Positions 1 through 54,186 of a stretch of 54,186 nucleotides of DNA are shown here, piece after piece; the stretch's first letter is position 1; the number at the start of each line of letters is the position of its first letter. Source of the stretch: a virus (Duplodnaviria; Caudoviricetes); IMG/VR virus record IMGVR_UViG_3300048786_000038, positions 1 to 54,186 of that record; one strand, written 5' to 3'. A model generated the notes under the pieces. The model was not told where the DNA came from. It searched no databases and saw nothing but the letters and a program-made list of their open reading frames with translations. The position numbers and the translations under genes were made by a program.

Positions 1-23
1 GGAAAAACTCTAATCACTCTCAT
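1..23 (-). CDS. Probable N-terminal fragment (MRVIRVFP) of the radical SAM protein found at the other end of the window
   Basis: ATG at 23 overlaps the TGA of the helicase-methylase gene (ATGA); the radical SAM ORF is open to the window end. Confidence 0.65.
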
Positions 24-2755
24 GTACTGTTAACATCCCTTACCGCTAAGGTAGCGTATACCCGCCGCGCGGGGGTGTCAAAAAGGTCCTGGCCGACAAA
101 ATGGCCCTCGGCATAGCGGCAGTTGTCGGCAGCGATACGGAAATAGCTTTCCTTCAATTCGACCCCGATTCCCTTTCGGCCGAACCGAACCGCCTGATAG
201 ACTTCTGAGCCTATTCCCATGAACGGAGTCAACACCGTCTCCCCGGGATTGGAGTACAGCTTGATGCACCGCTCAATGGCTCCAAGTTGCAGGGGGCAGA
301 TGTGCTTTTCGTCATCGGCGTCGCGGGCCGGGGCATAGCGGAGCACGTCCGACTCCCGGATGCCGAACCAGATGCCGTGAGCCCAGTTGATCCACGTCTC
401 GTTTTCCATGTCGCCATTCTCGACGGGGCGAATCTGGACAGCGTTCTCCCCCGGCTTCTTGAATATCAATATCTGGTCGATGATGGCAGGCCGGGAGTGA
501 GAGGAATCCTTGCGGAGTTGAGCGAATAGGAGCGCCTTGCTCTTGATGCGGATCGCTTGCGCCTGAGGATTCTTCTGGATGAACGCGCGACCGACAAACA
601 CCCAGCCCTCCCGCTCATAGGCGCGTATCACTTCCCCGGGGAAATCGCGCATGCCGATGTAGCCGTCTTTCACTTCCATCGCGGGGATGTCAGAGGAATG
701 GACGCACGTCAAGCGGCCGGGCTTTGTCACGCGGAGCACTTCGCGGATGATGAAGGCATAGTGCTGGAAAAACTCCCCCCAGTCCTTCGAGTTTCCCAGA
801 TCGTGCTCGCTGTTCGTGTAGGTGTAGAGGTCCGCGAACGGTGGGGAGTACACTGAAAGGTCGATGCTGTTCTCGGACAGCTTCGGAAGCTCTTGGCACG
901 AATCCCCGTTGATCGCTCGGAAGTTTGCGCCCGTCACTTCCTCATAGAACGCCGATTCCGCCTGCTTTACTTCGTCGCCCATGTTCAATTCCCGCCTTTC
1001 GTAGATTGCGATATTGCGCAGCAGCTCGCTGGTCATCAGCTTCGCCACGCGCTCCTTGCGTTTCACGTTCTCCCATATCTCCTGCTCGGCTGCCGACATG
1101 ATGATGAACACGTTGACCGGGTGTTTCTGCCCGTAGCGCCATTCTCGGCGGATGCACTGGTAGTACGATTCCCATGAATCGTTCATGCCGAAGAAGATCA
1201 TATTGTGAGCTGATTGAAGATTTAGGCCCCATCCGCATATTTTCGGTTTACTTAGAAGAATTGAAGTCTCTCCGTCGATGAACTGTTCTATTCTTTTTTC
1301 TTTCTCTCCGATAGGCAACTCGCCATAAACGGACGAATAATCCTTGATTATTCCCTCAATCGCTTCTTGCTCAGAATTGAGGCCGCACCAAATCACCCAC
1401 CGAGATATTTTATCGCTTTCATTAGCAATTTCGGATTGTCCTTGAACGATCCCAGTCCGAAGTTGCAATTCACGCAGAGCAACCCCCGTATCTTCTTTGT
1501 GTTGTGGCAATGATCCACATAGGGCTTTTCCATTTCCTGATTGCAGATGGCGCATTTCCCCTTCTGTTGATCCAGCATAGACCGGAACTCCTGCGCTGTT
1601 ATCCCATAGAGTCGCATTCTCTGATTTTGTCTTCTCTCTGGATTTTCCTTCTGCCACTTCTTGACTTGCGCCCTCGCTTCCACCCTGCGCCATTCGTCCC
1701 GAGCGTACAATTCCCTTCTCCGTTCGTTTACCTTCGCCTGTTGCTCCGGAGTCCTCTTCCACTTTTCCAAGTGAGATTGCCTGTACGCCTTCATGTATTC
1801 CGATTTGCTCATGCCGATTATTATACGCTTTGGAATTAATAATATCAAGCACTTTGCCGAGACGGTCGGGAATCGTTGAGCGTCTGACATTTGTCCTGTC
1901 CGTGATACCGGATAGCTTCGAGTGAAAAAGCTCCCCCTCAGGCACGTAGTCAGATTCGACGACTATCGGCGTGATGGTGAGTTTCGGAAGTATGTAGCCT
2001 TCATCGGAATAACCCAGCTCGGACGGCCGCGCCATCGCCACGGCCCACGATGCCATCCACTCGTAGAACGGACCGCGTGCATGATTCTTCAACCGCCATT
2101 CCTGGCCCTGCTTGTTGCTATGCTTCTTGCGCGTGATTGAGCCGTCCTGTTCCTCTCGCTCGTCCTGCTTGTTGGCGTGGATGAAAAACATGGCAAGCAT
2201 TTCCGCGCTCTTGCAGATGCCGAGAAACTCGGCGTGATTTCCGATCTCGCTTTGATCATTAGGTGCCGGGGTAGCCGTGCAGCAGAGGCGATATTTCACC
2301 GTGGCGCACCGCTCGGTCAAGAGTTTTCGCGTCACCCCGCCGATGGATTTCAGGATGGACGATTCATCGAGAACGACCGCTCCGAATTGCGAGAAGTCAA
2401 GCGCGTCGATCATTTCATAGTTGCAGATCGAAAACGGTCCCGACACGTCGGCCATGCTTCGGATGTACTTGATCTCAATTCCGATCTTTGCTCCCTCGCG
2501 GATCGTCTGCCGTGTCACAGACAACGGGGCGATGATGAGCGTGCGCTCGCCAAGAAGGCGAGCCCATTCAAGCTGGATGAAGGTTTTTCCCAGGCCCGTA
2601 TCGAGAAAGATTGCCGCGCGCCCCTTGTGACACGCCCACCGCACTATGTCACGCTGGAAAGGGTAGAGCATGGAATTGACCTGCTCGTCGGAGATCTCGA
2701 TTCCCGCGTACTCCGCTCGTGCCTTCTTTGACTGCAAAAACTCGGTGTATGTCAC
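20..2755 (-). CDS. SNF2-like helicase fused to an N4/N6 DNA methyltransferase, with a ~150 aa insertion
   Basis: Helicase motifs DTGLGKT, LDESS, TATP, GLNLQ; MTase motifs SPPF, HICPLQL, TPFMGIGS; GTG at 2755 overlaps the upstream stop. Confidence 0.85.
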   Translation of the reverse strand: MTYTEFLQSKKARAEYAGIEISDEQVNSMLYPFQRDIVRWACHKGRAAIFLDTGLGKTFIQLEWARLLGERTLIIAPLSVTRQTIREGAKIGIEIKYIRSMADVSGPFSICNYEMIDALDFSQFGAVVLDESSILKSIGGVTRKLLTERCATVKYRLCCTATPAPNDQSEIGNHAEFLGICKSAEMLAMFFIHANKQDEREEQDGSITRKKHSNKQGQEWRLKNHARGPFYEWMASWAVAMARPSELGYSDEGYILPKLTITPIVVESDYVPEGELFHSKLSGITDRTNVRRSTIPDRLGKVLDIINSKAYNNRHEQIGIHEGVQAISLGKVEEDSGATGEGKRTEKGIVRSGRMAQGGSEGASQEVAEGKSREKTKSENATLWDNSAGVPVYAGSTEGEMRHLQSGNGKALCGSLPQHKEDTGVALRELQLRTGIVQGQSEIANESDKISRWVIWCGLNSEQEAIEGIIKDYSSVYGELPIGEKEKRIEQFIDGETSILLSKPKICGWGLNLQSAHNMIFFGMNDSWESYYQCIRREWRYGQKHPVNVFIIMSAAEQEIWENVKRKERVAKLMTSELLRNIAIYERRELNMGDEVKQAESAFYEEVTGANFRAINGDSCQELPKLSENSIDLSVYSPPFADLYTYTNSEHDLGNSKDWGEFFQHYAFIIREVLRVTKPGRLTCVHSSDIPAMEVKDGYIGMRDFPGEVIRAYEREGWVFVGRAFIQKNPQAQAIRIKSKALLFAQLRKDSSHSRPAIIDQILIFKKPGENAVQIRPVENGDMENETWINWAHGIWFGIRESDVLRYAPARDADDEKHICPLQLGAIERCIKLYSNPGETVLTPFMGIGSEVYQAVRFGRKGIGVELKESYFRIAADNCRYAEGHFVGQDLFDTPARRVYATLAVRDVNST
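1393..1812 (-). CDS. Endonuclease VII-family (His-Me) nuclease overprinted inside the helicase gene
   Basis: YGIT...QKGKCAIC...VDHCH..KKIRGLLCVNCNFGLG motif; promoter directly upstream; lower GC. Confidence 0.9.
   Translation of the reverse strand: MSKSEYMKAYRQSHLEKWKRTPEQQAKVNERRRELYARDEWRRVEARAQVKKWQKENPERRQNQRMRLYGITAQEFRSMLDQQKGKCAICNQEMEKPYVDHCHNTKKIRGLLCVNCNFGLGSFKDNPKLLMKAIKYLGG
1820..1848 (-). promoter_or_regulatory. sigma70-type promoter, leaderless, for the endonuclease VII ORF
   Basis: TTGATA-17-TATAAT-7 nt-ATG(1812). Confidence 0.8.
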
Positions 2756-4401
2756 GATACAAGCTCCCTTTCGCGCACGCCTTCTTCGATCTGCTTGCGC
2801 TTCCACCAGACCCAGCCGGGCTTGTAGCCCTTCTGCCGCGCAATCTCATGCAGCAGCGTCACGTTCACCGTAAGGCGCGGCGCATCGCGCTCGACCAGAT
2901 GCCAGTATACCCACATCGGCGCGCGCCCCAATTCCTCGGCCACGCGCAACAACTCCCCCACGGGCCCTTGGGCGATTCGCGGGGGATCCTCGGTGAGTGC
3001 CGAAAGCCATGCGTCGGTTGCCGCGCCTATGCGGTCCTGCACGTCACGGCGTTCCTCGGGGGCAAGGGTCGTCCACGCCTTCGGGGCCGTTCGCTCGACA
3101 AGCGGGACGTCGAGCTCCATGACCTCCTGCTCCTCTACGGGCAGAAGCTTACATCGCCCCTTGCATGCGGGGTCGCGGCAATACTCGCCGTCACGGTAGG
3201 GGCAGAAGCGCATGGCATCGGTGGGCTCGGCACGCTCGCGCTTTTCGGTGCCCGTGAAGTTCCATTGGATATCGGGGACGAAAAACAGAGGCACCCCGGG
3301 GTATCGCGGATCGGTATGCGCTTTAATCATGTTCGCGTGGTCGATGAAAAACGCCTCCCGCTTGCCCGCGAAAGGGCGTAGCAGGCGGCCGACCATCTGA
3401 AAGTACAGCGCGCGCGATAGCGTCGGGCGGATACTTGCGCCGTATTCGAGGTTCGGGATATCGACGCCGTACGTGGCAAGGTCGCAATTGACAAGGCCGT
3501 CGATGTGCTCCTCACGCATCGCGCGGAAGGCGAAATCGCGGTCGCCCTTCGGCATGTCGCCCCAAATCGCGCGGAAGTTGTATCCCGCGTCGTTGAAGGC
3601 GGCGGCCGTTTCCTTTGCGCTTTTCACACTTCGCGTGAAGATCAGCGCGGGGCGATTGCCTCCGTTCTCCCGCACGCCGTACTTGCGATAGAACTTGATG
3701 ACGTTGCCGTAGATCACTCGCTTATTGCGGTCGATGAAAGCCTCGTATTCCGCCTCTATGACCTCGGTGCCGCGCCAGTGCAGCTTGTCGAATCCCTCGA
3801 TAGGAGGTGGGGCAAAGTAGCGCAGGGGTGCAAGGAAATCGCGCTCGGTGAGCCACGGGATCGACGGCCCGTAGTGGATGCACTCATAGGGTCCGCCGAT
3901 GTTCACGCCGTCCACCATGAGGATGCCAAGCCCGCGGCCATCCAAACGCTCAGGGGTAGCGGTCAGCCCGATCACTTTCAGCGCGGGTTTCTCTGCGGAT
4001 GCGGTGTCGATGATGAGCGCCTGAGCGTCGTAGTACAGGTGCGCCTCGTCGAATATCAGCACATCGGGCCAACGCTTGATGCGATGCAGGCGCCGCAGGA
4101 GCGTGTCCTTCGATACGATATGCACGCGGAAGGCGCGCGACTCCTCCTTGCCTGCCGCGATGATGCCGTGCGGGATTTTCCAGCGTGCGAAATGCTTGCT
4201 TGCCTGCTTCAAGAGCTCGTTACGCGGGACGACAAACCAGATCACGCGCTCGGCCGAAAGGCCCATCGCCAGTGACACTATCTCCGCGACTTCCGCCGTT
4301 TTCCCGCCCCCCGTGGGTAGCTGGTGCAGGACGGAGCGATGCTCGCGGATCAGCGGGCGCAACTCGGCTATGTCGGTGGCCTGGTAGTCGCGGAGGCTCA
4401 T
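2752..4401 (-). CDS. SF2 DEAH-box helicase
   Basis: LRDYQ Q-motif, PTGGGKT, DEAH, LTATPER, QMVGRLLR; C-terminal KGYKPGWVW. Confidence 0.9.
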   Translation of the reverse strand: MSLRDYQATDIAELRPLIREHRSVLHQLPTGGGKTAEVAEIVSLAMGLSAERVIWFVVPRNELLKQASKHFARWKIPHGIIAAGKEESRAFRVHIVSKDTLLRRLHRIKRWPDVLIFDEAHLYYDAQALIIDTASAEKPALKVIGLTATPERLDGRGLGILMVDGVNIGGPYECIHYGPSIPWLTERDFLAPLRYFAPPPIEGFDKLHWRGTEVIEAEYEAFIDRNKRVIYGNVIKFYRKYGVRENGGNRPALIFTRSVKSAKETAAAFNDAGYNFRAIWGDMPKGDRDFAFRAMREEHIDGLVNCDLATYGVDIPNLEYGASIRPTLSRALYFQMVGRLLRPFAGKREAFFIDHANMIKAHTDPRYPGVPLFFVPDIQWNFTGTEKRERAEPTDAMRFCPYRDGEYCRDPACKGRCKLLPVEEQEVMELDVPLVERTAPKAWTTLAPEERRDVQDRIGAATDAWLSALTEDPPRIAQGPVGELLRVAEELGRAPMWVYWHLVERDAPRLTVNVTLLHEIARQKGYKPGWVWWKRKQIEEGVRERELVS

Positions 4402-4640
4402 TAGAATGGCATGTCCATGTCGTCTTCTGTTTCGAGTAGAACAGTGTGAGAAACATGCTCCTTCTCGAAGTATTCCAGAGCCTTGACAACGTAGAATTGT
4501 TTTCCTGGATTTCTCTCCGCAAGACGCTGCGCCTCTGATATCGCGTTTCTATATGAAAAATGGCGAAATGTTGGATTGTGACCGCCCGGTTCCCACACAA
4601 GCCAAAATACTTCCTCATGATTAGGTACTTGATTTGGCAT
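4401..4640 (-). CDS. Small phage protein
   Basis: ORF abutting both neighbours; AT-rich; EAQRLA..NPGKQFYV pattern. Confidence 0.6.
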   Translation of the reverse strand: MPNQVPNHEEVFWLVWEPGGHNPTFRHFSYRNAISEAQRLAERNPGKQFYVVKALEYFEKEHVSHTVLLETEDDMDMPF

Positions 4641-4641
4641 C

Positions 4642-5256
4642 TTACTCCCCCTTCCTGTAGACCCAGCTGCCGACCTGGTACTCGGGATTCGAGAGGTCGG
4701 CAAGGTCGTTAAACGTGCGGTCCGGTGCGCGCTTGAAGAAATCGGCCGTCGCCTTGCGCACATCGGCAAGCGAATAGTCATGCCCGCCAAGGAAGCCGCC
4801 CGCCTTCACCTTCGGCCACCACTCCGTGATATCGGCGAGTGCCGCCTTGTAGCTATGATCGCCGTCGATGTACACGAAATCAACTGACGCATCGGCGACG
4901 GTTGGTGCCACGTCCAGCGAGCGCGCTTTGTGCTTGACGATATTGCCGGCGTCCCTCGCACGCACGTCGAATGCGGCCTCGATGCCCGCGCGATAGGCAA
5001 GGGAAATGCGCGCAAGGTCGTCGAAGGCCCACGGATCAACGCAGTGCACGGTCGTAAAGTACCGCGCCCAGATCACCGCCGACTCCCCCGCGAATGAGCC
5101 GATCTCGTACATGACGCTTTTCGTGATTTCCCATGTATGGCGGGGGATACTGAAAATGACGTCACTCGGCCCGACCATGTACTCGCACATGTCGACAAGC
5201 CCCTGCGTCATCTGCGGCCCCAGTGCCTCGCGCATCGACATCATCATGCGATCCAT
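4642..5256 (-). CDS. Class I SAM-dependent methyltransferase (Methyltransf_24-like)
   Basis: EIGSFAGES, VDPW, DFVYIDGDHSY, GGFLGGHDY. Confidence 0.88.
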   Translation of the reverse strand: MDRMMMSMREALGPQMTQGLVDMCEYMVGPSDVIFSIPRHTWEITKSVMYEIGSFAGESAVIWARYFTTVHCVDPWAFDDLARISLAYRAGIEAAFDVRARDAGNIVKHKARSLDVAPTVADASVDFVYIDGDHSYKAALADITEWWPKVKAGGFLGGHDYSLADVRKATADFFKRAPDRTFNDLADLSNPEYQVGSWVYRKGE

Positions 5257-5257
5257 T

Positions 5258-5629
5258 TCAGTTTACCTCACTCGGCGGGAGCGGCGGGAGCTTTGCACCG
5301 GCCGGGGCGATGACAAGGCCGGATATCGCCTGCTTGCAGAGGGCGAGCACGTTTGCATCCGTGCAATCGCTTACGAAACACGCGGCACGGCCTGCACGCA
5401 GGAACGTCGGCTGCAGCGGGATGTTCGGCCCGAATCCCTTGACAAAGTTCACGCCCTGCATGCCTTGGGCATTCGGCGGCCCGAACAGCAGGCACACGGT
5501 TTTTGCGGGGTCAAAGATGTATGACTCCCCGTCCTCGCGCACGGCCTCCGAGTAGAGCACGGCCAGCCCGAGGTGGTAGATGCATGGCAGGCCCGACACC
5601 AGGCGCCCGTCAGGTTTCATGAGTTCCAT
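5258..5629 (-). CDS. Hypothetical protein
   Basis: GGAGGAG Shine-Dalgarno before ATG 5629; operon context. Confidence 0.6.
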   Translation of the reverse strand: MELMKPDGRLVSGLPCIYHLGLAVLYSEAVREDGESYIFDPAKTVCLLFGPPNAQGMQGVNFVKGFGPNIPLQPTFLRAGRAACFVSDCTDANVLALCKQAISGLVIAPAGAKLPPLPPSEVN

Positions 5630-5816
5630 GTTGCTCCTCCCGCGTTTTCCCGCGCCCGGGTATAGGAATCGCTCATTTTCGACCATGCGACCATTTCAGG
5701 GAGTCCCATGAGTGGCAGGATCACGATCTCCATCCACGTGATAAACTTTGCTTTTCGCCCTACTGTGTGCATTATTTCGCAAGCCTGTATGACCGTAAGC
5801 TTTCTCTGTTTCGCCT

Positions 5817-5990
5817 TCATTTCTCCCTCGCTTTCTGTAGCTCGCTTTCAAGCCACGCCACATAGCCCGCGTCGATGAACTCGCCAAGCGCCGAGGGATG
5901 CACCATCATCACGCGTTGCACTTCGCGCCCGCATGCGGTGAGATACTCGCGCGAGAACGGGCGGGTGTACTCGGGACGGCGCGCGGTCAT
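5817..5990 (-). CDS. Hypothetical protein
   Basis: ATGA overlaps with neighbours on both sides. Confidence 0.5.
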   Translation of the reverse strand: MTARRPEYTRPFSREYLTACGREVQRVMMVHPSALGEFIDAGYVAWLESELQKAREK

Positions 5991-6178
5991 TTCCAAAGCC
6001 TCGCAAGCCACGCCGCCAATTCTTGAACTTCCCTTCCTGTAGCCTTTCTCAAACGGGGAGGAGTTGAATCCCCAAGGATTTCAATCATCGCCTGTTTTAC
6101 TTTTACGCGCCCTGTTTTCTGGTTGACATAGGCATGTGCCTGGATCCTGAGCATTTCTGCTCTTTCGTTAATCGTCAT
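5987..6178 (-). CDS. Hypothetical protein
   Basis: AGGAG upstream; overlaps the next gene. Confidence 0.5.
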   Translation of the reverse strand: MTINERAEMLRIQAHAYVNQKTGRVKVKQAMIEILGDSTPPRLRKATGREVQELAAWLARLWK

Positions 6179-6201
6179 AGCCCCAGCTCCTTTCTCACCG
6201 C

Positions 6202-7524
6202 CTAAAAAGGCGGCTCCCCTTCGAGGATGGATGCGGAAAACACCATGCAGCGGCGCACCTCTCCAAGCGCGTTGACTACCTTGTCCTTGTCAGTGCACAG
6301 CGTGTGACGTGAAAGCACGCGCGCATATTGCGTCGTGGTGCCCATGATGCGTGCAAGCTCGGGCCTGCCGCGTGCGATGCTGAATTGCCCCGTTCGCGGC
6401 ATGATGTACAAGCCGTACAGATTCAGCGTGCGACGGAAGCGCTCTTCTTTCTCAGGCGACAGCGGTTCGGCGACAAGCGATATCTCATCCTTTTCCACGC
6501 CCTTCGACAGCGCAAGTGCCATTTGCCCCACTGTGTACTTTTGCGGTGCATCGGCGGCCTGCACGATAGCCGTCAACAGGCGATTGATGATCGTGTCCGC
6601 ATCGTTGTCGAGGACCTCGGGCGGCTTCGTGTCATAGACCTTGGAAAGCCATTCCGCGAGCTCGGCCTCCTCCGGCCTTTTGCTTTTCCAGACGACCCAG
6701 TGAGCGGCGAACAGGATGCCCTCGAGCTTCGCATAGCGGGTGTCAAAGCCTGATGCATCGCGGATCGGCTCGATCATGGCATCGGCAAGGCGCAGTATTT
6801 CGTCGATTCGCGGCCAGACAAACGCACGCACGGCTGCGCAATTGGGGGGCGTAAAAAGGGACTCTGCTTTTGATTTCACGCGTGGCCATGCGTTTCCGTC
6901 GGGCTTCACCAGATCGACGGTGAAAAAACGGGAGGTGTCCGCCTGGCGCTCAAGCCCCGGCGATATGCCTGCAAGCAGGTACTGGCAGTGCGTTGCAAAT
7001 GACATCGCCCGCCCGCTCATGGTGCCTTTTACGATCGGCGGGGAATCGTTGCTTGTCGATTGCCGTACAAGGTCGAGGATGCCGAATGCCCGCCGTGTAT
7101 TGTTGTCCTCGTTTTTCATGAACTCAAGCTCATCGATAACCGTAGGCAAGCAATCATTACCGACTGTCTGCCGGACCCCCGCCTCGGTTGACGCACCTGA
7201 GAAATACAGCGGCTTTGCAAGCGGGTTGACCACCATGTCGAGGATCGTCGATTTACCCACCCCGGATTCGCCTGTCAGGTACCCGGCGGGCCGCCACGGC
7301 AGGGCGCCGCAGAACGGCGATATTGCGCACCATGCGAGCAGTCGCGCGCAGTCGGCTTGCGTCTCGAATGACATTTCTGAGGCCGCGGAAAACATGGCCG
7401 TGCGTGTTTCGGCGGACGCAGGAGCCACATCCAGGCCCATGTCCAGCGCGGCTTTCGATTGGTAGATGAACGCACCCGAGGAGTCACCATACAGCCTCTC
7501 CCCATCGTTGAAAATGAATGTCAA
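6202..7524 (-). CDS. Primase-associated helicase/ATPase, C-terminal part of a split gene
   Basis: Walker A GESGVGKST, Walker B VIDELE, STEAGVRQ, ADTSRF; TTG start overlaps the HNH stop. Confidence 0.8.
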   Translation of the reverse strand: MTFIFNDGERLYGDSSGAFIYQSKAALDMGLDVAPASAETRTAMFSAASEMSFETQADCARLLAWCAISPFCGALPWRPAGYLTGESGVGKSTILDMVVNPLAKPLYFSGASTEAGVRQTVGNDCLPTVIDELEFMKNEDNNTRRAFGILDLVRQSTSNDSPPIVKGTMSGRAMSFATHCQYLLAGISPGLERQADTSRFFTVDLVKPDGNAWPRVKSKAESLFTPPNCAAVRAFVWPRIDEILRLADAMIEPIRDASGFDTRYAKLEGILFAAHWVVWKSKRPEEAELAEWLSKVYDTKPPEVLDNDADTIINRLLTAIVQAADAPQKYTVGQMALALSKGVEKDEISLVAEPLSPEKEERFRRTLNLYGLYIMPRTGQFSIARGRPELARIMGTTTQYARVLSRHTLCTDKDKVVNALGEVRRCMVFSASILEGEPPF

Positions 7525-7886
7525 ACCGCACGCTCCAAGGAAAGCAATTCGTCCATGCGTTCAAGGACGCGCATCCTGCCGAGGTGCTTGCCGAGATATT
7601 TCCATGCATAGAAGCCCGCGACGTAGGGCTTGAACCATTCCGAGTGCTCATAGATGAACGGCTGATTCATCTTCACGCGCCCCTGTATGCGAAGGTGACA
7701 ACGCTGGCACAACGGCGCAAGGTTCCACCATCGGCAATTCGATTTGTCGCCGTCGAGGTGATGAACGGTAAGAACGTGGCCCGACTTCACATCATGCGGA
7801 TGGCCACAGCGGACGCACTTCCACCCTGCGGCTTTCTTGATGCGCTTCGCGATCTTGTACCAGTTCGAAGGATATTCGCCAATCAT
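7521..7886 (-). CDS. HNH endonuclease inserted in the primase/helicase gene
   Basis: CVRCG...LTVHHLDGDKSNC...NLAPLCQRCH; ATGA and TTGA overlaps at its two ends. Confidence 0.92.
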   Translation of the reverse strand: MIGEYPSNWYKIAKRIKKAAGWKCVRCGHPHDVKSGHVLTVHHLDGDKSNCRWWNLAPLCQRCHLRIQGRVKMNQPFIYEHSEWFKPYVAGFYAWKYLGKHLGRMRVLERMDELLSLERAV

Positions 7887-8515
7887 TCCTCTCTCCAACA
7901 TCCGCGGCCGCGGAGCTTGCGCGTGTCAAACGCTTTGCCCCCGCCGTCCTGTATGATGTCCTCGATTGCCTTGTCCCACGACAGTTTCTCGCCGTTTGAG
8001 TAGTGCGTGTACCAGTAGGCGAAGGGGCCGAGCACTTTCAGCTTTTCCTTGCCCAGCGATTCAAGCCGCCACGCCTGTATGCGACCGAATTGATCCGTGA
8101 AATACGTAAGGCCGTCGTCGGCGGTGCCGTGGATGATAAACGGCGGCTTCTCATCCGCTGTCGGCTCCTCGGGTTTTGGTGACCGTGAGGAGTGCGTCCA
8201 GAACTTATTCAGCTCCGCCTTTGAAAGCTTGTAGCGCTCCATCAACGCGGGACGCGAGATAATGAATTGCTCCTCGGACAGCAGGTCAAGCTCGGCCATC
8301 AGCTCGTTGATCTGCGCGGAGGCATCTTTCTTTGCTTTCTTCCCCAGCGTTCGGCGTGCCGTTACACTCGGCAATTCAGACGGCGGTGCGGGGTCGCGTC
8401 GAGTTTCCAGTTCCTTCGAATCCGACCAGCGGATCCCGCACGGCTCGCACATGGCACTTCCGTCCTCGTAGAGAATGACGGGCACGCCGCAATTTGTGCA
8501 AATAGGGATGGGCAT
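7883..8515 (-). CDS. Zn-ribbon protein, N-terminal part of the split primase/helicase gene
   Basis: CTNC...CEPC; ends in FDTRKLRGRGCWREE, recalled as a motif that is internal in intact homologues. Confidence 0.7.
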   Translation of the reverse strand: MPIPICTNCGVPVILYEDGSAMCEPCGIRWSDSKELETRRDPAPPSELPSVTARRTLGKKAKKDASAQINELMAELDLLSEEQFIISRPALMERYKLSKAELNKFWTHSSRSPKPEEPTADEKPPFIIHGTADDGLTYFTDQFGRIQAWRLESLGKEKLKVLGPFAYWYTHYSNGEKLSWDKAIEDIIQDGGGKAFDTRKLRGRGCWREE

Positions 8516-8524
8516 CAGGCGCGC

Positions 8525-8734
8525 CTATCGACCGCTCATGCATTTCGCGCGATGCTCGGCCATCGCCAACTTCTTGGCCTCCGCGCCCGATGAGGCGTGC
8601 ACGTTGTGCCAGCACGCCAGCAGGTGAGGCGCAAACCACTGCGTATATGCTCGCAACCGCGGACGACGTTTCCCCGGAGTTTCCACGACTGCGACGTGAA
8701 TGAGGCTGTCGGGTGCGGATGAGAAGATTCTCAT
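8525..8734 (-). CDS. Hypothetical protein
   Basis: ATGA overlap with the upstream gene. Confidence 0.4.
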   Translation of the reverse strand: MRIFSSAPDSLIHVAVVETPGKRRPRLRAYTQWFAPHLLACWHNVHASSGAEAKKLAMAEHRAKCMSGR

Positions 8735-9093
8735 TTCGGCGCCTCAATCGCGGTCGGCGTGATCACCTGCGGCTTGTCAAGCTCGGCCTGGATGCGGGCG
8801 GCAATCACCGCGCGCTCTGTAGGCGATGACTCGGCAAGGATCATGTCGATGTTATGCGAAAGCATTCCGCGCACCATCCACATCCACAGGCATGAAAGGC
8901 CGATTACGACCTCCACGAGGATGACGATGAGGTTCTTGACATCCGGTGCAAGCTCGAATCCCGCGTAGTGAAGCGCGGTGAACGCCACGAAGTTGACCAG
9001 TAGCCACATGAGGCCCTCGGCGCCCGCCATCCCGAGGATGAACAGCGCGATTGACGCCCGACGGCGCGCGCGCACGCGATCTTCGAAGGTCAT
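8731..9093 (-). CDS. Membrane protein (2 predicted TM segments)
   Basis: Two hydrophobic segments; ATGA overlap. Confidence 0.6.
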   Translation of the reverse strand: MTFEDRVRARRRASIALFILGMAGAEGLMWLLVNFVAFTALHYAGFELAPDVKNLIVILVEVVIGLSCLWMWMVRGMLSHNIDMILAESSPTERAVIAARIQAELDKPQVITPTAIEAPK

Positions 9094-9695
9094 GCCTTGC
9101 CTCGCAATCGCTGGAAGAATCCACGGCGCGGAATGACGGCCGTCTCCCCGGGTAGAGGGTTCAGGCGATTCCAGATCTCGACAGCCTTCGCCATAGTAGC
9201 GCCTCGACATTCGATCGCGTGCGACTTCAGATCGTTATAGCAGTAGACAGTTATGAAATCGCTCACATCATCATCATAAGGCTTGCCACCGCACAAAACG
9301 CATGGATTGATTGTCATATTTCCTCCGATCCTTTGATAGACTTGCATAACAGAACGAGCATAGCGCAGGCCTTTTGCATCACAACGCCAGCCGCGATTGT
9401 AGTAGCACGCCGCCCGCACGGGGTCGTAGCGTGCACGCAACAGGCACAGCGCAAGGAATGTCGAGCCGTCCATGAGGCCCGGATGCCAGCGGCTATTGAT
9501 CTGCCACAGGCCGCGATCCACGCTGCCATCAAAGTTTATGTGGCGCGCCCGGGGGTTAAACTGCGACTCGCGCTCCACGATTGCAACGGCCAGCACGGGG
9601 TCCACGGATGCCGCGCGCGCCGCAGCGGCCACTTGCAAGACAAGCGGTGCGGGGCGACCGAGTGCAAAGGCGAGGAGTGCGACGGTGAGGATCAT
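9090..9695 (-). CDS. Lytic transglycosylase (SLT) domain with signal peptide, in frame with a Lar-like Zn-finger domain (internal start 9317)
   Basis: AIVERESQFNP, DRGLWQIN, YYN; then PCVLCGG...AVEIWNR with GGAGG before ATG 9317. Confidence 0.75.
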   Translation of the reverse strand: MILTVALLAFALGRPAPLVLQVAAAARAASVDPVLAVAIVERESQFNPRARHINFDGSVDRGLWQINSRWHPGLMDGSTFLALCLLRARYDPVRAACYYNRGWRCDAKGLRYARSVMQVYQRIGGNMTINPCVLCGGKPYDDDVSDFITVYCYNDLKSHAIECRGATMAKAVEIWNRLNPLPGETAVIPRRGFFQRLRGKA

Positions 9696-9904
9696 GCCGT
9701 AGACTCCGCTGGTGCAGCCTCGGGCTTTCTCGGGTAGCCGCGCTCATCAATAAGCCGATAGCCGGCGCGCTCGACCATGAAATTGATGAGCTGGCATTTG
9801 TTCGGCGAGTCGTGCATGCTGAGCGGGCTGACGATTGTCTTGCCGTAGACCCGTATGCCCGCCGATTGCAGGCCTTTTAGAATCTTTTCCTCTGTGAGAT
9901 TCAC
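9692..9904 (-). CDS. Hypothetical protein
   Basis: GGAGG upstream; overlapping start/stop codons. Confidence 0.55.
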   Translation of the reverse strand: MNLTEEKILKGLQSAGIRVYGKTIVSPLSMHDSPNKCQLINFMVERAGYRLIDERGYPRKPEAAPAESTA

Positions 9905-10209
9905 GTCTTTCCTCCTTTTAACTCCGCCACGCGCTGTAGGCGATACTCGACGAGCAGCTCGCGTACCGCTCCCATGGCGCGCGCACCCAGAGCGTGCGGA
10001 TCATGCCGCCAGAATACGCCGTTGGTATGGCGCTCGCATTCGCGGTCCCAATCCAGCATGCCCTTGGCCAAGTCCACCCACACATTGGTGTAGGCTTCAC
10101 TCACGGAAAACGCGATATACAGACGGTCCGCCCCGCGCTTCTGCCAGCGGGTGACGCTATTGATTCCGGGAATCGCCCGTATGCGCGAGGAAAGCATGCC
10201 GGGGGTCAT
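9901..10209 (-). CDS. Hypothetical protein
   Basis: WQKRGADRLYI motif; coupled to neighbours. Confidence 0.55.
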   Translation of the reverse strand: MTPGMLSSRIRAIPGINSVTRWQKRGADRLYIAFSVSEAYTNVWVDLAKGMLDWDRECERHTNGVFWRHDPHALGARAMGAVRELLVEYRLQRVAELKGGKT

Positions 10210-10436
10210 CTTCCGTCGTCCTTTTCCGCGTCCAGCACCACGCGGAGGCTTAAAACAATCTGTCGCGCATTATTCAGGTAATGCAGGAAGTCCTCCGTAT
10301 CGCGTGCGGCGGCCGCCTGCGTAAGAAGTTTTTCCACGCGCGCAAGGCTCTTGCTGATCAGGCAGTCGTCCATCACACGCCCGAAAACGCACACGGGGAT
10401 GATCCAGATCAAATGCCATGCGGAAATCATACGCAC
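10206..10436 (-). CDS. Hypothetical protein (start uncertain)
   Basis: Stop overlaps the next ATG. Confidence 0.4.
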   Translation of the reverse strand: MRMISAWHLIWIIPVCVFGRVMDDCLISKSLARVEKLLTQAAAARDTEDFLHYLNNARQIVLSLRVVLDAEKDDGR

Positions 10437-10594
10437 CTCCTTTCAAATGTTGCCCGTCTCTCCGGGCTGTCACGGAATGGAGCTTGAATTGCGTTCCGTC
10501 AGCTCTTTTCACGTCGCTCCCCGACGCCGCCTCTTTTAGTTGGTTAGGGGCGGGTTTGCCTTGAATCCGGGCCAGGATTTACCAACGGCAAGGA

Positions 10595-10652
10595 TGGAAG
10601 CGGCAGGAGTCGAACCTGTAGCCGGGCCATATATATTATCCCGACCGCTCCC
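10595..10652 (-). ncRNA. D-armless tRNA-like element
   Basis: Acceptor-like stem GGGAGCG/CGCTTCC plus A; T-arm CAGG-TTCGACT-CCTG; one central hairpin. Confidence 0.55.
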
Positions 10653-10831
10653 GAATTGGGGCCGAAAGCCGAATCCTCTCGGCCCATGACTACACGAGAG
10701 AAACCGTTGAATGTCTGTCCCTTCTACGCTTTGCCTCCTTTCAGAAAGCGGGCGGAGTCGATGTGAGGCCGTGGCGTCACAAGCCCCCGCCCTAAGCGCC
10801 CGGCCGAAACACGGTGCGCGTTATCCCCAGC

Positions 10832-11719
10832 TTAGAAGATGTCCGGAGCACTGCCAGGCAGGCCGAGCTCGCCCTGTTCCGCCGCGGGTGCCGCGCTTGC
10901 CTTCACATCGGGCGCGGGGGCCACCGCTGCCACGGCTTCCTTGATGATCGTCTGCCCGGCGTCGGCCAGCTGTTTCTCGACGTCGGCGGCGCTTGCGCCT
11001 TTCTGCGCGGGCGCGTCCGGCGTCACGTCGATCGCTTCCTCTTCCTCGGCAAGCGGCTGCGGGATGACCTTCGCGATGTGCAGGTCGTAGAGGATCGCGT
11101 TGATCACGGTTTTCTCGCCCATGCCGTCGAAGGATGTCTGCCACGCGCCTCCGGCCTGGCTGTACGCCTTGCTGTACTTCTTCGCGTGCGCTTCCACCTG
11201 GGCGCGGGTCATCCACTTCACGAACGACCGCCCGGACTTCAGCATGACAAACGCGATGTACCCTTTGGCCCGGCCGCGTTCGCCCTGTGACGGGGTGAGC
11301 TCGAAATCGTCCCCGTGTGCCGTGCGCTTCAGGGTCAGGGTGTCTTTTTCGTAGACGGTATCCGCGCCGATGTACTCCACGGCCCCTGTGCGGTTTGCCA
11401 GCACGCACAGCCCGTTTTTCTCGCGCTGGTAGCGGATGGTGTCCCCGTAGGCGATGATGCACGCCTCCCCGTCCTGCGGGTTCAGCGACAGGCGATCCGC
11501 GGCGGCTTTCTGGAGCGAGCGCAGGAAGCTGATTTTACCGGTGTCCGTGGAAAGTGCCTGCCGCAGTTCCTTTTTCTCGTAGACCATAAGCGCGGCCTGA
11601 TTGAGAAATGCGCGCCGCTCGGACTTGTCGGGCAGGAATGCCTCGATGTCGGGTGTCCAGCCCACCAGCGCCTGCTTGACGTCGTGGTCGCTCACGGCGA
11701 TTGCGGTTGTATGCGCCAT
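10832..11719 (-). CDS. recT: RecT-family ssDNA annealing protein
   Basis: LSLNPQDGEACIIAY, ADTVYEKD, WQTSFDGMGEKTVI; next to a YqaJ exonuclease. Confidence 0.82.
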   Translation of the reverse strand: MAHTTAIAVSDHDVKQALVGWTPDIEAFLPDKSERRAFLNQAALMVYEKKELRQALSTDTGKISFLRSLQKAAADRLSLNPQDGEACIIAYGDTIRYQREKNGLCVLANRTGAVEYIGADTVYEKDTLTLKRTAHGDDFELTPSQGERGRAKGYIAFVMLKSGRSFVKWMTRAQVEAHAKKYSKAYSQAGGAWQTSFDGMGEKTVINAILYDLHIAKVIPQPLAEEEEAIDVTPDAPAQKGASAADVEKQLADAGQTIIKEAVAAVAPAPDVKASAAPAAEQGELGLPGSAPDIF

Positions 11720-11892
11720 CAGATTGCCTCGCCTTCAGGTTCGACCGTGAACGTGGCCGTGCTTTCCGAATTGTTGAATGCGACGCCAGTACAAATGACG
11801 TTGCCGCCCGCGTAGTTTTGCTCGTTCATCCACTCCTCGACGATCTCCATGAGCGTGGCCTGATTGAGCACAATCTGTCTTTTCCCCTTCAC
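11719..11892 (-). CDS. Small hypothetical protein (57 aa, MKGKRQIVLNQ...)
   Basis: Read manually; fills the gap between the exonuclease and recT. Confidence 0.55.
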   Translation of the reverse strand: MKGKRQIVLNQATLMEIVEEWMNEQNYAGGNVICTGVAFNNSESTATFTVEPEGEAI

Positions 11893-11904
11893 TCTCTCAC
11901 CCTC

Positions 11905-12987
11905 CTATCGAAAGATTTTGCCGTCGAAGCTGCCGAGCTTTTTCCCGGCGGCCGACATGAAGACCACTTTGTCCTGGCTTTCGGTATCGATGACCGCATC
12001 GCGTCCCATGCGCTTGCACACCGAGGAAAGCGTGAGCACCTTCAACTCCTCGGCGCGCTTGCCAAGGCGGCCACTTTCTTTGATTTCATCCTTGATCAAC
12101 TTGCGCTCGCTCACCCAGCGTTCCTCCTGCTCGGTCAGCACGATTGTGCCTACAGGCTCGGGGAATGCGCGGCGAATATCGTCGTAGCGCGTGAAGTCCG
12201 GTTCCTCGTTGCCCTTGATATAGCGCGCCCAGAAATCGGAATAGAACTCGACAAGCGTTTTCTGCAACGATGGCGATGCGGGCACAGGATACTGATGGAA
12301 AAACCCCATCTCGGCCATCGTCGATGCCCAGTGAATCGGTCGGCTCTCAAGGTCGATTGCAAATCCACCAGGAACAGCATGCTGCTTGTGAAGAGCATAC
12401 TTTCCAGGAGCACCAATTCCGCTCAATTCTTGCGTAACCCACCCCTCCTTCTCCCATTCGTCGACGCGCTTCGGGAAGGTCAGCACGCTCACGTTGCACT
12501 CGGATGCGCCCGTGCAGAGCATTTGGTGCTGGACCTGCACCTGGTATCCCTGCGGGACGCGGTCGGTGCCCGGCGTGCCCCAGGAGTCCCAGAAGTTCAT
12601 CATGCTGGTGGTCTTGCCTTCGTGGAGGGTCTCGAAGTTTTCGTAAACGCCGTCGATATGGCAGGTCACGTAGGCGTCATCCGTGAGGCTCACGGGATTC
12701 ACAAGGCACCCGCCGCTTTCAAGGTGGGCATACAGCCATTCACGATTCGTGATCCCCATCCCGCGCTTCGCCTCAGCCAACTCGATCACGCTGGACTCGA
12801 ACGCCGTGCCCCAGCGGATGGCCGCGTTGTCCGGGGGCTCGGGCAGCAGGTAGCCGTGTGCGGCATTCCAGCCGGGGTAGCATTCTTCCTTGAGCACCTG
12901 GAACGCCTCGAAGGCCGACTGATACTCCGACAGCCCAAGGATTGCCGACGCGCGCGAGCCCGAGATGCCACGGGGTGTGCTACCCAT
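11905..12987 (-). CDS. YqaJ-like (lambda exo family) exonuclease
   Basis: GISGSRASAILGLS, WGTAFE, CHIDG, EGKT, VPQGYQVQVQHQM. Confidence 0.88.
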   Translation of the reverse strand: MGSTPRGISGSRASAILGLSEYQSAFEAFQVLKEECYPGWNAAHGYLLPEPPDNAAIRWGTAFESSVIELAEAKRGMGITNREWLYAHLESGGCLVNPVSLTDDAYVTCHIDGVYENFETLHEGKTTSMMNFWDSWGTPGTDRVPQGYQVQVQHQMLCTGASECNVSVLTFPKRVDEWEKEGWVTQELSGIGAPGKYALHKQHAVPGGFAIDLESRPIHWASTMAEMGFFHQYPVPASPSLQKTLVEFYSDFWARYIKGNEEPDFTRYDDIRRAFPEPVGTIVLTEQEERWVSERKLIKDEIKESGRLGKRAEELKVLTLSSVCKRMGRDAVIDTESQDKVVFMSAAGKKLGSFDGKIFR

Positions 12988-13134
12988 GCTTTGCCAGCCT
13001 TCGCCTGATGTGGCGTTCGACGTTGCGCTGATGTCGGCGGGCAAGAGCACGCGCTGCCTGTGCGGCCTTCCAATCGTGGAAATCGCACTTCGCGTCCTTG
13101 ACGCCAAGGGATACCGCGAGACAATTGCAGTGAC

Positions 13135-13329
13135 TCATTTTTCCTCCCCTGTGAATGACTGGCCGTTACGGATGACGCTCTTGATATCGCCTGTGGTCGT
13201 GAACATGATCTTGATCCCGCTGTCGTGGATGGTCAGCGAGCGGTCGCGTTCCGTGAAACTCTCGGCGGTTGCCACCACGATAGCCGTGATCTTCTCGCGG
13301 TCGGTCATCTTCGTTGCTGGTGAACTCAT
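13135..13329 (-). CDS. Hypothetical protein, first gene of the leftward early operon
   Basis: ATG lies 7 nt after a -10 box. Confidence 0.6.
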   Translation of the reverse strand: MSSPATKMTDREKITAIVVATAESFTERDRSLTIHDSGIKIMFTTTGDIKSVIRNGQSFTGEEK

Positions 13330-13336
13330 GGACGTG

Positions 13337-13366
13337 ATTCTAAGCACAGACGGAGGGCGATTGCAA
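13337..13366 (-). promoter_or_regulatory. sigma70-type promoter, leaderless
   Basis: TTGCAA-18-TAGAAT-7-ATG. Confidence 0.7.
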
Positions 13367-13555
13367 GAAAAATCGAAAAGTATATTTTTCGAGCATTCGG
13401 GGTACATGGCACGCATTATGCTTTCTTGGAAAGTTCTCGCTCAAGGGAATCGACAGCCATTCTAACAAGATCACCCTGTGTCACTCGACGATTCAAAGAG
13501 ATTGACTGTTGCCATGACAATTGCTTCATCTTTTCAGCCGTCTCGTCTGGAATCC

Positions 13556-13795
13556 TCAAACAAATCTGAACCATGTTTTATTCTCCTTCGCTTTTTTGGG
13601 TGGTGTATGCGGAGCTCTGAATGTTGGTCCTTCATAGAAGAAATCATCAAGTGCTTTCAAGTCTGACTTGTTGATAGTCCTCTCCATTCCTTTGCCAATC
13701 ACAGGAATCTTGAATAGACGTATAATTGTCAAGATGCGATTTGGGGGTTTGTGAAGTATCTTTGACATTTCAACCAACGATATGGTATCATTCAT
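13556..13795 (-). CDS. Small basic putative HTH DNA-binding protein
   Basis: ISLVEMSKILHKPPNRILTII pattern; own promoter; AT-rich. Confidence 0.55.
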   Translation of the reverse strand: MNDTISLVEMSKILHKPPNRILTIIRLFKIPVIGKGMERTINKSDLKALDDFFYEGPTFRAPHTPPKKAKENKTWFRFV

Positions 13796-13801
13796 ACCTT
13801 T

Positions 13802-13830
13802 ACAATAGTCTATTTCAGATATAGTGTCAA
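13802..13830 (-). promoter_or_regulatory. sigma70-type promoter, leaderless
   Basis: TTGACA-17-TATTGT-6-ATG. Confidence 0.75.
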
Positions 13831-13839
13831 GGGTACAGC

Positions 13840-14145
13840 TAAATGTGTAATGTGATACTTTCGATGTAACTTGTTAATTCGATACACGGTATAACTTTAG
13901 TTGCCTAAATTACAAAATTACGAAAATTACCTGATCCGAGACAGCTTAGGGGCGGAACATTTATAAAGCCATTCCACCCGAAAAACTAAGCGCCAGATAA
14001 CGGAGTAGTATGTATGTAATGTAATGTAATTTGTTATTTATTATTCTTTCTTATTCTTATTCTTTATCTTGTATTGAATTAAAATTAGGGTCGTTACGCT
14101 ACGCCGAAAAACGAAGTCATAAAAGGTTACAAAGTTACAAAGACC
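13840..14145. other. Putative replication origin
   Basis: Non-coding and very AT-rich, at the divergence point of the two arms; many GTAA/TTAC repeats in both orientations; TTATTC repeats. Confidence 0.6.
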
Positions 14146-14153
14146 GATTTCCC

Positions 14154-14182
14154 TTGCAAATCCTCATCGGATGATCTACACT
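14154..14182 (+). promoter_or_regulatory. sigma70-type promoter, leaderless
   Basis: TTGCAA-17-TACACT-6-ATG(14189). Confidence 0.7.
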
Positions 14183-14188
14183 CACATC

Positions 14189-14968
14189 ATGGCATCAGAA
14201 CTTGGCGACATTCGAAGCAATTTCCTGCGCGTGGACATGAGCGCGTTCCAGAAGCTTCATACCTTCTTCGAGCGTGAACCTGTAGCTGCACGCCGGGCAT
14301 GTGCTGAGTTCATGAATTCGCTTGCTTTCAAATGGCGTCCGCTTGCCGTCACCGTGCTTGCATCGCGCCTCACCATGCGCGCACCGCGATTCATTCTCTC
14401 GCAGATGCGCGTGGAGAAAACCACAGCCAAGCCCATAGTGCGCCAAGTCGTCACCGTCGGCAGCGTGATCGTGCGCAAGGGTTCGCACATCAGCTTTGAC
14501 GGCTTCTACAGCTTGCAGACAGGCCGCAACCTTGAGCGCGATCGCAACCGCACCATGACGCTGTTCTCCCGCGGCGGGGAGCAATCGGGCATCGTCAAGC
14601 GCGGCTATCGTCTGCGGCCCGAGCTCGATATCCCGTCAACCGATGAGGCGCCTGTGGCAAGCGGATCACGCGCACAATTCCTCATCCGCGACATGGCAAA
14701 GAACGCGCCGAATAAGCCGTTCATCATCAAAGCAGGGCTGGGCTTCGCGCCGGGCCTCTACCGCATCAAACCCGGGCAGGGCCATGTGCTTCGCGGCGGC
14801 AGGATCGCGCCGAAGATCCAGATCATTCAGCGCTTCGGTCGTCGCCCGCATCATGAGCGCTGGAAGTGGATGAATGAAAGCGTCACGCGCCTGCTCAAGT
14901 ACGCACCGATATCACGCATGTGGACGCAGGCCATCGACCGCGTGACACGGGAGACGATGCCAAAATAG
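14189..14968 (+). CDS. Basic protein, possibly gpZ-like minor tail/neck protein
   Basis: Arg/Lys-rich; lies upstream of the terminase genes. Confidence 0.5.
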   Translation: MASELGDIRSNFLRVDMSAFQKLHTFFEREPVAARRACAEFMNSLAFKWRPLAVTVLASRLTMRAPRFILSQMRVEKTTAKPIVRQVVTVGSVIVRKGSHISFDGFYSLQTGRNLERDRNRTMTLFSRGGEQSGIVKRGYRLRPELDIPSTDEAPVASGSRAQFLIRDMAKNAPNKPFIIKAGLGFAPGLYRIKPGQGHVLRGGRIAPKIQIIQRFGRRPHHERWKWMNESVTRLLKYAPISRMWTQAIDRVTRETMPK

Positions 14969-14969
14969 C

Positions 14970-14998
14970 TTGACGCGACATGATGCGCGTGATATTGT
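14970..14998 (+). promoter_or_regulatory. sigma70-type promoter (extended -10), leaderless
   Basis: TTGACG-17-TGaTATTGT-6-ATG(15005). Confidence 0.7.
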
Positions 14999-15004
14999 TG
15001 TTGA

Positions 15005-15328
15005 ATGACAGTCGAACAATTCCGCGCACGCTTCACATAGGACGTTGATCCAAATACGGGATGCTGGACAAATCTAAAAGGTTATGGTGTCCGATCTTTA
15101 GAAGGGTATCCAGTCATTACACTGCATCGTTTCGAAGGAGCACCGAGGACATATCATAAGCAAACAAGTGGAGCCCGACGGGATATACGCGCCCCACGCC
15201 TTGTCTATCAAACATTCAAAGGCATAGTAGGAAATCTGACACCGAATCACTCTTGCAAGAACTTTTCTTGTTTCAATCCAGATCATCTATATCTGGGGAC
15301 ATTTCAAGAACAACGCAAAGCGGAAATT
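15005..15328 (+). pseudogene. N-terminal HNH-like domain interrupted by an in-frame TAG at codon 12
   Basis: MTVEQFRARFT*DVDPNTGCW...APRLVYQTFKG...NHSCKNFSCFNPDHL, in frame with the ORF at 15329. Confidence 0.7.
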
Positions 15329-15937
15329 GTGAAATGCCAGACGTGCGGCGAAAGAAAGTCTCGCGAGGAAATGAATCAACCGAATAATACACGGCGCCAC
15401 TATGTATGCAAAATCCATAGGGAAGAAGCCAAGACGAAACAAGCCGCGCAAAGGTTGGAGCGTGAGGAATTGCGCAAGGAGAAAGAACGAAAGAGATCGG
15501 AGCGAATTGAGAATAAGAAATCACCCGAAGAAAAAAGGAAAATCGGGAACAAAAGAAAAGTGCTTCTCTGGCGTGAGAAGTACAACAACGATCCTGCATT
15601 CTATGCGCTTGTCTGTTGTCGTCGTCGTGTTTCAAATCTTATCAAGAGCAACGGTATCATCGCTCCTTATCGAACACTCGAATTGATTGGATGTAGCGCA
15701 GATCAATTGATGCATCATATTGAATCACAATTCAAACAGGGAATGTCGTGGAAGAATAAAGGCAAGTGGCACATAGATCATATACGTCCATGTGCATCGT
15801 TCGATCTCACAGATCCAGCGCAGCAGAAAGAGTGCTTCCACTATCTCAATCTCCAACCCATGTGGGCAAAGCGCAACTACAAGAAGCACGACACATGGGA
15901 CGGGCAGCTTGACATGACTCATGCTCTCACAAAATAA
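15329..15937 (+). CDS. HNH endonuclease
   Basis: GMSWKNKGKWHIDHIRPCASFDL...CFHYLNLQPMWAKRN. Confidence 0.9.
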   Translation: MKCQTCGERKSREEMNQPNNTRRHYVCKIHREEAKTKQAAQRLEREELRKEKERKRSERIENKKSPEEKRKIGNKRKVLLWREKYNNDPAFYALVCCRRRVSNLIKSNGIIAPYRTLELIGCSADQLMHHIESQFKQGMSWKNKGKWHIDHIRPCASFDLTDPAQQKECFHYLNLQPMWAKRNYKKHDTWDGQLDMTHALTK

Positions 15938-16011
15938 TTCGATAGGTTCTTTGGCGGCATAGAATCGACGGCGCGCGTCCTGTCGCGACGGCCGCCGGCG
16001 ACCAGGCGCAA

Positions 16012-16059
16012 GGTTAACGTCCGGGTTAACTTGCCAAGCGGTTAACCCTATGGTATGCT
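16012..16059 (+). promoter_or_regulatory. Leaderless terS promoter with three GGTTAAC boxes
   Basis: TTGCCA-17-TGgTATGCT-7-GTG(16067); GGTTAAC at 16012, 16024 and 16040. Confidence 0.7.
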
Positions 16060-16066
16060 TTTCCCC

Positions 16067-16708
16067 GTGACTCAGGAAGAGTTTGCAAAGCGCGCGGGTG
16101 TTTCCCCTGTCGCGATTCATAAGGCGATCAAGTCGGGGCGCCTCGTAAAGACAAAGAACGGAATCGACCCCAATCATCCCTTGAGCGTCGAATACCTTGC
16201 ACGTCATAGCGCGGACGGAAAAAAAGCCGCACTCGATAAGCAGAAGCCCGCTCGGTCGAAGCGCGGGCGTCAGAACATCACGCAGATCAGCGCACAAACC
16301 GTGAACATCTCACCTCCGTCGGAAGATGCCAAGGATGAAGTACTACAGTTGGCCATGCAGGAGCGAGTGGAGAAAGTGAGAAAGCTTCGCATCCAGAATG
16401 CCATCGCCCGCGGCCAGTACATACAGCGCGAGGTGGTGCGCCTCTGGGGGAAGATGCTTTTCTCCGTCCTGCTTGCCGCATTCCGAGATCTGGATGAGCG
16501 CATCATGCCAACGATTTCCGCCGCGTGCCGATCGGCATCCTCGGAGGCTGAATCGATCGCCAAGGGCGGCGCAATTCTCAGAAAGGAACTACACGATGGC
16601 CTCGACAGCGTTGGAAAGGCAGCAGCGGATTTCCACGACGAACCTCCCGACCCGGCGCAGAGTGAGTTTGACGCCGGAGATTCTGCTGAAGGACTCGCAA
16701 TGGATTAG
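16067..16708 (+). CDS. Terminase small subunit
   Basis: N-terminal HTH (QEEFAKRAGVSPVAIHKAIKSGRL) and coiled coil; precedes the large subunit. Confidence 0.8.
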   Translation: MTQEEFAKRAGVSPVAIHKAIKSGRLVKTKNGIDPNHPLSVEYLARHSADGKKAALDKQKPARSKRGRQNITQISAQTVNISPPSEDAKDEVLQLAMQERVEKVRKLRIQNAIARGQYIQREVVRLWGKMLFSVLLAAFRDLDERIMPTISAACRSASSEAESIAKGGAILRKELHDGLDSVGKAAADFHDEPPDPAQSEFDAGDSAEGLAMD

Positions 16709-18713
16709 CGGTCTCGCCCCACTTTTCCAGATCACGCACACCTTCGAGCGCATTTCCGAATACGTAGAAGGCCGCCGCCGGATGCCCCCCGATTCTCCAA
16801 TCCCCGGTCTTTGGCGCAACAGCATGACCCCCTACCTTGTGGAGATCATGGACGCCATGGGTCCGCGCTCTCTCATCCAGCACGTCGTCTGCATGTGCTC
16901 GGCGCAAGTCGGAAAGACCGCGGCAGCGGCAAACGTCTGCGGCTATTGGATGGACGAGAAACCCGCGGCGATTCTCTGGATCAGCGGCACACAAACGCTC
17001 TGCCAGAAATGGGCCGAGCATGACCTTGACCCCATGATCGACTCCCTCGGCTTCCGCTATAAGCTGGGCGCGGGCCAGAACTCCCGCCATAAGGGCGACA
17101 AGACGTACAGCAAGGACTACGTGGGCGGCCGCCTCGATATCGGTTCCGCGCAAGCACCCGGAGACCTTGCATCCATGAGCAAGCGCATCCTGATACGCGA
17201 CGAAATCGACCGCGCGCCTACGGAGCTTACAAGCGGAGAAGGCAATTGGCTTGACGTGTCGGAGGCCCGCACTAAAGCCTTCCGCGACAGGGCAAAGATT
17301 TTCGATTGCTCCACGCCAACCGACTATTACGAAAGCGAAATATTCCGCCTCTACACCCTTGGCGATTGCCGAAAGTATATGGTCCCCTGCCCGCATCCCG
17401 AGTGCCAGAAAGAACAGGAACTTGAGTTTGAAGGCGAGGATGAGACGACGCATAGAAAATGGGGCTTGAAGCCTATCCTTGACGCCATGGGTGAATTGGC
17501 CGATGTCGTCTATATCTGCCGCCACTGCGGAGGCGAGATTCACGAATACCATCGAAAAGAGATGCTTGCCCGCGGCCACTGGCAGCCGACAAAGAAGTCA
17601 AGCGATCCGACCATGGTCTCCTATCACATCAGCGCCCTGTACTCTCCGTATGAGATGTACTCCTGGATCAAGCTCTACCGCCACTGGATGGAAGCGCAGA
17701 ACGATCCCGATCGGATGAAGGTTTTCATGAACACCGAGCTCGGCCTACCCTACAAGGATCCCGGCGCACGCCCTGATCTGAAGATCGTCATGAGCCATTC
17801 CGGTGAATACATGCCCGGCGATATCCCCGCAGGCGTTGTCTTCCTAACTATAGGCATGGACGTGCAGGTCGGAAAACAGAGATACGACCATCCTGACGAT
17901 GGCCCGCGCTTGGAAATGGAAGTGCTCGGCCACGGCGAAGGCTATCGGACATGGCAGATCCTCTACCGCAAGTTCTACGGCCCCGTAGATAACCCCGACC
18001 TCGGCGCATGGTCTGATTTCCTGAAATGGTGCGGGGACGCCGACGATGCAATACATAAAACCGTGGGCGCGAACTTCCGAAGGAAAGACGGCGTTATCTT
18101 TCCCGTGTCCCGCATCTTCATAGACTCGGGGGATATCACGGATGTGGTCTATCGATTCTGTTCCCGCGATCCCCTTCTCACCGCATGCAAGGGCGACAAG
18201 TGGACTACCGAGGAAAAGCTTAAAGAGAAAGGCGATATCGCGGGCCCCTCGAATATGATGCACTACCGAAAAAGCAGGATCACAAGCGGCCAGCAGGACC
18301 TCGTTCTCGTCGTCTCTAACTACTACAAAGACGCGCTCTACGGCAGATTGAAAGTGGAGAAAAGGCCGTCACCCCCGCAGCCCGGCGGCTATTGTTCATT
18401 CCCGGAGCGCATCTTTCCGCAATTGAAAGACAAGGCGGGAGCCGAGGCGGACAAGGAATACTACGAGCAATTGAACGCCGAGGAGCGCCGACGGGATGGC
18501 AGCTTTCACAAAGTGCGAAACCGAAACGAGGCCCTTGACGTCCGTGTATACGCGATGGCAGCAGGTGAGTATCATGTCATGGAACGCCTGAAGGAATTGA
18601 AAGAGGCCGCGATGCGAGACAGAATAAGACCTGACTTCGTAGCGGAAATGACCCCCTCATGGCTAATCGCCCGTTGGGCGCAACAGATTTCAGTAGGAGT
18701 AGCAAGACCTTGA
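16662..18713 (+). CDS. Terminase large subunit, GpA family (start approximate)
   Basis: TPYLVEIMD, SAQVGKT, RDEID, STPT, CPHPEC, GMDVQ, IDSG, RNEALDVRVY. Confidence 0.95.
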   Translation: MSLTPEILLKDSQWISGLAPLFQITHTFERISEYVEGRRRMPPDSPIPGLWRNSMTPYLVEIMDAMGPRSLIQHVVCMCSAQVGKTAAAANVCGYWMDEKPAAILWISGTQTLCQKWAEHDLDPMIDSLGFRYKLGAGQNSRHKGDKTYSKDYVGGRLDIGSAQAPGDLASMSKRILIRDEIDRAPTELTSGEGNWLDVSEARTKAFRDRAKIFDCSTPTDYYESEIFRLYTLGDCRKYMVPCPHPECQKEQELEFEGEDETTHRKWGLKPILDAMGELADVVYICRHCGGEIHEYHRKEMLARGHWQPTKKSSDPTMVSYHISALYSPYEMYSWIKLYRHWMEAQNDPDRMKVFMNTELGLPYKDPGARPDLKIVMSHSGEYMPGDIPAGVVFLTIGMDVQVGKQRYDHPDDGPRLEMEVLGHGEGYRTWQILYRKFYGPVDNPDLGAWSDFLKWCGDADDAIHKTVGANFRRKDGVIFPVSRIFIDSGDITDVVYRFCSRDPLLTACKGDKWTTEEKLKEKGDIAGPSNMMHYRKSRITSGQQDLVLVVSNYYKDALYGRLKVEKRPSPPQPGGYCSFPERIFPQLKDKAGAEADKEYYEQLNAEERRRDGSFHKVRNRNEALDVRVYAMAAGEYHVMERLKELKEAAMRDRIRPDFVAEMTPSWLIARWAQQISVGVARP

Positions 18714-18737
18714 CAATCCACGCCGTTATGCTATCCT
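18710..18737 (+). promoter_or_regulatory. sigma70-type promoter, leaderless
   Basis: TTGACA-16-TGcTATCCT-7-GTG(18745). Confidence 0.65.
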
Positions 18738-18744
18738 TTTACCC

Positions 18745-19059
18745 GTGAGTGACCCGCTGGGCACAGATTACGCCCCGCCGTTGCAGTCCCTTGCCCCGAC
18801 GCAGTACCAGCGTTACCTCGCGCTCTATCAGTACTACCTCACCGTAGAATCCAACATCCAGGCGCAGTTGACCGCACGCTCGACAGACCAGCCGATCAAC
18901 GACTATTCTTTCAACGCGGGGGAGGGCCAGCAGAGCACAAAGCGCATGACGCTAAAGGAGCTGATGGACGCGCTGGTCATGGTCGAAGGATTGATCCGCC
19001 ACTACGCTCAGAAAATCTACGGCCGCGGCCTCATGAACCACATGCAGAGGAGAAGGTAA
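18745..19059 (+). CDS. gpW-like head-tail joining protein
   Basis: Follows terL; helix, then YSFNAGEGQQSTKR, then helix. Confidence 0.7.
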   Translation: MSDPLGTDYAPPLQSLAPTQYQRYLALYQYYLTVESNIQAQLTARSTDQPINDYSFNAGEGQQSTKRMTLKELMDALVMVEGLIRHYAQKIYGRGLMNHMQRRR

Positions 19060-19310
19060 TGACCGATAAACAGAAAATCGCGGACCTCGAAAAGCGCGTG
19101 AAGGACCTGGAAGCGCGGCCCGTGTTCGTCCCGATCATCGTTCATCCGCCCCATTTCGATTGCGTCCCGATCCCCGTCAATCCGTGGCCCGGTTACCCGC
19201 ATCCCTACATTGGCGACTGGCCCTTTGTTCCATTCGCGAACATCTCCGCCTCTCCGCGCGGTGACTTCACGACATTCAGCGTCACCTGTGGGGCAGGATC
19301 GCTTTCATGA
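19059..19310 (+). CDS. Pro-rich hypothetical protein
   Basis: Translationally coupled ORF. Confidence 0.55.
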   Translation: MTDKQKIADLEKRVKDLEARPVFVPIIVHPPHFDCVPIPVNPWPGYPHPYIGDWPFVPFANISASPRGDFTTFSVTCGAGSLS

Positions 19311-19597
19311 ATCCCGTGGCCCCTCGCACGCGCGTGCATGTCACCTGCAAGGACATCACCGAAGGCGCAGGCCCCGGCACGATGCCCGAGGTCATCGAGG
19401 TTTGCACGTTCGGCAAACGCCTTGTCAACGAGATGGGCACGTGGGAGTTCAACCGCACAACCATCGAGGACATAGAGGATGCGATCGTCGCCGCCGGCTT
19501 CCGTTCGGGTGTGCGCACGGCACGCGTCACCGTCCAGCGTGTAGTCGAAGGCGGGATCGGCCGCACCGTTCTCACCGCGAAACTGGGGTATGTATGA
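19307..19597 (+). CDS. Hypothetical protein
   Basis: ATGA overlaps. Confidence 0.55.
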   Translation: MNPVAPRTRVHVTCKDITEGAGPGTMPEVIEVCTFGKRLVNEMGTWEFNRTTIEDIEDAIVAAGFRSGVRTARVTVQRVVEGGIGRTVLTAKLGYV

Positions 19598-19803
19598 CGA
19601 CAAACAGCGCGCAATCATTCGGCTACGATATCCCCTCTGATGTGACCGCCAATGAATGCATGACTATCTCCGAGTGCTCTCTTTGTAAGGTTTGGACCAA
19701 GCCGAATCTTCGAACGCGCATCACCATGTGGATGGCCCGCATCGGCATCGGCGTGCGCCGTTTCAAGAATAGCGACGATCTTTTCGTGGAGCTCAATAAA
19801 TGA
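19594..19803 (+). CDS. Hypothetical protein
   Basis: ATGA overlaps. Confidence 0.45.
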   Translation: MTTNSAQSFGYDIPSDVTANECMTISECSLCKVWTKPNLRTRITMWMARIGIGVRRFKNSDDLFVELNK

Positions 19804-19976
19804 ACGAAGCCCTTAAATCCTGCCCTTGCTGCGGAAGCTCCAACGTGCACGATGCCATGGGTGTTCCTTCTGACGAGGGTTCCGAGTGGCGCGTTCTCTG
19901 TTGGTCTTGCGGCCTTTCGACGCGACGCTGCTCCACCGAAGCTGAGGCAGTAGCCGCATGGAACCAAAGGCCATGA
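19800..19976 (+). CDS. Lar-like (restriction alleviation) Zn-finger protein
   Basis: Read manually: LKSCPCCGS...VLCWSCG...EAEAVAAWNQR. Confidence 0.7.
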   Translation: MNEALKSCPCCGSSNVHDAMGVPSDEGSEWRVLCWSCGLSTRRCSTEAEAVAAWNQRP

Positions 19977-20236
19977 TCGGAATCCGTGAGTTCCCGACGA
20001 TTACCACGGAGGACCTCATGGGCGTGTCCTTCGAAGGCCATCCCGCGAAACTCCCGATCACCTCCCTCTACGGCCACCCGGCGGCCGCATACCTTCACAG
20101 CATCAACCTCCACATGAAAGCGGCCATCGAGCGCGCAATCATGGACCTCGGCTACCACTACGGCGTGAGCGGCGCCGCCCTCGAATGGCGCGGGAGTGCT
20201 CTTGTTGTGCGCATCCGCTACAGGGGCCGTGCATGA
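19973..20236 (+). CDS. Hypothetical protein
   Basis: ATGA overlaps. Confidence 0.5.
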   Translation: MIGIREFPTITTEDLMGVSFEGHPAKLPITSLYGHPAAAYLHSINLHMKAAIERAIMDLGYHYGVSGAALEWRGSALVVRIRYRGRA

Positions 20237-20481
20237 GCCGACACGTAGAAACTCGAAAACCGACAGAGCCATGGTTCAAGAGATTCGGTCAGTTCATTGC
20301 GTGCCTATGGGCGTGTGTCTGGAATCCTGATCTCCGTTTTGAGGACGGGACACGGGAACGCGCCGTCCGATCACTCTACTGGACATTCGCAAAGCAGACC
20401 GATCTTTTCTGGCGTACGAAATACGTTTGGTATGACGGCGGAATTGCAGAAATGTTCAGGGATTTAGATGCCAATCCGTGA
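20233..20481 (+). CDS. Hypothetical protein
   Basis: ATGA overlap; overlaps the portal start. Confidence 0.5.
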   Translation: MSRHVETRKPTEPWFKRFGQFIACLWACVWNPDLRFEDGTRERAVRSLYWTFAKQTDLFWRTKYVWYDGGIAEMFRDLDANP

Positions 20482-22237
20482 GCGCCTGCGCACCGAGGCC
20501 ATAGAGTCCGCGAAGCTGCGCGCCGAACTTGCCGCACGCCACGAGGAACAGGCCACGCGCATGCAGTCAGCCGCAGGCGCCGGCGGCAGCATGTACTGGG
20601 GCGGTGTTGCACGCGCGCAAGGTGCAAAGTTCCCCGGCGGCCTTTCGCGCTCTACAGGCAATCGCCTCTGGATTCACTGGGGCTTGCGGCAGAACGCCCG
20701 CGATATCGTCGAGGACAGCGTCCACGCCTATGCCATGGTCAAGCGCGACGCAGATACCGTCATCGACAGCGGTCTGAAGATACAGCCCACCCCGAACGCC
20801 GCAATCCTCGGAATCACCGAAGAGGAAGCTGACAAGTGGGCACTTGAAGTGCACGAGCTTGTCACACTCTGGGCGGAATCGAAGGACCAGTGCCGCAGCG
20901 GGCAGTTCAACTTCAACGAGATCGAGCACATGGTGCAAGGCTCGATGATCCGCGACAACGACTTTTTTCTCCGCCTGTACTACGCGCAGGACCCCAAGCT
21001 CCTGAATCCCTGCCAGTTCGAGTTGATCGACCCCAACCAGATCCGCGGTGACGCGGTGACCTCCGCCGTGCTCCCGCTTCCCATGTTCAACGACGGCATC
21101 GTACGTGATTCCAAAGGCCGCGAGACAAGCTACAAAATCTGGACCCTTCCCCTCGACAGCAACAGCTACTACGAGGAAGTGGAAATCCCGCGCATGGGCG
21201 AGAAATCCAAGCGCATCTTCATGATCCACGGCTACCACGCGGAATATCCGGGGCAGGGCCGCGGCTACTCACAGCTTGGCATCACGATGCAGGAATGGCA
21301 GGAGGTCGAGAACTACCTGCTGGCCGAGGTCAAGAAGGCCATCGCGCAATCACAGCATCCGCTTGCCGTCGAGAACATTCAGCAGAACCCGTCGAACTTC
21401 CTTGAGCAGATCGGCCGCACGCCCGCAGGCCCCCAGAACATGCTCGGCGCATCAACCCCGATCCCCGGCGGCGTGGCGGTGGCCGGTTCATTTGTCAACG
21501 AGCCGCTTGCCGTGACCCAGCTCGAGGAGGCCGCATTCGACACCCCCGGGTCGTCGTACATCCTGAACCTCGAAAAAGGCGATCAGATCAAGATGTTGCA
21601 ATCGACCGCGCCGAACCCGCAGTTCGAGGCATTCGTCGATGCGATCCTAACCGGCCTGCTGGCCGCGCACGGCATGCCGCTGGAATGGTTCAAGCAGAAG
21701 TTCGAGGCCTCCTACTCCGCCGCCCGTGGTATGCTCATGGCGTACTGGCGCGTGGTGGAAATGAAGCGCAAATGGATCGACACGAACCTCATCGCCATCG
21801 TCTACGAGATGCTCCTCTCCTGCTGGATCGCAAGCGGCCGCATATCGTGCCCCGGCTGGAATGACCCGATCATGAAAGCCGCATGGCTTTCGCATGTGTG
21901 CATCGGAACCCCGCCCGTGCAGATCGACCCCGAGAGGGATGCGGCGGGCGAAAAGGCATGGCTTGAAATGTCGGCAACCGACGGCCGCCGCGTGGCACAC
22001 GAGCACAACGGAAGCGACTACGCGAAGAACGTCGCGATCAACACCAAAGACTTCCCCGTGCTCCCGATACCGCCGTGGGAGCAGAAAATAACCGTGCAGG
22101 CGACAACCGCCGAGGAATCGGAGGCGAAAGCCGCCGACCAGGCGAAACAGGATCTTGCCGTGGCAAAGGCCGCAGGCGGCCCCCCGCAGAACGGCAATGG
22201 CAAACCCAAGGCTGAACTTCTGGAGGTGAGACCGTGA
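20468..22237 (+). CDS. Portal protein, lambda family
   Basis: LRQNARD, PGQGRGYSQL, ASYSAARG, QIDPERD. Confidence 0.93.
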   Translation: MPIRERLRTEAIESAKLRAELAARHEEQATRMQSAAGAGGSMYWGGVARAQGAKFPGGLSRSTGNRLWIHWGLRQNARDIVEDSVHAYAMVKRDADTVIDSGLKIQPTPNAAILGITEEEADKWALEVHELVTLWAESKDQCRSGQFNFNEIEHMVQGSMIRDNDFFLRLYYAQDPKLLNPCQFELIDPNQIRGDAVTSAVLPLPMFNDGIVRDSKGRETSYKIWTLPLDSNSYYEEVEIPRMGEKSKRIFMIHGYHAEYPGQGRGYSQLGITMQEWQEVENYLLAEVKKAIAQSQHPLAVENIQQNPSNFLEQIGRTPAGPQNMLGASTPIPGGVAVAGSFVNEPLAVTQLEEAAFDTPGSSYILNLEKGDQIKMLQSTAPNPQFEAFVDAILTGLLAAHGMPLEWFKQKFEASYSAARGMLMAYWRVVEMKRKWIDTNLIAIVYEMLLSCWIASGRISCPGWNDPIMKAAWLSHVCIGTPPVQIDPERDAAGEKAWLEMSATDGRRVAHEHNGSDYAKNVAINTKDFPVLPIPPWEQKITVQATTAEESEAKAADQAKQDLAVAKAAGGPPQNGNGKPKAELLEVRP

Positions 22238-22899
22238 AGCTCGCACTTTGCTTTCCCGCAGTGAGTATTGACCCTGAATGGTTTTCCAATTGCCTCATGC
22301 CGTTTCTCATGTATTGCTCGCAGAAGGGCATCGAACTTGAGATGACGGTGAACGGCAAAAAGGGAAACATGTCCATTGTCCGCGAGTGCATGGTTGCAGG
22401 CGGCATGGAGCAGATCAACGATTTCTCGATCACCGCCCCATGGAACGGCAAGCGCGATTACGACTACATGTTCTGGGTCGACAGCGATGTGTACTTTTCC
22501 CCCGCCGACTTCGAGCGCCTGCTTGCCCATGACAAGGATATCGTGAGCGGTGTCTATGCCATGATGCACGGCTACAACGAGAACAAGGAATTGCTGATCA
22601 GCATGTCGGCCGCCGACCTCACGAACAACCTCTACGGCGCCGATGCGCACGGCATGCAGAAAGCGCTATGGTTCGGCTTCGGCTTCTGCCTGATCAAGCG
22701 TGGGGTGTTCGAGAAAATCGAGCGCCCATGGTTTCCCACCGAGAAGCGCATAATGGCGGGCAAGCCCGGCGTGTCGGGTGAGGATATCTGTTTCTGCCTG
22801 AAAGCAGGCGAGGCGGGATTTGACCTCTGGGTCGATTGCTCGCTGCGCCTTCCGCACAAAAAGGAAATCTTCGTATTCCTACCCCCGGAGGCAACGTGA
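22234..22899 (+). CDS. Glycosyltransferase (GT-A fold)
   Basis: YDYMFWVDSD (DxD), DIVSGVY, GFGFCLIKRGVFE, GEDICFC. Confidence 0.85.
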   Translation: MKLALCFPAVSIDPEWFSNCLMPFLMYCSQKGIELEMTVNGKKGNMSIVRECMVAGGMEQINDFSITAPWNGKRDYDYMFWVDSDVYFSPADFERLLAHDKDIVSGVYAMMHGYNENKELLISMSAADLTNNLYGADAHGMQKALWFGFGFCLIKRGVFEKIERPWFPTEKRIMAGKPGVSGEDICFCLKAGEAGFDLWVDCSLRLPHKKEIFVFLPPEAT

Positions 22900-22900
22900 A

Positions 22901-23221
22901 ATGGAGAAGCCGAAAACGACGCAAGGCATCCTTGACGCACTCTGGTATGCCGTTGTTGGTTTGAACGAAAAAGATGGATTGATCGGAGTGTCAAGGCAAC
23001 TACGAGATGACATGGTAATTCTCAAGGCGAACGCCCCGCTGCTATGGACGCGCGCCGAACATTACAAGGAACGCCATGCGGATGAAGACAGGATTGAATC
23101 GAAAACCGAAGAAAAGAAAAACGAACAGACCCAACATTCCATGTCTGCCGCAACATGGGTGGCATCCGCCGTCGCAATATGCGCGCTGATCGTCGCGGTG
23201 ATTGCCATGGTGAAGAGGTGA
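22901..23221 (+). CDS. Protein with a C-terminal TM segment (possibly lysis-associated)
   Basis: C-terminal hydrophobic helix; precedes the endolysin candidate. Confidence 0.5.
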   Translation: MEKPKTTQGILDALWYAVVGLNEKDGLIGVSRQLRDDMVILKANAPLLWTRAEHYKERHADEDRIESKTEEKKNEQTQHSMSAATWVASAVAICALIVAVIAMVKR

Positions 23222-23225
23222 AGAA

Positions 23226-23765
23226 ATGAGCCTGAAAATCATCGTCATCCGCTCTCGCCTCTCACTTTCCTATATGCGCGATCCCGCGAAGCCCGCGGCG
23301 TATGACAATAACGACGGCAACAACTCCCTCGACCAGTTCACGCTCTTCGACGGGGATACCCCGCTTTTCTCCTGCCGCGCGCAGACGGTCTCCAACCTTG
23401 AAGGCCTTGATGCGGGCGTGCATTACATGGATACCGTTGCGCCTGGTCCCTTCACCCTTGACTTTCAGGTTCCCCCGCGCGCCTTCCAATGCAAGCCCAA
23501 TGGCATCTGCAATACGAAAACGCTGGCGGGCGACATCATCGGCGCCGACTGCACGACGCTCACGAATAAAAGCCGCTGGCTCAACCACGACTGGGAGTTT
23601 CCTGCCGGCAGCGGACACCCGCCCGGGCAGGATACGCGCGTAGCGTGGAGCGCGGGGTGCTTCGTTGTCCCCGACCTGGACCTGCGCAAGTTCAACGCTA
23701 CCCTGATAAATCTCGGTATTCAACCCGGCGATCTAATCGACGGGATTCTTGAGATGGAGGCATAG
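23226..23765 (+). CDS. Candidate endolysin, L,D-peptidase (YkuD-like)
   Basis: H...WSAGCFV His/Cys motif; holin-like neighbours. Confidence 0.55.
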   Translation: MSLKIIVIRSRLSLSYMRDPAKPAAYDNNDGNNSLDQFTLFDGDTPLFSCRAQTVSNLEGLDAGVHYMDTVAPGPFTLDFQVPPRAFQCKPNGICNTKTLAGDIIGADCTTLTNKSRWLNHDWEFPAGSGHPPGQDTRVAWSAGCFVVPDLDLRKFNATLINLGIQPGDLIDGILEMEA

Positions 23766-23767
23766 GA

Positions 23768-24019
23768 ATGGGAATCATCCAGACAATTGAAGGCGACCTG
23801 GGGAAGCTTTTTGGCTTCCTTCGCAAAGAGGAAAAGGCACTGATGGCCGAAATCGTCGGCGAACTGAAAGCCCTGCGTGCCGACGTGGACGCCCTGAAAG
23901 GCAAGCCGCCAGCGGTTGCCCCCGCGCCGGCCCCTGCCCCCGCAGCGACGCCCGAGCCTGTAGCGGTTGCCCCCGCTCCGGAGCCCGCTCCCGTTGAACC
24001 GGCGGCCCCCGAGAAATGA
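23768..24019 (+). CDS. Small protein with a Pro/Ala-rich tail
   Basis: Shine-Dalgarno and coupling; internal AVAPAP repeat. Confidence 0.6.
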   Translation: MGIIQTIEGDLGKLFGFLRKEEKALMAEIVGELKALRADVDALKGKPPAVAPAPAPAPAATPEPVAVAPAPEPAPVEPAAPEK

Positions 24020-24273
24020 GCGTCCTGCTTCTCATTCTCAAGACCATCGGCGACTTCTTTCTCGATTCCAAAGGAGACGGGGACCCCATGCGCTCTCTCG
24101 GGGTCCTCGCCTTCGCTTTTTTCGTGGTCATGCTTTTCCAGCGTCAGGTCTGGTGGGAACCCGCCGGCTGCGCCGTGATCTCCCTTTCGTTCTTCGTTCT
24201 CTCCATCTGGCATGATCGAAGGCCGGTAAAAAAAACGCCGCCCGATCCTACGCAGGGAGTGCCACGGTCATGA
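24016..24273 (+). CDS. Holin-like membrane protein
   Basis: Hydrophobic segments and a charged C-terminus. Confidence 0.55.
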   Translation: MSVLLLILKTIGDFFLDSKGDGDPMRSLGVLAFAFFVVMLFQRQVWWEPAGCAVISLSFFVLSIWHDRRPVKKTPPDPTQGVPRS

Positions 24274-24503
24274 GCGACGTACCGCGCTTGCCGCCGGTCG
24301 GGGCGATCCATGACGGTGACGGCAACGTGTCAAGCAAGCGCCTAGAGTCTTTCATCGGCCTTGCCGCGGCGATCCTCTGCGCGGGTGTCGGCTACGCGAT
24401 CAAAGAGACCGTACTTACCCCCGTGCTTGTCGGGGCGTTCCTCGGCTACAGCATGAGCATGCAAGGCGTGAGCGCATACGCGGAAAGGAACATGATGCGA
24501 TGA
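24270..24503 (+). CDS. Holin-like membrane protein
   Basis: DGDGNVSSKRL followed by two TM segments. Confidence 0.6.
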   Translation: MSDVPRLPPVGAIHDGDGNVSSKRLESFIGLAAAILCAGVGYAIKETVLTPVLVGAFLGYSMSMQGVSAYAERNMMR

Positions 24504-25228
24504 AACCCGCGGCCCGCGCGATCCTCATCCTCTCCGCGCTGCTCGCCGTCTCTGTCGGCTGGATCATCTATTCCGCGGTCCATGGCGACGCTGCGCTGAA
24601 AAAGGCGCAGACGGCAGTTGAGGCGGCGCAAGCGGAGAATGTCACGCTCAAGGCCGACAACGCCGCGCTTACCGCGTCGACCGCCAAGCAGGACGCGCTG
24701 TCGAAAGCGGACAAGGCTACCATCGCCGAGCAAGGCACGTTGATTGCCACGCTGAAAGCACAAAGCGGGCAGGGGCACACTATCGCCGCGGCGGCCGTAT
24801 CCGAAGGCGCGGACCTCGAGACCACGTACAAGGCAGGCGCGCCCGTAGTAGAGCAGATTGCCGTCCTCTCGCTCACCTACTGGTACGTGCTGATGGGCGT
24901 AAAGATCGCCCCCGTGCTCGCATCGGTTGCATCCTTCTCCGATCTCATCGACGCGCAAAACGGTACGATCCTTTCCTTTGCGACTACCGTTACCACGCTC
25001 ACCGACAGCAACACCGCGCGGCAGACGGCCATCGACGCCGACAAGGTGACAGAGGCGGGCATGCAAGGCACGATTGATTCTCAGGCGCTTCACCTCACGA
25101 CCGCCGATACGAGCATCAAGACCGCCGAGTTCCGCGTGCACCTGTTCGAGGGCTTGACCATAGGATTCGCCGTAACCACCGGCGCCCTGCTCCTCTACGA
25201 AGGCGGCCATGCCTTGAAGGTGTGGTGA
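24500..25228 (+). CDS. Spanin-like coiled-coil membrane protein
   Basis: N-terminal TM, Ala-rich coiled coil, C-terminal TM. Confidence 0.5.
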   Translation: MKPAARAILILSALLAVSVGWIIYSAVHGDAALKKAQTAVEAAQAENVTLKADNAALTASTAKQDALSKADKATIAEQGTLIATLKAQSGQGHTIAAAAVSEGADLETTYKAGAPVVEQIAVLSLTYWYVLMGVKIAPVLASVASFSDLIDAQNGTILSFATTVTTLTDSNTARQTAIDADKVTEAGMQGTIDSQALHLTTADTSIKTAEFRVHLFEGLTIGFAVTTGALLLYEGGHALKVW

Positions 25229-25410
25229 TGAGCGCGCCAATCCGTCTGCTACCAGGGCAGACCCCCGGATACGCCCCGTCGCCGTACGCGCCTGCGCGCA
25301 TGTGGCAGGCGGCGACCACGAACTGGATCCCCTATGCGATTGCGGGCTTGAAGATGCACGCCAAGTTTTCCATACAACACCCGGCGATTGCTTTCACGGT
25401 GGAGCAGTAG
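25228..25410 (+). CDS. Hypothetical protein
   Basis: Translationally coupled ORF. Confidence 0.4.
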   Translation: MSAPIRLLPGQTPGYAPSPYAPARMWQAATTNWIPYAIAGLKMHAKFSIQHPAIAFTVEQ

Positions 25411-25412
25411 CG

Positions 25413-25769
25413 ATGATGAACCTTGGCGCATCCCTGTACGCGATCTCGCAGGGAACATTCGTCATCAACGCCGCATTCTTCGACGAAAACGGCGCCCCCG
25501 CGACTCCTATCTCCGCAAGCTGGACGCTCACCGACATCAACGGCACCGTGCAGAACTCCCGCTTGAACGTCGTCATATCCCCGATCGCGCAAGCCGTGCA
25601 GATCGTGCTCTCGGGTGCCGACATCAACTATGGCGCATCCGCATCGCATCAGCGCACCCTCACGCTCACCGCACTCTACGTGTCCTCGCTTTCGGTGACC
25701 CCGCTTCCGCTTGTCGACTCCTGCACCTTCTATGTCGCGAATCCCATTACAGGGAACATCGGCCCATGA
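25413..25769 (+). CDS. Small beta-rich virion-associated protein
   Basis: FFDENGAPATPISASWTL; beta-sandwich-like pattern. Confidence 0.55.
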   Translation: MMNLGASLYAISQGTFVINAAFFDENGAPATPISASWTLTDINGTVQNSRLNVVISPIAQAVQIVLSGADINYGASASHQRTLTLTALYVSSLSVTPLPLVDSCTFYVANPITGNIGP

Positions 25770-26452
25770 TCGCCTGCCCCCGCTGCCGCCATGAATTGAA
25801 GCTCCGCGCCGATACCAACGAATGGGCGTGCGCAAGCTGTGCCTTTACACTGGTAGCGGGATTGCATGCAGCCTCATCATCCGAGAAGGGGCCCTATCTC
25901 GGCGATCAGCTCATGAGAAACGCGGGACATGATTGCGATATCGAATGGTCCCCCGATCACGAAGAGCCGCGCCTCAATTGCTGGATGGACATCCGAACCG
26001 GCCCCGACGGGACCGAGGAACTTCACTACATGCTCGGCGATGCCGACTACATCCAGGACCACATCTACGACGACTGGGTGAACGGTGGACACTTCTACCG
26101 CTACGCATGGACGGCCGAGAACCAGATCATCATACAGGACGGCCTCACGCTCCTCAATCATATTGCTACCGCGGTGCACGAAACGCACGAGCGCTACCGC
26201 ATGAAGTACCTCGGCTGGCGCTACGAGCGGGCGCACGCAAGCGCACGGGTGATCGAGCGGGCTATTCGCAACCTTGCACTTGAAAAAGGCACCGTGATCC
26301 CGAATACCGCCGACATCGAGCACATGCTTGTCATGGAAGGCCAGGGCATGGATTGCCTCGACCTTGCAAAGGATCTATTCGAAAAAGAAGGCGAGAAAGC
26401 GACCGCCGCAACGAAGCAGGCCAACGCGACAAAGGTGGACCCGAAGGCATGA
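25766..26452 (+). CDS. Zn-ribbon protein with a possible metal-binding HExxE domain
   Basis: CPRC...CASC; GGHFYRY, HETHER...YERAH. Confidence 0.55.
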   Translation: MIACPRCRHELKLRADTNEWACASCAFTLVAGLHAASSSEKGPYLGDQLMRNAGHDCDIEWSPDHEEPRLNCWMDIRTGPDGTEELHYMLGDADYIQDHIYDDWVNGGHFYRYAWTAENQIIIQDGLTLLNHIATAVHETHERYRMKYLGWRYERAHASARVIERAIRNLALEKGTVIPNTADIEHMLVMEGQGMDCLDLAKDLFEKEGEKATAATKQANATKVDPKA

Positions 26453-26613
26453 CCGCAGAAGAGATCAAGGAAATCCGCGACCGCCTTGGTTTGTCACAGC
26501 GTGACCTTGCTCAGCGCCTCGGTGTTGCGAAGTCCACCGTGCAATTCTGGGAGCAGGGACGCGGGCAACCGAAAAGGCAGACTGAAGATACTCTGAAAAA
26601 TCTCAACGAATAG
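26449..26613 (+). CDS. XRE-family HTH regulator
   Basis: IRDRLGLSQRDLAQRLGVAKSTVQFWEQG. Confidence 0.88.
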   Translation: MTAEEIKEIRDRLGLSQRDLAQRLGVAKSTVQFWEQGRGQPKRQTEDTLKNLNE

Positions 26614-26666
26614 GGTATACGAAAAATCTCCGTACTGCGAAAAATCTCCGTACTTGCGCTCCGTAC
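26595..26666 (+). repeat. Direct repeats upstream of the protease gene
   Basis: GAAAAATCTCCGTACT at 26621 and 26639 (18 bp period); partial copies at 26595 and 26659. Confidence 0.75.
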
Positions 26667-26692
26667 AACAGATTCGATAATTTCATCTCAAC

Positions 26693-28060
26693 ATGATCGA
26701 GAAGCTGTACGCATGCGAGCCACAGTTTCTACTCACCTACATCTCGAAGATGGAGAACGCCACCGCCGAGGAGATCGCCCTTGCCGCTGGCCAGTTCGCG
26801 CAGCCCGTTCCCCGGGAGGACATCTACGACGAGGACGGCGAAGAGGCCTGCATCAAAGTAGAGGGTCCGCTCACACAGGCCGGACCCCCGCCGCTTGCGC
26901 ATTTCTTCGGCTTCGGCGGAACATCCTACAGCGCCATCCTCAAGGCAGTGGCCTACGCAAAAGACAACCCCGCAATCAAGCGCCTGTGCCTCGAAGTGAA
27001 CTCGCCGGGCGGGGAAGTCGCGGGCGTCGATCACGTCTGGCAGGCCCTCCGCGCGTGCGGAAAGAATTGCAGCGCCGTCAACATGGGCCTCATGGCATCC
27101 GCGGCCTACTGGATCGCAAGCGCCTGCGAAAAGATCAGCGCAACATCCCCCGCGGCCGAGACAGGATCCATCGGCGTGATCGCGGTTGGCATCGACGATG
27201 CCGACCTCATGAAAAACCTCGGCGTGAAGAAGGTGACCATCCTTTCGAAGAACGCCCCCGACAAGGGCCTTGACTTCGCAACCGACAAAGGCCGTGCCTC
27301 GATCCAGAAACGGGCGAACGAGATAGAAAGCGTGTTCATCTCGCGCGTGGCCGAAGGCCGCCATACCACGGCGGAAGCCGTCAAGGAAAACTTCGGCAAA
27401 GGCGCGCTTAAGATCGCCATGCACCAGCCGGGCGAGACCTGCGCGTGCGCCCTTCACAGCGGAATGATCGACGCCGTCACACCGATGGCCCCGAATACAG
27501 ACTCACGAAAAACGCCGGGCGCACAGTACGCCCAGTCCGGGAGGAACGAAATGAAGCTTTCCGAATTGCTCGCGGCCAACCCCGAGGCAAAGACCGAACA
27601 CGAGAAGGCACTCGCCGATGCGCGCGCCGAAGGCAAGGCGGCATTCGAGGCGCGGGTGACCGCGGCCAAGCCGTACCTTGCGCTGAAAGCCACCGCCGAC
27701 GGATACGACACCGCCGAGGTCGAGGCAATCGCCAAGTGCGCCGTTGACGTGATCACGGGCGCCAAGGATGCGGGAGCGGTGCAGGCGTTCGTCGCGTTCG
27801 TCGACATGAGCGTGGAGAAGCGCAAGCTCGCCGCCGCACATACCGAGACCGCCACGCTTCCCGAGACCCCGGGACAGCACACCCCGGCCATGGCCGACCT
27901 CATCGTCAAGGTCAACGCGCAGAAGCTCGACCTGGCCGCGATCGAGACCGCCTCCAAGAGGCAGGGGATCGAACCGATCAAGGGCGTTGCGGCAACCGTC
28001 GAGATGAACGATCTGCTCGCCAAAGACAAGCAGCTTCTCTCGACGCTGGGAGGGATGTAA
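26693..28060 (+). CDS. S49-family prohead protease with a C-terminal scaffold region
   Basis: VNSPGGEV, MASAAYWIAS, TGSIGV; possible internal start at MKLSELL. Confidence 0.92.
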   Translation: MIEKLYACEPQFLLTYISKMENATAEEIALAAGQFAQPVPREDIYDEDGEEACIKVEGPLTQAGPPPLAHFFGFGGTSYSAILKAVAYAKDNPAIKRLCLEVNSPGGEVAGVDHVWQALRACGKNCSAVNMGLMASAAYWIASACEKISATSPAAETGSIGVIAVGIDDADLMKNLGVKKVTILSKNAPDKGLDFATDKGRASIQKRANEIESVFISRVAEGRHTTAEAVKENFGKGALKIAMHQPGETCACALHSGMIDAVTPMAPNTDSRKTPGAQYAQSGRNEMKLSELLAANPEAKTEHEKALADARAEGKAAFEARVTAAKPYLALKATADGYDTAEVEAIAKCAVDVITGAKDAGAVQAFVAFVDMSVEKRKLAAAHTETATLPETPGQHTPAMADLIVKVNAQKLDLAAIETASKRQGIEPIKGVAATVEMNDLLAKDKQLLSTLGGM

Positions 28061-28063
28061 GCC

Positions 28064-28636
28064 ATGCCCGAAATCCAGGACTCTTTCGGCTTCGCATCCG
28101 CCTCCGAGTTCGATGTTGTCCTGAAAGCTCCCGCCCCGTGGGGGATTTTCAAGGCATACACGCTCGTGGCCAATGCGGTGACCATCGCCATCCCCGGCAC
28201 CTCGACGGCGCCCATCCTGTACAACCCGCCGTCGTCGGGTGTCGTGTTCAAGATTCTGCGCGTCGCATGGGGCGTCACCGGCGGCACCATCGCCGCAAGC
28301 GCCTCCTGCTATGCCATCCAGGATCAGCCCGCACTGTCGGCGGTCACCGCGGGGCCTGTACCGATCAACGCGAACTACTTCCGCGGCAACGCCTTCCTCG
28401 GCTACTGGTACACGGCCGTAACGTGGGCGACGGCCTCGACGGTCATCATCCCCTACGGGTTCCACTCCGGAGGCGCCAACGCCGCCGGGCCGTTCTCCAA
28501 CCCGCAGTGGATTGAGAACCGGCTCTACATCAACCCCGGGCAGGTATTCGCCCCCTGTTGCGCAACAAGCGCGCAGGCGGCAACGGTTTGCCCCATGGTC
28601 GAGTTCCTCCAGATGCCCATTGGAGCGACGCAGTAA
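28064..28636 (+). CDS. Putative beta-rich virion protein
   Basis: ILYNPPSSGVVFKI; lies in the head operon. Confidence 0.6.
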   Translation: MPEIQDSFGFASASEFDVVLKAPAPWGIFKAYTLVANAVTIAIPGTSTAPILYNPPSSGVVFKILRVAWGVTGGTIAASASCYAIQDQPALSAVTAGPVPINANYFRGNAFLGYWYTAVTWATASTVIIPYGFHSGGANAAGPFSNPQWIENRLYINPGQVFAPCCATSAQAATVCPMVEFLQMPIGATQ

Positions 28637-28637
28637 C

Positions 28638-29228
28638 ATGGCAGCCCCCGGCGGATTCCCCGTAGCACAGCAAGGCGTCGGAACGGCCTACGCCTCCTAC
28701 ACCTCGGCGAAGTCAATACTTGCCGCATCCGCTGTCTACTCGATCCCCCCCAACGGACTGTATGTCGGCAAGCGCTACCGCATGAACGCGATCATAGCGT
28801 TGTCGAACATCGTCACCGCACAGCCCACGTTCACCTTCCAGGTCATGGGCGGCCCGACGTCGAACATCATCGTATGGTCAAGCGGAGCGCTGCTGGCGAC
28901 GACGACCGCAAACGCTAGCCTCCCCTGTTACGTCACGGTCAACCTCACGTGCGCGACGATCGGCGCGGGCACCACGGCAAACTACATGTCAGTGGGCACA
29001 ATCAGAACCCTTGGCCTCGTTCTTGCGGGCGCTGTTGCCGATCCCACGGCGGGTGATACCGTGATCATCGCACCGAATGCGACCATGGCCACTCCGTCAT
29101 CGGGTGCCGTGGGGTTCAATTCGCAGGTGCTCACGAAGCTCGATCTCTGGGTCGGCATATCGGTATCGGACCCCGCAAACGGCGTGCAGATATACGACTA
29201 CTTTTTGGAGGACATGAATGGACCATAA
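28638..29228 (+). CDS. Putative virion protein, paralogue of 31166..31693
   Basis: Shared pattern IP...G..R..A...PTFTF...CxxIG. Confidence 0.65.
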   Translation: MAAPGGFPVAQQGVGTAYASYTSAKSILAASAVYSIPPNGLYVGKRYRMNAIIALSNIVTAQPTFTFQVMGGPTSNIIVWSSGALLATTTANASLPCYVTVNLTCATIGAGTTANYMSVGTIRTLGLVLAGAVADPTAGDTVIIAPNATMATPSSGAVGFNSQVLTKLDLWVGISVSDPANGVQIYDYFLEDMNGP

Positions 29229-29256
29229 GCAGGCCCGAAAAAACAAGGAGTAAAAC

Positions 29257-29742
29257 ATGCCTACCATCGTTCAGGCGTCGCAGGTCAACAACTCTTTCCC
29301 CTTGATCCTCTCGGGCGAGGCGGGGGTCTGGGAGGCCGAGGTCATCGGGGCAAACGGCTCTCGTTCCGTGAACCTCGCGCAGTACACGATCATGTCGCAG
29401 GTGGCATCGACTTTGGTCTGGATGCCGTGGCTGAACGCCAACCTCGGCGACACAACGGGCCTCCAGTACCCCGCGGGCATCTACCTCGGTGACACGATCC
29501 CGTATGCGTCGATCGCCGCGGGCAACGTCGCCAACTGCATGATACTCGCGGGCGGCGCGCTGTGCATGCTGGACGTCAACCTGCTCGTCTTCGACAAAGG
29601 CAACTCGGGCGTGGCAACGGCAAACACGCTTGCCTCGATCATCACCGCACCGTCGAACATCGCAATCATCGCCGAGCGATGGCTGAACTTCCTGGGGCTG
29701 TTCCCCACCGGCACCCTCCAGGGTGACCTCACGGAGAATTAA
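29257..29742 (+). CDS. Head decoration protein (gpD-like)
   Basis: Directly before the capsid gene; YPAGIYLG. Confidence 0.7.
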   Translation: MPTIVQASQVNNSFPLILSGEAGVWEAEVIGANGSRSVNLAQYTIMSQVASTLVWMPWLNANLGDTTGLQYPAGIYLGDTIPYASIAAGNVANCMILAGGALCMLDVNLLVFDKGNSGVATANTLASIITAPSNIAIIAERWLNFLGLFPTGTLQGDLTEN

Positions 29743-29744
29743 CC

Positions 29745-30998
29745 ATGGCAACACCCGTAACCTTCGATCTATTTTCGCGCATCTGGGCCGGCGGCTTCGA
29801 TGAGCACCAGAAGGTATTCACGCCGACCGCGGGGCAGTCGATGTTCGGCCGCACCGACAACGGCAGCTATACCATGTTCTCGCCGAACTCAAACGCGCTT
29901 GACATCGAAATCATCCGCGCCAACCTGCGTATCGCACCCCTGATGCCGCGCGGCGGCGTGGGCGTCTTCACGGGCTCCTCGACGGCGGGAGCGGCGGCCG
30001 CGCAGCACAACGACCTCCAGTTCAACCAGGGAACGACCTTCTCCCGCAAGTACCCCCTGCTTGAGGAAACCTCGAACCTCGGCGCCGACCAGCTTCTCTA
30101 CCGCCTCATCGCCTACGAGGGGCCGTACGGGGACCTCACGATGGAGGACCGCACGCGCATCCTCGGCCGACGCGCGTACACCGAGTTGATCCGCCGCTGC
30201 ATCCGCACCTTCGAATACCTTGCGTGGCAGTCGCTTACGCTTGGCAAACAGTCAGCCAACGCCATCGGCACGCCGACCTCCAGCGACTACGACTGGCGGC
30301 GCAACGCGGCGAACACCATCACCCCGACGCACCAGTGGGGCAGCGCGCTTTCCACGCCGCTTTCCGACATCGACACCGGGTGCGACCAGATGAACTTCGC
30401 GGGCAAGGTGATGCCGGAGTTCGCGATCTTCGGCGGGCAGGTCATGCAGCAGTTCCAGACCAACCCGAGTGTGACCACGGCCTACGCGAACAAACTGTAC
30501 TTCGAGCTCCTGCGCTTCGAGCTTGACGAACGGCCCGACCAGAAGTTCCAGCGCTTTGTCAACGCGGGGCTGATCCCCTACGGCCGCATCAAGACGCCGA
30601 AGGGCTACGAGCTCACCGTGTTCACCTACCCGCACATGTACGACTCGACGTCCTCCAACGGCACGCAGACGGCCACGAAGTACTTCCCCGACAACTACGT
30701 GCTGCTCGGCTCGACGATGACCCGCGCGGACCGCTACTTCGGACCCCCCGAGCGCCTGAACTTGACGGCGATGGAAATGCAGATGGTCATGGAGCGCTTC
30801 GGCTTCAACCTCAGCGTCCCCCTGACCCCGCCGAACGTGATGGGCGAAGGCACGACGGTGCTGCCGCAGATGTTCTACACCGACTACTACCAGTCGAACG
30901 ACCGCAAGCACGGCACCATGCGCGTGCAGGCGGCCCCCGTGTTCCCGACCACGCAGACCGATGGCTGGGTCACGATCCTGGCAGGCGGAGCAAGCTGA
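29745..30998 (+). CDS. Major capsid protein (lambda gpE-like)
   Basis: Size and position; IRTFEYLAWQSLTLG, PLSDID, VQAAPVFPT. Confidence 0.9.
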   Translation: MATPVTFDLFSRIWAGGFDEHQKVFTPTAGQSMFGRTDNGSYTMFSPNSNALDIEIIRANLRIAPLMPRGGVGVFTGSSTAGAAAAQHNDLQFNQGTTFSRKYPLLEETSNLGADQLLYRLIAYEGPYGDLTMEDRTRILGRRAYTELIRRCIRTFEYLAWQSLTLGKQSANAIGTPTSSDYDWRRNAANTITPTHQWGSALSTPLSDIDTGCDQMNFAGKVMPEFAIFGGQVMQQFQTNPSVTTAYANKLYFELLRFELDERPDQKFQRFVNAGLIPYGRIKTPKGYELTVFTYPHMYDSTSSNGTQTATKYFPDNYVLLGSTMTRADRYFGPPERLNLTAMEMQMVMERFGFNLSVPLTPPNVMGEGTTVLPQMFYTDYYQSNDRKHGTMRVQAAPVFPTTQTDGWVTILAGGAS

Positions 30999-31156
30999 TG
31001 ATCGGCACCGTGAAGATCATATGGAATGACGACGGCGGCACCCTTCGGGACCCAAGCGGCAAGGTTCTTGCCGGCCCAAACGACAGCCTCACCGTTGATT
31101 CGATCACCGCGGAACGGTATGTGCGCGAAGGCCGCGCCCATTACCCCCGCAAGTAG
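30998..31156 (+). CDS. Small protein following the capsid gene
   Basis: Read manually: MIGTVKIIW...AERYVREGRA. Confidence 0.6.
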   Translation: MIGTVKIIWNDDGGTLRDPSGKVLAGPNDSLTVDSITAERYVREGRAHYPRK

Positions 31157-31165
31157 GAGCACGCC

Positions 31166-31693
31166 ATGATTCCTTGGAGCCAGACCCTTGTCTCGATTCC
31201 TGCAAGCGCCGCGGGGTTCACCTCGAACAGCGCGACGGACATGATCCCCAACGGGGACTACATCTTCCCCGCTGCGTTCTTCGCCATCGGCACGAAGTTC
31301 CGCATGCACGCATCGGGTGTGTGCACTTCCTCCTCGACCCCCGGCACGTTCACCTTCGGCATCGCACTCGGATCGTCTGTGATCAACCAGGCGTTCGGCG
31401 CGATCACCCTTGTCGCCTCCGCTACCACGCAGAAATGGTGGGCCGACTTCGACGTGGAATGCCGCGCACTCGGGGCGAGCACCTCGACCACGTTCGTGGC
31501 CACGGGCCTGTTCCTGACCTCCACCGCACTGGTGGCGGCGGGCGTCACCTGCCTCCCGATCGGTACGGGCATCACGGCGGGCACGGGCGTGTCGAACGTC
31601 GCCACGCAGACCCTGAGCCTCCAGGGGGCGTTCTCGCTGACCACGGGCACGATGGTCGTCGAACAGTACGAGGTCGTGCTGCTCCAGGCATAG
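31166..31693 (+). CDS. Putative virion protein, paralogue of 28638..29228
   Basis: AGGAG Shine-Dalgarno; shared motifs with the paralogue. Confidence 0.65.
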   Translation: MIPWSQTLVSIPASAAGFTSNSATDMIPNGDYIFPAAFFAIGTKFRMHASGVCTSSSTPGTFTFGIALGSSVINQAFGAITLVASATTQKWWADFDVECRALGASTSTTFVATGLFLTSTALVAAGVTCLPIGTGITAGTGVSNVATQTLSLQGAFSLTTGTMVVEQYEVVLLQA

Positions 31694-31699
31694 GGCGCG

Positions 31700-32137
31700 A
31701 TGGTGATCAACAACGGATTTAGCGCACCGACAAGCCCCGGCGGGAGTCAGGCGATGGTTTTCCAAAACCTCGGCTCCCCCGGTGGCCTTGGCCTTCGCAT
31801 GACCACATCACCCCCGGATGCTATCCCCGTCAACTCGCTCACGGACTACACGCCGCCGGGGGACGACCTTTCAAACTTCGAAGTCGGCGTGCATGCGGGA
31901 TTGAACGGCTACGACACGACGATCTGGATCACCGAGCGTTGTCCCGCGTGTCACAATTCGCATCGGCTGTACCAGTCCCCGACTATAAACCCCACAGACC
32001 AGCGGTCCTACGTGCAGTTCATCTGCTACGGACGGCCGGGCCAGCCGGGGATCACCGTGCAGTTGAAACCTGTCGAGGGGCCCGTCCCCGCCGACACGTT
32101 CAACCTGATCGCGCAAGGAAAGGTGATCGGTTCCTAA
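31700..32137 (+). CDS. Hypothetical protein with CxxC
   Basis: ORF in the operon. Confidence 0.5.
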   Translation: MVINNGFSAPTSPGGSQAMVFQNLGSPGGLGLRMTTSPPDAIPVNSLTDYTPPGDDLSNFEVGVHAGLNGYDTTIWITERCPACHNSHRLYQSPTINPTDQRSYVQFICYGRPGQPGITVQLKPVEGPVPADTFNLIAQGKVIGS

Positions 32138-32170
32138 ACGCATAAGCCGCAAGGCAGAGAGGTGAGAGAA

Positions 32171-32668
32171 ATGGCAGTTGCAACCGAAAAAGAGATCAAG
32201 GCGTTCCGCTGGAAAGGGCCGGGGGTGCTTCACATCAGCCGCCCTGACGGAAAGCTCAAGGTCATACCCCCGTACACCCCGGGCGAGATCGAGCACGGAT
32301 GCCTCGTGAAGGACCCCGTGAACGTCGACGCACTCGGCCAGGCGCGCATCGCCGCACTTGTCGCCGAAGGAAAAGCCGAGGTCATCACCTGGTCCGACAA
32401 CATCGCAGGGTTCATCCGCCCCGACGCCAAGGCCGCGGAAAGCACGACGCTTGCCGACGCGCAAGCATCCGAGGTGCAGCTGCAGGAAGTGCACTCGATG
32501 GACGTGCACGCCGAGAAGCAGATGGCGAAAGCCGCCGAGAAGCTGAGCGATTCCGAAAAGGAGAAGGCCGCGCACGATCTTCGAAAGATGGGTCCCGCGG
32601 GTCCCGTGGTCACGCGCGGAGGGGATGCCCCTTCATTCACCCCGCCCTCCCCTGACATCCCGGTATAG
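32171..32668 (+). CDS. Hypothetical protein
   Basis: GAGG Shine-Dalgarno; operon context. Confidence 0.55.
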   Translation: MAVATEKEIKAFRWKGPGVLHISRPDGKLKVIPPYTPGEIEHGCLVKDPVNVDALGQARIAALVAEGKAEVITWSDNIAGFIRPDAKAAESTTLADAQASEVQLQEVHSMDVHAEKQMAKAAEKLSDSEKEKAAHDLRKMGPAGPVVTRGGDAPSFTPPSPDIPV

Positions 32669-32670
32669 CC

Positions 32671-32886
32671 ATGAAGGTACCCGCCGACATGCAGTTCCAC
32701 GGCTTCGGCTACCGATTGCTCGGGGGCCATGAGATCCCCGAGGAGCTTGCGGCGAAGCTCGGCGCCGACCACCCGCTGATCAAGGCCGCCGCGAAAGCTG
32801 ACATAGTTGGTCCTCTTCCGGAGACTCCGCCGAAGCCAGCACCACCTCAGGATATTGACATCAAGGCACGACACGGAGAGCGATGA
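32671..32886 (+). CDS. Hypothetical protein
   Basis: Operon context. Confidence 0.5.
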   Translation: MKVPADMQFHGFGYRLLGGHEIPEELAAKLGADHPLIKAAAKADIVGPLPETPPKPAPPQDIDIKARHGER

Positions 32887-32889
32887 CAA

Positions 32890-33276
32890 ATGACCCCGCT
32901 GCGCGTGACCATCGAAGGCGATCTCTCCGACACCCTTGAAGGGGAGTTTGCGTCCTTGGCCATGCTCACGGATCCAACGGGCGCGCAGTGGCCGAACATC
33001 CCCTGCCGCGTGGACTACGACGCTCAGAAAGAAGAGGCAGGCGGGACAGGCACGATCATCGTCAAGGTGCTCACGGTCGTCATGCGCATATCGACGCTCC
33101 AGAACATCATCGGCCGCGTCCCGCAGTCGGGCGAGAATTGGGCCATTGCCATTCCCCCGCGACCCGACCAGCCCGCGATCCTCCAGACGTACAAGGTAGG
33201 CGGAACGCGCGCACCAGAGGTGCAGACCACCATCGGCTTCATTCGCCTGTACCCCGAAAACGCAGGCCAGTCATGA
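32890..33276 (+). CDS. Head closure protein (gpFII-like)
   Basis: Size and position; DLSDTLEGEF...IGFIRLYP. Confidence 0.6.
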   Translation: MTPLRVTIEGDLSDTLEGEFASLAMLTDPTGAQWPNIPCRVDYDAQKEEAGGTGTIIVKVLTVVMRISTLQNIIGRVPQSGENWAIAIPPRPDQPAILQTYKVGGTRAPEVQTTIGFIRLYPENAGQS

Positions 33277-33935
33277 TGCTCTTCCGCACGGTGAAACAGG
33301 CACTTGAAACCACGCTCATGTCCAATGCCAACGGGCAGTTCACCGTCGAAGGCTACCAGCGGCAGTCGCACGCGGCAGAGGAAATACTGGGCACGCTTCG
33401 GCATGTGTCTGTTTTTTACTCGCGCGGCGCCTTCGACAAGGCTCGCTCGGGCTGGCTCTCGGGGCCGTGGAAACACGCGATGACCTTTACCGTGCAGCTT
33501 GAGCTTTCCGCGCAGGCCTCCATGGACCTGTCGGTGCTGAACCCCAACGTCACGGCAACGGGCGCGCAACGTATGGCCGCCCTTGCCGCATCGCAGACGG
33601 CGGGGATTGTCGCCGACGAATACTGGGATCAGCTTGCAGAGATCGTCTGGCAGATCCTCATCAACCCCGTCAACCAGCAGCTCGGCCTCACCCCGCCCAT
33701 CGGAATCTCCGACCGCTGGATCGACAACATCTCCAAGGAACACCCCGCGCCCGTCGGTGAGTACGTCATCCTCACGGGCACCATGGACTACTCGTGCCTC
33801 GGAAGCGAGACGACCGCGGGGGTCATCGGAACGCCCGCCGGCAAGAACGCAATCGACGTGACGTTGAATGAGACCGCCGATATCACGGGGGCCGTCTATG
33901 ACCCCGCGCAACAGGGGGCGAAGTCAAGCCCATGA
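33273..33935 (+). CDS. Tail terminator/completion protein
   Basis: Lies directly before the sheath gene. Confidence 0.55.
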   Translation: MMLFRTVKQALETTLMSNANGQFTVEGYQRQSHAAEEILGTLRHVSVFYSRGAFDKARSGWLSGPWKHAMTFTVQLELSAQASMDLSVLNPNVTATGAQRMAALAASQTAGIVADEYWDQLAEIVWQILINPVNQQLGLTPPIGISDRWIDNISKEHPAPVGEYVILTGTMDYSCLGSETTAGVIGTPAGKNAIDVTLNETADITGAVYDPAQQGAKSSP

Positions 33936-33949
33936 GCAAGGAGTAACGC

Positions 33950-35572
33950 ATGCCACTATCACTGACCTCTGAGGCCGCTGCGGCAGGCGGTGGCGTACAG
34001 AACACACAGTTTGCACCCGCCGTCCAGGACATCCAGCGGAACATCGTCATCGTAGGCACCTTCAACCCGGCACTTGCCGCGGGGCTCACGGCAGAGACCG
34101 CCTACGGTCCGTATACCTCGTTGACGCTGATCGGCCAGCTGTTCGGCAGCGGCTACATGATCCATCGCCTTGCAACGGCCATCTTCGCGGGCCTCGGCGC
34201 CGGCGGCCCTCAAGTATGGGTCATCCCGCAGGCGGAAGTCGGAGGCGCGGCTGCAACCTCCTCGACGTTTGCAATCACCGGCCCGGCAACGGCCGCCGGC
34301 GTGCTTGCCGTCTACGTCGACAACATCCGCTACGCGGTGACCGTGAACAACGGTGACAGTGCGGCGACCATCGGCGGCAACCTGCTTGCACTCATCAACG
34401 CCGACCTCACCTGCCCCTGCGTGGCAACGGGTGGTGCAACCGTGACGCTGACCTCGAACTCGAAAGGGCCGTGGGGCAACTCGATCCCCGTGGCGATCAA
34501 CATCCAGTCAGGCGACGCACTTCCCACGGGCGTCTCCGTGGTGGTCACCGCACTCTCAGGCGGAACGGGCGTCCCCGTCATGGCGAATGCTCTGTCCAAC
34601 GGCCTGGGGACGCTGAACGGGTCGAACGCGAACACGCTGCCCAACGGCAACTGGATGACCGACCTCGTGCACGGCTACCTTGCCGCGGGCACCACCATGA
34701 CGACCACCGCGCAGGACCAGACCACGACCGCGGCGATAAGCGCGTACAACGGCCTTGCCAACGCATCGCCTCCGATCGGATGCTACGATCACCTCGTGGG
34801 CAAGCCCTTCCGCTGCATCCTCGGGGACGTGACGAACTCCGCCTCCCTTCCCTCGGCGCTCACATCGTTTGCCACGACCAACACGTACGACCGAACCGAC
34901 GCCATCCTCTGCGTCCCCGGCTCGCGCACGCACCCCTGCGAGATCGCCGCCAACGCGACGGCCGCAATCAACGCGCGTGCCGCATCCGTTTCCTCGCGTC
35001 CCTATGTCGGGGTAGTGCTTTCGGGCGTGGAAGCCGGGCCGACAGGGATGTGGACGACGCAGTACGCCAACCGCGACTCGGCGGTCAAGGCAGGCATTTC
35101 GCCTACCATCGTGCAGGGCGGCTACGTGGTGTTGCAGAACGTCGTCACCTTCTACAGTGGCAACGCATCGGTGGCGGCAACCTCCAACGGCTACCGCGAA
35201 TGGGTGAACCTCTGTAAGCTGCAAAACATCATCTGGAGCATGATCTCCACGTTCCGTAACGCCAAGTGGACGGGCTTTACCATCGTGCAGGACAAATCGC
35301 AGGTCACCGACCCCTACGCGAAACAGTGGGTACGCGACGTCAACGATGTCACCGCCGAGCTGGTAGGGCTTGCGCTTCTCTGGTACGGCAAGGCGTGGAT
35401 TTACAACGCCACAACCACGATCAACGGCCTGATGTCGACGACCACACCGGCGGTCACGCTTCGGCCCGCGGGGGACGGCTTCACGTGCTCGCTCCCCGGG
35501 ATCCTCTCGGGTGTCGGCAACATCATCGACAGCACGTTCAACTTCGATATCTCGCTGGCCGCGGTGAGCTAA
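33950..35572 (+). CDS. Contractile tail sheath (Mu gpL-like)
   Basis: LFGSGYMIHRL, KGPWGN, RDSAVKAGISPT, NVVTFY. Confidence 0.9.
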   Translation: MPLSLTSEAAAAGGGVQNTQFAPAVQDIQRNIVIVGTFNPALAAGLTAETAYGPYTSLTLIGQLFGSGYMIHRLATAIFAGLGAGGPQVWVIPQAEVGGAAATSSTFAITGPATAAGVLAVYVDNIRYAVTVNNGDSAATIGGNLLALINADLTCPCVATGGATVTLTSNSKGPWGNSIPVAINIQSGDALPTGVSVVVTALSGGTGVPVMANALSNGLGTLNGSNANTLPNGNWMTDLVHGYLAAGTTMTTTAQDQTTTAAISAYNGLANASPPIGCYDHLVGKPFRCILGDVTNSASLPSALTSFATTNTYDRTDAILCVPGSRTHPCEIAANATAAINARAASVSSRPYVGVVLSGVEAGPTGMWTTQYANRDSAVKAGISPTIVQGGYVVLQNVVTFYSGNASVAATSNGYREWVNLCKLQNIIWSMISTFRNAKWTGFTIVQDKSQVTDPYAKQWVRDVNDVTAELVGLALLWYGKAWIYNATTTINGLMSTTTPAVTLRPAGDGFTCSLPGILSGVGNIIDSTFNFDISLAAVS

Positions 35573-35585
35573 GGGGGAGGATGAA

Positions 35586-35762
35586 ATGGAAGACGTACAG
35601 GTAACCGAGGCCGACGCCGCGCAGATCACGGCGATTGCCGCATACCTTCAAGGGCTTGACGGGGCAGCGCGCACGCCCGCTGACATCATCGAGCTTGCAC
35701 TGGGCATGCTCCTGTTCACGCGCCCCGATATCGCCGCCGCGCAGGGGGTAACCAATGGCTGA
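35586..35762 (+). CDS. Small helical protein (58 aa) between sheath and tube
   Basis: Read manually; GGAGG Shine-Dalgarno; stop overlaps the tube start. Confidence 0.6.
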   Translation: MEDVQVTEADAAQITAIAAYLQGLDGAARTPADIIELALGMLLFTRPDIAAAQGVTNG

Positions 35763-36138
35763 TGTCACGCTTTCCGCAACCTTCGCCGACGGCACGATCA
35801 TCGTAACCGCTGGCTTCATTCACATCGAGGACTGGAAGTCTGCCGACCAGAAAATGACGTTGACCCTGTTCCCGCGTAACAACGTCTGGCAGACTTTCGT
35901 CGGCTCGCTTACCGACACCTCTGGGTCGCTGCGGAATATTGATATCGCGGGTGTGCCCTATCGCGTGATCGGTGACACTGACGTGACGATGATACCGTCG
36001 AACTTCAAAAACGAGGCGGTCGCCACATCGGGCTCGAACATCCGAAAGATGACGCGCGTGGTAAGCGAGTTGCGCGATGTCATCATCGAGTGCAACGCCG
36101 CAGAGCGCGTGACGCTCGTGAACATCGCAAACAACTGA
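35755..36138 (+). CDS. Tail tube protein, apparently circularly permuted
   Basis: Lies between sheath and chaperone; contains SGSLRNIDIAG...NEAVATSG..RKM...NAAER tube-family motifs. Confidence 0.75.
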   Translation: MADVTLSATFADGTIIVTAGFIHIEDWKSADQKMTLTLFPRNNVWQTFVGSLTDTSGSLRNIDIAGVPYRVIGDTDVTMIPSNFKNEAVATSGSNIRKMTRVVSELRDVIIECNAAERVTLVNIANN

Positions 36139-36162
36139 TCGAAACTTTCATGGAGGTGAGAC

Positions 36163-36555
36163 ATGGAATACAAGCTTTCCGAGGACGTGGCAACCGCCGA
36201 GATTGACGAACTGCTGGATCATTACCAGATCGATGCCGCAGACGTAGAGCAGGTGAGGGCAAAGCTTATCCGCTTCTGCCGTCTGGGGCTCGTGGAGAAC
36301 GTCAAGGACGGCGCGGAGTTCAAGGTGCGGCAGAACTTCCTTTACCCGCCGGGCGAGGTCAAGGCCGTCACCTATGCCGAGGTCCACGGCAAGCACAAAA
36401 TCGCCATGGACGAGCACAAGGCAACCGCCGCCTACACGCGCATCTACTCCCTGATGGCTTCACTTTCGGGCCTTCCGATCGACGCATTCAAGGACCTCAA
36501 GAGCGTCGACATATCGGTGGTGGAGTGCCTGGGCGCGGTTTTTATCGCGGGGTAG
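36163..36555 (+). CDS. Tail assembly chaperone
   Basis: Position before the tape measure gene; ends DISVVECLGAVF. Confidence 0.8.
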   Translation: MEYKLSEDVATAEIDELLDHYQIDAADVEQVRAKLIRFCRLGLVENVKDGAEFKVRQNFLYPPGEVKAVTYAEVHGKHKIAMDEHKATAAYTRIYSLMASLSGLPIDAFKDLKSVDISVVECLGAVFIAG

Positions 36556-36713
36556 AGCGGATGCACCAGTGGATGGGCAATCTGTTCTACCGGGGGGCAA
36601 TACCCTCAGAGATCGAAGGCATGAGCTTCGGGAGCATCCACTATTGGAACGACTGGCATAACCTGATGAGAAGGGCCGAGGAAGATGCCGCGCGGAAGCT
36701 GAAAGGAAAGTAA
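36537..36713 (+). CDS. Chaperone -1 frameshift extension (gpGT-like)
   Basis: G GTT TTT at 36537-36543; -1 frame open with PSEIEGM...YW. Confidence 0.7.
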   Translation, partial: GFYRGVERMHQWMGNLFYRGAIPSEIEGMSFGSIHYWNDWHNLMRRAEEDAARKLKGK

Positions 36714-38138
36714 GTGCCTGATTTTGCCGTTCGCGCCACAATATCAGCTACCGACAAATTGAGCGGCGTCTTTGCTCGCATGGAAAAGAACGTCGGCCAT
36801 TTCGGGTCGATCTTCAAGGGCGTCCTTGCCGGGAATCTTGCATCGTCAGCAATTCAGAAAGCAGTTGGAATGCTCGGCGAGCTTCCCAAAATGCTCGGAG
36901 AGTTTGCAGAGCGCGGAGATCAAATCGAACGAACCTCAAAGATACTCGGCATATCCGCGGACTCATTCCAGCGCCTCTCTTACGCCGCAAAGATTACGGG
37001 AACCCCTATTGATATAATGAGGGGCGGATTAGAAAAGCTGAACAAGGCCATTGGCCTCGGCGAGCGCGGCATGGGCCCACTCATCCATCAGGTCATGCGC
37101 CTTGACGGACCGCTGGGCGCTCAGTTGCGCACGGTAAAATCATCGGATCAAGCCTTCATGATGGTGGCCGACGCCGTGGCCCGAACCTCGGACAAGATGA
37201 AACAGGCGGCAATAGTGACCGCGGTGTTCGGCCGCTCGGGGCAAGAAATGCTCCCCATGCTCCTTGAGGGCAGCGCGGGACTTGAGAAGCTGAAAGCCTC
37301 GGCGAAGGATGTTATATCCGACAAGGCACTTTCTTCAGCCGATGTTTTCCGAAAGAACATGATCGACCTCAAGGAAAACGTGCAGGCGCTAAAGGATCGC
37401 GTTCTTTCTTTTGCCATAACACTCGCCGAGAAGTATCTGCCCCCGATCATGAAATGGCTCGATGCGAACCGCGAGATCATCGCCACCAAGATCGAGAACT
37501 TCATCGACCGATTTGCAACCGCCCTTGAAAACGCGCGCCCCGTTTTGCAATTTCTCTTGAAGGCGGCAGGATGGCTCATCAGCAACTGGCCCGTGCTCGG
37601 CGCCGTATATCTCGGATGGATCGCCGCGCAGATCGCGCTGGACGCCGCGCTGGATGCAAACCCCATCGGGCTGATCACCCTTGCAATCCAGGCGATGATC
37701 GTTGAGGTCCTCATCGTCATCCGCTACTGGCACGAGATCACCTCTGCCCTCGAAGCTTCATGGAATTGGTTCAATAAGCTTTTCGGGAATCCTTGGATAA
37801 AGATTGCCATGGCTGCCCTTGCGGAGCCGTTCCTCTTGGTCGCCTCTGTCATACAGACGATTATTGATCTCATCCAAGGCAAGGGACTCAGCTCGTTCAA
37901 GGATCTTATCAAGGCAGCGGGTCCTATTGGGATCGCCCTTGATTTGCTTGGGGTCGGAGGCGGAGCTAATGCCGGACACATTGCAGGTCCCGCGCGCGCA
38001 CCGAACGAAGGCGGCATGTCGAATTGGAATTTCATCAACCAGGTGAATGTCGATAATTCAAGGGCTCCCGGCGTGAGTTCTCAAGTTTACGTAGCCCCCC
38101 CCATCACCGGACACCCTGGCTATCAGAGCGAAGGATAG
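36714..38138 (+). CDS. Tape measure protein
   Basis: ISATDKLS, FGRSGQEMLP, ANPIGLI. Confidence 0.9.
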   Translation: MPDFAVRATISATDKLSGVFARMEKNVGHFGSIFKGVLAGNLASSAIQKAVGMLGELPKMLGEFAERGDQIERTSKILGISADSFQRLSYAAKITGTPIDIMRGGLEKLNKAIGLGERGMGPLIHQVMRLDGPLGAQLRTVKSSDQAFMMVADAVARTSDKMKQAAIVTAVFGRSGQEMLPMLLEGSAGLEKLKASAKDVISDKALSSADVFRKNMIDLKENVQALKDRVLSFAITLAEKYLPPIMKWLDANREIIATKIENFIDRFATALENARPVLQFLLKAAGWLISNWPVLGAVYLGWIAAQIALDAALDANPIGLITLAIQAMIVEVLIVIRYWHEITSALEASWNWFNKLFGNPWIKIAMAALAEPFLLVASVIQTIIDLIQGKGLSSFKDLIKAAGPIGIALDLLGVGGGANAGHIAGPARAPNEGGMSNWNFINQVNVDNSRAPGVSSQVYVAPPITGHPGYQSEG

Positions 38139-39440
38139 ATGAGCGACATACCTTCGATCCCGTGGATGCAACGCCTCCAGCCGCTCATCACGCTCACCGC
38201 TCCCAACGGCGTAACGCAATACTCATGCTACTGGCGCGGCGATGACATCTCGGGTGCGAAGGCAGTCCCGCAGTTCCGCTACCCGCTGTACGACGGGGTG
38301 AAGGTCCAGGACCTCGGCGCCGACGGCCTGTCATGGCCGCTGACGTTGACCTTCGAAGGCGACAACAACGACCTCACCGCGATGGCCTTTGCGAAAGATT
38401 TCCTCGCACAGCGCGGCAACTGGGCCGTACAGCATCCCGTCTACGGCACGCACAACCTGCAAGGCATTACGGTAAAGATTCTCGCGCACCCCGTTGACTC
38501 GGGAAACATCACGCAGGTGGAAACGACGTGGATCGAGCCCGCCGATGACAGCATAGGGACTTCCGTCGGCGAGCTCGGCGCACAGATCGTCGCACAGGCG
38601 GAGACGGCAAACGCATCCGCGCAGGCGGAACTTGCACAGATCAACACCGCGGCGACGAACATCTCGCAGACCGTTTTCTCGGGCTTGCAGCAGGGACTCA
38701 ACTTCCTCGGCCTTTCCACGTTGCAGTCAATCGTCGCAACAGCCTCACTCGTGCAGGGGGCAATCAGCCAGACCTACCAACAGCTTGTCGCGGCAATCGC
38801 CGCCCCCGGGCTTGCACTGGATACCCTGGCGCAATTGTTTCAGACCATCGTGCAGGCACCCGCTGCGGTGGCCGCAACCGAGACCGCGCTTGTCGCAGGC
38901 TACACGCAGTTCATCGGCGACATAGTGGATTCGATCACGGGACTGATCACCCCGTCGGGAATCGCCGCCACGCAGACCAACGAGATGATCCTCGGCGCGG
39001 CGGTGACCGGCGCATGCCTTGCGGTTGCAAACAACGCCCCTGCCACGCGCGAGGAAGCGGTGACCGCGATCAACAATATCTCCTCCCTCTGGCAGGACGT
39101 GCTTTCGGCACTGGATGCCGTGCAAAATGCAAGTGCCGCGAACGACATCACGCAGTCGTATGTCACGTTCAGCACAACCTACACCGACCTTGCGCAGCTT
39201 GTAGGACTCACGCTGCAATACCTCCTGTCGGTGATCTTCGACCTCAAGGTGGCATACACGTTCACCCTTGACCGCCCGCGAGTGCCCTTCGAGATCGCGT
39301 GCACGGAGTACGGAAGCGAGTACGATGCGGCAGGCAATTCCTACGTCGACCTGTTCATCGCATCAAATCACCTCACGGGTGAAAGCGTCATGCTCCTGTA
39401 CCCCGGCACGCAGGTGACGATCTACTCGGTGGCCGGATGA
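38139..39440 (+). CDS. DNA circularisation/baseplate protein (Mu gpN-like)
   Basis: FRYP...VQDLG, QHPVYG. Confidence 0.8.
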   Translation: MSDIPSIPWMQRLQPLITLTAPNGVTQYSCYWRGDDISGAKAVPQFRYPLYDGVKVQDLGADGLSWPLTLTFEGDNNDLTAMAFAKDFLAQRGNWAVQHPVYGTHNLQGITVKILAHPVDSGNITQVETTWIEPADDSIGTSVGELGAQIVAQAETANASAQAELAQINTAATNISQTVFSGLQQGLNFLGLSTLQSIVATASLVQGAISQTYQQLVAAIAAPGLALDTLAQLFQTIVQAPAAVAATETALVAGYTQFIGDIVDSITGLITPSGIAATQTNEMILGAAVTGACLAVANNAPATREEAVTAINNISSLWQDVLSALDAVQNASAANDITQSYVTFSTTYTDLAQLVGLTLQYLLSVIFDLKVAYTFTLDRPRVPFEIACTEYGSEYDAAGNSYVDLFIASNHLTGESVMLLYPGTQVTIYSVAG

Positions 39441-40690
39441 ACAGCACCAGCGGTCGCCAGCTTCAATACTCGCCCTTCCAGGCTCCCGATCAAATCAAGA
39501 TGGCCGCCAAGATGCAGGCGCAGATTGCGCGCATGGCGGGAACGGACAAGAACCTTTTCACGCTCATCCTCGGCACGCGCAAGGTCAAGGTGCTCACGGG
39601 GCACGTCTCGTGGGCAATTGATGAAATGGCAAGCGGCTGGACTGCGGAGATCGCATGGGTTCCGCCCCCGCTTTCCGGCTCCGACCAGGCGATACAGGAT
39701 TCTGTTGCACCCTACGCCTACCCCTACGCGCAAGTCTTTCTCGGTCCGAACCTCGTGAACACCGGCTACCTCTACACGGTCACCAATTCCTTCTCCCTCG
39801 ACGGCCTCACGAAAACCCTGGAAGGTGCATCGTTTACCGCCGACCTCGTGGATAGCGACCTACAGGGGCCTGCGGACGTAGGTGGCGCGGGCATCTTCGA
39901 TTGGGAGAACATATCGGTCTGGAACCTTGCAAACCAGCTTTGCGCTGCGCTGCCCGTACCGATCAACGTCGTGACCGATCTGAATGAGAAGGTAGTTCCG
40001 ACCGCGCAAGGCGATCTCGTACTGGATAACGCGCCATTCCCCTACATCCAGGCGGAGCCCACGGAGAAGTACGGCGAGCTATTCACGCGGCTTGCATTTC
40101 AGCGCGGCATGCTTGTCACCACAGACCAATACGGCGACCTGTACTTGACCGCGCCCAAACTAAAACAGGATCCCGTCGCCACACTCGGGGAAGGCGATAT
40201 CAGGTCGTGGATCAAAATGATGTCATCGACCGCGGGTTCCGCGCACTCCCCGAAATGGGAAGCGAAGTTTGACGGCCGCAAGCGCTTCTATCGCTACACC
40301 GTCTATTGCGTCCCCGGCGACGGCGCACCGACTTCGGCTATCAGCTACGACCCTGGGATCCCGAACAATCGCATGAACGCAATCGTCACCCCCGACACCG
40401 GCATCGGTGCGTTGGGCATCACCGCCGCATGGAAACGCTCGCGCACGCTTGCCGATGCACTGACCATTCCCTTCCCCGTCACCTCGTGGTACACGCCGTC
40501 GGGTGCACTCTGGACACCCGGCACGATGGTCATGGTGCACGCGCCTTCGATTCACATCAACACGCCGTTTCAGTTCCTCATTCGCAAGGTCGAGTACATG
40601 TTCGAGCCGCGCGGGGCGACGGCCGTGCTTTCACTGCTTCCCCCGCAAGCGTACACCGGAGACCCGATCCCCGAAGGGATATTCTCATGA
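39437..40690 (+). CDS. Baseplate hub (Mu gpP-like)
   Basis: TADLVDS, FDGRKRF, LWTPGTMV. Confidence 0.82.
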   Translation: MNSTSGRQLQYSPFQAPDQIKMAAKMQAQIARMAGTDKNLFTLILGTRKVKVLTGHVSWAIDEMASGWTAEIAWVPPPLSGSDQAIQDSVAPYAYPYAQVFLGPNLVNTGYLYTVTNSFSLDGLTKTLEGASFTADLVDSDLQGPADVGGAGIFDWENISVWNLANQLCAALPVPINVVTDLNEKVVPTAQGDLVLDNAPFPYIQAEPTEKYGELFTRLAFQRGMLVTTDQYGDLYLTAPKLKQDPVATLGEGDIRSWIKMMSSTAGSAHSPKWEAKFDGRKRFYRYTVYCVPGDGAPTSAISYDPGIPNNRMNAIVTPDTGIGALGITAAWKRSRTLADALTIPFPVTSWYTPSGALWTPGTMVMVHAPSIHINTPFQFLIRKVEYMFEPRGATAVLSLLPPQAYTGDPIPEGIFS

Positions 40691-41316
40691 GCACGATCCG
40701 CATCGGTGTCGTCAAAGGCGTTCCGCCGAACAATACCGCGGGTCTTTCACTTACTACGGGCGTCGCGCAGCCGAAGAATGGACAGACCCCGTTCAAGGCT
40801 CGATTCGTTCAAGTGCAGGCGGGTCCCGCCGTCTACCTCGTTCAGCTCATCCCGCAGTCGGGAGAAGACGCATCACCGCCAAACGGCAGTATAGTCGCCA
40901 TCCTTGAGTCTGCTGGCATCCGCCTCGGGGTAGCCGTGCAGGACAACGTACCGCCGTCGGTGGCGCTGAATCAGGGGGAAAAGCGCGTCTACGGCAGTGA
41001 CGGCAGCGGTAACTTGCTCGGCCTCATCAAGTTCAAGGCCAACGGCAAGCTCTACATCGGAAACGCCAACCTTGACGCCAACCCGTCGAAGAACCCGCAA
41101 TACGCGCCGCTGGGCACTTCGCTTGCCAACCTCATGAGCGCGCTTTCGAGTCTGCTTTCCGACCTCACCACGCTTGCATCCGCGCTTGCCTCGGCCACGA
41201 CCATCGCCAACGTTGCCGCAGCGGGTGCCGCACTGCAATTGAACCTTCCCTCGGTCACGCAAACCATTACCAGTGCGCAGAACGCAATCGCCGCGTTACT
41301 GGATACAAGTCAATGA
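40687..41316 (+). CDS. Baseplate spike (Mu gp45-like)
   Basis: GEDASPP, LNQGEKRVY; position. Confidence 0.75.
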   Translation: MSTIRIGVVKGVPPNNTAGLSLTTGVAQPKNGQTPFKARFVQVQAGPAVYLVQLIPQSGEDASPPNGSIVAILESAGIRLGVAVQDNVPPSVALNQGEKRVYGSDGSGNLLGLIKFKANGKLYIGNANLDANPSKNPQYAPLGTSLANLMSALSSLLSDLTTLASALASATTIANVAAAGAALQLNLPSVTQTITSAQNAIAALLDTSQ

Positions 41317-41747
41317 GTGCAACCGACCGATTCTCAGGCGAGCCCCTCATCATCCTCACGCAGGCGGGCGTCGATCAGTCGTGGTCGGGCGGGCAGCCGC
41401 TCATGGATCAAGGGCTTTGCAATCAGGCGATCCTCTCGCTTTTCACGCGCAAGGGCTGGGTCGGCAATCAATTCCTGCCGCTTGAATCGCAGATCGGAAG
41501 TGACTTCGAAAAGGCATGCGAGGAAGAGGCGATCACGCTGGCCTCGATCACCGCCACTATCCCCAACGCCGCACTTGCCGCACTCTCCTGCGACTACTTC
41601 AAAAACATAACGGTAGCCGTCGCCAACCCGAACGCCTGGAACCTCACGATCACGATTCACCTTGGCTCGGGGCAGACGCTCCTGCTTTCCAAGTCGGGCC
41701 TTAAGTGGGCGGCGCAAGCGAACCAGAATCTCACGGAGGAGAGTTGA
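41313..41747 (+). CDS. Baseplate protein (Mu gp46-like)
   Basis: ILSLFT..GWVGN...IGS. Confidence 0.8.
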   Translation: MSATDRFSGEPLIILTQAGVDQSWSGGQPLMDQGLCNQAILSLFTRKGWVGNQFLPLESQIGSDFEKACEEEAITLASITATIPNAALAALSCDYFKNITVAVANPNAWNLTITIHLGSGQTLLLSKSGLKWAAQANQNLTEES

Positions 41748-43222
41748 TGCCTGACACGATCCCCACCACGCAACAGATCGTCAACCGCATCCTCTCAAAC
41801 CTTCAAGGGCAGTTGAACCAGACGATCCCGCCGTCACAGCGCGCATGGGCGAATGTGCTGGCCGTGGCCCTGGCGATGATCTCCACCTCCGAGTACAAGT
41901 ACATGGCCTCACAGGTCATGGAAAACCTTGCGATCACCGCAACAGGCCCGCATCTTGACGTACTGGGCAGCGAGTACAACACCCCGAGACAGCAGGCGAT
42001 ATCTTGCATCGCCGTGCTCTCTGTACCCGGTACGCCCGCGACGATCATCCCGCAAGGCAAGATCATCGTGGACACGGCAACCGGAAACCTCTACGTCTCA
42101 ACTGCCGCGGCCACGATAGGCGCAACCCCCGCGGCGGTATCGGTAACGGCACTGATTGCAGGATCGGCGACGAACGTCAGCGTGTCGGATACGTTTTCCC
42201 TTCAATCGGCTATTGTCGGCGTATCATCCCCTATATCGGTAAGGAATATTACCACGCAGGGAACGGATGCCGAGACCGATAGCGTCTACCGTGTGCAATT
42301 GCTTGCCGTCATCCGCGCGGTCGGCGGAGGGTCGAACACGGCGGACGTTGCCGTATGGGCGCAATCGGTACCCGGTGTTGCCATGGCCTACTGCTACGGC
42401 GGCCTTCCCTTCAACGGCCTTTTGCTGACGCCGAACGAGTATGCCGCACAGCTTGTCGAGATAATCGGCTCCCCGTCGTCGGGAACGTTCTCGCTGTACT
42501 TCAACGGGCAGGTGACCGCCCCGCTTCCCTTCAACCCGACTGCGGGACAGATCGCAACGGCCATGCAGGCGCTGTTCGGCGCGGGCTCCGTTTCCTGCTC
42601 GGCGCTTTCAAATGGAGCAGGATTCAAGGGCTTCATGCTCTCGGGGTTCTCGACCTTCGCCCCCGTGTTCCTTGCATCAAACGGCCTCGGAGGAGACACG
42701 AACCCCACGGTCTACGTATTCCCCAACGCCCCTCCCGCGCGCACGGTTTACGTGCAGTGCACGACCTCGGTCAACCCGCAAGGCATTCCCCCGGCGGCCA
42801 TGCTCACGGCGGTCACGCAGGCGATACACTACAACGCGGCGGGTATCGCCAACCAGCCGCTTGGCATTACCATGGACGAGCTTTTCGTCATGCCCTGCAC
42901 GTCAACGGGATTCTATGTCACGATCACGACGCTGAACCCTGGCAACTCGACGGCTGGCGTCGTGCAGACCGCGATTCAGACGGCCCTTGCCACCTACTTC
43001 TCGACGCAGGTGCAGCCCTACGTCGACGGGGTGACGCCCGTTTTCGCGCGTAGCGATTTGATCACGCAGGCATCGGTGACGGCCGTCGTGCAATCGGTGC
43101 TTCAAACCTACGGCGCCTCATGCGCATCGGTGGGCTTCGGGCCGACGCCAGGCGCGTTCCTTGCCACGTACCAGCTTGGCGAGGGCGAGCTTGCCAACTT
43201 CGCGGGAGTCACCTACCAGTAA
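41747..43222 (+). CDS. Baseplate J-like wedge protein (Mu gp47) with an inserted domain
   Basis: TATGPHLD, GTDAETDSVYR, WAQSVPGV, YQLGEGELA. Confidence 0.88.
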   Translation: MPDTIPTTQQIVNRILSNLQGQLNQTIPPSQRAWANVLAVALAMISTSEYKYMASQVMENLAITATGPHLDVLGSEYNTPRQQAISCIAVLSVPGTPATIIPQGKIIVDTATGNLYVSTAAATIGATPAAVSVTALIAGSATNVSVSDTFSLQSAIVGVSSPISVRNITTQGTDAETDSVYRVQLLAVIRAVGGGSNTADVAVWAQSVPGVAMAYCYGGLPFNGLLLTPNEYAAQLVEIIGSPSSGTFSLYFNGQVTAPLPFNPTAGQIATAMQALFGAGSVSCSALSNGAGFKGFMLSGFSTFAPVFLASNGLGGDTNPTVYVFPNAPPARTVYVQCTTSVNPQGIPPAAMLTAVTQAIHYNAAGIANQPLGITMDELFVMPCTSTGFYVTITTLNPGNSTAGVVQTAIQTALATYFSTQVQPYVDGVTPVFARSDLITQASVTAVVQSVLQTYGASCASVGFGPTPGAFLATYQLGEGELANFAGVTYQ

Positions 43223-44355
43223 TGAGTGACCCGATCCAGATGAGAAACGTGCTGAATGCCCTGCTTCCCGAGGGACGCGCGCATGCACCCGTCGTCCCCG
43301 GCAATCCGCTGGATGAGTTCTACGAGGCACTTGCCGCGGCGTTGCAACTGGATCACAACGATTTCCAAACCCTTGTCAGCATCCGCAATCCCTACACGAC
43401 CCCGATCCTCTCGGACCTTGAGCGCGAGTACGGGATCATGCCGTCGGCGGGCCAGACCATCGCCCAGCGGCAGGCAATCCTCCAGTACCACAAAACCGCG
43501 CGCGGCCTTTCGGGCCAGTGGTGGGTATTGCAAAACGCGATCAACGCGGCGGGATTCACGGGCGTCAACGTCCTTCCCAACGACCCCGCGGTCAATCCCG
43601 CGCCATTCCTCGGCGGGACCCCGCAGGCGTGGTGCGGTAATGCTACCTCCTGTTGCGGCTACTTCTCGTCGGGGGCGGGCGGGGTCGTGCTCATCACCTA
43701 CACGCCGTCGGGTTCGGCGTACCTCCTGCTTGGGCCGGGGGAGTCACCTGGCACGCAGCCGCTATTCAAGTCGCAGGGACCGGCGAATGCAACGGTCAGG
43801 ACAAGCGGCGGATTTTTCTCCTTCTCGACGTTCACCGTGCCAACCGTTGCCGCATACTCGCAGTACATCCTGCTCGGCCCGGGGGAGACGCCGGGGAGTC
43901 AACCTGCTTTCGAATCGCAAGGTCCGCCGAATGCGAACTATGCGAAGTCCGGCGGCGTAACTACGGTCACACCCGTGTATACTGCGGTCTGCTCATCTCC
44001 TACCAACGGGCAACTTGTCGTCAACGGCCAGCAGTACCAGAACGCGGGAGCGGTCCTCGGGTGCGGCTCGGGCATCTGGTGTCACCCGGTGTACGCGGGG
44101 CAGTACAACAATAACGAATGCGGGAGTTTCGTCTACGCGATCCAGTTGCTTTCGCAGTTCGGGCCACCGCAGGATCCCGGGCGCTATCCGCTGGTGTTCT
44201 TTGTCGGCGGCTCGGCTACCTATGATGCGGCGGGGCATCTGTTGACGATATCCAACTGCAACGTGCCCCCGACGCGCGTGCAGGAGCTTGCGACTTTGAT
44301 CTTGCGCTACAAGCCGCTTCACACGTGGGCGGCGCTACTCATGAACGCGGTATAG
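43222..44355 (+). CDS. Baseplate wedge protein (Mu gp48-like) with an internal repeat
   Basis: ALLPEGRA, LSDLEREYG, ILRYKPLHTWA. Confidence 0.82.
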   Translation: MSDPIQMRNVLNALLPEGRAHAPVVPGNPLDEFYEALAAALQLDHNDFQTLVSIRNPYTTPILSDLEREYGIMPSAGQTIAQRQAILQYHKTARGLSGQWWVLQNAINAAGFTGVNVLPNDPAVNPAPFLGGTPQAWCGNATSCCGYFSSGAGGVVLITYTPSGSAYLLLGPGESPGTQPLFKSQGPANATVRTSGGFFSFSTFTVPTVAAYSQYILLGPGETPGSQPAFESQGPPNANYAKSGGVTTVTPVYTAVCSSPTNGQLVVNGQQYQNAGAVLGCGSGIWCHPVYAGQYNNNECGSFVYAIQLLSQFGPPQDPGRYPLVFFVGGSATYDAAGHLLTISNCNVPPTRVQELATLILRYKPLHTWAALLMNAV

Positions 44356-44362
44356 GAGGATA

Positions 44363-45235
44363 GTGATGATAGCTTACGAATCGATGGGATTGATCAATTT
44401 CTCGGGCGTGTTTCCGAACACATCCGCGATCAACGCGACCTCGGCAGGTGCAACCAACGGCACGCCGCTCATGGCCGCATGGCTGAACGACGAATGGGCG
44501 TTCTGGCAGTCAATCCTTTTCCTCGCGCAGCAGATGCCATCGGGTGTATCGGAGGCGTGCCCCGCATCCGCGACCGCCGCACTCGGCGCGGCACAGCAGA
44601 AAATCCAGTCACTTGAAATGAAGTTCGGCGCCCCCGGCGAGCTCGTATTCGACTTCATCACCCCCGGGTCAGGCACCTACCCCAACGGCGGTGCGCAGGC
44701 CATGACATGGGGCGCATCCACCGGCGGGCCCCCGACGCGCTACCAGTACCGCCGCGTGCTTCCGCTTCAAAACCAGCGCGTGCTCATCGCCTCGTACCCC
44801 GACCTATGCGCGGCCCTGTACTGCGGCGACGGATCGAATGCGACCGCCGACTACTGCTACAAGTCAACCGACTCAGGCGGCGTGACACACTCGACGTCGG
44901 GCACCTACTTTACGCTTCCCGATTGCCGGGGGCTTACGCTTCGCGGAATCGACTGGACAAAGGCGCACGACCCCCTCGGCGACATTCGTGGCGTAGGCAA
45001 CGCCCACGGCCTCCTTGCCAGTCTGCAGCAGGATGCGTTCCAGGGACATTGGCATAACGCTAAGACCGACACTGCTCTCGGGGCTGGAGGTCTTTCTGCT
45101 ATACGTCCTCCCGGTGCTAGTACAGATTCATCAACCGTAAAAGACCCGGTGACCGACAGCGTCAACGGCACCCCGCGAACGGATAAAGAAACCCGCATGT
45201 ACAACTTCTCGTGCAACATCGGAGTGAGGTATTAG
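44363..45235 (+). CDS. Tail fibre protein with collar domain
   Basis: YPDLCAAL, FTLPDCRGLTLRG, QQDAFQGHWH, PRTDKETR. Confidence 0.85.
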   Translation: MMIAYESMGLINFSGVFPNTSAINATSAGATNGTPLMAAWLNDEWAFWQSILFLAQQMPSGVSEACPASATAALGAAQQKIQSLEMKFGAPGELVFDFITPGSGTYPNGGAQAMTWGASTGGPPTRYQYRRVLPLQNQRVLIASYPDLCAALYCGDGSNATADYCYKSTDSGGVTHSTSGTYFTLPDCRGLTLRGIDWTKAHDPLGDIRGVGNAHGLLASLQQDAFQGHWHNAKTDTALGAGGLSAIRPPGASTDSSTVKDPVTDSVNGTPRTDKETRMYNFSCNIGVRY

Positions 45236-45236
45236 C

Positions 45237-46049
45237 ATGAAAACCGTGATCCATCAAATCGTTGACGGCTATGACGTGGTGCTCGGCTTCGGGCAAGCGG
45301 CGGTCGACCCCGTAGCGTTATCCGCGAAGGTGACCCCGCAGCTTGCGACAACCGTAGAGGCAGGGGCATGCGCATCGCTATCGCAGGCGATCAACGCGGC
45401 CGCACTTTCTCAGGCGCAATCAACATCGCAGGCGATCTACAACGAGCGCACTGCGGCGCTGAACGCGCTCATCGCGAAGTGGGGGCCGCTATCGGCGGCA
45501 CTGGACGCACGGCACACGGCGTTGAACGTGGCACTCGACCAGGACCCCAGCGTGCACTTCACCCCAGGGTCGTTTGACAGCGTGAAAGAAGATTTCCTGC
45601 TTGACCCGCAATTTGCCACGCTCTCGGCGATCACCGATGCGCAAGCGGTAAACCCGCAGCGGTGCATGATCTGCATCGACACGACGCTGGTAGTCGACAA
45701 TCGCGGTACGCTTTACTGGACGCAGGCGGGCGGCATCTGGACGCAGGCGCTCATCACGACACTGGGGGCCACGGTCCCCGACGGTGCAACACTGGACGCC
45801 GCACTCACAGCAGACCAGCGCACGCAGATTGCGGCACAAGCAGAGGCCGCGCGCGTGGCTTCCCTCTCACCCGATGCGGCACTTGCCGAGGCCACGGCGC
45901 AGCAGCAGGCGGCAAAGGCGATAGTCGCGGAGGTGCAGACGGAGGTCACTGCGGGTGTATCGACGGCCGCGCAATTAGCGTCGGCGCAAGCGGTCTACGC
46001 GCAAGCGCTGGAGGCGATCAACGCGAAGTACGGATTGACGCTGGAATAA
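45237..46049 (+). CDS. Tail fibre assembly-like protein
   Basis: Follows the fibre gene; DNRGTLYW...ITTLGATVP. Confidence 0.6.
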   Translation: MKTVIHQIVDGYDVVLGFGQAAVDPVALSAKVTPQLATTVEAGACASLSQAINAAALSQAQSTSQAIYNERTAALNALIAKWGPLSAALDARHTALNVALDQDPSVHFTPGSFDSVKEDFLLDPQFATLSAITDAQAVNPQRCMICIDTTLVVDNRGTLYWTQAGGIWTQALITTLGATVPDGATLDAALTADQRTQIAAQAEAARVASLSPDAALAEATAQQQAAKAIVAEVQTEVTAGVSTAAQLASAQAVYAQALEAINAKYGLTLE

Positions 46050-46122
46050 AAAAAGCGGGGCCTGCGCGCTCACCCGCATCCCCGCTCTCTCTTGCCCCGT
46101 CGAAAGGCGGGGCTTTTCTATT
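46048..46122. terminator. Terminator hairpins at the convergence point
   Basis: A-run plus AGCGGGG...CCCCGCT; GCCCCG-N8-CGGGGC followed by TTTTCT. Confidence 0.75.
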
Positions 46123-46276
46123 TCTTCTTCGACCAGCATGAGGCGCAAATGCCTTCCATACCCTTACCAAAGTCCTTGCTTCCGCAAAGCTTGCAGGTGA
46201 ATCCCTCCCACTTCTCATTACCAGTATAGCCGAATATCTTGAGAATCGGGTTCGCTTCCTCCCTTGCTTCACTCAC
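46118..46276 (-). CDS. Small Zn-finger protein
   Basis: CKLC...CASC; GTGA overlap with the lipoprotein stop. Confidence 0.5.
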   Translation of the reverse strand: MSEAREEANPILKIFGYTGNEKWEGFTCKLCGSKDFGKGMEGICASCWSKKK

Positions 46277-47631
46277 TGGGTCACCGCCTGCACGGGGCCG
46301 CCGGCGTAGAGCGTGGGCGTGGCAAGTGTGGCCGTGGCCGTGTTCACCGCCGCCTGATACGTGCCTGTGGCATCGGTGTAGAAAAGCACTCCGCCGACAA
46401 CCGACCACGACTCGATAGTGTTCGCATCCGTCACAAGCGGTGCGGCCGTCCCCGTGGAACCTGCGAGCTGGACAAGGGAAATCGTTTGTGCGGTGGCGGG
46501 GCCTGCATATACTTGTCCGCCGGACCAAATCCAGTTCGATACGCCGTTGATCTGCGGGACTGATGATGTATCATAAGAGGCAATAGTGCTCGCCGTGGCA
46601 AGCCATGACTGCGGACCATTCGAGAAAATGGTCTGAGCCATATTAACTGTCTGCCCGACGTTCTGTTCCCCGTATGTTTGATTCGTCACGACAGAGCGAG
46701 CGATATAGATTCCGCCGTTCGTTCCAAAACCAGACGAGGATACGACCTGCGGATTGGTCAAGTCAAAAGTCACCGAATACAGATCAAGGGCAACACCCGT
46801 AGCCAACTGCGGAGTGCCCGTGTAGATCGTATCGTTCATAACAAAGTACATGAGATTCGTCGATGGATCGACAAGATTCCATGCCGTTCCCGAACGACTG
46901 CCGAGTGTATTTGTCGCCCACATATAGACCAAGGGGTATTGACTGATGTTGATCTGTGTGGAGCCTGATATTGCCGCCGCTTGGAATCCGCCCCCTGAAA
47001 GACTATCGGTTGCAACCATCGTTCCATTGTTGTCAATCAATATCGTCGCATTCAAATCCCATGGTGTGGGCGAAGTACTGAGAATACCATGTGCGCCAGT
47101 GAAGCCGCTACTACTCACCTCCGCGCACGCGCCTGTTGCAAGCGCGCACGACCAGATACCGCCGCCGCTCTCGTACCACGCCTGCGATCCCTGCGCGTAG
47201 ATCAGCGCCCAATTGTCGGGCACGACCTGTACCGATGCCAGCGCTCCGGTTGACATGTCAAGTGTGTCCGTGCCTGCACCGCCTGCATAGTTATAGGTGA
47301 AAAGGATGTACTGCGCGGTCAACTGCGCGGCTTGCGTGATTGTCACCTGCACCGTTGCACCCGTGTCGTCGGTGAAGTCTACCGTCTGCGGCTGTCCGCC
47401 TGCGGTGATCTCCCCGAGTGTTGCACCCGTTGCCGTCACGATGTCACGGCCGGATGCCGAGCGCATTCTGCGCATGGCGACGGTGCGCGATGCACCCGAT
47501 TGCAGGAACAGCCCGCGCGGCGAGGCGATCCGCACCTTTGCAGGCGCCCCGTGCCCGCCGTGCGTCACGCCCGTGATCGACGGATTGCACGCGGCAAGCG
47601 CAAGGGCGAGAACGATTGTCAGCCACTTCAT
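46273..47631 (-). CDS. Beta-rich lipoprotein (moron)
   Basis: AGGAGG Shine-Dalgarno; lipobox MKWLTIVLALALAA-C. Confidence 0.8.
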   Translation of the reverse strand: MKWLTIVLALALAACNPSITGVTHGGHGAPAKVRIASPRGLFLQSGASRTVAMRRMRSASGRDIVTATGATLGEITAGGQPQTVDFTDDTGATVQVTITQAAQLTAQYILFTYNYAGGAGTDTLDMSTGALASVQVVPDNWALIYAQGSQAWYESGGGIWSCALATGACAEVSSSGFTGAHGILSTSPTPWDLNATILIDNNGTMVATDSLSGGGFQAAAISGSTQINISQYPLVYMWATNTLGSRSGTAWNLVDPSTNLMYFVMNDTIYTGTPQLATGVALDLYSVTFDLTNPQVVSSSGFGTNGGIYIARSVVTNQTYGEQNVGQTVNMAQTIFSNGPQSWLATASTIASYDTSSVPQINGVSNWIWSGGQVYAGPATAQTISLVQLAGSTGTAAPLVTDANTIESWSVVGGVLFYTDATGTYQAAVNTATATLATPTLYAGGPVQAVTQ

Positions 47632-47740
47632 GATTTTCCTCCTTGTACTTGACGATAGGGCCAACTCGATGACCCCATGTTCAACAGAAACAATCGGCGA
47701 ATGAATCCCGGGCACCACGGGGGAGACGTCCAAGGGTACG

Positions 47741-48061
47741 TTACTTCACCCGTTTCATCGTTTTGGATGTAGGGACGTTTGATGAACCGCCTCGCGCGAA
47801 GGCAATACAGATCGACATGCCATGAGTCAGCAACCACCCCTTGACGTGAGAATAGGCAACGCGCGCAGTCACGCCGACTAACTTTTTCCGCCCTCCCGCC
47901 ATGTTATCCCTGATCGCCTCCAGCATCAACACGTGCGCACCCGTGGGCGAGCGCAACCCCTGCTCCCAGTGGTGCACCGTTGCCACGCTCAGGCGCAACT
48001 TGCGCGCGAATGCCTCCTGCGTCAGCGCCCCACGTATCGCGCGAACATCGGCGTGCGTCAT
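47741..48061 (-). CDS. XRE-family HTH regulator
   Basis: LTQEAFARKLRLSVATVHHWEQG. Confidence 0.85.
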   Translation of the reverse strand: MTHADVRAIRGALTQEAFARKLRLSVATVHHWEQGLRSPTGAHVLMLEAIRDNMAGGRKKLVGVTARVAYSHVKGWLLTHGMSICIAFARGGSSNVPTSKTMKRVK

Positions 48062-48270
48062 GCGGGTTGCTCGAAAAACGAGTTGTAGCCCATCCAGTAT
48101 GCTCGAGCATCGGGATTCTCTATTCCCGATCGTTGCATGGAGAGATAGTCCTCATTCGGGATCTCCGCATTCGTGTCGGGTTGAACCGTCGGTTCTCCCT
48201 GGGAAACCACCGTATCCTCGGTGCTGATAAACTCTGCAAACTCGCGCCCGAAATCCTGTTCTGTTTTCAT
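48058..48270 (-). CDS. Hypothetical protein
   Basis: AGGAGG Shine-Dalgarno; ATGA overlap. Confidence 0.6.
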   Translation of the reverse strand: MKTEQDFGREFAEFISTEDTVVSQGEPTVQPDTNAEIPNEDYLSMQRSGIENPDARAYWMGYNSFFEQPA

Positions 48271-48280
48271 GCCATTCCTC

Positions 48281-48481
48281 CTAATATCCATCATCGTCGC
48301 CGCGCGTCATTTTTCGGAAATGCAGTTTGCGCGAATCCCATTCGTACATGATCTCGTCAGCGGGATATCCCTCGGCTACCAGGGTCCGTAGGAGCCCGCC
48401 AGCTACCAGGGCGTCCATGTCAGACTGGCTTTTCGCGTTCTTCGTGGCATCCTCAATCCGATCTCTTATTGATGTTGTCAT
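48281..48481 (-). CDS. Hypothetical protein
   Basis: ATG lies 6 nt after a -10 box. Confidence 0.6.
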   Translation of the reverse strand: MTTSIRDRIEDATKNAKSQSDMDALVAGGLLRTLVAEGYPADEIMYEWDSRKLHFRKMTRGDDDGY

Positions 48482-48487
48482 GCCTAT

Positions 48488-48516
48488 AATCTATCACGTA
48501 GTACTACAGAGCGCAA
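48488..48516 (-). promoter_or_regulatory. Leaderless promoter with a palindrome in the spacer
   Basis: TTGCGC-17-TGaTAGATT-6-ATG; palindrome GTAGTACTAC at 48498-48507. Confidence 0.7.
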
Positions 48517-48580
48517 GCAAAATCGCACGATTCTCTGAAAATATATTTCCGCGTCATTCCCCCGACTTGGCACGCTTCTT

Positions 48581-48661
48581 TCATCCTGAAAACCTGTTGT
48601 GCTTGCTCAAGTTTTCCTTGGCCCATAGTGGCTGTAGATTTGACCAGTGATGGGCGACAAA
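48581..48661 (-). pseudogene. C-terminal remnant of an HNH gene
   Basis: Translates as VAHHWSNLQPLWAKENLSKHNRFSG*, resembling HYLNLQPMWAKRNYKKH in ORF 15329. Confidence 0.75.
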
Positions 48662-48671
48662 GAAAGGGGTA

Positions 48672-49073
48672 CTATGCTCCTATCGATACGAGATACTTCA
48701 TGGTCGTCTTGACGTCGCTGTGATTGAGCAGTTTGCACACGCGATAGATGTCCTTGTCCTTCCGGTATTCGCTCACGGCATAGAAGTGCCGCAGGTCGTG
48801 CACGCTGTAGGCATGCGCGATCTCACCCGTTGCCGCGAGCCGTCGCGTGATGCGCTTGAAGTGCGCGGCAGTCGTCCCCGCTTTCACGCCCTCAAACGGC
48901 CGTCGCCCGCGATCGCGGATAGCCGCCAGCACGCGCCGGGGGAGCTCGCCCGTCCACGCCTTGCCCTTGCTCGTGGTCGCAAAGCGCGTGCCCGTCACCG
49001 TGAGGCCCGCAAGTGCGCCGATCCTCATTCCCCTGTAAGCCATCACAATCACCGATGCCTTGAGATCTGTCAT
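48672..49073 (-). CDS. Tyrosine recombinase, catalytic domain
   Basis: RGMR, SKG, HDLRH, LLNHSD, TMKY. Confidence 0.9.
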   Translation of the reverse strand: MTDLKASVIVMAYRGMRIGALAGLTVTGTRFATTSKGKAWTGELPRRVLAAIRDRGRRPFEGVKAGTTAAHFKRITRRLAATGEIAHAYSVHDLRHFYAVSEYRKDKDIYRVCKLLNHSDVKTTMKYLVSIGA

Positions 49074-49576
49074 ATTTCCTCCAGTATGCGCTGGATCTCT
49101 TTCGCGCTCGGAATCATGTGCTCCGACGGAGCCTCCGCGCGTCGGTTGATCTTAATGAACGGCGTTTGCGCGATCACCCGCCATTTCACGAGCGTAGAGT
49201 ACAGCGACGACACCGACGATATCGCGCTGTTCACGCTTGCAGGCGCGCCCGCCAAGTCCTTCGCAAACAGATCCGCGTGCATGGGCTCAGCTAACAACGG
49301 GTGCACGCCCTGCGTATCGCACCACGCCTGCCACTTGCGAACGGCGTTTGCATACCGTCGCGCCGTCTCCGGGCTCTTCTGGGCATGAACGGCAAGAAAC
49401 TTTTTCACGATATCATTGAAGTCCACGGACAGCGCGTCGATCTGACGATCCATTTCCTTCACCAGCCGCCCGCGCACAGCCTCGCGGAAAACCTTCTGCT
49501 TCCCCTCGGCGTCCAGGTCGGCCAGCCGCGGGAGTGCAGGTGCTTCAGCGCGCGTGGTGAGTGCGCTATTTCGCAT
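49070..49576 (-). CDS. Tyrosine recombinase, core-binding (N-terminal) domain
   Basis: KSPETARRY, APASVNSAISSVSSLY, IPSAKEIQRIL. Confidence 0.8.
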   Translation of the reverse strand: MRNSALTTRAEAPALPRLADLDAEGKQKVFREAVRGRLVKEMDRQIDALSVDFNDIVKKFLAVHAQKSPETARRYANAVRKWQAWCDTQGVHPLLAEPMHADLFAKDLAGAPASVNSAISSVSSLYSTLVKWRVIAQTPFIKINRRAEAPSEHMIPSAKEIQRILEEI

Positions 49577-50897
49577 AGGGGCACGGGGCGTAGTGGATCT
49601 GATCACCATTCTCATCGACATGCCGACCACAATCGCAATAGTTCTGCGCATCCCCCTGCGGCTTCTGCTCATGGCACGGACAGGCGCACTTCTCTCCTAC
49701 CACGTGCGACGGTTCACAGTAGTGGGGGCACAGCGGCTTCTGCGGCGAGGTGCTATCCTCTCGCCAAGTACCGGCCAGCCCATCCCAATGCATCCCCGTG
49801 TGATCTCCCGCAATGTCTCCCTTCTGGGCGGCGTAGTCGCGGGCGAGGGCGGAGGCTCTATTTTTGAGCCTTTCCACCCATTCGACAAGGTACTTGGTAG
49901 GCCATGCCAGATGTATTGCATTCGAAAGATTGCCAAGCTCGGAAACCATAACCGGGTCGTGATACAGTCCCGGCGCGGAGGCGCGGAGGGCCTTCTCATC
50001 CGCCATTCTTCCGAGATATCCCTTGGCGGCATCGGACAATGGTGTTTCCGTTGAACTTGCCACAGCAAGTGGAGAGGATTGGAGGTTTTCGATTGCGTAC
50101 TCCATGTCCCGGATCGTCGCTTTCCACGATTCACCACCGCGCTCTTTTAGCCACGCAAGAACGGTCGATGCGAGCAGTCCCCCTCCCGCCCCCTCGAACA
50201 GGGCGCAGATGCGGCGCGCGTAGGTGGTAAAGGAAAGCGTAACTCCCTCTCTTAGATTGAGCCCTTCGGTGAATAAGTCGGCCAAGGCATCCCGAACCTT
50301 CGCAACTAAATCCTCAGAGGCCACGGCATCGGCAGGCGGCGGGGAGGCGCTCTCTGCCTCGTTGGTTGGCCATGATGAGGGTAGGTCACCTAATGAATCC
50401 ACGTCAGCCTCCATGGCGGCGAGATTCTTCCGAGCCTCGTCACGTTCATACTGCAAGTGCTCGGCGTCCATCTTCAACTTCTCGATATCTGCCTCGGCAC
50501 GTTCGGCGCGTTTGAGTAACCCGCTGGTCTCCGCACTCAGAGCCAACTCCAGCTCCTCGATGCGCTTCATGACAGTTTGCAGACGATGTGGAAGGTCGGT
50601 ACATTCCCACTCCTTGCGTACCTGATATTCAGAGGTTTTCCGTGAGATCATAAGGTGACATTCACCAATAGCATCACGGAAATAGACATTCAAAGACTCA
50701 GAGGCGGCGAGTTTTTGGGCCGCTTCTTCGTTCTTAGCAAGCCTTTCCTCGGCCATGTACACAGCGGCGGCGTACCCCTTTTCCACGGCCTCAAGGTCGG
50801 ATATGATGTCCCATACCAACTTACTGACAAGACTACCTTTCAAAGCATTTTGAACGACACCCTTGTCAAACCGATCAGTCCATTCCTTTGCTGTCAT
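49566..50897 (-). CDS. Mosaic coiled-coil accessory protein
   Basis: Long ORF with GGAGG Shine-Dalgarno; shares linker repeats with its neighbour. Confidence 0.7.
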   Translation of the reverse strand: MTAKEWTDRFDKGVVQNALKGSLVSKLVWDIISDLEAVEKGYAAAVYMAEERLAKNEEAAQKLAASESLNVYFRDAIGECHLMISRKTSEYQVRKEWECTDLPHRLQTVMKRIEELELALSAETSGLLKRAERAEADIEKLKMDAEHLQYERDEARKNLAAMEADVDSLGDLPSSWPTNEAESASPPPADAVASEDLVAKVRDALADLFTEGLNLREGVTLSFTTYARRICALFEGAGGGLLASTVLAWLKERGGESWKATIRDMEYAIENLQSSPLAVASSTETPLSDAAKGYLGRMADEKALRASAPGLYHDPVMVSELGNLSNAIHLAWPTKYLVEWVERLKNRASALARDYAAQKGDIAGDHTGMHWDGLAGTWREDSTSPQKPLCPHYCEPSHVVGEKCACPCHEQKPQGDAQNYCDCGRHVDENGDQIHYAPCPYAK

Positions 50898-50920
50898 ATC
50901 AACCTCCAAATAAGTAGGGC

Positions 50921-52207
50921 CTACTTGCTCGAAACCGAATGACCAGTAGAAGAGTGGTGAGCGTTCCCCTCGGCTTCCGTCATGTCTCGCATCATGCAGT
51001 CATCACAGGCCCACGGCGGAGGGGTGCGGAAGAAGGCGTGCTCCTCTGCGATTTCGCTTTCCCACTTGCCTTGGGCAGCGTCGATTGCTTCCCGAAGCGT
51101 TGGAGCATTTAGAGTTGCGATCTTCTCAGGGTTGACTTCGACTTGAAATGCCGTGGCCTTCCCTGTTTGGTTGCGGAGGCCAGAGAGATAGACTTCGACG
51201 TAGTTATCGTCGTAGGTCATCACGTGTTCCAGCCAGTCCAACCGTTGTGAATCCCGCAGTCCCGGATCGGCAGGCGGCGGGGAGGCGCGATCAGGAATAT
51301 TTTCTACCGCTTTTTGGGAATATTCCTTATGCCTTTCATCAATCCAAAGGTGTTCGACAACGTTGCAGTAACCGAGGATTGGACCCTTGTGCCGATCGTG
51401 AACGCGAAGGGCATCCTCTCTTCGTGCAAACCTTATCGCGTCGTTGATGTCGGTCGTCCATCCGAGGAAATCCCCGCCCGCCCAGTAACGAGGAGGCTCT
51501 CCGCTTACATCTTGCCTTCGCTCGATCAGCCAAGCCTTTTCCTCGTCGTTCGCTCGCCACTTCATCGCATCCCGGACAAGCGCGTCATATTCCTGTTGAC
51601 TGAGCGCTCCCCCCGCCCCCTCGAACAGCGCACAGATGCGGGTGGCCTCTTCGCATAGTTCCTGTTTCCATTCAACACTCTTATCGTCCCAAGGTAGATC
51701 ATCAGGATCATTTACATACCATCGACATAGTTCCCGCGCTACCTGCTCCACACGCGAAGGCTGTGCCGGCGGGACACCGAGGCGTTCGGTCTCAGCATCC
51801 GATAGGCCAGTGACAAACTCTATCGAGGGTTGGACCGCACTCGCCGTTTCGACATGTGACGGGGTGCCGTGAACGGGGCACACGGATGAGGTGTAGGCAT
51901 TGACACACGTACATTGCGGAGTGTGGAGGATGGCATCAAGAATGTGATCCAGTGTATCGCATCCCCATTTCGGGATATACCATTTTCCATCCAGCAGTTG
52001 ACTCCCCTCTGACGTGCCATTGTCGGTCTGGATGTACTGCGAGAGAACAGCCTCCCGCAGGCCCCCCTCCCCGAACAGCGCACAGATGCGGGTAGCGACT
52101 TCTTCCACCGTGTGTTCGCCAGTAGACAATATACACTCGTCGTAAAAATGTGGTATGATCGTGACAAACGATTCAAGCCAGTCATGCCATTCTTTCGCGC
52201 TACGCAT
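50921..52207 (-). CDS. Mosaic accessory protein
   Basis: Long ORF with AGGAGG Shine-Dalgarno; DSQRLDWLE and TLREAIDAA modules. Confidence 0.7.
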   Translation of the reverse strand: MRSAKEWHDWLESFVTIIPHFYDECILSTGEHTVEEVATRICALFGEGGLREAVLSQYIQTDNGTSEGSQLLDGKWYIPKWGCDTLDHILDAILHTPQCTCVNAYTSSVCPVHGTPSHVETASAVQPSIEFVTGLSDAETERLGVPPAQPSRVEQVARELCRWYVNDPDDLPWDDKSVEWKQELCEEATRICALFEGAGGALSQQEYDALVRDAMKWRANDEEKAWLIERRQDVSGEPPRYWAGGDFLGWTTDINDAIRFARREDALRVHDRHKGPILGYCNVVEHLWIDERHKEYSQKAVENIPDRASPPPADPGLRDSQRLDWLEHVMTYDDNYVEVYLSGLRNQTGKATAFQVEVNPEKIATLNAPTLREAIDAAQGKWESEIAEEHAFFRTPPPWACDDCMMRDMTEAEGNAHHSSTGHSVSSK

Positions 52208-52242
52208 TTTCCCTCCTATCGGTAAGCAAACATACCAGTTAC

Positions 52243-52917
52243 TTAACTCTCAAACGTTATCGCCCATACCCACGGATTGGATTCCCACGAGTAGCCGCGC
52301 TTGGCGTTGATGGAATCCCACACGTGCGTGAAAGCTTCCCGTGCGGTCGGCCAGCACTGGAGAGTACCCTTGACCGCATGAATGCCGCCGAGGTAGTAGC
52401 CACCGCTAAACTCGATGCCCTCCGCCTTCGCATCCTCCTCCGTGATCTCGTTCACCCTCTGCACGCGCACGTCCGTGATGCGGAGCGTGAGACGTGACGC
52501 CCAGCGCGGCATGTGGATTGCGGGAGTCCAGCGCGGTTCGATGATGCACCCGCCATCAGCGCGGTACATGATGCTATCGGCAAAAAAGTCGCGCTCGGCG
52601 TCGGTGTAGCGTTTGGCAAACGTCTCCCGAACCCAGAGCAGATCACCGGGTTGTCCGTAGGGACACGCTGGGGGCTTTTCGTTGATGTAGGTTTTCCCGT
52701 TCTCTCCGGGATGCTTCCATCCGAAGTATTCGGCGCCGATAGTGCCTTCGTGATACTCGGGTTGAGGTTTCACGACCCGCCTTGTTTGAGTTTTTCTATT
52801 TTCCAGAATTGCTCTTACCATTGGCCCTGAGAATAGAATTGGACTTGTGCGGACAGATTCCACCATTTCTCTTTCGCCCCTGATTACAGTTGGCGCAGAG
52901 GAGTTGATATCCTTCAT
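52243..52917 (-). CDS. ASCH/PUA-like phage protein, functional downstream part
   Basis: PILFSGPMVRAILENRKTQTRR, PGDLLWVRETF, HMPRWASR, NPWVW. Confidence 0.85.
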   Translation of the reverse strand: MKDINSSAPTVIRGEREMVESVRTSPILFSGPMVRAILENRKTQTRRVVKPQPEYHEGTIGAEYFGWKHPGENGKTYINEKPPACPYGQPGDLLWVRETFAKRYTDAERDFFADSIMYRADGGCIIEPRWTPAIHMPRWASRLTLRITDVRVQRVNEITEEDAKAEGIEFSGGYYLGGIHAVKGTLQCWPTAREAFTHVWDSINAKRGYSWESNPWVWAITFES

Positions 52918-53281
52918 GCGGGAACCCTCTTTTTTTCAGCCACGCATAACATGCTTTCGAGCCCCTGCCTATTTGACGACGATGTGCCGCTCCGTCGTTT
53001 TGAGAATGGTCTATTTCCAGAAATGCCTTCTCCAATTCCCCGCAACATGAACATTTCCCGCCATACGCACCGATAATCTCCACTCGCAACGCAGCATATC
53101 GAACCCTCTCGCGTTCGGCATTCTTCGCGAGATGAATTGGGGAAAGCTCTTTTCGGCGAGCACGTATCTTCTTGCGATTCTTCTTGTACTGAGAGCGTTC
53201 CCGTTTTTTCACCTTCTCCGCATTCCTCTTGTAGTAATCCCGATCCGCTTCTATCTTCTTTTGCTTTTCTTTGTACGGCAT
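52796..53281 (-). CDS. HNH endonuclease overprinted on the ASCH-like locus
   Basis: YGGKCSCCGE...LEIDHSQNDG...YQLLCANCN. Confidence 0.9.
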   Translation of the reverse strand: MPYKEKQKKIEADRDYYKRNAEKVKKRERSQYKKNRKKIRARRKELSPIHLAKNAERERVRYAALRVEIIGAYGGKCSCCGELEKAFLEIDHSQNDGAAHRRQIGRGSKACYAWLKKRGFPHEGYQLLCANCNQGRKRNGGICPHKSNSILRANGKSNSGK

Positions 53282-53390
53282 ACCCGCCATGGTAACGAAA
53301 GACACACTTTATGTCAAGCGTCTTTCGGCCTTCGAGGATCGCGCGCACCATCGCAGATTGGAATAGTATTGGTCTCTCTTTCACTTTCAC
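52914..53390 (-). CDS. Original ASCH-like N-terminus continuing as an off-frame read of the HNH gene (start uncertain)
   Basis: KERPILFQSAMVRAILEGRKT followed by atypical sequence; stop overlaps ATG 52917. Confidence 0.6.
   Translation of the reverse strand: MKVKERPILFQSAMVRAILEGRKTLDIKCVFRYHGGYAVQRKAKEDRSGSGLLQEECGEGEKTGTLSVQEESQEDTCSPKRAFPNSSREECRTREGSICCVASGDYRCVWREMFMLRGIGEGISGNRPFSKRRSGTSSSNRQGLESMLCVAEKKRVPA
53289..53317 (-). promoter_or_regulatory. sigma70-type promoter, leaderless, for the HNH ORF
   Basis: TTGACA-17-TACCAT-7-ATG(53281). Confidence 0.8.
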
Positions 53391-53410
53391 TACCTCACCG
53401 ATATTGTCTG

Positions 53411-54186
53411 TTACCCTGCACATGCCGCATTCCTTGCAATCAGGGCAGGGCGCGCCCATTGCCTTTGGAATAGCATCCACTTCGGGTCTCTATTGCCCTT
53501 TCTGTCCCTGTAGAGCATAGCCATTGGAAACATTCCAAGAACCGTCACGCAGTAGCACAGTCGATCCTCTGCTTTTTCAATTGTATCTCCGGGGTATCCG
53601 ATGAGAACGTACACGCGGAGTTTGTGACGATTGAATCCAGCGTCATGCAATCTCTTCGCGGCTTCTACGAGCGGTTCGAGGTCATCGTCTGTGTCCCAAG
53701 CAAAGAACATTTGCTCAATGCGAGACGCGGCCAGAAGCTCTATATGCCAATCCTTCAATCGTGCCGCTTCCAGACCCCCCGTAAATTGCGCTCGTTCCTT
53801 CTGGCGAGCGAGCATAGCAAACACTCCTCTAATGTGATCCTCCGAACAGGCCAATAAATTGTCATCTAAAATGTTGAAACCTTCGCGGATCGGAAGCTCG
53901 CGAACCTCTTGGCCTTCACGCCTCCACACTGAACAGAACCAGCACCGATTCGGGCAACCCCGTGAAGTGATGAGATAGCCGGGTTTGACGTACTGCCCGG
54001 GGGTGAAATCATCTCCACGCATTCCCGTTGCTGGTCCACCGATCCTAACGGGGGCAACGTGTGACCATTCTTTTGAAAGCCGATCAGCCTCGGTGAGATC
54101 CCACGTAAAGAGCACTGAGATATGGATCTCATCAGCTTCATCGGAAAAATCCGGAAGCCCCACCCTTGCCAGAGAATCGGTCGGGG
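53411..54186 (-). CDS. Radical SAM protein, 5' end beyond the window edge
   Basis: TSRGCPNRCWFC (CxxxCxxC), DDNLLA, YVLIGY. Confidence 0.85.
   Translation of the reverse strand, partial: PTDSLARVGLPDFSDEADEIHISVLFTWDLTEADRLSKEWSHVAPVRIGGPATGMRGDDFTPGQYVKPGYLITSRGCPNRCWFCSVWRREGQEVRELPIREGFNILDDNLLACSEDHIRGVFAMLARQKERAQFTGGLEAARLKDWHIELLAASRIEQMFFAWDTDDDLEPLVEAAKRLHDAGFNRHKLRVYVLIGYPGDTIEKAEDRLCYCVTVLGMFPMAMLYRDRKGNRDPKWMLFQRQWARPALIARNAACAG

What the first reader, a model, noticed from the sequence alone, without database searches (positions are those of the whole stretch)
1190..1900. Endonuclease VII overprinted inside a helicase gene whose frame stays open, with no intron or intein
Seen: the helicase-MTase frame runs without a stop through a ~150-codon atypical insert between ...LDIINS and WVIWC.... 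The +1 frame of that insert is a complete EndoVII-type nuclease (1812-1393). The host codons at the left edge (LDIINSKAYN) also spell TTGATA-17-TATAAT, 7 nt before the nuclease ATG. Low GC extends ~200 nt past the nuclease stop, like a co-conversion tract. Keeping the host frame open requires avoiding T-ending codons before AA/AG/GA-starting codons, which is demanding in a K/E/R-rich protein. Inference: a homing-type element that spares its host by being read as a tolerated loop between the two RecA domains.
Basis: partly seen in the sequence, partly recalled or inferred. Interest (0 to 1): 0.88.

Follow-up and report, generated by a model that had tools for sequence, protein, structure and literature searches.

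The report
Nuclease gene nested inside helicase gene
A selfish DNA-cutting enzyme gene sits in a shifted reading frame inside a phage helicase gene whose own frame is kept free of stop codons, so the helicase can still be made in one piece; the trick was first described in 2025 and turns out here to be widespread.

Summary
The window is a complete 54-kb peat phage. Its 928-aa Snf2-like helicase/N6-N4 methylase gene (20..2806, minus strand) carries about 140 extra codons that four close relatives lack. In frame +1 these encode an intact endonuclease VII (DHHRN, F-CphI-type) homing nuclease (1393..1812). No intron, intein or unusual RNA structure was detected. An 11/12 sigma-70 promoter ends 7 nt before the ATG. 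A tract of about 200 nt downstream is foreign to the host allele. Synonymous reshuffling keeps the helicase frame open in only 0.2-0.5% of trials. The decisive evidence is comparative. Of the 80 nearest nuclease relatives in metagenomes, 53 sit at this same helicase site: 46 with the host frame open (two different phases) and 7 with the helicase split in two. The open frame beats synonymous reshuffling (P<0.05) in 32 of 34 non-redundant open loci. Gordonia phages Malisha and Squiddly share a 1-kb, 98-100% identical block around the nuclease, in helicases otherwise 81-87% identical. The principle was published in 2025 (ShiLan domain; Pacc40 gp60) with HNH nucleases. This is therefore a new, large member family, not a new kind. 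Read-through and function of the loop-bearing helicase remain inferred.

The parts
20..2806 (-). Host gene: Snf2-like SF2 helicase fused to an N6/N4 DNA methylase, 928 aa, one uninterrupted frame
   Evidence: ORF list. Pfam Helicase_C, N6_N4_Mtase, weak SNF2-rel. A profile of 55 relatives matches Sulfolobus Snf2/Rad54 1z63, lobe 2 of DDM1/ISWI/INO80, and methylase 2zie.
1853..2806 (-). Helicase lobe 1 plus the region up to the insertion site; native host sequence
   Evidence: 0.71-0.93 nt identity to L003 in most 15-codon bins.
1813..1852 (-). Left junction: host-frame codons VLDIINSKAYNNR, diverged from insert-free alleles, which also spell the nuclease promoter
   Evidence: nt identity to L003/L004 is 0.47 and 0.33 in these bins; alignment.
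1820..1848 (-). Promoter-like site TTGATA-17-TATAAT; the -10 ends 7 nt before the nuclease ATG (geometry of a leaderless transcript; no Shine-Dalgarno)
   Evidence: Scan gives 11 of 12. The same TATAAT-7 nt-ATG layout occurs in relative L192, and a -10-like hexamer lies 5-9 nt before the start in 6 of 41 relatives.
1393..1812 (-). Endonuclease VII-type (DHHRN / F-CphI-like) homing endonuclease gene, 139 aa, in host frame +1
   Evidence: PF02945 at E 1e-22. T4 endonuclease VII 1e7d at E 1.4e-4. 50% identity to F-CphI over residues 47-137. CxxC, D100, H101, H103, R109, CxxCN117 are invariant in alignment A1.
1402..1620 (-). Catalytic endonuclease VII domain (C-terminal half of the nuclease)
   Evidence: Whole-record search with PF02945: 81.8 bits, no stops inside.
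1406..1825 (-). Net insertion relative to insert-free alleles (about 140 host-frame codons, G/E/S/K-rich, no Pfam match)
   Evidence: Alignment with L003-L006. No Pfam hit at E<=1. ILVFMWYC fraction 0.20 against 0.35 in the flanks.
1393..1405 (-). Right junction: the last codons and the TGA stop of the nuclease are made of the host codons S-R-W-V-I of the conserved W-x-I-W motif
   Evidence: Junction print-out; the same layout occurs in L153. The empty-site consensus is conserved on this side only.
1199..1405 (-). Co-conversion-like tract: helicase lobe 2 codons from a lower-GC, diverged donor allele
   Evidence: nt identity to L003/L004 is 0.38-0.57 (0.69 in the last bin) while L003 against L004 stays at 0.51-0.87. 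Identity returns to 0.91 from 1198 on. In two bins the window is closer to L007 (0.60-0.69). GC is 0.38-0.47.

Best explanation
The insert is a free-standing homing endonuclease gene of the endonuclease VII (DHHRN, F-CphI-like) family. It has homed into the junction between the two RecA lobes of a phage Snf2-like helicase-methylase gene. It has neither a ribozyme nor a splicing domain. Instead it is inserted as a multiple of three bases, and its codons are chosen so that the host frame, one base out of step, contains no stop. Ribosomes translating the helicase would then read straight through and produce about 140 hydrophilic, probably disordered residues as a linker between the lobes (inferred). 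The nuclease is made separately from its own promoter, which is written into the host codons at the left edge. In the window that promoter starts transcription at or next to the ATG, giving a leaderless mRNA (inferred from geometry). The nuclease presumably cuts insert-free alleles at the conserved W-x-I-W coding sequence during co-infection. Repair then copies the element together with flanking helicase sequence (inferred from the tracts). Shown here: the insertion and its boundaries; an intact nuclease; stop depletion in the host frame; recurrence at one site in two phases; a recent transfer with flanks. Inferred: read-through, helicase function with the loop, cleavage specificity, and promoter use.
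For: Window: insert-free alleles at 81% and 79% identity. The nuclease has all catalytic and zinc residues (residue roles from PMC6083498). The host frame stays open in only 0.2-0.5% of synonymous reshuffles. The promoter matches 11/12. The 3' tract is foreign. Family: 53 of the 80 nearest nuclease relatives in metagenomes lie at the same helicase site. Of these, 46 have the host frame open (34 in the window's phase, 12 in the other; 33 of the 46 with both flanks in the contig) and 7 are split. Non-redundant counts are 39 open against 7 split. P(open)<0.05 holds in 23 of 23 loci of the window's phase and in 9 of 11 of the other phase. 78 free-standing relatives in IMG/VR average 10.7 stops per 100 codons in that frame, and only 1 of 78 has none. 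L007 (GC 0.43) keeps a 925-aa host frame open although its nuclease has a premature TAA: 0 of 5000 reshuffles were open. Among 77 close helicase relatives that cover the site, 2 are occupied and both are open. Mobility: Malisha and Squiddly are 98-100% identical over 3110..4130 (the nuclease plus about 280 and 200 nt). Their helicase flanks are 86.6% and 81.2% identical. Own expression signals: TAAACT occurs in the 60 nt upstream of the start in 15 of 41 loci (background 1%), TGnTAnnnT in 13 of 41 (background 2.7%), and an SD-like motif in 19 of 41.
Against: No RNA or protein data show read-through. The RNA-library contigs that match (1453-1688, 1469-1715, 1831-2014) bridge no junction and could be DNA carry-over. 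The structure prediction of the loop-bearing protein did not finish. Seven relatives have the helicase split at this site, so covalent continuity is not strictly required. For the Gordonia phages, L186 and the terminase case L014, the synonymous test is not significant (P 0.51, 0.25, 0.17). The general context effect (observed/expected 0.79) and the 8% of open windows in ordinary genes weaken the single-window statistic. The promoter is a consensus match only. Loci were found through the nuclease, so the open:split ratio is a sample of contigs, not of phage populations. 13 open and 3 split calls rest on one flank only.
Confidence: 0.8

Rival explanations
1. Functional split in disguise. The helicase works as two non-covalently associated halves, or only the downstream half matters. 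The open frame is kept only so that ribosomes reach the lobe 2-methylase part without termination and polarity. The fused loop-bearing protein as such would not be needed.
For: Seven relatives at the same site are true three-gene arrangements: N-half, nuclease, C-half. The C-half start overlaps the nuclease stop, for example L214 ATG 2120 against stop 2127. On the nuclease tree the split forms are scattered among the open ones (4-5 changes, not clustered: 72 of 500 shuffles as low), so the two states interconvert.
Against: In the window no start codon with a ribosome-binding site is evident at the right junction. The C-terminal part can therefore only be made by read-through, which yields the fused protein anyway. 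Open forms outnumber split ones 39 to 7.
Confidence: 0.1
2. The insert is removed after all, by an unrecognised intron (RNA) or an atypical intein (protein), and the open frame is incidental.
For: Endonuclease VII-type genes occur in group I introns of T7-like and other phages (PMC6083498, phylogeny section). They also occur out of frame inside actinophage inteins (bioRxiv 10.1101/2025.01.02.630785, passages). Rfam holds only described families.
Against: Rfam gave nothing intron-like at E<=10. The insert RNA folds worse than its shuffles (z +1.27). The net insertion (about 420 nt) is essentially the nuclease ORF, leaving no room for a ribozyme core or a splicing domain of about 135 aa. The host-frame peptide has no Pfam hit in 3 of 3 lineages. 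An intron would not need an open host frame, yet the frame is under selection. No joined form was seen in the contigs laid, though that is weak.
Confidence: 0.04
3. Neutral accident. The element landed in phase and the frame is open by chance. The helicase may be dead or dispensable, perhaps covered by the neighbouring helicase gene (2752..4401).
For: 15 of 178 arbitrary 140-codon windows in this phage are open in that frame. A second SF2 helicase lies next door. PMC11855218 argues that the ShiLan host methylase is dispensable.
Against: The window's P is 0.002-0.005 given its own protein sequence. 32 of 34 non-redundant relatives are individually significant, in two phases and at GC 0.32-0.64. 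The flanking helicase and methylase motifs are intact and conserved.
Confidence: 0.03

Closest known systems
ShiLan domain / hidden out-of-frame HNH endonuclease in mycobacteriophage DNA methylases (Arsenault, Gosselin & Gogarten, Genes 2025;16:178, PMC11855218; I read the abstract, introduction, results, discussion and legends)
   Same: A homing-type nuclease ORF lies in another frame of an insertion that adds no stop to the host gene. No intron or intein is detectable. Distribution among related alleles is patchy. The insert is predicted to form a loop, and leaderless translation is proposed.
   Different: That element has an HNH nuclease with zinc fingers, not endonuclease VII ('endonuclease VII' occurs 0 times in that paper). 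Its host is the methylase, not the helicase lobe junction. It is reported from actinophages only. The parts I read contain no statistical test of frame openness, no split counterparts and no promoter. Its supplements and repository were not seen.
Pacc40 gp60 insertion (same paper, section 3.6)
   Same: The host is a helicase-methylase fusion 28-34% identical to the window's protein, with an out-of-frame nuclease ORF and an open host frame.
   Different: The insertion lies after the R-P-S-D-I motif, about 70 residues upstream of the window's site. The nested 159-aa ORF is HNH/AP2-like, not endonuclease VII.
[quoted passage not shown]
   Same: The same nuclease family is encoded in a shifted frame of a host-frame-open insertion.
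   Different: There the surrounding insertion is an intein that splices itself out of the protein. Here there is no splicing domain and no room for one.
F-CphI of cyanophage S-PM2, DHHRN family (PMC6083498; abstract and two results sections read)
   Same: 50% identity over the catalytic half. The endonuclease VII motif is C-terminal, and D-H-H-R-N plus two CxxC are present.
   Different: F-CphI is free-standing beside an intron-containing psbA gene. It is not nested inside a translated gene.
Genes-in-pieces: mobE inside nrdA of Aeromonas phage Aeh1 (recalled; Gibb & Edgell 2007 is cited in the bioRxiv passage)
   Same: A free-standing homing nuclease gene inserted inside an essential gene without an intron or intein. 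The seven split relatives (for example L174, L214) are of this type.
   Different: In the window the host frame is not interrupted.

Membership tests
Endonuclease VII-motif homing endonucleases (DHHRN family, F-CphI type) | Endonuclease VII catalytic domain | tested here: met
   PF02945 at E 1e-22, 80 bits against a cut-off of 23.6. T4 endonuclease VII structures match at E 1.4e-4.
Endonuclease VII-motif homing endonucleases (DHHRN family, F-CphI type) | D, H, H, R, N catalytic residues and two CxxC zinc ligands (T4 D40, H41, H43, R54, N62, per PMC6083498) | tested here: met
   C87, C90, D100, H101, H103, R109, C113, C116 and N117 are invariant in 12 of 12 sequences of alignment A1.
Endonuclease VII-motif homing endonucleases (DHHRN family, F-CphI type) | Motif at the C-terminus, as in the endonuclease clade and unlike the resolvase clade | tested here: met
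   The domain covers residues 65-137 of 139. The clade criterion comes from PMC6083498, phylogeny section.
Endonuclease VII-motif homing endonucleases (DHHRN family, F-CphI type) | Site-specific cleavage of the insert-free allele | not testable with these tools
   Only indirect evidence exists: one conserved site in 53 of 80 relatives and an empty-site consensus conserved on the 3' side.
Endonuclease VII-motif homing endonucleases (DHHRN family, F-CphI type) | Mobility signature: presence/absence among close alleles and co-converted flanks | tested here: met
   L003 and L004 lack the insert. Foreign tract at 1199..1405. Malisha and Squiddly share a 1-kb identical block.
Out-of-frame, read-through homing endonuclease insertions (ShiLan-domain type) | The insertion adds no stop to the host frame and its length is a multiple of three | tested here: met
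   928-aa ORF; net +139 codons.
Out-of-frame, read-through homing endonuclease insertions (ShiLan-domain type) | Nuclease encoded in another frame of the same strand | tested here: met
   Host frame +1.
Out-of-frame, read-through homing endonuclease insertions (ShiLan-domain type) | No self-splicing intron or intein | tested here: met
   Rfam found none. RNA folding z = +1.27. No Pfam hit on the host-frame insert at E<=1. A negative computational result is not proof.
Out-of-frame, read-through homing endonuclease insertions (ShiLan-domain type) | HNH-type nuclease, as in the described examples | tested here: not met
   The nuclease belongs to the endonuclease VII family. This concerns the described examples, not the principle.
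Out-of-frame, read-through homing endonuclease insertions (ShiLan-domain type) | Host protein translated through the insert and still functional | not testable with these tools
   Inferred from selection on the frame. The structure job did not finish.
Group I intron with an endonuclease ORF | Ribozyme core | tested here: not met
   No Rfam intron hit in 900..2300 at E<=10. Only about 13 nt of the insertion lie outside the ORF.
Intein | Hint/splicing domain in the host frame, with the nuclease in frame | tested here: not met
   No Pfam hit. The nuclease is out of frame.
Genes-in-pieces (host gene split by a free-standing nuclease gene) | Host gene broken into two ORFs | tested here: not met
   Not met in the window. 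Met in 7 relatives.

The most novel reading that the evidence does not exclude
Read-through nesting is a third, widespread and evolutionarily stable way for homing endonuclease genes to live inside essential genes, beside introns and inteins. One endonuclease VII lineage has specialised on the lobe junction of phage Snf2-like helicases. It has kept the host frame open through roughly 50% protein divergence, and it has changed phase by compensating length changes: 8 nt against 28 or 34 nt between a conserved 5' motif and the first conserved codons. It also switches back and forth with the split-gene state. It carries its own extended -10 promoter (TGnTAAACT) inside host coding sequence, with leaderless or SD-led starts depending on lineage.
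Probability: 0.6. Interest if true: 0.72.

Novelty: new member of a known kind. Interest (0 to 1): 0.62.

Why it matters
Gene callers annotate these loci as one long helicase and miss the nuclease, as in Malisha gp71 and Squiddly gp64. The element class is therefore systematically invisible. The family gives the first quantitative evidence I could find that the host frame of such insertions is held open by selection. The searches behind that statement were made; supplements were not seen. The family also offers a natural series (open in two phases, split, free-standing, decayed nuclease) for asking how a selfish gene becomes harmless to an essential host gene without splicing. It marks a permissive site for large insertions or splitting in Snf2-type ATPases. 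Two cultured Gordonia terrae phages make the idea testable at the bench.

Tried and rejected
It was accepted but had not finished after repeated collection. The 'tolerated loop' therefore has no structural model here.
- RNA evidence: 6 RNA libraries hold 8-22% of the sampled words. Three were laid, and they gave single short contigs inside or beside the insert. There were no joints, no starts and no bridged junctions, so they say nothing about splicing or transcript ends.
- A single-protein scan of IMG/VR with the nuclease found no relative. The alignment query was needed.
- Cultured phages: only Malisha and Squiddly carry close relatives of these nested nucleases.
- GTDB genomes gave only 7 loci. 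The top 3 are MAG contigs at the same helicase site (2 open, 1 split), so no host assignment follows.
- A pairwise search for further recent transfers found only duplicates of the same contigs besides the Gordonia pair.
- Script slips: one search timed out; one search contained one mis-framed control row; one search stopped on an assertion. One search is the valid control.
- The quick tree was replaced by the careful one, whose bootstrap had not fully settled.
- dN/dS per frame was not attempted. The nearest nested relatives are about 50% diverged, and the Gordonia pair differs at 5 sites in the block.
- A frameshift-fusion reading (helicase N-part fused to the nuclease) was considered. No slippery site was looked for, and it is not supported by anything seen.
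Full report
**What is in the window.** The window is a whole IMG/VR virus record of 54,186 bp, rated 100% complete. It has a lambda-type head module: GpA terminase, lambda-family portal, S49 protease and capsid E. On the minus strand, ORF 20..2806 encodes 928 residues without a stop. Pfam finds Helicase_C at residues 489-559 and N6_N4_Mtase at 648-893. A profile of 55 relatives matches the Sulfolobus Snf2/Rad54 helicase with lobe 1, and DDM1, ISWI, INO80 and SWR1 with lobe 2. The host protein is therefore a Snf2-like ATPase fused to a DNA methylase.

Inside this gene, in frame +1, ORF 1393..1812 encodes 139 residues that match Endonuclease_7 (PF02945) at E 1e-22. Across the nuclease ORF the host frame has no stop and the remaining sense frame has eight. 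The promoter-like site TTGATA-17-TATAAT (11/12) at 1848..1820 ends 7 nt before the ATG, with no Shine-Dalgarno between them. GC drops to 0.38-0.47 at 1150-1450 and to about 0.40-0.44 at 1750-1900.

**Boundaries and flanks.** IMG/VR holds four insert-free relatives of the host gene: L003 at 81%, L004 at 79%, L005 at 68% and L006 at 60% identity. The alignment puts a net 139-140 extra codons between ...VLDIINSKA and SRWVIWCGL..., at about 1406..1825. The insertion is thus almost exactly the nuclease ORF, shifted 13 nt upstream. The -10 box and 7 nt come with the element. The last codons and the TGA of the nuclease are made of the host's own S-R-W-V-I codons.

In 15-codon bins, identity to L003 is 0.75-0.93 in most of the gene. 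It falls to 0.38-0.57 between about 1411 and 1245, is 0.69 down to 1199, and is 0.91 from 1198 on. Meanwhile L003 against L004 stays at 0.51-0.87. On the 5' side only about 1852..1838 is diverged. Within the tract the window is closer to L007 in two bins (0.60-0.69). This is the pattern expected from homing with co-conversion from a lower-GC donor allele.

**Not an intron, not an intein.**
- Rfam with permissive filters found nothing intron-like in 900..2300.
- The insert RNA folds slightly worse than its shuffles (z +1.27; 88 of 100 shuffles fold at least as well).
- The host-frame insert peptides of the window, L153 and Malisha have no Pfam match at E<=1 (0 of 3).
- There is no room for a ribozyme core or a splicing domain.

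**Is the open frame more than chance?**
- None of the 31 T-capable codons before AA/AG/GA-starting codons ends in T, against 16 of 88 codons elsewhere.
- Permuting synonymous codons within the nuclease keeps the host frame open in 0.24-0.32% of trials (mean 3.8 stops). Host-gene codon usage gives 0.54% and uniform codons 0.02%. Codon-order shuffling gives 0.08%.
- The other frame behaves as expected (8 stops observed, 8.6 expected).
- As a control, 18 ordinary gene segments of this phage have observed/expected stop ratios of 1.04 and 0.79 in the two frames. 15 of 178 arbitrary 140-codon windows are open in the relevant frame (one search had a mis-framed row).

The window alone is therefore suggestive, at roughly P 0.003-0.01.

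**The family.** Searching phage records with the nuclease showed the same layout in Gordonia phages Malisha and Squiddly. There the annotated 'DNA helicase' CDS runs through an unannotated 176-aa endonuclease VII ORF that lies directly before W-L-L-W-V-G-L-N.

In IMG/VR, 2 of the 80 best nuclease loci are nested in long host ORFs:
- L007 sits at the same helicase site. Its GC is 0.43 and its host ORF is 925 aa.
- L014 sits between the ATPase and nuclease domains of a large terminase.

Among 77 close helicase relatives that cover the site, two are occupied (L092, which is L007's contig, and L153) and both are open.

The metagenome scan was decisive. Of the 80 nearest nuclease relatives, 53 lie between helicase lobe 1 and lobe 2:
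- 46 have the host frame open: 34 in the window's phase and 12 in the other. 33 of the 46 have both flanks in the contig.
- 7 have a split helicase.

At 95% protein identity the counts are 28 and 11 open, 7 split and 23 elsewhere. The synonymous test gives P<0.05 in 23 of 23 loci of the window's phase (mean 6.2 stops expected) and in 9 of 11 of the other phase. The exceptions are Malisha at 0.51 and L186 at 0.25. 78 free-standing relatives average 10.7 and 4.9 stops per 100 codons in the two frames, and only 1 of 78 has none in each. L007 keeps its host frame open (0 of 5000 reshuffles) although its nuclease has a premature TAA. Three MAG contigs from GTDB add two open cases and one split case.

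**Phase, split forms and tree.** A 10-mer, TAAACTGGCA, occurs in 863 kb of fetched DNA only at the 5' end of nested elements. It is read K-L-A in the host frame. It lies 28 or 34 nt before the first conserved nuclease codons in L153 and L007, but 8 nt before them in Malisha. That difference, 2 modulo 3, accounts for the change of phase.

In the split forms the order is N-half, nuclease, C-half, and the C-half start overlaps the nuclease's end. On a careful nuclease tree of 63 rows the four labels need 9 changes, against 31 when shuffled. Six rows were left out because they were too short or broken. The split forms need 4-5 changes and are not clustered. The branch separating helicase-site from free-standing nucleases is weak (70/83). 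Phase and state have therefore changed several times.

**Expression signals.** Among the 41 loci whose start region is in the contig:
- TAAACT lies within 60 nt upstream of the start in 15 (background 1%).
- TGnTAnnnT lies there in 13 (background 2.7%).
- An SD-like motif lies there in 19.
- A -10-like hexamer ends 5-9 nt before the start in 6: the window, Malisha, L184, L192, L206 and L212.

The window's TATAAT-7 nt-ATG recurs in L192. These are consensus matches, not mapped promoters.

**Mobility.** Malisha and Squiddly differ at 10-18% of positions in most of the helicase and methylase genes. They are 98-100% identical from 3110 to 4130, which covers the nuclease ORF (3393..3923) plus about 280 nt upstream and 200 nt downstream. 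In numbers, the nuclease is 99.8% identical against 86.6% and 81.2% for the flanks. This is a recent transfer with flanks. The empty-site consensus of 64 distinct alleles is variable on the 5' side and conserved on the 3' side (CAa|TGG aTn nTn TGG tgc GGn), a plausible recognition sequence.

**Population and RNA data.** 14 DNA runs from peat metagenomes hold at least 96% of the stretch's sampled words. Contigs from RNA libraries cover 1453-1688, 1469-1715 and 1831-2014 without joints. They bridge no junction and may be DNA carry-over.

**Comparison with what is known.** The nuclease belongs to the endonuclease VII-motif homing endonucleases defined by F-CphI (DHHRN family). It is 50% identical to F-CphI over the catalytic half, has all named residues and has the motif at the C-terminus (PMC6083498; abstract and two results sections read).

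The arrangement itself was published in 2025. [quoted passage not shown] It has no intron or intein, and leaderless translation was proposed for it. Pacc40 gp60, a helicase-methylase fusion, has another such insertion (PMC11855218; abstract, introduction, results, discussion and legends read). I fetched Pacc40. Its insertion lies about 70 residues upstream of the window's site and encodes an HNH/AP2-like ORF. [quoted passage not shown]

My searches found no report of an endonuclease VII gene nested in a helicase, no statistical test of frame openness, and no account of the open/split polymorphism.

**Verdict.** It is a new and large member family of a kind described in 2025, not a new kind. 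Still unshown are read-through at the protein level, activity of the loop-bearing helicase, the nuclease's cleavage site and the promoter.

Noticed in passing
L014:519-2801 (host), L014:1358-1921 (nuclease): A 760-aa large terminase (TerL_ATPase 63-235, TerL_nuclease 475-742) stays open through a 187-aa endonuclease VII ORF nested out of frame in the inter-domain linker. This is the same trick in a different essential gene. The synonymous test gives P 0.17 and the codon-order shuffle 0.006.
   Followed up: partly
L007:2348-2977: The nested nuclease of this GC 0.43 phage has one in-frame TAA (2558-2560) where relatives have K-R-T-P-E. It is a decaying nuclease inside a host frame that is still open.
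   Followed up: yes
L116:582-911 and L117:1495-1824: A second, diverged copy (42% identity) of the first 105 residues of the helicase lies just upstream of the full gene, in another frame. It may be a remnant of recombination at the gene's 5' end.
   Followed up: no
window 1217-1236: In DNA run X14 the assembly breaks here, at the outer end of the co-conversion-like tract. Contig depth is 5.4 on the methylase side and 11.9 on the insert side. This may reflect allele mosaicism in the population.
   Followed up: no
window 2752-4401: A second SF2 helicase gene (ResIII, DEAD, Helicase_C; 549 aa) lies directly upstream. Its 3' end overlaps the longest reading of the host ORF by 55 nt. The host gene probably starts further in, since homologues align from T-Y-T-E-F.
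   Followed up: no
L043:2321-2893 and L043:2437-3672: An endonuclease VII ORF in a GC 0.65 contig is overlapped over most of its length by the 5' part of a 411-aa downstream ORF in another frame. It could be chance at this GC or another nested case.
   Followed up: no
L237:2390-2935: A close relative of the Gordonia-type nested nuclease is free-standing, between a DNA methylase gene and a small downstream gene. This shows that the lineage also lives between genes.
   Followed up: partly
L087:3102-7127 (Pacc40 gp60): The published helicase-methylase host carries its out-of-frame HNH/AP2-like ORF at 3866..4345, and by the paper's legend an intein further downstream. This gene family is a hot spot for different selfish insertions.
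   Followed up: partly

Follow-up and report, generated by a model that had tools for sequence, protein, structure and literature searches.

The tail module and its tube gene

The window analysed here, i.e. the whole 54,186-nucleotide stretch of DNA, comes from a phage of an uncultured group found in peat and permafrost metagenomes. Its tail module, all of it on the + strand, includes a tail sheath gene (33950..35572, 540 amino acids; PHROG 165 tail sheath, E 9.5e-55), the gene of interest (35755..36138, 127 amino acids, hereafter P0001), whose swapped profile matches mark it as encoding a circularly permuted tail tube protein, a tail assembly chaperone-like gene (36163..36555, 130 amino acids; PHROG 4648 and a weak Phage_TAC_7 match), the tape measure protein gene (36714..38138, 474 amino acids; PHROG 8125, E 4.5e-33), and a gene for a Mu gp43-like tube initiator or 'DNA circulation' protein (38139..39440). 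The product of the last of these matches PF07157 DNA_circ_N with 22.4 bits (cut-off 21) and PHROG 184, a baseplate-hub match, at E 2.7e-23; the role of Mu gp43 as a tube initiator is taken from PMC11915804. The 54-kb window further contains genes for portal, protease, capsid, hub and wedge proteins.

The tube ATG is preceded, 6 nt upstream, by the Shine–Dalgarno-like sequence AGGGGG (35743..35748, +; read from the sequence), and the N-terminus that it opens, MADVTL, is identical in 7/7 close homologues. A six-frame profile search of the window found this gene as its only tube-family ORF. Related loci were searched with the normal-order form of the tube as well, using a 10-sequence subset of the 108-sequence alignment described below; there is one tube-family ORF per locus in 36/36 loci, and in the window and all related loci the tube gene lies between the sheath gene and the chaperone and tape measure genes.

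The neighbours of the tube gene deserve a few words of their own. Overlapping the chaperone-like gene, in another frame, is a 62-aa ORF (36525..36713, +) that ends exactly at the start of the tape measure gene; the same ORF pair occurs in related loci, and its layout would be that of a candidate programmed-frameshift chaperone pair. Inside the chaperone-like gene also falls a 30-nt stretch, 36424..36453, that recurs in DNA run X9, once in a contig of 58 nt and once at the end of a contig of 5 kb, followed each time by a 28-nt loose end. We take this loose end to resemble a CRISPR repeat of type I-E style, and the copy in run X9 probably represents a spacer that a member of the same community carries against this phage, which makes it a possible clue to the host. 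On the other side, between the sheath and tube genes, lies a small ORF of 58 amino acids (35586..35762, +) that shares 8 nt with the beginning of the tube gene. In the normal-order locus L008, an ORF of 57 amino acids in the corresponding position shows 40% identity to it, and in L011 (also normal-order) the C-terminal part of an ORF of 117 amino acids shows 49%; the small ORF is absent from L001 and L003 and has no Pfam or PHROG match. As judged from these comparisons, it is a conserved, optional small gene of this phage group and no tube remnant; we had considered it as the relic of a duplicated tube half and rejected the idea, as it has no tube-profile match and has homologues in normal-order loci.

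Two blocks in swapped order

The initial annotation had assigned to 35755..36138 a tube protein in which the usual C-terminal block comes first, and had expected two swapped matches to tube homologues from the ORF and a single one from a doubled copy of its sequence. Our comparison started from a word search that returned seven proteins, including P0001, all of 127 amino acids. The profile of their alignment (A1), run against 1.84 billion representative proteins, matched 231 proteins at E<=1e-3, and the best 150 of these 231 profile matches were rescored locally together with the seven word-search proteins, making a set of 157. Fourteen of the 157, seven of them new and all 126–128 aa long, are colinear with the permuted profile over positions 1–127. 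The non-colinear proteins (143 of the 157) are mostly of ~125 aa, and 136 of the 143 show a swapped two-stretch pattern, in which profile positions 53–126 match residues ~3–76 and positions ~2–50 match residues ~78–125; both stretches reach i-E<1e-3 in 111 of the 136 proteins.

Seven proteins are exceptions. One of them, P0056, shows the swapped pattern too, with an N-terminal extension in addition, and P0076, P0103, P0135 and P0138 were matched over the first block only. P0017, at 81 aa, is best read as a short gene call of a permuted gene because its cluster mate, P0159, is permuted and complete at 127 aa, and P0149, a protein of 752 aa with seven weak stretches of ~9 bits each, was taken as an unrelated repeat protein. 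The extension of P0056 (160 aa, normal-order; cluster mates P0162 and P0163) spans ~20 hydrophobic-looking residues and is found on five contigs; it could be either a start-site miscall or real.

For the reciprocal comparison we built a profile of 125 positions from 108 normal-order proteins, i.e. proteins with the usual chain order. Against this profile, residues 2–49 of P0001 (35758..35901, +) match positions 78–124 (i-E 2.9e-14), the C-terminal block of normal-order tubes, and residues 54–126 (35914..36132, +) match positions 3–75 (i-E 5.8e-25), the N-terminal block. This is the order that had been claimed. When the sequence of P0001 is doubled, a single full-length match appears, with profile positions 3–124 on residues 54–176 at 136 bits. 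The whole permuted set behaves in the same way: in 14/14 proteins the normal-order profile matches two swapped stretches of the sequence as it stands and, after doubling, a single full-length one over positions 3–124 (106–155 bits), as the initial annotation had anticipated, and a colinear full-length alignment to the normal-order tube profile was found for 0/14. Comparison of the two alignments by hhalign places permuted positions 53–127 on normal-order positions 4–78 with an E value of 8e-31. The swapped block order of P0001 is confirmed, far beyond chance, and it recurs in all 14 permuted proteins.

The total length is conserved, with 127 aa in P0001 for a profile of 125 positions, and joining the end of the chain to its start does restore the canonical order at normal length, as proposed; the full-length match of the doubled sequence says the same. 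The motifs that the initial annotation had listed for known tubes (GS.R, ENE...TSG, the helix, and the terminal P...W..F) are all present in the consensus of the 108 normal-order proteins.

Cut site and junction

Where is the chain cut, and what joins the old ends? The cut falls between profile positions 75 and 78, with ~2 positions removed. Four residues (50–53; 35902..35913, +) form the junction from the old C-terminus to the old N-terminus, where they replace profile positions 125, 1 and 2, for a net gain of ~1 residue. These profile-match coordinates make P0001 an almost exact rotation without a foreign linker, and the short linker that had been claimed between the blocks corresponds to these ~4 residues.

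Predicted models tell the same story in terms of secondary structure. The model of the normal-order protein P0015 runs through strands, a long low-confidence hairpin and a helix at residues 65–76, and then four strands. In the model of P0001 those four strands come first (residues 4–10, 15–28, 33–40 and 46–49, all within the block 2–49), the block 54–126 supplies the remaining strands and the long hairpin, and the outer helix, residues 115–126, comes last; that the protein ends after the helix was part of the original proposal. Both models thus contain one and the same series of elements, rotated in P0001, and their order places the cut of P0001 directly after the outer helix. Confidence is lower in the block of residues 51–60, the junction area (pLDDT 63).

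Some structural background helps in reading this cut. In tail tubes, according to the review PMC8718954, the helices lie outside and parallel to the tube axis, the loop between beta2 and beta3 makes most of the inter-ring contacts, and in the YSD1 tube an entire additional domain is inserted between alpha1 and beta4. The loop that follows the outer helix is thus known to be permissive.

Family and fold

Is this protein a tail tube at all? Standard family searches give P0001 little more than a hint: its match to PHROG 4699 'tail tube protein' is weak (residues 55–114 to positions 5–72, E 0.087), although it is already offset in the direction that the first reading had predicted, and P0001 has no match to a Pfam tube family at E<=1. 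The normal-order relatives are more telling. PHROG 4699 is matched colinearly over nearly the whole profile by 8/9 normal-order members (E 2.7e-8 to 1.3e-3), with no match for the normal-order P0024 or the permuted P0011; none of ten relatives (nine normal-order, one permuted) matches a Pfam tube family at E<=0.1, and searches of PDB sequences with profiles of the permuted (A1), sister (A2) and 108-sequence (A4) sets return no tube at E<=10.

For the fold we turn to the model of P0015, which was made from a 6-row alignment and has a pLDDT of 67.7. It matches 94 chains at Z>=5 and nine at Z>=8, and its structural matches include Hcp5 (Z 9.3), the Milano tube (Z 8.1) and Mu gp40 (9khy_G; Z 8.9, rmsd 4.6, 109 aligned residues, colinear from 6–125 to 7–118). 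In a Foldseek search with the same model, the top rank goes to Mu gp40 (E 6.7e-3, prob 1.0), and the tubes of pyocin R2 and lambda V come next. The model of P0001 has a higher pLDDT, 77.2, yet with the same aligner and library it matches a single chain at Z>=5, a PilZ-containing cellulose synthase, and none at Z>=8. Its matches to tube-like chains lie at Z 3.4–5.0 with order-dependent aligners, and for chains common to both lists Z is about halved from the normal-order to the permuted model, the two models being of different proteins: 8.1 against 4.2 for 8fop_B, 7.5 against 4.0 for 9b42_M, 6.7 against 3.9 for 8kee_S, 8.3 against 3.5 for 8z7k_A, and 7.7 against 3.4 for 6a2v_A. Such a drop is expected, because a rotated order defeats order-dependent aligners; it is not in itself proof of the fold. 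Foldseek of the permuted model against the PDB and BFVD finds nothing at E<=1e-3, the ESM Atlas yields no lead for the permuted protein (best feature score 0.77, own model pLDDT 0.34), and a complex prediction with three copies of the permuted protein and a 17-row alignment scored 0.43, 0.00 and 0.00.

By homology, gene position and the fold of its sisters, the P0001 family is a tail tube family; what fails is colinearity. We ascribe to the permuted order the fact that Pfam, PHROGs, Foldseek and tblastn fail or nearly fail on P0001. The initial annotation had likened this tube to those of the Mu gpM type, a likeness that holds for the fold (through the comparison of the sister model with Mu gp40) and for the layout of the tail module, and that does not extend to a Pfam tube family or to a sequence match in the PDB.

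Occurrence, authenticity and selection

The permuted gene is not a curiosity of one contig. The exact P0001 protein is recorded on 16 contigs and P0013 on 20, permuted genes occupy the same slot on seven distinct viral contigs, and further permuted proteins from translated viral contigs, together with P0159, share the architecture. Lengths of 126–128 aa are kept across permuted proteins that are 32–57% identical to P0001. At the level of sequencing runs, 14 DNA runs from 12 studies of peat and permafrost hold 99–100% of the sampled words of 35300–36600, all 14 being possible sources of the window's own DNA, and six RNA-library runs hold 19–73% of the same words. Contigs in two DNA runs, each from a different study, cover the ORF from end to end with 0 differences, indels or joints, and an 841-nt contig from an RNA library covers 35629–36450, likewise with 0 differences, indels or joints; transcription is not proven by this contig because an RNA library can contain DNA. 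The check across the locus that had been suggested is answered by these independent contigs, which cross the gene without a joint and give no indication of misassembly.

Pairwise comparisons of the permuted genes give dN/dS of 0–0.48 in 15/15 pairs, with dS saturated for most pairs; the close, informative pairs have a dN/dS of 0.16 and, in one case, dN of 0 with dS of 0.12. The permuted gene is real, recurs in independent sequences and is under selection. Taken together, the swapped and doubled matches and the spanning contigs uphold the earlier reading of a tail tube protein that has been circularly permuted in nature.

Among isolated phages, no homologue of either chain order is detectable: neither P0001 nor P0015 has a tblastn match in 50,697 phage records, and a scan of the contigs of 185,579 species genomes with the permuted alignment gave 74 pattern stretches and 0 relatives. 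The window's sheath is <30% identical to any sheath in the same 50,697 phage records, the nearest being those of Pseudoalteromonas and Vibrio phages. One pair of related loci differs close to the tube gene: the permuted tube proteins of L004 and L005 are identical, and L005 has, in comparison with L004, an extra 189-aa ORF (3994..4563) between the tube and the chaperone region, possibly a moron or a mobile element that inserted on the 3' side of the tube gene.

Polarity of the change and number of origins

Two trees, both unrooted, bear on how often the permutation arose. In a 122-row tree, the 14 permuted proteins fall within a starred clade of 20, whose normal-order members are P0015, P0016, P0028, P0039, P0060 and P0061, and 13/14 permuted proteins form one clade. 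A second tree of 52 rows holds 18 permuted, nine sister and 25 other normal-order rows, the last hand-picked across the clades of the 122-row tree, and it places 17/18 permuted rows in one starred clade with an SH-aLRT of 96. The exception is P0011, which lies in a polytomy beside the permuted clade of the 52-row tree and stands apart from the other permuted rows in both free trees. Constraining all 18 permuted rows to group together gives a tree that is 19.6 log-likelihood units better than the free one (p-AU 0.77); a single origin is therefore not rejected and in fact gives the best tree found.

The direction of the change follows from the breadth of the normal order: it is found throughout the wider family, in PHROG 4699 and in the solved tubes, so the permuted order is the derived one. 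Most likely, as far as these sequence comparisons indicate, a normal-order ancestor gave rise to the permuted form in a single event, in one lineage of uncultured phages from peat and permafrost. Sheath identity to the window's protein is 53–67% in the permuted-tube phages (42% for L036) and 33–45% in normal-order phages; given this range, the lineage has diversified widely since the permutation.

A permuted tube and how it may have arisen

We are confident that P0001 is a functional tube of a contractile, Mu-like tail and a circular permutation of the normal tube, probably with a single origin by duplication and fusion. The permuted protein would retain the same fold elements, i.e. a beta-sandwich, one outer helix and a long hairpin. 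Its chain starts at the strand that normally follows the helix and runs to the old C-terminus, from where a junction of ~4 residues leads into the old N-terminus, and it ends with the helix; in other words, the loop from the helix to the next strand is the cut, and the old termini are closed into a loop. Presumably, the protein still assembles into hexameric rings that enclose the tape measure protein within the sheath. A more elaborate arrangement, to which we give a rather small chance, is that the junction joins structural units of neighbours in the same or the next ring, giving a domain-swapped tube in which each fold unit is built from two chains. Such a tube would be interlaced and possibly more stable, and its new free ends would lie at the sheath-facing helix.

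The route that we favour for the permuted tube would begin with tandem duplication of the tube gene, proceed through in-frame fusion and end with the loss of the two outer halves. Duplication, fusion and truncation are the accepted general route for natural permutants, and the linker-free junction is compatible with it. A minority possibility, unlikely though worth keeping in mind, is that the permutation is real and was reached in another way, either by gene fission, reordering and re-fusion or by offset recombination between the tube genes of co-infecting phages. This alternative draws on the lack of intermediates: no fused, tandem or split form was seen among the best 150 of the 231 matches or in the 36 loci, a second tube-family ORF lies within 3–4 kb in 0/26 normal-order loci examined, and the only listed matches (again the best 150 of 231) longer than 141 aa are P0056, P0138 and the unrelated P0149. 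The absence of a fused double tube among the best matches is telling because such a protein should score at the top. The junction, only ~1 residue beyond the old termini, is also what any head-to-tail joining would be expected to leave. However, the split form that fission calls for is just as absent, for P0017, which we had considered as a split intermediate and rejected, is a short call of a gene whose cluster mate has the complete permuted chain of 127 aa; to swap two small neighbouring ORFs would take more events than tandem duplication, and it is duplication that is documented for other natural permutants.

Other readings question the gene's function, its polarity or its existence. Could the permuted gene be a non-essential or decaying paralogue, or have another role such as that of a tube-like adaptor, with the true tube elsewhere? 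Folds of the tube type also serve in terminators, initiators and hubs, as PMC11915804 describes, and the weak structural matches of the permuted model include neck and terminator proteins. Yet the 54 kb of the window, with genes for portal, protease, capsid, sheath, tape measure, hub and wedge, contain no tube-family ORF besides P0001, which sits in the tube position as its kin do in every related locus; its length of 126–128 aa is kept at 32–57% identity, and dN/dS is below 1, so we hold this reading to be very improbable. Slightly less probable still is that the permuted order is ancestral and the 'normal' order of ~125 aa derived within the family: the unrooted trees leave room for this polarity, but the permuted rows make up one small clade within a set of >100 normal-order cluster representatives, and PHROG 4699, Mu gp40, Hcp and other solved tubes are colinear with the normal order. 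The least probable reading, to which we give almost no weight, is an artefact of assembly or gene calling. The window is metagenome-derived and every matching DNA run may be a source of it; against this stand 14 distinct permuted proteins, viral-contig translations and P0159 of the same architecture, the ORF-spanning contigs of two DNA runs and one RNA library with 0 differences, and a conserved start with a ribosome-binding site.

Implications

A full-text literature search found no description of a permuted tube protein, only permuted genomes and unrelated proteins. The word stem 'permut' is not mentioned in the tail-protein review PMC8718954, and the main text of a 2026 permutation survey (PMC13552848) names no phage, tube or Hcp; its supplements may list cases. 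The tube protein ranks among the best conserved components of phage tails, and its fold recurs in pyocins, in type VI secretion and in further contractile injection systems; every solved tube listed as a match to the P0015 model has the same chain order. The lineage described here has retained the permuted form while sheath identity to the window's protein fell to 42% at the lowest; free N- and C-termini at the usual places are, it would appear, not required for tube assembly.

We see two uses for this observation. The loop after the outer helix is a natural break point that may be useful for tube display or insertion engineering. Additionally, permuted and normal-order sisters with homologous sheaths represent a natural pair for studying how chain connectivity relates to folding, ring stacking and sheath contact.

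Relation to known tubes and known permutants

The nearest comparison is with PHROG 4699 and the normal-order relatives of ~125 aa, e.g. P0015 and P0016, which are homologous in both halves, have the same length and sit at the same gene position, and the normal-order relatives are accompanied by homologous sheath, tape measure and hub genes; what sets P0001 apart from all of them is that its chain is rotated, with the start after the helix and the old termini fused. Among solved phage tubes, Mu gp40 (PDB 9khy, 9ki1 and 9lj8) is the closest to the normal-order relatives, with 109/117 residues colinear, and Mu likewise resembles the window's tail module in the gp43-like gene downstream. However, there is no detectable sequence similarity to Mu gp40, and the window's protein is permuted. 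The Mu gp40 hexamer is a 24-stranded barrel in which a hairpin reaches the next ring and a sheath helix contacts the tube, according to PMC11915804. The tube protein YSD1_22, as described in PMC8718954, tolerates a large change in the loop after the outer helix, exactly where the permuted chain is cut, although there the change is an insertion without a chain break and the tube is that of a siphophage. More distantly, Hcp of type VI secretion and the lambda gpV, pyocin R2 and Milano tubes share their fold with the normal-order relatives (Z 7–9.3) and are all colinear with the normal order, whereas the permuted model reaches only Z 3.4–4.2 on the same chains.

Natural circular permutants are known from DNA methyltransferases, saposin/swaposin, PDZ domains and lectins, and they are mostly enzymes or binding domains. 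P0001 bears the same signature as these, i.e. swapped blocks as the protein stands and a full-length match when it is doubled. Unlike them, it would be the repeating subunit of a helical tube, a protein that has to keep its contacts within the ring, between rings, with the sheath and with the tape measure.

Follow-up and report, generated by a model that had tools for sequence, protein, structure and literature searches.

Organization of the interrupted gene

The window analyzed here is the whole 54,186-nt stretch of a Caudoviricetes phage record (IMG/VR IMGVR_UViG_3300048786_000038). Close to its end, the minus strand carries an ASCH-like gene of family phrog_874, whose native start comes first and is followed from position 53318 by a 530-nt cassette (Table 1). 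The cassette is composed of a promoter-like site, an HNH gene and, overlapping the 3′ end of the latter, a substitute N-terminus for the host gene (copy 2); its non-coding portion is 37 nt. The sequence-only reading had described an HNH gene in the +1 frame, use of all three minus-strand frames, an ATGA overlap and a duplicated N-terminus, and every one of these elements was found in place. The upstream neighbor (Pfam Radical_SAM, E = 2e-8; phrog_9298, E = 1e-20) was present in 0 of 80 related loci in one set and in none among L211–L290.

Table 1. Features of the interrupted ASCH-like locus, in window coordinates
Feature	Positions	Strand	Description
Radical SAM domain gene	53411..54184	-	upstream neighbor, runs past the record end
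Copy 1 (stub)	53319..53390	-	native ASCH-like 5′ end, 22–24 codons
Cassette	52789..53318	-	~530 nt, length not divisible by 3; inserted at RKT|QTRR, after the T codon and before the Q codon
Sigma-70-like promoter	53289..53317	-	TTGACA, 17 nt, TACCAT
HNH endonuclease gene	52796..53281	-	161 aa, +1 frame relative to the stub
ORF A	52914..53390	-	stub plus stop-free read-through, in the host frame, of the promoter and 121 HNH codons
ATGA	52914..52917	-	ORF A stop overlapping the ORF C start
ORF C	52243..52917	-	complete ASCH-like protein, 224 aa, third frame
Copy 2	52783..52845	-	recoded cassette-borne N-terminus SPILFSGPMVRAILENRKTQT, ORF C codons 25–45

The stub is preceded by GGTGAGG (53399–53393) and offers GTG starts at 53390 and 53384. 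It encodes (K)VKERPILFQSAMVRAILEGRKT, an N-terminus of the type usual in the ASCH-like family; GTG 53384 is the more likely start because of its Shine-Dalgarno spacing and the family's usual MKERPILF beginning. ORF A, running from 53480/53390 to 52914, reads ..VKVKERPILFQSAMVRAILEGRKT and continues as LDIKC... until a TGA at 52916–52914. ORF C matches phrog_874 in a profile search (E = 4.4e-70) and carries a 24-residue N-terminal extension, after which SPILFSGPMVRAILENRKTQTRR occupies residues 25–47. Positions 58–87 of the phrog_874 profile are matched by ORF A residues 26–55 and by the start of ORF C alike, and the duplicate N-terminus was recovered by tblastn (E = 8e-5) and in a genome search (E = 2.7e-4). 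The two copies are identical at 36/57 nt and 14 of 19 residues. An internal in-frame ATG at 52866 (ORF C M18) lies 8 codons ahead of the PILF motif; it is also present in the homologous protein P0002, which starts at the same ATG as that of the ATGA overlap.

ORF C was modeled with AlphaFold at a pLDDT of 89.9. The top 8 PDB fold matches of the model are all ASCH/PUA-like chains, including 3s9x, 1t62 and YqfB 9kyf (best E = 8.7e-4; TM-score by target 0.47–0.72). Against Pfam ASCH, ORF C reached E = 0.025 and 15.7 bits, below the 21.2 cutoff; at E ≤ 0.01, no Pfam family was detected in ORF A, HNH or ORF C, and PDB sequence searches with HNH and ORF C as queries gave no useful match.

The left cassette edge is defined by short foreign contigs with HNH-less (naive) alleles, which match 53318–53352, diverge from the window at 53318 and continue directly with the QTRRV codons. 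The right edge was placed from the logic of the duplication and a shift in GC3, and could lie up to ~8 codons further on. At the left end, TTGACA-17-TACCAT-7-ATG (53317–53279) is the sole match to this arrangement in the window, and 100 shuffles yielded 0.00. With a score of 10/12, the promoter-like site is the best in the region and one of only 7 sites in the window that reach at least 10/12. The HNH ATG, 7 nt past TACCAT, has a geometry compatible with a leaderless transcript. Promoter-like hexamers, read by eye, occur at the same place in L001, L214, L217, L218, L222 and L226.

The HNH protein matches phrog_2255, ‘HNH endonuclease’ (E = 1.9e-10), and more weakly phrog_3106 and phrog_4234; in Pfam, its single hit was Endonuclease_7 at E = 0.16. 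A CxxC..DH..N..CxNCN motif is invariant across 9 aligned sequences (C77, C80, D91, H92, C129, N131, C132, N133 and N139), and we read it as the D-H ... N ... N catalytic core of a His-Me finger together with two CxxC pairs. The protein begins with MPY.. in the window and in L211, L213, L215 and L218, and the last ~16 codons of its gene overlap copy 2.

Distribution of the cassette

The cassette is patchily distributed. An ASCH-like gene overlapping the HNH 3′ end was found at 14 of 80 metagenome loci, which account for 14 of the 16 best HNH matches; all of the closest 14 HNH relatives, and likewise L001, overlap an ASCH-like gene at its 5′ end, giving 15 cassette-bearing loci besides the window. 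The HNH-less allele is the norm, with HNH carried by none of the viral loci holding an ASCH-like gene in either of two sets (0/80 and 0/80). The second set came from a scan of viral contigs with the ORF A alignment, which returned naive alleles only, and scans with the ORF A homologues P0126 and P0137 and with the HNH of another cassette of the window (cassette 1) gave no matches. Among genome contigs scanned with HNH, 6 distant HNH matches were obtained, 0 of them adjoining an ASCH-like gene.

HNH identity to the window exceeds that of the ASCH body by a wide margin (72% versus 40% in L211, 66% versus 33% in L213 and 60% versus 32% in L214), whereas the nearest host-gene relative, L048 (58%), is naive. 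Nucleotide identity among the window, L211 and L213 is 0.53–0.80 from the stub to ~52740 and then falls. In a tree of ASCH bodies (L219 and one naive locus, which failed the motif filter, are omitted), the window pairs with naive L048 at 95 SH-aLRT and the 9 HNH-bearing rows require 9 changes; the tree is poorly resolved, with 8 of 73 inner branches starred and only 2 changes forced by starred branches, so that repeated loss is inseparable from repeated gain. Upstream genes differ among the cassette loci, and their genomic contexts are unrelated. The marks of a homing element found here are a presence/absence polymorphism of HNH among homologous host genes, insertion at a conserved site and an element identity above that of the host gene. 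Comparison with uninterrupted homologues, proposed as a check in the sequence-only reading, showed naive alleles to be frequent and the stubs to group with them.

An open host frame ending in an RTGA overlap

The host frame is free of stops through 121 HNH codons, up to the ATGA at 52917–52914. It stayed open in 0 of 2000 synonymous shuffles of the HNH gene (mean 7.7–8.1 stops) and in 0 of 2000 codon-order shuffles, and its openness is beyond chance. The third frame holds 5 stops against 4.4 expected, two more stops follow in the host frame within 40 codons beyond the ATGA, and each of the 47 HNH homologues examined from viral contigs shows 3 or more stops in the corresponding frame. Avoidance of stops is confined to the host frame and extends no further than the overlap.

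The overlap is conserved in related cassettes. In the window, L211 and L213, whose HNH proteins are 66–72% identical, the stub frame ends at HNH nucleotide 365, in ATGA, GTGA and ATGA, respectively; the HNH residues encoded there differ (H-E, R-D and N-D), and the stub frame was open in 0, 0 and 2 of 2000 synonymous shuffles. No ATG occurs from the RTGA overlap to the PILF motif in L211 or L213. A Shine-Dalgarno-like AGAGGG lies ahead of the window ATGA and is not conserved in L213. Support for the earlier proposal of translational coupling is comparative, and comes from the RTGA at the same nucleotide and the open frame in these three lineages.

Five relatives are without read-through (L214, L215, L217, L216 and L001). 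In L214, L215 and L001, where the stub stops before HNH, the corresponding frame contains 7, 19 and 8 stops; in closed-stub relatives, the ASCH-like gene begins at an ATG within the HNH codons for NGGICPH. In L218, the stub frame is open for ~145 codons (86 of 2000 shuffles open), ends ~8 codons before the overlap site and has another frame relation. Homologues of ORF A (P0122–P0126 and P0137) were also recovered as predicted proteins, with P0123, P0125, P0126 and P0137 known from protein sequence alone and P0122 lacking 6 residues within the HNH region. The P0126 ORF has its end at ..KEWW, and re-initiation there may use the older start site. ORF-A-like proteins form at least 6 clusters at 50% identity, 5 of 6 ending at one alignment column, in a predicted-protein library that shows open-frame lineages only. 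The ORF A amino-acid sequence is 29–40% conserved.

A programmed −1 frameshift into the ORF C frame at an A AAA AAG heptamer in ORF A phase (A-run 52930–52936) was also considered and dropped: P0123 reads QKTG there, so the heptamer was attributed to the K-K-R codons of HNH.

Two RNA libraries yielded contigs over 53262–53577, 52829–53018, 53124–53274 and 53262–53412. They give a weak hint of expression, possibly from carried-over DNA, and stretches lacking such cover are uninformative.

A recoded N-terminus and a candidate target site

Conservation within the gene peaks at RKT|QTRR, where the junction lies. AAG is used in 99 of 117 distinct naive sites and a Thr codon in 115, and positions 6, 12, 13, 15, 16, 21, 22, 25 and 28 of the last 30 nt are conserved at 99–100%. 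Stubs follow this pattern, with AAG plus ACG or ACA at the junction in 7 of 7. The cassette-borne copies have codons of their own, all 7 using AAA plus ACT, AGC, TCT or CAT; these target and immunity patterns come from related cassettes of shared ancestry and are non-independent. Copy 2 also stands apart in composition, with a GC3 of 0.19 versus 0.73 in ORF C codons 46–224. The earlier suggestion of a recoded copy of the target region gains comparative support from these AAA and non-ACR codons, as against AAG-ACR in naive alleles.

Codon-level comparison further separates the two N-termini by origin. The window stub shares 38–40 of 54 nt with other stubs and with naive L048 and 34 of 54 with its own copy 2, and the window copy 2 shares 40 of 54 nt with the copy 2 of each of L211 and L213. 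Copy 2 thus groups with other copy 2s and stubs with naive alleles. The repeat is therefore no local tandem duplication, an outcome that the sequence-only reading had named as a possible refutation.

Proposed mechanism and alternatives

Taken together, we interpret the locus, with a probability of roughly 70%, as a free-standing HNH homing cassette, intron-less and intein-less, that entered a phage ASCH-like gene at its 5′ end and preserves its host through a replacement N-terminus and termination-reinitiation. On an operon transcript, ribosomes would initiate at the native signals of the stub, traverse the promoter and, still in the host frame, 121 codons of HNH, stop at the TGA and restart on the ATG that overlaps it; the product would be a full-length ASCH-like protein with the 24-residue extension. 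HNH would be made separately, from its own and probably leaderless transcript. The endonuclease is predicted to cut or nick naive alleles around AAG-ACR-CAR, and repair using the stub as left homology arm and the gene body as right arm would copy the cassette in. Copy 2 and the split site would be immune to cutting because the junction-proximal codons are altered to AAA plus a non-ACR codon, and the divergence of the copies (36/57 nt identical) may reduce loss of the cassette through recombination between the repeats. A likely origin is an intergenic HNH gene that overlapped an ASCH-like gene at its start, as in L220 and L221, with the HNH unit and the gene start copied together into a broken naive allele.

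A broader version of this proposal, which we hold tentatively and rate at somewhat below even odds, is that the HNH-cassette clade evolved, besides RNA and protein splicing, a third route to harmless insertion into coding sequence, combining a cleavage-immune replacement 5′ end with host ribosomes threaded through the endonuclease gene in a stop-free frame and re-initiating on the new end. Read-through may then prevent ribosomes on the operon transcript from using the HNH start, confining nuclease production to the leaderless transcript, and the stub could act as a portable left arm that permits homing whatever lies upstream.

Among the alternatives, it is possible but unlikely that the locus is a homing element with a replacement N-terminus in which the stub is inert and no re-initiation takes place. 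The ASCH-like protein would then come from the internal ATG at 52866, and the frame would be kept open against polarity or Rho termination of the operon transcript, to block initiation of HNH by passing ribosomes, or as a useful overprinted peptide. This alternative draws on the presence of that ATG in both the window and P0002, on the closed-stub relatives that start the gene inside the NGGICPH codons, and on L218, which stays open yet ends short of the overlap site. Against it, L211 and L213 lack any ATG between RTGA and PILF, and three lineages retain the same stop nucleotide with an RTG overlap despite differing HNH residues; the variant with an overprinted protein is further weakened by the low conservation of ORF A residues (29–40%), as expected if only openness matters. 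We consider it improbable that the locus is instead a domesticated, vertically inherited gene pair, in which an HNH that no longer homes serves the phage and the two N-termini stem from an old tandem duplication. No mobility was observed, DNA runs X12 and X13 (described below) show no HNH-less allele of the same phage, and P0122 carries its deletion in the HNH region, all of which would suit domestication; the unrelated genomic contexts with different upstream genes, the HNH identity far above that of the host gene, the scatter of HNH-bearing alleles over the host-gene tree, and the grouping of copy 2 with copy 2s and of stubs with naive alleles all argue against it.

Phage group I introns often harbor HNH genes, and an RKT–QTRR junction would restore a perfect N-terminus. 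A self-splicing group I intron, an intein or a ribosome bypass that joins stub and body was weighed as well. Such joining is highly improbable: Rfam gave 0 matches at E ≤ 1 over 51800–54186, on which the intron reading was dropped; the HNH ORF and copy 2 fill the 530-nt insert except for 37 nt; HNH is out of frame and Pfam finds 0 families in ORF A; and splicing out the element would leave no purpose for a second complete N-terminus. As the record is a metagenome assembly, the duplication and the three-frame layout could in principle be an artefact, as the sequence-only reading had itself allowed for; we regard this as scarcely conceivable. At least 98% of the sampled words are present in 14 of 22 listed runs, and Logan contigs of runs X12 (52307–53800) and X13 (52274–53341) span both copies and HNH, crossing the junctions without differences, although these runs may include the source sample. 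Neither run shows a joint that skips the cassette, and homologous layouts occur in other metagenome contigs.

Significance and relation to known systems

Homing endonuclease genes are thought to persist within genes mainly via introns or inteins. Those of phage group I introns and inteins have conserved targets and a patchy distribution and are rendered neutral by RNA or protein splicing; neither type of splicing is detectable here. The present locus points to a splicing-free route by which intergenic homing elements may become intragenic. Together with its relatives it offers a compact natural test case, in which open- and closed-frame versions of the cassette coexist and the sequences reveal both the candidate target, AAG-ACR-CAR within RKT|QTRR, and its putative immune version. 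The locus also bears on phage annotation, as gene callers here either cut the host gene short, overlook HNH or annotate the carrier ORF as a protein.

Free-standing homing endonuclease genes of T4-like phages, such as mobE in nrdA of Aeh1, mobA, seg43 and T4 mobE with its UAAUGA overlap, are described in the main text of Edgell, Gibb and Belfort (2010, PMC2988022). They share with the present cassette the lack of an intron, a location in or beside conserved phage genes, start/stop overlaps suggestive of coupling, and homing with co-conversion of flanks. In those systems, the host gene is cut into two reassembling polypeptides, or the endonuclease is coupled to an upstream gene. Here, by contrast, nothing is split, since the duplicated N-terminus leaves the downstream piece whole, and the host gene would be the coupled one, via an ORF laid over the endonuclease.

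The nearest known kinds are ShiLan-type hidden HNH insertions and the mORF gene hybrids of fungal mitochondria, and the arrangement reads as an N-terminal mirror image of the latter. In the mORF hybrids, known from atp6 of Allomyces macrogynus and atp6, atp9, cox2 and nad3 of Glomus (main text of Beaudet et al. 2013, PMC3630166), the endonuclease ORF also brings along one host-gene end of foreign origin; the displaced native end persists as a diverged duplicate, and it is the native copy that resembles close relatives, the inserted copy being unlike them. There, the C-terminus is replaced, the endonuclease is of the LAGLIDADG or GIY-YIG type, many inserts are in phase and the host genes are mitochondrial (PMC3630166), whereas here the host is a phage, the N-terminus is replaced, and an HNH gene in another frame has its own putative promoter and a stop/start overlap.

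The first descriptions of ‘hidden’ out-of-frame HNH insertions date from 2025 and concern the ShiLan domain and related cases in DNA methylase genes of actinophages (Arsenault, Gosselin and Gogarten 2025, PMC11855218). As far as the main text of that paper goes, the resemblance is extensive: an alternate-frame HNH lies within a phage gene that shows no sign of an intron or intein, stops are absent from the host frame across HNH, insertion is at conserved residues, the insert edge has a short similarity to the host flank (11 residues in ShiLan), the site residue differs between invaded and uninvaded alleles, and leaderless initiation of HNH was proposed (PMC11855218). The ShiLan insert is in phase, so that the host protein resumes and keeps the insert as a loop (PMC11855218). 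Unlike ShiLan, the 530-nt insert here is out of phase, the host frame serves as a carrier only and ends in the RTGA overlap, and the protein would restart on a complete second N-terminus supplied by the cassette. The strings ‘promoter’, ‘duplicat’ and ‘reinitiat’ are absent from the available text of the ShiLan paper (PMC11855218), and neither the papers listed by literature searches nor the text consulted in the three papers cited here gave an account of a duplicated N-terminus together with a stop/start overlap reached through an HNH gene in another frame. Elsewhere in the window, cassette 1 (1393–1848) fits the ShiLan kind directly, its insert being in phase.

Anatomy of the interrupted gene

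The ASCH-like gene lies at the right end of the window, a whole IMG/VR virus record (54,186 bases) that CheckV rates as complete, and is interrupted by a ~530-nt cassette composed of a promoter, an HNH gene and a second N-terminus (copy 2). All coordinates and strings of the sequence-only reading proved correct. The frame of the native 5' end (copy 1, or stub) stays stop-free up to TGA 52916–52914, which overlaps the ATG of the long downstream ORF (ORF C) as ATGA. Of the two GTG codons, the one at 53384 is more likely to be the native start, judging by its distance from the Shine-Dalgarno-like sequence and by the family-typical MKERPILF start. Only seven sites in the 54 kb match the sigma-70 consensus at ≥10 of 12 positions, two of them the promoters of the window's two HNH cassettes.

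Features of the ASCH-like locus, in order of transcription
Feature	Position	Strand	Remark
Radical SAM gene	ends 53411	minus	right end of window, first in order
Spacer, 26 nt	between radical SAM gene and GTG starts	minus	holds GGTGAGG
Copy 1	53390, 53384	minus	two in-frame GTG codons, then KERPILFQSAMVRAILEGRKT
ORF A (carrier ORF)	53390–52914	minus	stub plus stop-free host frame through HNH
Cassette	53318–52789	minus	promoter, HNH, copy 2; right edge approximate, up to ~8 codons further on
Promoter-like site before HNH	53317–53279	minus	TTGACA-17-TACCAT-7-ATG
HNH gene	53281–52796	minus	+1 frame
ORF C, 224 codons	52917–52243	minus	third frame; SPILFSGPMVRAILENRKTQTRR, then remaining protein

ORF C belongs to phrog_874 (E 4.4e-70), and the 30 residues past the first start match identical positions (58–87) of this profile. 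It has no Pfam match at E ≤ 0.01, ASCH scoring only E 0.025. An AlphaFold model (43 homologues, pLDDT 89.9) makes 'ASCH-like' a fair name at the level of the predicted fold, because its top eight PDB matches are all ASCH/PUA-like, including 3s9x, 1t62, YqfB 9kyf and PH0355. The inserted gene matches phrog_2255 'HNH endonuclease' (E 1.9e-10) and keeps two CxxC pairs and a D-H/N/N core, invariant across nine aligned sequences.

Misassembly had been named as an explanation that would undo the finding. Logan contigs of two runs span both copies and the HNH with zero differences, and at least 98% of sampled words of 52200–53500 are present in 14 of the 22 public runs listed (peat and permafrost metagenomes), a set that may include the source of the record. 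In short contigs from other organisms, the match is confined to 53318–53352 and gives way to QTRRV codons; these are uninterrupted alleles, and their divergence places the left junction at 53318/53319. In two RNA libraries, contigs cover the ATGA region and the stretch from stub through promoter to HNH start, a weak hint of expression because DNA can occur in such libraries.

Distribution among related loci

Uninterrupted ASCH-like genes are the rule. Among 80 viral loci carrying the gene, none has this HNH within 2.5 kb, nor the radical SAM neighbour, and the HNH is likewise absent from a second set of 80 loci found via the N-terminal motif. Proteins of uninterrupted alleles start M-x-E-R/H-PILFSGPMVRAILEGRKTQTRR, and therefore copy 1 is the gene's ordinary start. 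Searching JGI metagenome contigs with the HNH disclosed the converse association with this one host gene: the ASCH-like start overlaps the HNH 3' end in 14 of the 16 best matches (41–72% identity) and in none of the remaining 64 loci. The best viral HNH match, L001, shows the same overlap.

Most ASCH-linked loci keep an N-terminal stub upstream of the HNH, of 24–27 codons (window, L211, L213, L214, L215, L217, L218), 17 codons (L216) or 7–9 codons (L001, L219, L222, L226); none was seen in L220/L221 and L224. Promoter-like hexamers, judged by eye, lie between stub and HNH start in L001, L214, L217, L218, L222 and L226, and the spacers of L218 and the window show visible homology. Immediately upstream of the L218 stub (L218:880–1060) are the remains of a further HNH 3' end (..GKQRNGGICPHKSK). 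The stub itself opens in the 'WDM' alternate frame, as cassette-borne starts typically do; L218 appears to be an allele that was invaded again and has lost its earlier HNH. The host-protein homologue P0128 has an N-terminal tandem repeat at this hot spot of the gene, with three units of nine residues (FSGAMVRAIL..).

An open host frame and two proposed modes of expression

The openness of the host frame through the HNH is more than chance. It stayed open before the ATGA in 0 of 2000 synonymous-codon shuffles of the HNH (mean 7.7–8.1 stops) and in 0 of 2000 codon-order shuffles; the other alternate frame is near expectation (5 stops, 4.4 expected), and past the ATGA the host frame gains two further stops within 40 codons. 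Viral contigs supplied 47 homologous HNH ORFs, all with at least three stops in the equivalent frame (0.09 per codon); their longest open run from the start is 107 codons in one locus and ≤42 in the others. At L016:1974–3909, a related HNH (2878–3486), open for 107 codons in an alternate frame from its start, lies between two apparent major capsid gene pieces (1974–2768, 3607–3909); an intron, a split gene and a further hidden insertion are all possible readings.

Related loci fall into two modes. In the closed mode, the stub frame meets a stop at the promoter or immediately ahead of it (L001, L214, L215, L216, L217), the HNH has 7–19 stops in that frame (counted for L214, L215 and L001), and the ASCH-like gene starts at an ATG within the HNH codons for NGGICPH. 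In the open mode (window, L211 with its partial twin L212, and L213), the frame relation is one base off, and the HNH tail reaches 16–30 codons into copy 2. Here the stub frame is open, a state kept by 0 (window), 0 (L211) and 2 (L213) of 2000 shuffles, and it ends at exactly HNH nucleotide 365, as ATGA, GTGA and ATGA, respectively. HNH residues at the overlap differ (H-E, R-D, N-D), so the HNH protein does not dictate the RTGA overlap, and neither L211 nor L213 has an ATG between the overlap and PILF. L218 is intermediate, with ~145 codons open in a different frame relation (86 of 2000 shuffles open).

ORF A might instead encode a second protein. A carrier-ORF profile searched against 1.84 billion cluster representatives returned four more full-length relatives besides P0123 and the variant P0122, and five of six aligned sequences have a common end column. 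They are only 29–40% identical, which speaks for a carrier function because it fits freely drifting HNH third positions with only stops removed. In P0122 (93% identical to ORF A), the HNH region is 18 nt shorter, replacing 11 ORF A residues with 5, and the frame is open to its unchanged end; the HNH may be decaying in this lineage while the carrier ORF is kept. A seven-A run (52930–52936, minus) forms an A AAA AAG heptamer in ORF A phase, 14 nt upstream of the ORF A stop, where a −1 slip would lead into the ORF C frame. As a frameshift site it was rejected: P0123 lacks it, and the HNH K-K-R codons probably create it incidentally.

Recoded copy and probable mobility

Copies 1 and 2 are identical at 36 of 57 nt. 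In the window, GC3 is 0.19 in copy 2 (ORF C codons 25–45), 0.58 in the stub, 0.50 in the HNH and 0.73 in the gene remainder. Across seven loci, stubs resemble one another and the HNH-less (naive) L048, and copy 2s resemble one another. The two junction codons are AAG plus ACG/ACA in all stubs and AAA plus ACT, AGC, TCT or CAT in all copy 2s; P0002, a 72% identical protein with a matching N-terminal extension, has Ser at the same position. Among 117 distinct naive sites, 99 have AAG and 115 a Thr codon. The copy-2 codons are best read as one derived state, not seven events, because the seven cassettes have common ancestry; nonetheless, their position is the very one at which the own allele of a site-specific nuclease would have to be different. 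The conserved RTGA overlap, stop avoidance and these codons lend comparative support to the earlier proposal of translational coupling with a recoded target copy.

Identity to the window is much higher for the HNH than for the host gene (L211, 72 vs 40%; L213, 66 vs 33%; L214, 60 vs 32%). L048, the nearest host-gene relative (58%), lacks the HNH and pairs with the window in the gene-body tree (95 SH-aLRT). The nine HNH-bearing rows among 88 need nine changes (shuffled labels, mean 8.5), although the tree is weakly resolved and its starred branches force just two; upstream genes vary from locus to locus. Such patchiness is the pattern expected of a homing element, and repeated loss instead of gain is a possible source of it.

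We favour a homing cassette combined with re-initiation, at a probability of roughly 0.7 from comparative sequence evidence. That the insert is a homing cassette with a replacement N-terminus is very likely; re-initiation is the probable mode of ASCH-like gene expression in the window phage. The HNH would cut naive alleles near AAG-ACR-CAR, and repair on a cassette-bearing genome would use the stub to pair with the left end and the gene body to pair with the right, copying in promoter, HNH and copy 2, which would restore the broken gene. In the sub-clade that includes the window, ribosomes that began at the native start would cross the HNH in the stop-free frame and re-initiate at RTGA; the HNH would be translated from its own transcript, in the window starting at or beside the ATG. 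Divergence of the two copies would shield the cassette from deletion by repeat recombination. L220/L221, where an intergenic HNH overlaps the start of the gene, offer a plausible model of the ancestor.

Comparison with known systems

As far as the available portions of the cited reports describe them, the closest known kind is the ShiLan-type insertion, in which HNH genes hide out of frame within phage methylase genes with the host frame open, 11-residue flank similarity, site polymorphism and a proposed leaderless initiation (PMC11855218). Unlike it, the present cassette is out of phase, its host frame ends in a stop/start overlap, and both a promoter and a complete substitute N-terminus come with it. 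In fungal mitochondria, mORFs bring in a foreign copy of the C-terminal end of atp6, atp9, cox2 or nad3, the native gene end staying as a duplicate (PMC3630166); the present locus, with its N-terminus replaced, is their mirror image. Free-standing endonucleases of the T4 type split nrdA or gene 43, with mobE overlapping nrdA in UAAUGA (PMC2988022), but there the host gene remains in pieces and the endonuclease is the coupled partner. No closer system was found in the literature listings and article texts searched.

The other HNH insert (cassette 1; 1393–1848, minus) lies within ORF 20–2806, an SNF2-helicase/DNA-methylase fusion gene, and fits a plain ShiLan-type element. Its Endonuclease_7-type HNH (PF02945, E 7e-23) follows TTGATA-17-TATAAT-7-ATG in the +1 frame, with the host frame open across the whole insert (4 of 2000 synonymous shuffles open). 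HNH-less homologues of the host (87–95% identity) have 757–760 aa, and the insert falls between residues ~324 and ~468; P0295, P0299 and other diverged homologues (40–47% identity) have a homologous insert in the host frame. The first ~60 codons 3' of the insert are much less like HNH-less P0274 than the remainder and look like a co-conversion tract.

Elsewhere in the window, a tyrosine integrase (48672–49672, minus) is present as two ORFs, a SAM-like N-terminal domain (49070–49672) and a catalytic part (48672–49073), with a four-base stop/start overlap like the ATGA; a split gene, a frameshift and a pseudogene are all conceivable. Two large downstream ORFs (49566–52207, minus; 428 and 447 aa, no family match) have a common repeated motif, ..RICALFEGAGG.., and at its 32-nt repeat the assembled contigs of two public runs, X12 and X13, show a joint that goes back.
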